Shown in pieces: positions 1-10,695 of a stretch of DNA of 10,695 bases. Source of the stretch: a virus; IMG/VR virus record IMGVR_UViG_3300000278_000048, positions 1-10,695 of that record; one strand, 5' to 3'. The notes under the pieces were generated by a model. That model saw only the letters and a program-made list of their open reading frames with translations. It was not told the DNA's origin and ran no database searches. How positions within the stretch are numbered: the first letter of the stretch is position 1; each line of letters opens with the position of its first letter. The position numbers and the translations under genes were made by a program.

Positions 1-1
1 T

Positions 2-103
2 GGAGATTTTGAATCTTTATATTTAATGGAAGGTTCAAATTCAATTACAGTTAGTGGAAATTTTAAGTGTGAAGTGATTCCAAACTGGAGGTGTGAACTA
101 TGA
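2..103 (+). CDS. 3' end of an upstream tail gene (Dit position; 5' truncated by window edge)
   Basis: The frame is open from the window edge (GDFESLYLMEGSNSITVSGNFKCEVIPNWRCEL*). Stop TGA 101-103 overlaps the ATG at 100 (ATGA coupling). The Dit assignment rests only on gene order ahead of a Tal-like gene. Confidence 0.4.
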   Translation, partial: GDFESLYLMEGSNSITVSGNFKCEVIPNWRCEL

Positions 104-1992
104 TCCAATTGTATAAGCCTTTTAATAAAAGCTATGAAAAGAATGGTGATTATGTTCTACATCCATCTAGCTGCGTTATGCGCGTTGTATTGAACGGCGA
201 ATGGTATGTTAAATTAGTACATCCTATTGATGATATTTCAGAAAATATCATTGATGGGGCAGTTTTAAAAGTTCCAACATTATTTAATAAAGAACAATTG
301 TTTATTATTCGTCATGTAGACAAAGCGGATTATGATGTTCAAGTAACAGCGTATCCGCTTTTTTACATGGTTAAGACAACACCGCCTTTGTGGGATACTC
401 GCTGTGTAAATATGAATGGTCAGGATGCGTTAAATACAATTTTAAGTGGAACGTCTTTTAAAGGAATTTCGGATATCACAGATATTTCTACATGCTATTT
501 TAATAAAATGAATCGTTTGCAGGCTATTAATGGGAATGCAGACAATACATTTATGAATCGGTGGGGTGGAGAAATTGTTTATGATGATTACACAATCAAG
601 ATCAATAAAAGAATTGGTTCTGATAAAGGTGCTAGATGTGAGTTCGGATACAATTTGAAAAGCGTCCAGGAAGTCGTAAACACAGAAAATTTAATCACAA
701 GAATATATCCGCAAGCCTACAATGGATATGTATTGCCAAATGAGGAGTGTATTGATTCTCCTTTTATCAATAATTATCCAGATGTATATTGGAGCTTTAT
801 CCAGTTTGATGACGTAAAGCTAAAAGAAGATGCACAGGAAGATGATGCATCGAATGGAATCACAGTCTGCGACACATTGGAAGATTTATATAAAGTGTTA
901 AGAAAAAGAGCATCTGATTATTTCACAGAAAATAATTGCGATGTTCCTAATATCACGTATAAGGTTGATATTGTAGATTTGGCAAGACTGGATGCTTATA
1001 AAGACATTAAAAATCTTGTTTCAATTGGCTTTGGTGATACAGCTCATATTAAACATAGAAAGTTGAATATCGAAACTAGGGCAAGATTAATTGAATGCGA
1101 TTATGATTGCATCTTAAAAAAATACGATAGTATGACTTTAGGTGATTATGAAACGAAGTATTTTGAAAATGCGGATAGTGTTATCCAGGCCGCTCAAAAG
1201 GTGATTGACAAGAAAACATCGAGTTTGATTGCAGAAAAGATAAAAGGAATTATTGATGCAACTCAGGCCTCTTTATATGCTCAAAGAAATGTTGCGAAGA
1301 AAATGGATTACAGAGCCATGAAGATGGAAGATTTAGATCCAGACAGTCCAACGTATGGAGCGACTTGTTATGGAACAAGCGGTTTGGAGTTTTCTGACAC
1401 GAGAAATGAAGATGATACGGATTGGAAGTGGGGCAATGCGTTTGGGCCAAAAGGTTTAATTGCGAATGCGATTATAACTGGGATTCTTTCAGATAAGAGT
1501 GGCAGCTTTTATTTGAATATGGATACCGGTGAGCTTGTAATGAATGATGGTACATTCAAAGGAATACTGAACACTGTTAAAGATATTAATGTTGGTGCGG
1601 AAATCAATATGCAGCCACGTGCTGAGGGAGTTTCACAAGGTTCCGTCTGGTCTGATATAAAGTGTGTTGATTCAGATGGTACTGTATTGCCTGAAAGGAT
1701 TGCATTTCGTTCTTTTAAACATGATGACGAGTATCTATCGCATAGTGTGACACTGATCAGTGGTGACACCAGCGTTTCGGTTAGCGATGATGGCACAATT
1801 TTACTTTTAAGCGGTGACAATAGGTTTTCTGTGACCAAAAATTATGTTCGTATGGATACTAAAAATTCAACTATATCTATTTCAGACAGTGCTAGCATCA
1901 TTACTTTGGACGGTAAAAAAGGGCTCACTGGTACTTATACTGTGACAAAATCAATTACAGTTGAAGCCGGAATTGTAGTAGGGGTTGAGTAA
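100..1992 (+). CDS. Tail-tip / tail-associated lysin-like minor structural protein (Tal; prophage endopeptidase-tail type)
   Basis: 630-aa ORF with SD GGAGGTG at 87-93, translationally coupled to the upstream gene. By recollection the N-terminal half reads like the siphovirus Prophage_tail (PF06605-type) family. It sits in the canonical position before the baseplate and fibre genes. Not verified by search. Confidence 0.75.
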   Translation: MIQLYKPFNKSYEKNGDYVLHPSSCVMRVVLNGEWYVKLVHPIDDISENIIDGAVLKVPTLFNKEQLFIIRHVDKADYDVQVTAYPLFYMVKTTPPLWDTRCVNMNGQDALNTILSGTSFKGISDITDISTCYFNKMNRLQAINGNADNTFMNRWGGEIVYDDYTIKINKRIGSDKGARCEFGYNLKSVQEVVNTENLITRIYPQAYNGYVLPNEECIDSPFINNYPDVYWSFIQFDDVKLKEDAQEDDASNGITVCDTLEDLYKVLRKRASDYFTENNCDVPNITYKVDIVDLARLDAYKDIKNLVSIGFGDTAHIKHRKLNIETRARLIECDYDCILKKYDSMTLGDYETKYFENADSVIQAAQKVIDKKTSSLIAEKIKGIIDATQASLYAQRNVAKKMDYRAMKMEDLDPDSPTYGATCYGTSGLEFSDTRNEDDTDWKWGNAFGPKGLIANAIITGILSDKSGSFYLNMDTGELVMNDGTFKGILNTVKDINVGAEINMQPRAEGVSQGSVWSDIKCVDSDGTVLPERIAFRSFKHDDEYLSHSVTLISGDTSVSVSDDGTILLLSGDNRFSVTKNYVRMDTKNSTISISDSASIITLDGKKGLTGTYTVTKSITVEAGIVVGVE

Positions 1993-1993
1993 T

Positions 1994-2482
1994 ATGGCTC
2001 AGCCTTTTTCTGTGTTCGTTGATACTTATAATGGTACAAGTCACAATGTAGATGGTGCATTTGGAGCGCAATGTTGGGACGGTTACGCGTTCTACATGAA
2101 GTGGTTAGGATACTCATATGCGAACTGCACGGCCACAGGCGGTGCTCAAGATATTTGGACTCAACGCGCTTCTAACGGAATGTTGAATTCATGTGATGTC
2201 GTATCCACTCCACAAAATGGAGATATCGCAGTTTGGGGTTCCAACATGGGAGGTGGTAAAGGTCACGTAGCCATGTACTACAATGGTCAGTACTTCGGCC
2301 AAAACCAGGGTAGAAGTGGTGGTGCGAATGGCGGACCATTTAATTTATTAGCGATTGGAACTGCTCCATTAGGCTATTTTAGACCTAAATGTTATGCAGA
2401 TGGTAGCGGTGGAGAAGTCGAAGAAAAAAAGCTAAGATTAACGCTTGTCAATGGATTAGTAGTAGGTATTGATTATGTGTAA
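1994..2482 (+). CDS. CHAP-domain peptidoglycan hydrolase, probably virion-associated
   Basis: ATG 1994 lies 1 nt after the Tal stop; the track's TTG at 1985 is an alternative start. CHAP signature: catalytic Cys in GAQCWDG, His in KGHVAMY, then QNQG. A Gly-rich segment follows. The short C-terminal tail resembles the Tal C-terminus. Confidence 0.85.
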   Translation: MAQPFSVFVDTYNGTSHNVDGAFGAQCWDGYAFYMKWLGYSYANCTATGGAQDIWTQRASNGMLNSCDVVSTPQNGDIAVWGSNMGGGKGHVAMYYNGQYFGQNQGRSGGANGGPFNLLAIGTAPLGYFRPKCYADGSGGEVEEKKLRLTLVNGLVVGIDYV

Positions 2483-2500
2483 AAGAAAGGAAGTGGTTAT

Positions 2501-3364
2501 ATGGAATTGATGAGAAGAGATTTAAAACTAATTGTTATTAAAAGCCTTGAATCATCAGAGGGTTCTGCACATGTGCCAGTAAATTTATCGATTGATGGTA
2601 CAGATAATTATGAATTCTATACAACTCAAATTCACATTCGTTACATTTATAAGAATAAAGTTTATGAAGAAATGTTGCCAATGGATGATGAAGGCTTTTA
2701 TATTCCTTCAAAGCCTTTTTTTGAAAGTGGGCCAATTGAACTTGCGGTTCATTTAATTAGTGGTGAAAAAAAATTCGTGACAAATGAGGTGTGCTTCGTT
2801 GTGCAACGTGCGCCAAATGGAAGTTCACAAATTGGACCTAGTGAATTAAGTTGGCAACAGCTAGTTGACCAATATGTCGAATCGAAACTTAACGTAATTA
2901 TGGCTCGAATTGACAATTTGACAAACAGTCAAACCAATTTAAATGAATTAATTGATATTCGTGTCGGATACAATGGAGTTAAGTATGATACTGCAGGTGA
3001 TTCGGTACGAACACAAATTTTCAATTTACTAAAAACTCAAAGATCGTTGAAAGATTTAATTGATTCAAATCAAAAAGTTGTCAATGAACGTATGGATTCA
3101 TTTACAAATTTAGGCGAGGGCTCAACAACCGCAGATGCAGAATTGATTGATGCAAGAATCGATTTTGAAGGAAATAAGAAAAAAAGCTTAGGTACTTCAA
3201 TTCGTGAGGCTGATAAAAAAATGTTCAACATGATTCAAAGCATGATTGAAATGCTGCTTAACAATAACTTTAGTGCAAATTTAATGATTGACTTCGATAA
3301 TTATGTCGTCGATGAAAATGGCGATAATGTATTAGCCGATTGGGCATACAAGGTGAAATCATGA
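2501..3364 (+). CDS. Baseplate / tail-fibre protein, BppU-like (tentative)
   Basis: 287-aa ORF with SD GAAAGGAAGTGG upstream. It has two ELID(I/A)R...G...(Y/S).. motifs (ELIDIRVGYNGVKYDTAGDSVRTQI and ELIDARIDFEGNKKKSLGTSIRE), typical of Firmicute phage baseplate-upper and fibre proteins. It is located right after Tal and CHAP. Confidence 0.55.
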   Translation: MELMRRDLKLIVIKSLESSEGSAHVPVNLSIDGTDNYEFYTTQIHIRYIYKNKVYEEMLPMDDEGFYIPSKPFFESGPIELAVHLISGEKKFVTNEVCFVVQRAPNGSSQIGPSELSWQQLVDQYVESKLNVIMARIDNLTNSQTNLNELIDIRVGYNGVKYDTAGDSVRTQIFNLLKTQRSLKDLIDSNQKVVNERMDSFTNLGEGSTTADAELIDARIDFEGNKKKSLGTSIREADKKMFNMIQSMIEMLLNNNFSANLMIDFDNYVVDENGDNVLADWAYKVKS

Positions 3365-3660
3365 GACAAGGAACAACACCTACAATTCAAATCACGGTCA
3401 ATTATATTGATTTAGCAGATATGGAACATATCTATGTGGTATTTGAGCAAAATGGATATTTATTGAAAAAAAGCATGTCAGATTTAAAAATCGAAAACAA
3501 TGTTATTTCAGTTATTTTAACGCAGGAAGAAACATTAAGTTTTAAAAACGGAAATTGCAACATCCAATTAAGAATGATTACATATGACGGCATAGCGATG
3601 GCTTCGCCGATAAAAACAGTTAATGTGTATAGTGTATTAAATAAGGAAGTGATTACATGA
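3361..3660 (+). CDS. Small (~99 aa) fibre/baseplate accessory protein, probably Ig-like (hypothetical)
   Basis: ATG 3361 has SD AAGGTG and an ATGA overlap with the preceding stop, so I prefer it to the track's TTG at 3340. By recollection the MRQGTTPTIQITV N-terminus is typical of ~100-aa proteins next to Firmicute phage fibre genes. Function unknown. Confidence 0.6.
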   Translation: MRQGTTPTIQITVNYIDLADMEHIYVVFEQNGYLLKKSMSDLKIENNVISVILTQEETLSFKNGNCNIQLRMITYDGIAMASPIKTVNVYSVLNKEVIT

Positions 3661-3950
3661 TTCTGGTAAGCAGTATAGAAATCGATGTTAAAGACGAATC
3701 AGATCACATTCAGTTCGGTTTAAATGAACAATACATTGGAACAACGGATTATGAAAAGCTCAGAAACAAGCCAAAATTAAATGGTAATGAAATCATTGGA
3801 GAGGTTGAAGAAATAGACCCAACAGTTCCAGCGTGGGCGAAAGCAGAAACAAGACCGGTATATACACCGGAGGATATTGGAGCTATGGCAGAAGGTTCTG
3901 TAGCTTCGGTGTCAACAAATGAATTAGATGAAATATGGAATAGTTTATAA
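3657..3950 (+). CDS. Tail-fibre-associated protein (hypothetical)
   Basis: ATGA overlap with the upstream stop. It carries DYEKLRNKPKLNGNEIIG and PAWAKAETRPVYTPEDIGA, both recurrent motifs of Firmicute phage fibre proteins. The C-terminus STNELDEIW matches the C-terminus of the next gene. Confidence 0.6.
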   Translation: MILVSSIEIDVKDESDHIQFGLNEQYIGTTDYEKLRNKPKLNGNEIIGEVEEIDPTVPAWAKAETRPVYTPEDIGAMAEGSVASVSTNELDEIWNSL

Positions 3951-3963
3951 GGAGGAAAAAAGA

Positions 3964-4571
3964 ATGGCTATTGAATATTTAGATAAGAGTGGATAACTCT
4001 ATTAATCAGTAAAATTAAAGCTGCATTAGGCGAAAAAGTTGATGTGGTAAGTGATAAAGGCTTATCGACAAATGATTATACGAATGCAGAAAAAAGCAAA
4101 TTAAGTGGTATCTCAAGTGGTGCTCAAGTTAACGTGATTGAGTCAGTTAAAGTCAACGGTACAAAAGTTGAACCAAGCTCAAAAGCCGTAGATATCGCAG
4201 TGCCTACAAAGACTTCACAACTTACAAATGACAGTGACTTCCAAAATGCTACACAGGTTAATTCAACGATTACAGGAAAAGGATATCAAACGGAATCACA
4301 AGTACAATCGTTGATTAATTCGGCAGTAGGAAATATCACATCTATTAAGTACGAAAAGGTGATTTCATTACCTGCTGCAGGCTCAAATAACGTTATCTAT
4401 TTAATTGCACATTCACATGGAACTCAAGATATTTATGATGAGTATATTTGGCTTGCAGAATCCAAAACGTTTGAAAAGATTGGTAATACAGATATTGATT
4501 TATCAGGATATGTTAAGAGTTCAGAATTAACTGCAATCAGTACATCAGATTTAAACACAATGTGGGGTTAG
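3964..4571 (+). CDS. Tail-fibre protein, apparently frameshifted near codon 10 (possible pseudogene or sequencing error); the track ORF 4044..4571 is its distal part
   Basis: GGAGG at 3951-3955 plus ATG 3964 gives MAIEYLDKSG, then TAA at 3994. The frame of the 4044 ORF is already open from 3987 (EWITLLISKIKAALGEKVDVVSDKGLSTNDYT...). The GTG at 4044 has no convincing SD. The body carries GLSTNDYT, AQVNVIE, VPTKTSQLTNDS and IYL...YDEYIW fibre motifs. Confidence 0.6.
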
Positions 4572-4574
4572 TAT

Positions 4575-4820
4575 ATGGCTATCCTATTCAAAGACAAAGC
4601 TTCTATTCAGTGGCTTGTCGATAGAATAAAGTCTGTAACCACATCACATAACGCATTGAATCAAATGGTGATGAATAATCACTTTACTACAAATTTGAGC
4701 GCAACAAGCGCTCAAGATTTAGTAGATGAAAAAGGAAATACAATCTTAGCCGATTGGTCTTATGAAGTAGCAAGTGGAGAAGTCGGTACGGATTGGAAAT
4801 ATAAAGTCAAGGAGGAATAG
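4575..4820 (+). CDS. Small fibre-module protein (hypothetical, 81 aa)
   Basis: ORF lies 3 nt after the preceding stop. The region NNHFTTNL...VDEKGNTILADWSYEV parallels the C-terminus of the 2501..3364 product. No family recognised. Confidence 0.55.
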   Translation: MAILFKDKASIQWLVDRIKSVTTSHNALNQMVMNNHFTTNLSATSAQDLVDEKGNTILADWSYEVASGEVGTDWKYKVKEE

Positions 4821-4823
4821 AGA

Positions 4824-5756
4824 ATGGCAGGAAAGCAAGTAAATGAATTAGACGCATTGCCTAGTTTTACCGATACAAGCTTATTGCCTGTGCATAATGG
4901 CGCAGGATTGAAAAAAGGTTTATTATCGCAATTGGCAAATTATTTAGGAAATAAATTCAGTAATCCGAATTTATTGATTAATTCGGATTTTAAAATTAAT
5001 CAAAGAGGTGCTACAAGCTATGAATCACGAGGCTATTCTGTAGACAGATGGAAGATTTGGAATGTAACAGTAACGCCAAGCACAAGCGGAGGAATCACTG
5101 TAAAGAATGACAAATACGCAGATACCGGAACATTTCTACAATACTTAGAGAATGCAACGGAAGGTGATTCAACATTATCGTGCTATGTAACATCTGTAAG
5201 CGGAACAGCGACAATGCTAGCGGATGATAATTCACAAGTTGTATTGAAACAAGGATTAAATGTTGTGCATACAAGCGCTAGTACAAAAGCGTTTACGATC
5301 TTTTTAAACCAAGGAACTAGCATAACCCTTAAATGGGCTAAACTGGAACAAGGTAAGCATGCTACTGCTTTTGTTCATCCAATTTATAGCGAAGAATACT
5401 TGAAATGTATTTGGTTTTTTCAACCGCTTGTCGGAGCTAGAAGTGGTTATTTTTCAAACGAACGTATTTACATTAATATTCCGGAGGTTAACTCAATGAG
5501 AACTTCCAAACCATCCGTCGATTCAAGTAATATAACTTTAGAAGGATGGATTTATGCAGGAGCAAACGCAAACGCTATCAATGTAGGGCGCTCAGATATC
5601 ACTAATGTAAGCATAGACAATTACAAAGAGTTAGTATTAACACCTTCAAGTACATTGCTTACTAAATTAAAGCAACGTGACATGTCGACTATTAGTTATG
5701 TAATTGATGTAAGTGGTGGAATTTATCTAGACGCAGAAATTTATGATAATGAATAG
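4824..5756 (+). CDS. Receptor-binding tail-fibre protein (putative)
   Basis: SD AAGGAGG at 4809-4815. By recollection the N-terminal NELD...LLPV...KK...L and NLLINSDFKINQRG...GYSVDRW motifs are characteristic of distal fibre / receptor-binding proteins of Firmicute phages. It is the last large structural gene before the XkdW/XkdX-type genes. Confidence 0.6.
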   Translation: MAGKQVNELDALPSFTDTSLLPVHNGAGLKKGLLSQLANYLGNKFSNPNLLINSDFKINQRGATSYESRGYSVDRWKIWNVTVTPSTSGGITVKNDKYADTGTFLQYLENATEGDSTLSCYVTSVSGTATMLADDNSQVVLKQGLNVVHTSASTKAFTIFLNQGTSITLKWAKLEQGKHATAFVHPIYSEEYLKCIWFFQPLVGARSGYFSNERIYINIPEVNSMRTSKPSVDSSNITLEGWIYAGANANAINVGRSDITNVSIDNYKELVLTPSSTLLTKLKQRDMSTISYVIDVSGGIYLDAEIYDNE

Positions 5757-5767
5757 GAGAAGTAAGC

Positions 5768-6112
5768 ATGGTAAGAGTATATATTAATAAAGATTCAGAA
5801 AATAACATTACATCTATTAATTCAGAAATCTTCTTATCAGAAGAAGAAATGTCAACTATGACAGAGATTGACAAAGGGAAAGGCGATAAATACGCTCATG
5901 CTCAAGGTTTATATCTAGAAAAAGGATTAGTTGATGAACATGGAAGATATAACTACAAATATGTAGCAGGAAAAGTGATTGAGGTTGCAGAAGAAGATAA
6001 ACCTAAAGTTGTTGATCCAGAACAACAAGCAACGGCACAGGATAAAATTGAAGCGCAAGTCATGTATACAGCATTAATGACAGATACACTTCTAGAAGGA
6101 AACGAGGCCTAA
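5768..6112 (+). CDS. Hypothetical protein in the XkdW position (between fibre and XkdX)
   Basis: 114-aa ORF with SD AGGAGAAG. The acidic C-terminal half ends in AQVMYTALMTDTLLE. The assignment rests on synteny with PBSX-like late regions only. Confidence 0.5.
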   Translation: MVRVYINKDSENNITSINSEIFLSEEEMSTMTEIDKGKGDKYAHAQGLYLEKGLVDEHGRYNYKYVAGKVIEVAEEDKPKVVDPEQQATAQDKIEAQVMYTALMTDTLLEGNEA

Positions 6113-6115
6113 TCT

Positions 6116-6241
6116 ATGTTTGAAAAAATCAAAAGATTTTATAATCTAAAACTATATACAGATAAGCAAGTAAGAAAGTTTTGCGAAAAAGGAATCATTA
6201 CAGCTGATCAGTATAAGCAAATCACTGGTGAAAATTATTAA
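6116..6241 (+). CDS. xkdX: XkdX-family small phage protein (41 aa), not in the ORF track
   Basis: ATG 6116 lies 3 nt after the previous stop, with GAGG at 6104-6107. The product MFEKIKRFYNLKLYTDKQVRKFCEKGIITADQYKQITGENY* fits the XkdX pattern (F..Y......t...v..fV.kg.IT..qY..ITG) and the expected position before the holin. Confidence 0.8.
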   Translation: MFEKIKRFYNLKLYTDKQVRKFCEKGIITADQYKQITGENY

Positions 6242-6244
6242 CAA

Positions 6245-6266
6245 GGCTAGAATATCTAGTCTTTTT
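6245..6266 (+). terminator. Weak hairpin plus T5 between the structural and lysis modules
   Basis: GGCTAGA (6245-6251) pairs with TCTAGTC (6255-6261) with one G-U pair and a 3-nt loop, followed by TTTTT at 6262-6266. The stem is short, so it is probably leaky if functional at all. Confidence 0.3.
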
Positions 6267-6291
6267 ATATACGCCATAGGAGGAACAAAAA

Positions 6292-6558
6292 ATGGATTTT
6301 GCAGAATTAAATAATTATTATGTTTTGGTGGTAGTGGTAGCATGCTTGATTGTAGGCTACATTTTAAAAACTTCGTTTGAATCATTCCCAAACAAGTACA
6401 TTCCTACAGTGCTTGCATTTACTGGATTGGTTTTGAACCTGACGGTCAGTGGAATGTCGATTGAAAATGCAGTTTATGGAGCACTGATGGGCTTATCTAG
6501 CACAGGCATGCATCAAGCATTTACAAGATTCATCGAAGGCAACACAGAAGAAAAATAA
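6292..6558 (+). CDS. Holin
   Basis: SD AGGAGG at 6278-6283. The 88-aa product has hydrophobic helices (YYVLVVVVACLIVGYIL, IPTVLAFTGLVLNLTV, AVYGALMGLSSTG) and a charged C-terminus (EGNTEEK). The NKYIP motif and the position upstream of the lysin fit small Firmicute phage holins. Confidence 0.7.
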   Translation: MDFAELNNYYVLVVVVACLIVGYILKTSFESFPNKYIPTVLAFTGLVLNLTVSGMSIENAVYGALMGLSSTGMHQAFTRFIEGNTEEK

Positions 6559-6575
6559 AGTAGGTGGCTTGCAAT

Positions 6576-6971
6576 ATGGATTTTGTGATTACAAGCCAAC
6601 AAATTGTATGGGTTTGTGGGTTTATTGCTTCTATTTGGGGAGTGGTAAAGATTATCAAGGAATTAAAAAAACCAAGTGATGATTTAAAGGTTATGGTGAA
6701 ACGACATGATGAATTGTTGCACCGTGATAACGAACGATTAAATTCACTTGAAAAGATAACATTGAATCAGGAAGGTATCAATCGCAAATTAGAAGAGCAT
6801 ACTCGTATTCTATCAGATCATGACGATCGGTTAGAAGAAGATAAAAAGCGAGGTGATCTGATGCTAAAAGCAAACATGGCCATTCTTGATGGAATGCTAT
6901 CAGAAGATGATAAAGAAAGCCTAAAGGCTACACGAAAGGAAATTCAGGACTTTTTAGTCGAAAAGAATTAG
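6576..6971 (+). CDS. N-terminally membrane-anchored coiled-coil protein of the lysis cassette (function unknown)
   Basis: ATG 6576 has SD AGGTGG at 6562-6567, so I prefer it to the track's GTG at 6564. One TM helix (IVWVCGFIASIWGVV) is followed by ~100 highly charged residues with helical, heptad-like character. It lies between the holin and the endolysin. Confidence 0.6.
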   Translation: MDFVITSQQIVWVCGFIASIWGVVKIIKELKKPSDDLKVMVKRHDELLHRDNERLNSLEKITLNQEGINRKLEEHTRILSDHDDRLEEDKKRGDLMLKANMAILDGMLSEDDKESLKATRKEIQDFLVEKN

Positions 6972-6980
6972 GAGGTATTA

Positions 6981-8042
6981 ATGATGAATATTGTAAAAAA
7001 TTTAGTAAGTACAAGTTTATATTATTGTAAATGTCCTTTTGACATGAATCCGACTCGTATTGTAGTTCATAATACCGCTAACGATGCTTCGGCTCGAAAT
7101 GAAATTCAGTATATGATTAACAATCGAAATGAGGTTTCATACCATTACGCAATTGATGATAAAGAAATTGTTCAAGGTATTCCCGAGAATAGAAACGCTT
7201 GGCATGCTGGAGATGGTGGTAATGGAATTGGAAATAGACAAGGTATTGCTATTGAAATCTGTTATTCAAAGTCAGGTGGGGCAAGATTTGATGCTGCTGA
7301 ATTATTAGCTGCTAAATTCATTGCATCTAAATTAAAAGAAAAAGGATGGGGAATTGATAAAGTAACTAAACATCAAGACTACTCAAACAAATACTGTCCA
7401 CACAGAACTTTAGATAAAGGATGGCAACGATTCTTAAACATGATTCAAGCGGAATTAGGACAAACTACTCCAAGTTCACCAAGCGCTCCAAGTACTCCAA
7501 GTGGAGAGAAGTATTCTACAGGTACTCCAATTTGCACTAACACATTAAGTGTTAATTGTGATGGTACTGGTAAAGTTTATAAAGGCGATTGGAGCGGTTC
7601 AATCGGCAAAGTTATTAAAGGTTCTAAATATCCATATCGTGTTGATCGCAATGGTGTAGCAATTGGATGGACGAATGATGTGGGTATCGATACAGACCCC
7701 CATACACCAGTAGGCGCTACACAGTCTAGCGCAGAAGCTATCGACCAAATCTTGCATGAAGGAAGCTATGTTACATCTGTACATATGAAAATTGGTAACC
7801 AAGGCTTGAAGAAAATTGGCGATGATTTATGTGCATATCTTGCACAATTAGGTGGCTGGTTTCCAATTCGCTTAGTCGATAAAGTTCCAAATTCAGATGG
7901 ATATAATGACAATGTACTGCATACCACAAATGCAGTAGTCTACGTATCTAGAATCAGAGTCGATGCAGTGAATGTTCAAAAGAATATTGTCAAGATTGGT
8001 GGTGTTTGGGTTGATCCAACACCGTTAACAGAAATTGCATAA
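6981..8042 (+). CDS. Endolysin: N-acetylmuramoyl-L-alanine amidase (Amidase_2/PGRP type) with Pro/Ser linker and unassigned C-terminal wall-binding region
   Basis: SD AGGAGG at 6970-6975. Predicted zinc ligands are H in IVVHNTAN, then H and C in KHQDYSNKYCPH, with the H-x7-C spacing seen in T7 lysozyme-type amidases. AWHAG is present. The linker is TTPSSPSAPSTPS. About 170 C-terminal residues match no family I can name. Confidence 0.9.
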   Translation: MMNIVKNLVSTSLYYCKCPFDMNPTRIVVHNTANDASARNEIQYMINNRNEVSYHYAIDDKEIVQGIPENRNAWHAGDGGNGIGNRQGIAIEICYSKSGGARFDAAELLAAKFIASKLKEKGWGIDKVTKHQDYSNKYCPHRTLDKGWQRFLNMIQAELGQTTPSSPSAPSTPSGEKYSTGTPICTNTLSVNCDGTGKVYKGDWSGSIGKVIKGSKYPYRVDRNGVAIGWTNDVGIDTDPHTPVGATQSSAEAIDQILHEGSYVTSVHMKIGNQGLKKIGDDLCAYLAQLGGWFPIRLVDKVPNSDGYNDNVLHTTNAVVYVSRIRVDAVNVQKNIVKIGGVWVDPTPLTEIA

Positions 8043-8082
8043 AGAGTAAAAATAACACATTCAACTATTTTTTCGTATATTT

Positions 8083-8116
8083 AGCCTATGATTAAGTTCA
8101 TAGGCTGTTTTTTTTA
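8083..8116 (+). terminator. Rho-independent terminator of the late/lysis operon
   Basis: Perfect 9-bp stem AGCCTATGA (8083-8091) / TCATAGGCT (8098-8106) with a 6-nt loop, followed by GTTTTTTTT. Confidence 0.85.
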
Positions 8117-8124
8117 TGTTCAAA

Positions 8125-8147
8125 ATGTATGCTCATAGCATAATGCT
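8125..8147. repeat. Left copy of an imperfect direct repeat bracketing the reverse-strand cassette
   Basis: ATGTATgctcATAGCATAATGCT here versus ATGTATattATAGCATAATGCT at 9020-9041, including an identical 13-mer. It also contains the inverted half-sites TATGCT/AGCATA. Confidence 0.6.
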
Positions 8148-8165
8148 TCGCCTGTGATTGATTTT

Positions 8166-8198
8166 TGATAAAAGAAAAAAGCCTTTTTAATAGGCTTT
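8166..8198 (-). terminator. Rho-independent terminator of the reverse-strand cassette
   Basis: On the - strand the stem AAAGCCT / AGGCTTT (8198-8192 / 8184-8178) has a 7-nt loop and overlaps the stop codon. It is followed by TTTTTTCTTTTATC. Confidence 0.7.
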
Positions 8199-8763
8199 AA
8201 TCCAAATCAATTCCGTAGTAATTTCCAAACGAACAATTCTGATAAACTTCATTAGCTTCATCCCAGTCTTCGCAGAAGTACTCGCCATACATTTTAACGT
8301 GTTTTCCATATCCAACTTCGATGGCAATGTATCCGTTTATTTTGTGATTATCGTCAGAACCAAATTCATCATGAATTGCTTTATCATTACTTGCACATTC
8401 GTATGATCCATTAACTTCAGTATAAATTTCACATGATGTATTTATTTCGCAGATTCTATCTTCAACGTCTGAAGGCCTTCCAAAATATCCTTTGAATTTT
8501 CCAAAATCATCATAATCCTTTAGTTCCTGGATGAATCGGTTAAAATAAGCTTCGTCTTGATTCATTTTATCGATGCTAAACATATCTAGTCCATCCAATG
8601 CGTTTGCTTTCTCAATGGTTTGATTCATTGCGTCTCTAATAACATCCGCTTGAGATACTCCTAAAGCTTTGCAAGCTTGTTTAAATTCTTCGGCAAAATC
8701 ATTTTTGAATCTAGCGGAAATAATTGTCATTTTTTCTTTGTTGTACTTATCTTGTGGTTTCAT
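8197..8763 (-). CDS. Ribbon-helix-helix DNA-binding domain fused to a strongly acidic, Cys/aromatic-rich domain of unknown family
   Basis: SD AAAGGAG lies 6 nt before the ATG at 8763. The N-terminus DKYNKEKMTIISARFKNDFAEEFKQACKALGVSQADVIRDAMNQTIEKA has the RHH layout: beta strand, helix, G-x-S turn, helix. Residues ~56-188 have about 30 D/E versus 11 K/R and 5 Cys, with no recognised motif. Confidence 0.65.
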   Translation of the reverse strand: MKPQDKYNKEKMTIISARFKNDFAEEFKQACKALGVSQADVIRDAMNQTIEKANALDGLDMFSIDKMNQDEAYFNRFIQELKDYDDFGKFKGYFGRPSDVEDRICEINTSCEIYTEVNGSYECASNDKAIHDEFGSDDNHKINGYIAIEVGYGKHVKMYGEYFCEDWDEANEVYQNCSFGNYYGIDLD

Positions 8764-8892
8764 GTTATTCTCCTTTGTTTCTTAAATACATAGCATAAAG
8801 TAATTTAATTAATGCGCTTAATACCAAAAGTCTTCCTAAAAGTTCTAGCATAATTTTAAATGAATAAGTATAATATAGTTGAGGGAGGGAAG

Positions 8893-9003
8893 TTATAAGT
8901 ACTTCCCAATAATCTGAACGATTACCCCAACGATTAACTCCAAAATTGCTTGAATAATTAGCGATGTCCAATCGATTTTGGAGCTTTTCTTTTTCTCATT
9001 CAT
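8893..9003 (-). CDS. 36-aa single-pass membrane peptide (not in the ORF track)
   Basis: GGAGG (9015-9011), a 7-nt spacer, then ATG at 9003. The product is MNEKKKSSKIDWTSLIIQAILELIVGVIVQIIGKYL*. It lies directly downstream of the near-consensus promoter. It is a better candidate than the overlapping 68-aa ORF, which starts at TTG and has no SD. Confidence 0.6.
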   Translation of the reverse strand: MNEKKKSSKIDWTSLIIQAILELIVGVIVQIIGKYL

Positions 9004-9019
9004 CTCTTCACCTCCTTAC

Positions 9020-9041
9020 ATGTATATTATAGCATAATGCT
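9020..9041. repeat. Right copy of the imperfect direct repeat; overlaps the -10 element of the cassette promoter
   Basis: ATGTATattATAGCATAATGCT shares a 13-mer plus ATGTAT with 8125-8147. Confidence 0.6.
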
Positions 9042-9054
9042 AGCATATATGCAA
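9026..9054 (-). promoter_or_regulatory. Sigma-A-type promoter with a palindromic candidate operator in the spacer
   Basis: On the - strand: TTGCAT (9054-9049), a 17-nt spacer, then TATAAT (9031-9026) preceded by TGC (extended -10). The spacer contains the perfect 10-bp palindrome ATGCTAGCAT (9037-9046). Confidence 0.7.
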
Positions 9055-9115
9055 GCACTAAATGAAATATTTTTCTTTTTTATATAATATAGTAAGGAAT
9101 TCAAGCATTAAATAT

Positions 9116-9139
9116 AAGCGCAGTTTCTGCGCTTTTTTT
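9116..9139 (+). terminator. Orphan + strand Rho-independent terminator with no + strand gene upstream
   Basis: Stem AAGCGCA(G) / (C)TGCGCTT with a short TTT-centred loop. It is followed by a run of 7 T, the first two of which belong to the stem. On the - strand it is followed only by ATATTTAATG, so it is oriented for + strand transcripts. Confidence 0.55.
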
Positions 9140-9154
9140 ATTGCCCAAAATCAC

Positions 9155-9202
9155 TGGCATATTTTTCGAGAATTATTGGCATAATTTTTGGCATAAATTT
9201 TT
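9155..9202. repeat. Three same-orientation TGGCATA(A)(A)TTTTT repeats
   Basis: TGGCATATTTTT at 9155-9166, TGGCATAATTTTT at 9177-9189 and TGGCATAAATTTTT at 9189-9202, in the AT-rich junction. Confidence 0.6.
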
Positions 9203-9438
9203 CTAAAAAATAAAATTTTATAGAGAAAATGTAGAAAATAGAATATAAATGTGAGAATATAAGAGTGGCTAGAGACATATATATAATATAGAGAGAATTT
9301 TAATTTTTTTTATGCAAAATTCCATTAAAAAAAGGATGATTTTTCGATATTATAACCAATCTATAACCGTGTGAAGATTATACTAGTCTCAGATAATGAA
9401 AGGGTTATATCGATAACTATAATAAAGGAGGACTTTAT

Positions 9439-10695
9439 ATGCTAAAGAATTTGAAAAAAGCAGCCGCAATTGTATTATCATTTGCGATGGCCGTTCAGTT
9501 TGGCTTAGCAGACTCTTATTATGTAAATGCGGTGGAAGAACCGGTTGAACCTCAACAAGAGGAAACAAAAACAACAACGACTACACCACAAGAGCAAGAA
9601 CAAGAGGAAGTGCCAACAACTGAAGAAGAAACTCCTCAACAACAGGAAGAAGGACAACAACCTGCAGTAGAGGAAGAGCAGCCTGCAGCAGAAGAAGCAC
9701 AACCACAGCCACAGCCTGTTGAACAAGCAGAGGTTAAGGTTTCTTATGTAAAAGAAGATGATACCGATTTGATGGAATCTGTAACAGGTACTTATGATGT
9801 TGGTTACAGATTGGATCAAGATACAAATGTATTCAAAGAAGCTCATGAAGCATTTGAATTTGAATATGCATTTGTGAATGGTAACAAAGAAAACAAAATC
9901 ACTAAGGATCAAGTTAAAGCTTCTGGTTTAACAGTAACTAGTGATATGACAAGTTTAACTCTTGTTTATAAGGAAAAGGCTAGTACAGAAAAGCCTAAGA
10001 AAGCTAACAAGCAAGAACCTGCTAAAACAGAAACTACTTCTGAAAGTGATGATGCTTCTGATGCCGACACGACTGAATCTCAAGAAACGGCAGTACAATT
10101 AACTGAGTTCTTTGTCGTAGCAAGTCAGAACCAAGTAACAAAAGGTGAAACAGCTCAATTAACATTGACTATTAAACCTGATAACTATCCTAATAAAGAT
10201 GTAACTTGGTCTTCATCAAATGATGCAACAGCTACAGTAGATAAAAATGGTTTAGTAACAACTCATGAAGTTGGAACTGTAACAATTAAAGCAACATTGA
10301 AATCAGATCCAGCTATTTCATCAAGTGTAACAATCGTTGTCAATCCAATTAAGGTAAGTAAGATTACTGTAAATGGTTATGATAAAGAATATTTAGTAAA
10401 AGATGATACTGTTATATTAACAACAACCGTTGAGCCAAGTGATGCAGCTAATAAGAGTATTGTTTGGTCTTCATCAAATGAAGAAGTTGCAACAGTTGAT
10501 CAAAACGGTAAAGTAACAGCAGTAGGTCAAGGTACAGTTTCAATCAAGGCAATGAATGATGATTCAGGTGTCTATGGTGAACAAGTAATTACTGTTTATG
10601 ATGATACACCAATTACAGAATCTGTTAATGTATGGGTTACAAATGAATCTCAGGGTGTTTCATATCAATTTAATATTCCAGTAAATGGAAATGAA
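9439..10695 (+). CDS. Secreted surface protein with an acidic P/E/Q-rich linker and at least two Big_2 (bacterial Ig-like group 2) domains; 3' truncated by the window end
   Basis: SD AAAGGAGG at 9424-9431, 7 nt, then ATG at 9439. The frame is open for 419 codons to the window end, which is probably why it is absent from the track. The signal peptide is MLKNLKKAAAIVLSFAMAVQFGLADSYYVNA. Big_2 signatures: TAQLTLTIKPDNYPNKDVTWSSSNDATATVDKNGLVTTHEVGTVTIKA and VILTTTVEPSDAANKSIVWSSSNEEVATVDQNGKVTAVGQGTVSIKA. Confidence 0.85.
   Translation, partial: MLKNLKKAAAIVLSFAMAVQFGLADSYYVNAVEEPVEPQQEETKTTTTTPQEQEQEEVPTTEEETPQQQEEGQQPAVEEEQPAAEEAQPQPQPVEQAEVKVSYVKEDDTDLMESVTGTYDVGYRLDQDTNVFKEAHEAFEFEYAFVNGNKENKITKDQVKASGLTVTSDMTSLTLVYKEKASTEKPKKANKQEPAKTETTSESDDASDADTTESQETAVQLTEFFVVASQNQVTKGETAQLTLTIKPDNYPNKDVTWSSSNDATATVDKNGLVTTHEVGTVTIKATLKSDPAISSSVTIVVNPIKVSKITVNGYDKEYLVKDDTVILTTTVEPSDAANKSIVWSSSNEEVATVDQNGKVTAVGQGTVSIKAMNDDSGVYGEQVITVYDDTPITESVNVWVTNESQGVSYQFNIPVNGNE

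Follow-up and report, generated by a model that had tools for sequence, protein, structure and literature searches.

We describe an 894-bp accessory operon in a temperate phage, or prophage, of the gut bacterium Holdemanella, which is flanked on one side by the lysin terminator and on the other by the att/integrase arm in a 10,695-nt viral sequence (IMG/VR record IMGVR_UViG_3300000278_000048, positions 1 to 10,695; hereafter the window). [quoted passage not shown] The cassette is an accessory unit (a moron), and we propose, with a probability of about 0.5, that it is autorepressed and that its payloads are the membrane peptides together with the acidic effector fused to the repressor. We read the cassette as self-regulating, and the function that we give it is a proposal. 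A cassette of this description was not found in the open-access papers that we searched.

The edges of the cassette are 13-bp direct repeats, which delimit a discrete indel of 894 bp (Table 1). In phage L059, the site is empty: a single repeat copy joins the sequences corresponding to window positions 8147 and 9042, and the lysin flank is 98% identical. The cassette is missing from 30 of 34 phages with related lysins and is carried by the remaining 4 loci. The prophage/host junction lies at approximately 9310, just past the cassette, in agreement with an earlier presumption that the att junction would be found beyond the lysin. Relatives of the cassette always occupy a prophage end, where they neighbor at least three types of lysis module (a 353–365-aa amidase with a Holin_5_2 holin, a 612-aa amidase with a Holin_4_1 holin, and a GH25 lysin with a Holin_1 holin) or the c-repressor end of Mu-like prophages. 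Host flanks and phage backbones vary among the carriers, and the conserved core, consisting of the promoter, pepA, a stem-loop, pepB, and the RHH-coding sequence, recurs at many Erysipelotrichales prophage ends of differing types. As expected of a moron, the cassette has its own promoter and terminator, is present or absent among close phages, and occurs in unrelated backbones. The earlier note had suggested a moron from the promoter–terminator architecture, and the polymorphism and the varied surroundings bear this out; as for whether homologues are confined to prophage ends beside lysins, the first part held throughout, but the second did not, given the copies at the Mu-like repressor end. 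MazF/PemK-like cargo is found at the same site in other phages. A megablast search with positions 6000–9440 and tblastn searches with the 188-aa protein and its stand-alone homologue P0020 gave no match among phage GenBank records.

Table 1. Features of the cassette and its borders in the window.
Feature	Position	Strand	Basis or remark
Direct repeat ATAGCATAATGCT, upstream copy, 13 nt	9029..9041		Repeat scan; empty-site phage L059
Direct repeat, downstream copy, 13 nt	8135..8147		Resembles a degenerate duplicate of the promoter core
Promoter: −35 TTGCAT, 17-nt spacer, TG-extended −10 TATAAT	9026..9054	−	Read directly; layout conserved in cassette variants
13-bp perfect palindrome TAGCATTATGCTA (TAGCAT-T-ATGCTA)	9030..9042		Between −35 and −10, overlaps the extended −10; candidate RHH operator
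10-bp palindrome GCATATATGC	9043–9052		Covers −35; candidate RHH operator
Shine-Dalgarno (SD) AAGGAGG	9011..9017	−	7 nt before the pepA ATG; kept in variants
pepA, 36 aa, ATG at 9003	8893..9003	−	Basic N-terminus MNEKKKSSK and one hydrophobic helix
Stem-loop GGGAAGU/ACUUCCC	8887..8907	−	pepA stop codon straddles the loop and 3' arm; followed by CU-rich tract UCCCUC
pepB, 28 aa	8765..8851	−	Hydrophobic, with charged C-terminal tail MLELLGRLLVLSALIKLLYAMYLRNKGE; 1 nt separates its stop codon from the start codon that follows
RHH domain, residues 1–55 of the 188-aa protein	8599..8763	−	Presumed autorepressor; profile and alignment evidence
Acidic orphan alpha/beta domain, residues 56–188, plus stop codon	8197..8598	−	Composition, homologue search, AF2
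Cassette intrinsic terminator, 7-bp stem then T run	8178..8198	−	Terminator scan; first bases overlap the stop codon of the 188-aa gene
Lysin terminator	8082–8107	+	Terminator scan

The frequent proximity to lysis modules might suggest that the peptides are holin-, antiholin-, or spanin-like accessories in lysis timing, and pepA shows a very weak match to the LydA holin (E 0.067). This match is non-significant, however, and the cassette, which has a promoter and a terminator of its own, is encoded on the other strand and also occurs at the Mu-like repressor end, far from lysis genes. We find this explanation scarcely credible, as well as the notion of a decaying, functionless remnant, which the conservation of the ORFs and purifying selection speak against.

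The cassette promoter was located as previously claimed: its −10 (9031–9026) is perfect and TG-extended (TGcTATAAT), but its −35 (9054–9049) has just 3 of 6 positions in common with TTGACA. Because of this weak −35, the promoter was not listed by a generic scan. In distant relatives, the promoter consists of TTGACA, TTTACA, or TTGCAT, a spacing of 17 nt, and TATG(C/T)TATAAT. The terminator scan, which found 5 terminator-like sites against 0.7 expected, also recovered both members of the facing pair described before, one on each strand. The existence of a palindrome within the promoter was likewise correct, but the 13-bp palindrome is marginal when taken alone, being matched by about 5% of shuffled sequences. 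Perfect 18-bp palindromes are present at the same promoter position in two relatives, L005 and L041 (p ≤ 0.004), while several others have only weak promoter palindromes. We also considered TTATGCTA as a repeated operator, as the cassette has 4 copies where 0.69 would be expected per window, yet each copy is otherwise explained: one coincides with the extended −10, conserved pepB codons account for two, and the fourth is part of the 13-bp direct repeat at the indel boundary. A second operator downstream of the terminator was rejected on the same grounds.

Residues ~12–55 of the 188-aa protein had been read as an RHH, and profile matches are consistent with this, though sub-threshold. RHH_1 matched the N-terminal 62 residues with an E-value of 0.0044 and 17.4 bits (cut-off, 20.5); RHH_3, RelB, and DUF6290 also matched the protein below their thresholds, and the CopG/Arc-like repressor families in PHROG gave 1.6e-4 and 1e-3. 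No PDB sequence match to the domain was found, and the AF2 model of the monomeric N-domain was poor. In the alignment, the RHH pattern is complete, with the strand MTIISARF, helix 1 ending in LG-V-S, and helix 2 QADVIRDAMNQTIEKA, and the residues A17, F23, E26, F27, K28, A30, C31, Q38, M46, I50, and A53 are invariant. A total of 638 homologues of the N-domain were collected, most of which are RHH-only proteins of 60–75 aa, and many carry PF10723 (RepB-RCR_reg). The domain has a dN of 0.02–0.06 against a dS of 0.5–1.1. An excisionase role was rejected because the cassette is also present in Mu-like transposable prophages, always with the peptides.

The strand-helix-G-x-S-helix pattern is shared with CopG/RepB-RCR_reg and the Arc/Mnt repressors. 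Unlike these, the RHH protein in the window falls below the Pfam thresholds, is encoded in a prophage rather than an RCR plasmid, would control peptides rather than a replication initiator, and has an additional 133-aa domain. In the operon of CopG itself, operator and promoter overlap. In our proposal, an RHH dimer or tetramer would bind the palindrome between −35 and −10 and repress its own operon, so that an initial burst of expression would give way to homeostasis, as with CopG and the Aca repressors. Its position and orientation are our grounds for assuming that the prophage expresses the operon.

The 36-aa peptide gene noted previously, pepA, is present with its SD and ATG. By contrast, the 129 nt that had been taken for a spacer between pepA and the 188-aa gene encode a second membrane peptide, PepB, which had been overlooked together with the intercistronic stem-loop. 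The pepA ORF is retained across 57 loci in about 10 diverged versions, and nearly all of these loci have a pepB-like ORF in the corresponding place, also in about 10, very diverged, versions. Across the cassettes, the peptides are 22–45 aa long with one hydrophobic helix each. Values of dN/dS were 0.4–0.5 for pepA, 0.06–0.23 for pepB between close alleles and ~1 between distant ones, and 0.05–0.2 for the 188-aa gene, and by this measure all three genes appear to be under purifying selection. An equivalent of the hairpin is present in 13 of 14 sequence-diverged variants (z −2.7 to −6.7). It may serve as an attenuator, a stabilizer, or an element that sequesters the SD. We considered sequestration of the pepA SD by the CU-rich tract, the two being paired in some of the predicted folds, but the unpaired probability of the SD varies from 0.17 to 1.0 across variants, and thus sequestration is not a conserved trait. 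The pepB gene lacks an SD in the window and has one in some relatives. No family match to PepA was found in Pfam, PHROG, PADLOC, and NCBIfam profile searches, and eight peptide variants gave only noise and no toxin family against Pfam, NCBIfam, and PHROGs. Similarity of the peptides to known exclusion, toxin, defense, or anti-defense proteins was not found.

Prophage-borne type I toxins include Fst, TxpA, BsrG, and the toxins of C. difficile phiCD630, and the cassette shares with such systems a prophage location, a structured mRNA, and peptides of 22–45 aa in which a charged tail accompanies a single hydrophobic helix, as in Fst and TxpA. A real but unlikely alternative is that the peptides are membrane-damaging toxins of a prophage addiction or abortive infection system, with the RHH protein repressing them and the acidic extension, or in RHH-only forms the N-terminal one, acting as an antitoxin or as a sensor that releases repression when it is captured by an invading phage protein. 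The position of the repressor gene, last and translationally coupled, implies tight autoregulation, and the rare in-frame pepB–RHH fusions hint at a physical link; one cluster member is annotated by JGI as a RelB/DinJ-type antitoxin, and the MazF/PemK-like cargo at the same site in other phages as well as the pairing of the tract after the conserved hairpin with the pepA SD would also fit. However, the cassette differs from type I systems in having tandem peptides, a co-transcribed protein repressor, and no family match. An antisense RNA is not evident: the only convergent promoter-like site (plus strand, 8724–8753) is weak, with 9/12 matches, and a search of Rfam gave nothing near any gathering score. 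The near-ideal SD and strong promoter of pepA would be odd for a lethal toxin, the SD sequestration is not conserved, acidic homologues occur free-standing without peptides alongside, and a transcriptional repressor alone cannot bring about post-segregational killing. Regarding type II systems, besides the RHH gene the unit has just the two peptide ORFs; no RelE/ParE/YafQ-type toxin gene is adjacent, and the lysin lies beyond the terminator. Instead of the disordered toxin-binding tail of a type II antitoxin, the C-terminal part of the RHH protein is predicted to be compact. The earlier note had itself offered, as a second alternative, a membrane toxin or exclusion peptide with the RHH protein as its regulator. 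The pairing of peptide and regulator better describes the conserved core, as two peptides with an RHH-only protein are the common form; a toxin or exclusion role may go with it.

Residues 56–188 contain 30 D/E, 11 K/R, and 5 Cys (net charge −19, pI 4.2), exactly as had been counted from the translation, and the net charge ranges from −2 to −20 within the family. The cysteines are not conserved; a zinc-binding role was rejected because only C31, which is within the RHH, is invariant. We found 21 relatives of the domain among 1.84 billion representative proteins, and they are mostly free-standing acidic phage proteins of 105–135 aa. When the domain alone was modeled by AF2 with 19 diverse sequences, the pLDDT was 91.3 and the pTM was 0.83, whereas the full-length protein modeled with 12 close homologues gave a pLDDT of 60. 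The predicted fold comprises three helices, a beta-hairpin, and a long three-stranded sheet. The domain was suspected of matching no family, and this was upheld: no match was found in Pfam or PHROG, in the PDB by sequence or by fold (Foldseek), or, for the 188-aa protein, the C-terminal domain, and PepA, in PADLOC, and a Foldseek search of BFVD returned one uncharacterized phage protein only. No characterized housekeeping family was matched, and similarity to known exclusion, toxin, defense, or anti-defense proteins was not found.

The acidic domain is a separable module that also occurs free-standing. RHH-only cassettes are the majority, and the domain is a rare add-on, which means that the extension is dispensable for the core. 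Three unrelated C-terminal extensions were found on the same RHH, all of which are acidic (−19, −15, and −10), and the extensions are evolutionarily labile and often cut short. The dN/dS of the domain is ~0.04–0.26, a level of purifying selection comparable to that on the RHH domain. Free-standing homologues reside in phage gene arrays with no adjoining peptides; among the stand-alone homologues, P0020, P0015, and P0023 were not found in IMG/VR. In the operon of another phage, L069, a homologue of the acidic domain comes first (hhalign, 93%), followed by a 97-aa acidic ORF and, last, an RHH-like gene of another type than that of the cassette. The promoter of this operon is palindromic and duplicated before the neighboring gene, a layout that was seen once and that resembles acr–aca loci by analogy. 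P0023 consists of the RHH-like type of L069 fused to the acidic domain.

The acidity of all three extensions, together with their lability and the predominance of RHH-only cassettes, could mean that the domain is a regulatory part of the repressor, sensory or autoinhibitory, whose DNA-like surface competes with the operator or binds a signal protein, the peptides being the only payload. For AcrIE10, DNA binding is modulated when a partner is bound (PMC13530269). Nevertheless, phage gene arrays encode the same domain as a free-standing protein, and the L069 operon begins with a separate gene for it; in these settings, an intramolecular regulatory role is impossible. Its purifying selection is comparable to that of the RHH domain, and we consider a purely regulatory role distinctly unlikely.

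Conversely, the 188-aa protein could be the payload as a dedicated anti-CRISPR or DNA-mimic anti-restriction protein, with the peptides incidental or non-coding. The strong acidity across the family, the Acr–Aca-like architecture with the L069 operon, and the precedent of RHH–Acr proteins (PMC13530269) speak for such a role, but no coding part of the cassette is conserved more widely than the peptides, and the conserved residues of the domain are mostly aromatic or Gly, with no invariant surface motif found. Moreover, no similarity to known Acr, Ocr, or ArdA proteins was found by PDB sequence search, Foldseek against the PDB and annotated BFVD entries, or PHROGs. This alternative is improbable in our estimation. 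The earlier note had drawn the parallel to anti-CRISPR autorepressors and DNA mimics; as an analogy of architecture it stands, and L069 fits it, but similarity in sequence or fold to a known anti-defense protein was not found.

[quoted passage not shown] AcrIE10 is similar to the cassette protein in joining an RHH to a C-terminal domain, a putative effector in the cassette, and in being encoded last in a short operon on a mobile carrier; inverted repeats overlap the −35/−10 of its own strong promoter, where the cassette has candidate operator palindromes. Like AcrIE10 and AcrIIA1, the protein in the window fuses a DNA-binding domain, here the RHH of residues 1–55, to a separate domain predicted to fold independently. 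However, the Acr domain of AcrIE10 consists of five short helices, in contrast to the mixed fold predicted here, and two membrane peptides preceding the RHH gene are not described for acr operons; the host here is a Gram-positive gut anaerobe. Aca14 was described with a promoter duplicated before the neighboring gene, as is also seen in the L069 relative, in which unfused small acidic genes are followed by the RHH-like gene. AcrIIA1-type systems likewise combine an autorepressor and an effector in a prophage accessory locus, but their DNA-binding domain is an HTH rather than an RHH, and homology is absent. As for DNA mimics, the strong negative charge is shared, but Foldseek and PDB sequence searches gave no relation to Ocr or ArdA. 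Temperate streptococcal phages usually carry a lysogenic-conversion module behind the lysis genes (PMC3952083), and the lysogenic-conversion or superinfection-exclusion morons of Gram-positive temperate phages, such as Ltp (PMC3952083), resemble the cassette as promoter–terminator units that follow the lysis genes close to the attachment site, patchy among related phages and with membrane-associated products. The genes for Ltp-type proteins lie between int and the repressor gene, and the products, lipoproteins of ~140 aa, have no homology to those of the cassette, which instead has two tiny peptides and a dedicated repressor.

Under the autorepressed-moron reading that we favor, both peptides would insert in the host membrane as the main payload and act in phage–phage conflict, most likely in superinfection exclusion or abortive infection. 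The acidic domain would be a protein-binding effector riding on the repressor, with anti-defense as its most likely class of function, and the 188-aa protein would be a bifunctional regulator–effector analogous to RHH–Acr fusions. The retention of the peptide ORFs in about 10 versions over 57 loci, the conserved promoter layout, and the palindromes of L005 and L041 are evidence for this reading, and the only marginally non-random palindrome of the window, the weak ones of several relatives, the lack of a pepB SD in the window, and the pepB dN/dS of ~1 between distant alleles are points against it. Peptides of 22–45 aa are smaller than the characterized exclusion proteins. A very doubtful variant of the scheme is a decoy-triggered membrane switch, in which the DNA-like acidic domains, which are variable and unrelated between cassettes, would bait DNA-binding proteins of an invading phage, the repressor would leave its operator, and a burst of peptides would block or abort the infection; the RHH-only form would be the constitutive, homeostatic version. 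If so, the switch would be a minimal transcription-coupled defense system of less than 1 kb, whose peptides are missed by gene callers.

The peptide genes are missed by routine annotation, and if our reading holds, a compact cassette of two peptides and an RHH protein would be common in prophages of a major order of gut Firmicutes. The window or L038, compared with L059, provides a natural pair with and without the cassette. Repressor–effector fusions have been productive leads to new anti-defense genes, and the confidently predicted domain with its unmatched fold would join the few effectors known as fusions with the repressor that controls them. The conserved RHH and promoter could then be used, as aca genes are, as a guilt-by-association anchor for cargo in Erysipelotrichales. 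Even if the function is as mundane as the autoregulation of membrane proteins, the cassette would still represent a well-delimited moron family.

The minus-strand cassette beyond the lysin has a defined anatomy, evolves under purifying selection, is modular and is polymorphic for presence and absence. We read it as an autorepressing prophage moron that would combine a membrane-peptide payload with an acidic effector (probability about 0.5), the functional part of this composite being its weak link. The plus strand of the window carries the late genes of a temperate siphovirus. The closest genome match to the 188-aa protein was an uncultured Holdemanella MAG (95% identity); the protein is also encoded on 19 IMG/VR viral contigs, and its 90% identity cluster contains 486 member sequences from gut metagenomes.

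Features of the window, including the minus-strand cassette
Feature	Position	Strand	Remarks
Prophage_tail protein	100-1992	+	late gene
CHAP protein	1985-2482	+	late gene
Tail-fibre-like ORFs		+	among late genes
Two ORFs with a common C-terminal motif	2501-3364; 4575-4820		LADW(A/S)Y(K/E)V
Holin_5_2 holin	6292-6558	+	
135-aa ORF	6564-6971		hydrophobic N-terminal segment, coiled-coil-like tail
Amidase_2 lysin	6981-8042	+	
Lysin terminator	8082-8107	+	
13-nt direct repeat, downstream copy	8135-8147		ATAGCATAATGCT
Facing terminator	8198-8178	-	
188-aa gene	8763-8197	-	RHH plus acidic domain
pepB	8851-8765	-	28 aa, MLELLGRLLVLSALIKLLYAMYLRNKGE
Stem-loop	8907-8887	-	spans pepA stop codon
pepA	9003-8893	-	36 aa; AAGGAGG 7 nt ahead of ATG at 9003
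13-nt direct repeat, upstream copy	9029-9041		ATAGCATAATGCT
Promoter dyad	9042-9030		TAGCAT-T-ATGCTA
Cassette promoter	9054-9026	-	TTGCAT, 17 nt, TGcTATAAT
Terminator-like hairpin	9116-9134		bidirectional
ATGCCA direct repeats	9194-9189; 9182-9177; 9160-9155	-	candidate integrase arm-type sites
Probable att junction	~9310		
Signal-peptide protein with Big_2 domains	from 9439		continues past window end

Every feature listed in the earlier note was found where it had been placed, including the terminator facing that of the lysin, pepA with its SD and ATG, the 188-aa ORF and the acidic composition of residues 56-188 (30 D/E versus 11 K/R, net -19, 5 Cys), the cysteines of which are not conserved. 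The promoter described there as near-consensus has the elements and spacing claimed, but its -35 matches the consensus at only 3/6 positions, which is why a generic promoter scan missed it; despite this weak -35, the layout is kept in all relatives. The RHH assignment drew consistent profile matches (RHH_1, E 0.0044; PHROG CopG/Arc repressors, 1.6e-4 and 1e-3) and agrees with a classic strand-helix-GxS-helix pattern, although the matches are sub-threshold; PF10723 is present on many homologues of this domain. The supposed 129-nt spacer is not empty: it encodes pepB, which that note had missed and whose stop codon lies 1 nt ahead of the ATG of the 188-aa gene.

A profile search with the RHH domain yielded 638 proteins, almost all RHH-only and 60-75 aa long, from sources that include Coprobacillus, Solobacterium and Anaerolactibacter. 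The RHH gene was located in 57 loci, and upstream peptide ORFs were scored where the upstream sequence sufficed; pepA-type and pepB-type ORFs stood at equivalent positions in nearly every such locus. The RHH gene followed the same promoter, pepA, hairpin and pepB in every context examined, and this recurrent order marks promoter, pepA, stem-loop, pepB and RHH as the conserved core. Gene callers had left the peptides uncalled in most source records and called them in a few relatives. The peptide ORFs fall into about 10 versions, whose divergence leaves only the design, a charged end and one hydrophobic helix. The dN/dS ratio was 0.4-0.5 for pepA and, from small counts, 0.06-0.23 among close and ~1 among distant alleles of pepB, and for the 188-aa gene it was 0.05-0.20 with both domains constrained. 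That the cassette is a remnant in decay or an accessory to lysis is highly improbable. For the peptides, a conserved and fast-diversifying payload, the most plausible role would be at the membrane, in conflict between phages. That they are instead the toxins of a toxin or abortive-infection module is possible, if unlikely.

An equivalent of the stem-loop, which has no U run after it, was predicted in 13 of 14 sequence-diverged variants (z -2.7 to -6.7); an attenuator, an mRNA stabiliser and an SD-pairing element are candidate roles, and SD pairing of the region was not conserved among the variants. Two singleton protein clusters, P0054 (110 aa) and P0041 (104 aa), show an in-frame fusion of pepB with the RHH protein; this is either a frameshift or assembly artefact or a Rosetta-stone hint of physical contact between pepB and the repressor, which would make the repressor membrane-tethered. 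The contig L001 (GCA_037022285.1) has host topA, gid and xerC-like genes broken into several ORFs at 4332-8628, and its cassette differs by indels of 1-2 nt from L002 and L003, to which it is otherwise identical; the assembly thus appears error-prone, and its apparent loss of pepA is not to be trusted.

In some of the proteins the conserved RHH domain bears a C-terminal extension, of which there are three: the acidic domain of the window, an 85-aa helical, Tyr-rich extension (L047, L048 and L050) or an 81-aa extension (L049). They are mutually unrelated (hhalign probabilities 0.1% and 1.6%) and all acidic (-19, -15 and -10), and truncated versions of the extended proteins are common. In 1.84 billion representatives, a profile of residues 59-188 picked up only 21 proteins; the majority are free-standing, acidic and 105-135 aa long, while P0015 and P0023 fuse the domain to N-terminal DNA-binding-like segments. 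In line with the earlier note, the domain matched no recognised family, with zero matches in Pfam, PHROG, PADLOC and PDB sequence searches. An AF2 model from a 19-sequence alignment was confident (pLDDT 91.3, pTM 0.83) and predicts three helices and a short hairpin, then another helix and a long antiparallel sheet of three strands. Foldseek gave no match in the PDB (best E 0.5, TM < 0.3) and a single one in BFVD, an uncharacterised 109-aa gut siphovirus protein (E 1.2e-3, TM 0.53-0.61). Aromatic residues and glycines account for most of the best-conserved positions, and no constellation of polar residues is invariant, which favours a binding module over an enzyme; most plausibly, the repressor would carry the domain as an effector that binds proteins.

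Where homologues stand free, they are found on phage-like contigs among small acidic ORFs of unknown function arrayed on one strand, and no membrane peptides were found beside them on the contigs examined. One such contig, L036, carries the homologue P0022; there (44-2487) the array is preceded by two ORFs judged by eye, one of 462 aa that is amidoligase-like and one of 317 aa that resembles an N-terminal-Cys glutamine amidotransferase. At the same lysin-integrase site, the locus L069 holds an operon of a free-standing homologue (hhalign 93%, E 2.7e-7 against the window domain), a 97-aa acidic ORF and a 60-aa RHH-like gene with 53% identity to the N-terminus of P0023; its palindrome-rich promoter, TTTACA-N17-TATACT, is repeated ahead of the next gene. 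Together with the fusions, this operon shows the acidic domain repeatedly placed with a small regulator of RHH type, either as a fusion or as a separate gene, in two RHH lineages. A regulatory rather than effector role for the domain is unlikely. In architecture the 188-aa protein would resemble RHH-effector autorepressors of the AcrIE10 type; lacking the homology or partner genes concerned, it is not a member of the known Acr, Ocr/ArdA, TA-antitoxin or holin families, and a dedicated anti-CRISPR or DNA mimic to which the peptides are irrelevant is quite unlikely.

The homology common to all cassette alleles extends ~25 nt beyond the -35 on its upstream side, to window ~9077-9079, and the 13-nt direct repeat is exact. 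In the IMG/VR contig L059, whose lysin flank is 98% identical to window 7901-8147, position 8147 is joined straight to 9042 with one copy of the 13-mer, so that the cassette is an 894-bp indel. Since L059 retains the -35 half of the cassette promoter, its sequence makes a deletion derivative more likely than a virgin target site. The downstream copy of the repeat has the look of a second promoter core that has decayed. Phages with the 353-365 aa lysin (L005, L008, L012, L030, L033 and L034) conserve the ~60 nt between the convergent terminators (8108-8177), where a palindrome, TAGCAT-GT-ATGCTA, is found; in the window, this segment is the downstream 13-nt repeat and resembles a degenerate copy of the cassette promoter core.

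Of the 34 phages that encode a related lysin and extend at least 900 nt downstream, only 4 carried the cassette; in most of those without it the lysin leads directly to the integrase, and others hold different cargo there, which suggests that this site is a hotspot for accessory or conflict genes in general. Judged by eye, the cargo at this site in L070, L104 and L065 includes one protein that resembles MazF/PemK (163 or 268 aa) and another, of 245 aa, that is NYN/LabA-like. The cassette occurs beside lysins, namely the 353-365 aa amidase with a Holin_5_2 holin, a 612-aa amidase with Holin_4_1 and, in Solobacterium prophages, a GH25 lysin with Holin_1, and at the c-repressor end of Mu-like prophages. 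Host flanks are several, dprA/topA, a peptidase M20 gene, proBA and CorA among them. The indel, the sparse presence and the recurrence in several phage settings support well the moron reading of that note, and the organisation is textbook-like for a moron.

Sequence common to the window and phages integrated elsewhere stops at ~9310, which places the prophage/host junction there. The phage arm between cassette and junction (9078-9310) is 95-97% identical to L002, L003 and L031, integrated at other host sites, and contains the bidirectional hairpin and the ATGCCA repeats; similar TGGCATAT repeats flank the integrase of L069, making these repeats candidate arm-type sites.

In the proposed moron, the RHH domain would bind the dyad between -35 and -10 and exert negative feedback on its own strong promoter. 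The window palindrome, accompanied by GCATATATGC over the -35, is marginal (p ~0.05); perfect 18-bp palindromes occupy the same place in L005 and L041 (p <= 0.004), and those of other relatives are weak. CopG exerts negative feedback on its own promoter. Such feedback is also given by Aca repressors, including the RHH protein Aca14 (PMC13551039) and the RHH-Acr fusion AcrIE10 (PMC13530269). The cassette stands apart from the late operon, next to att/int or else behind a Mu-type c repressor, and would be expressed from the prophage, as its position and orientation suggest; the modules of temperate streptococcal phages are normally ordered 'lysis and finally lysogenic conversion' (PMC3952083).

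Several neighbouring features were also observed. The 135-aa ORF between holin and lysin gave weak matches to two PHROGs, phrog_1009 (5e-6, unknown function) and phrog_1625 (3.8e-4, 'bacteriocin production or immunity'); relatives keep it beside the holin, as the 131-132 aa gene of L005, L009 and L012. Between tail-fibre genes and holin, relatives (L001 13014-16886, L003 4200-8064, L005 13363-14548, L007, L009 and L012) carry a tyrosine recombinase (Phage_int_SAM_3 + Phage_integrase) followed by short Gp10_C fragments in alternating orientation. This arrangement resembles a system that switches tail fibres, and with them host range, by inversion; at the corresponding place the window lacks a recombinase. 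A Solobacterium-type prophage (L051-L054) has a 400-aa reverse transcriptase (RVT_1) gene immediately upstream of the lysis genes (e.g., L051 7287-8489), perhaps a diversity-generating retroelement with a tail gene as its target.

No description of the cassette was found in the open-access literature. A widespread two-peptide-plus-RHH cassette of Erysipelotrichales prophages, an orphan acidic domain with a confident model of unmatched predicted fold, and the pattern of unrelated acidic extensions on one conserved repressor all appear to be new. With L059 as a natural empty-site control, the cassette is experimentally tractable.
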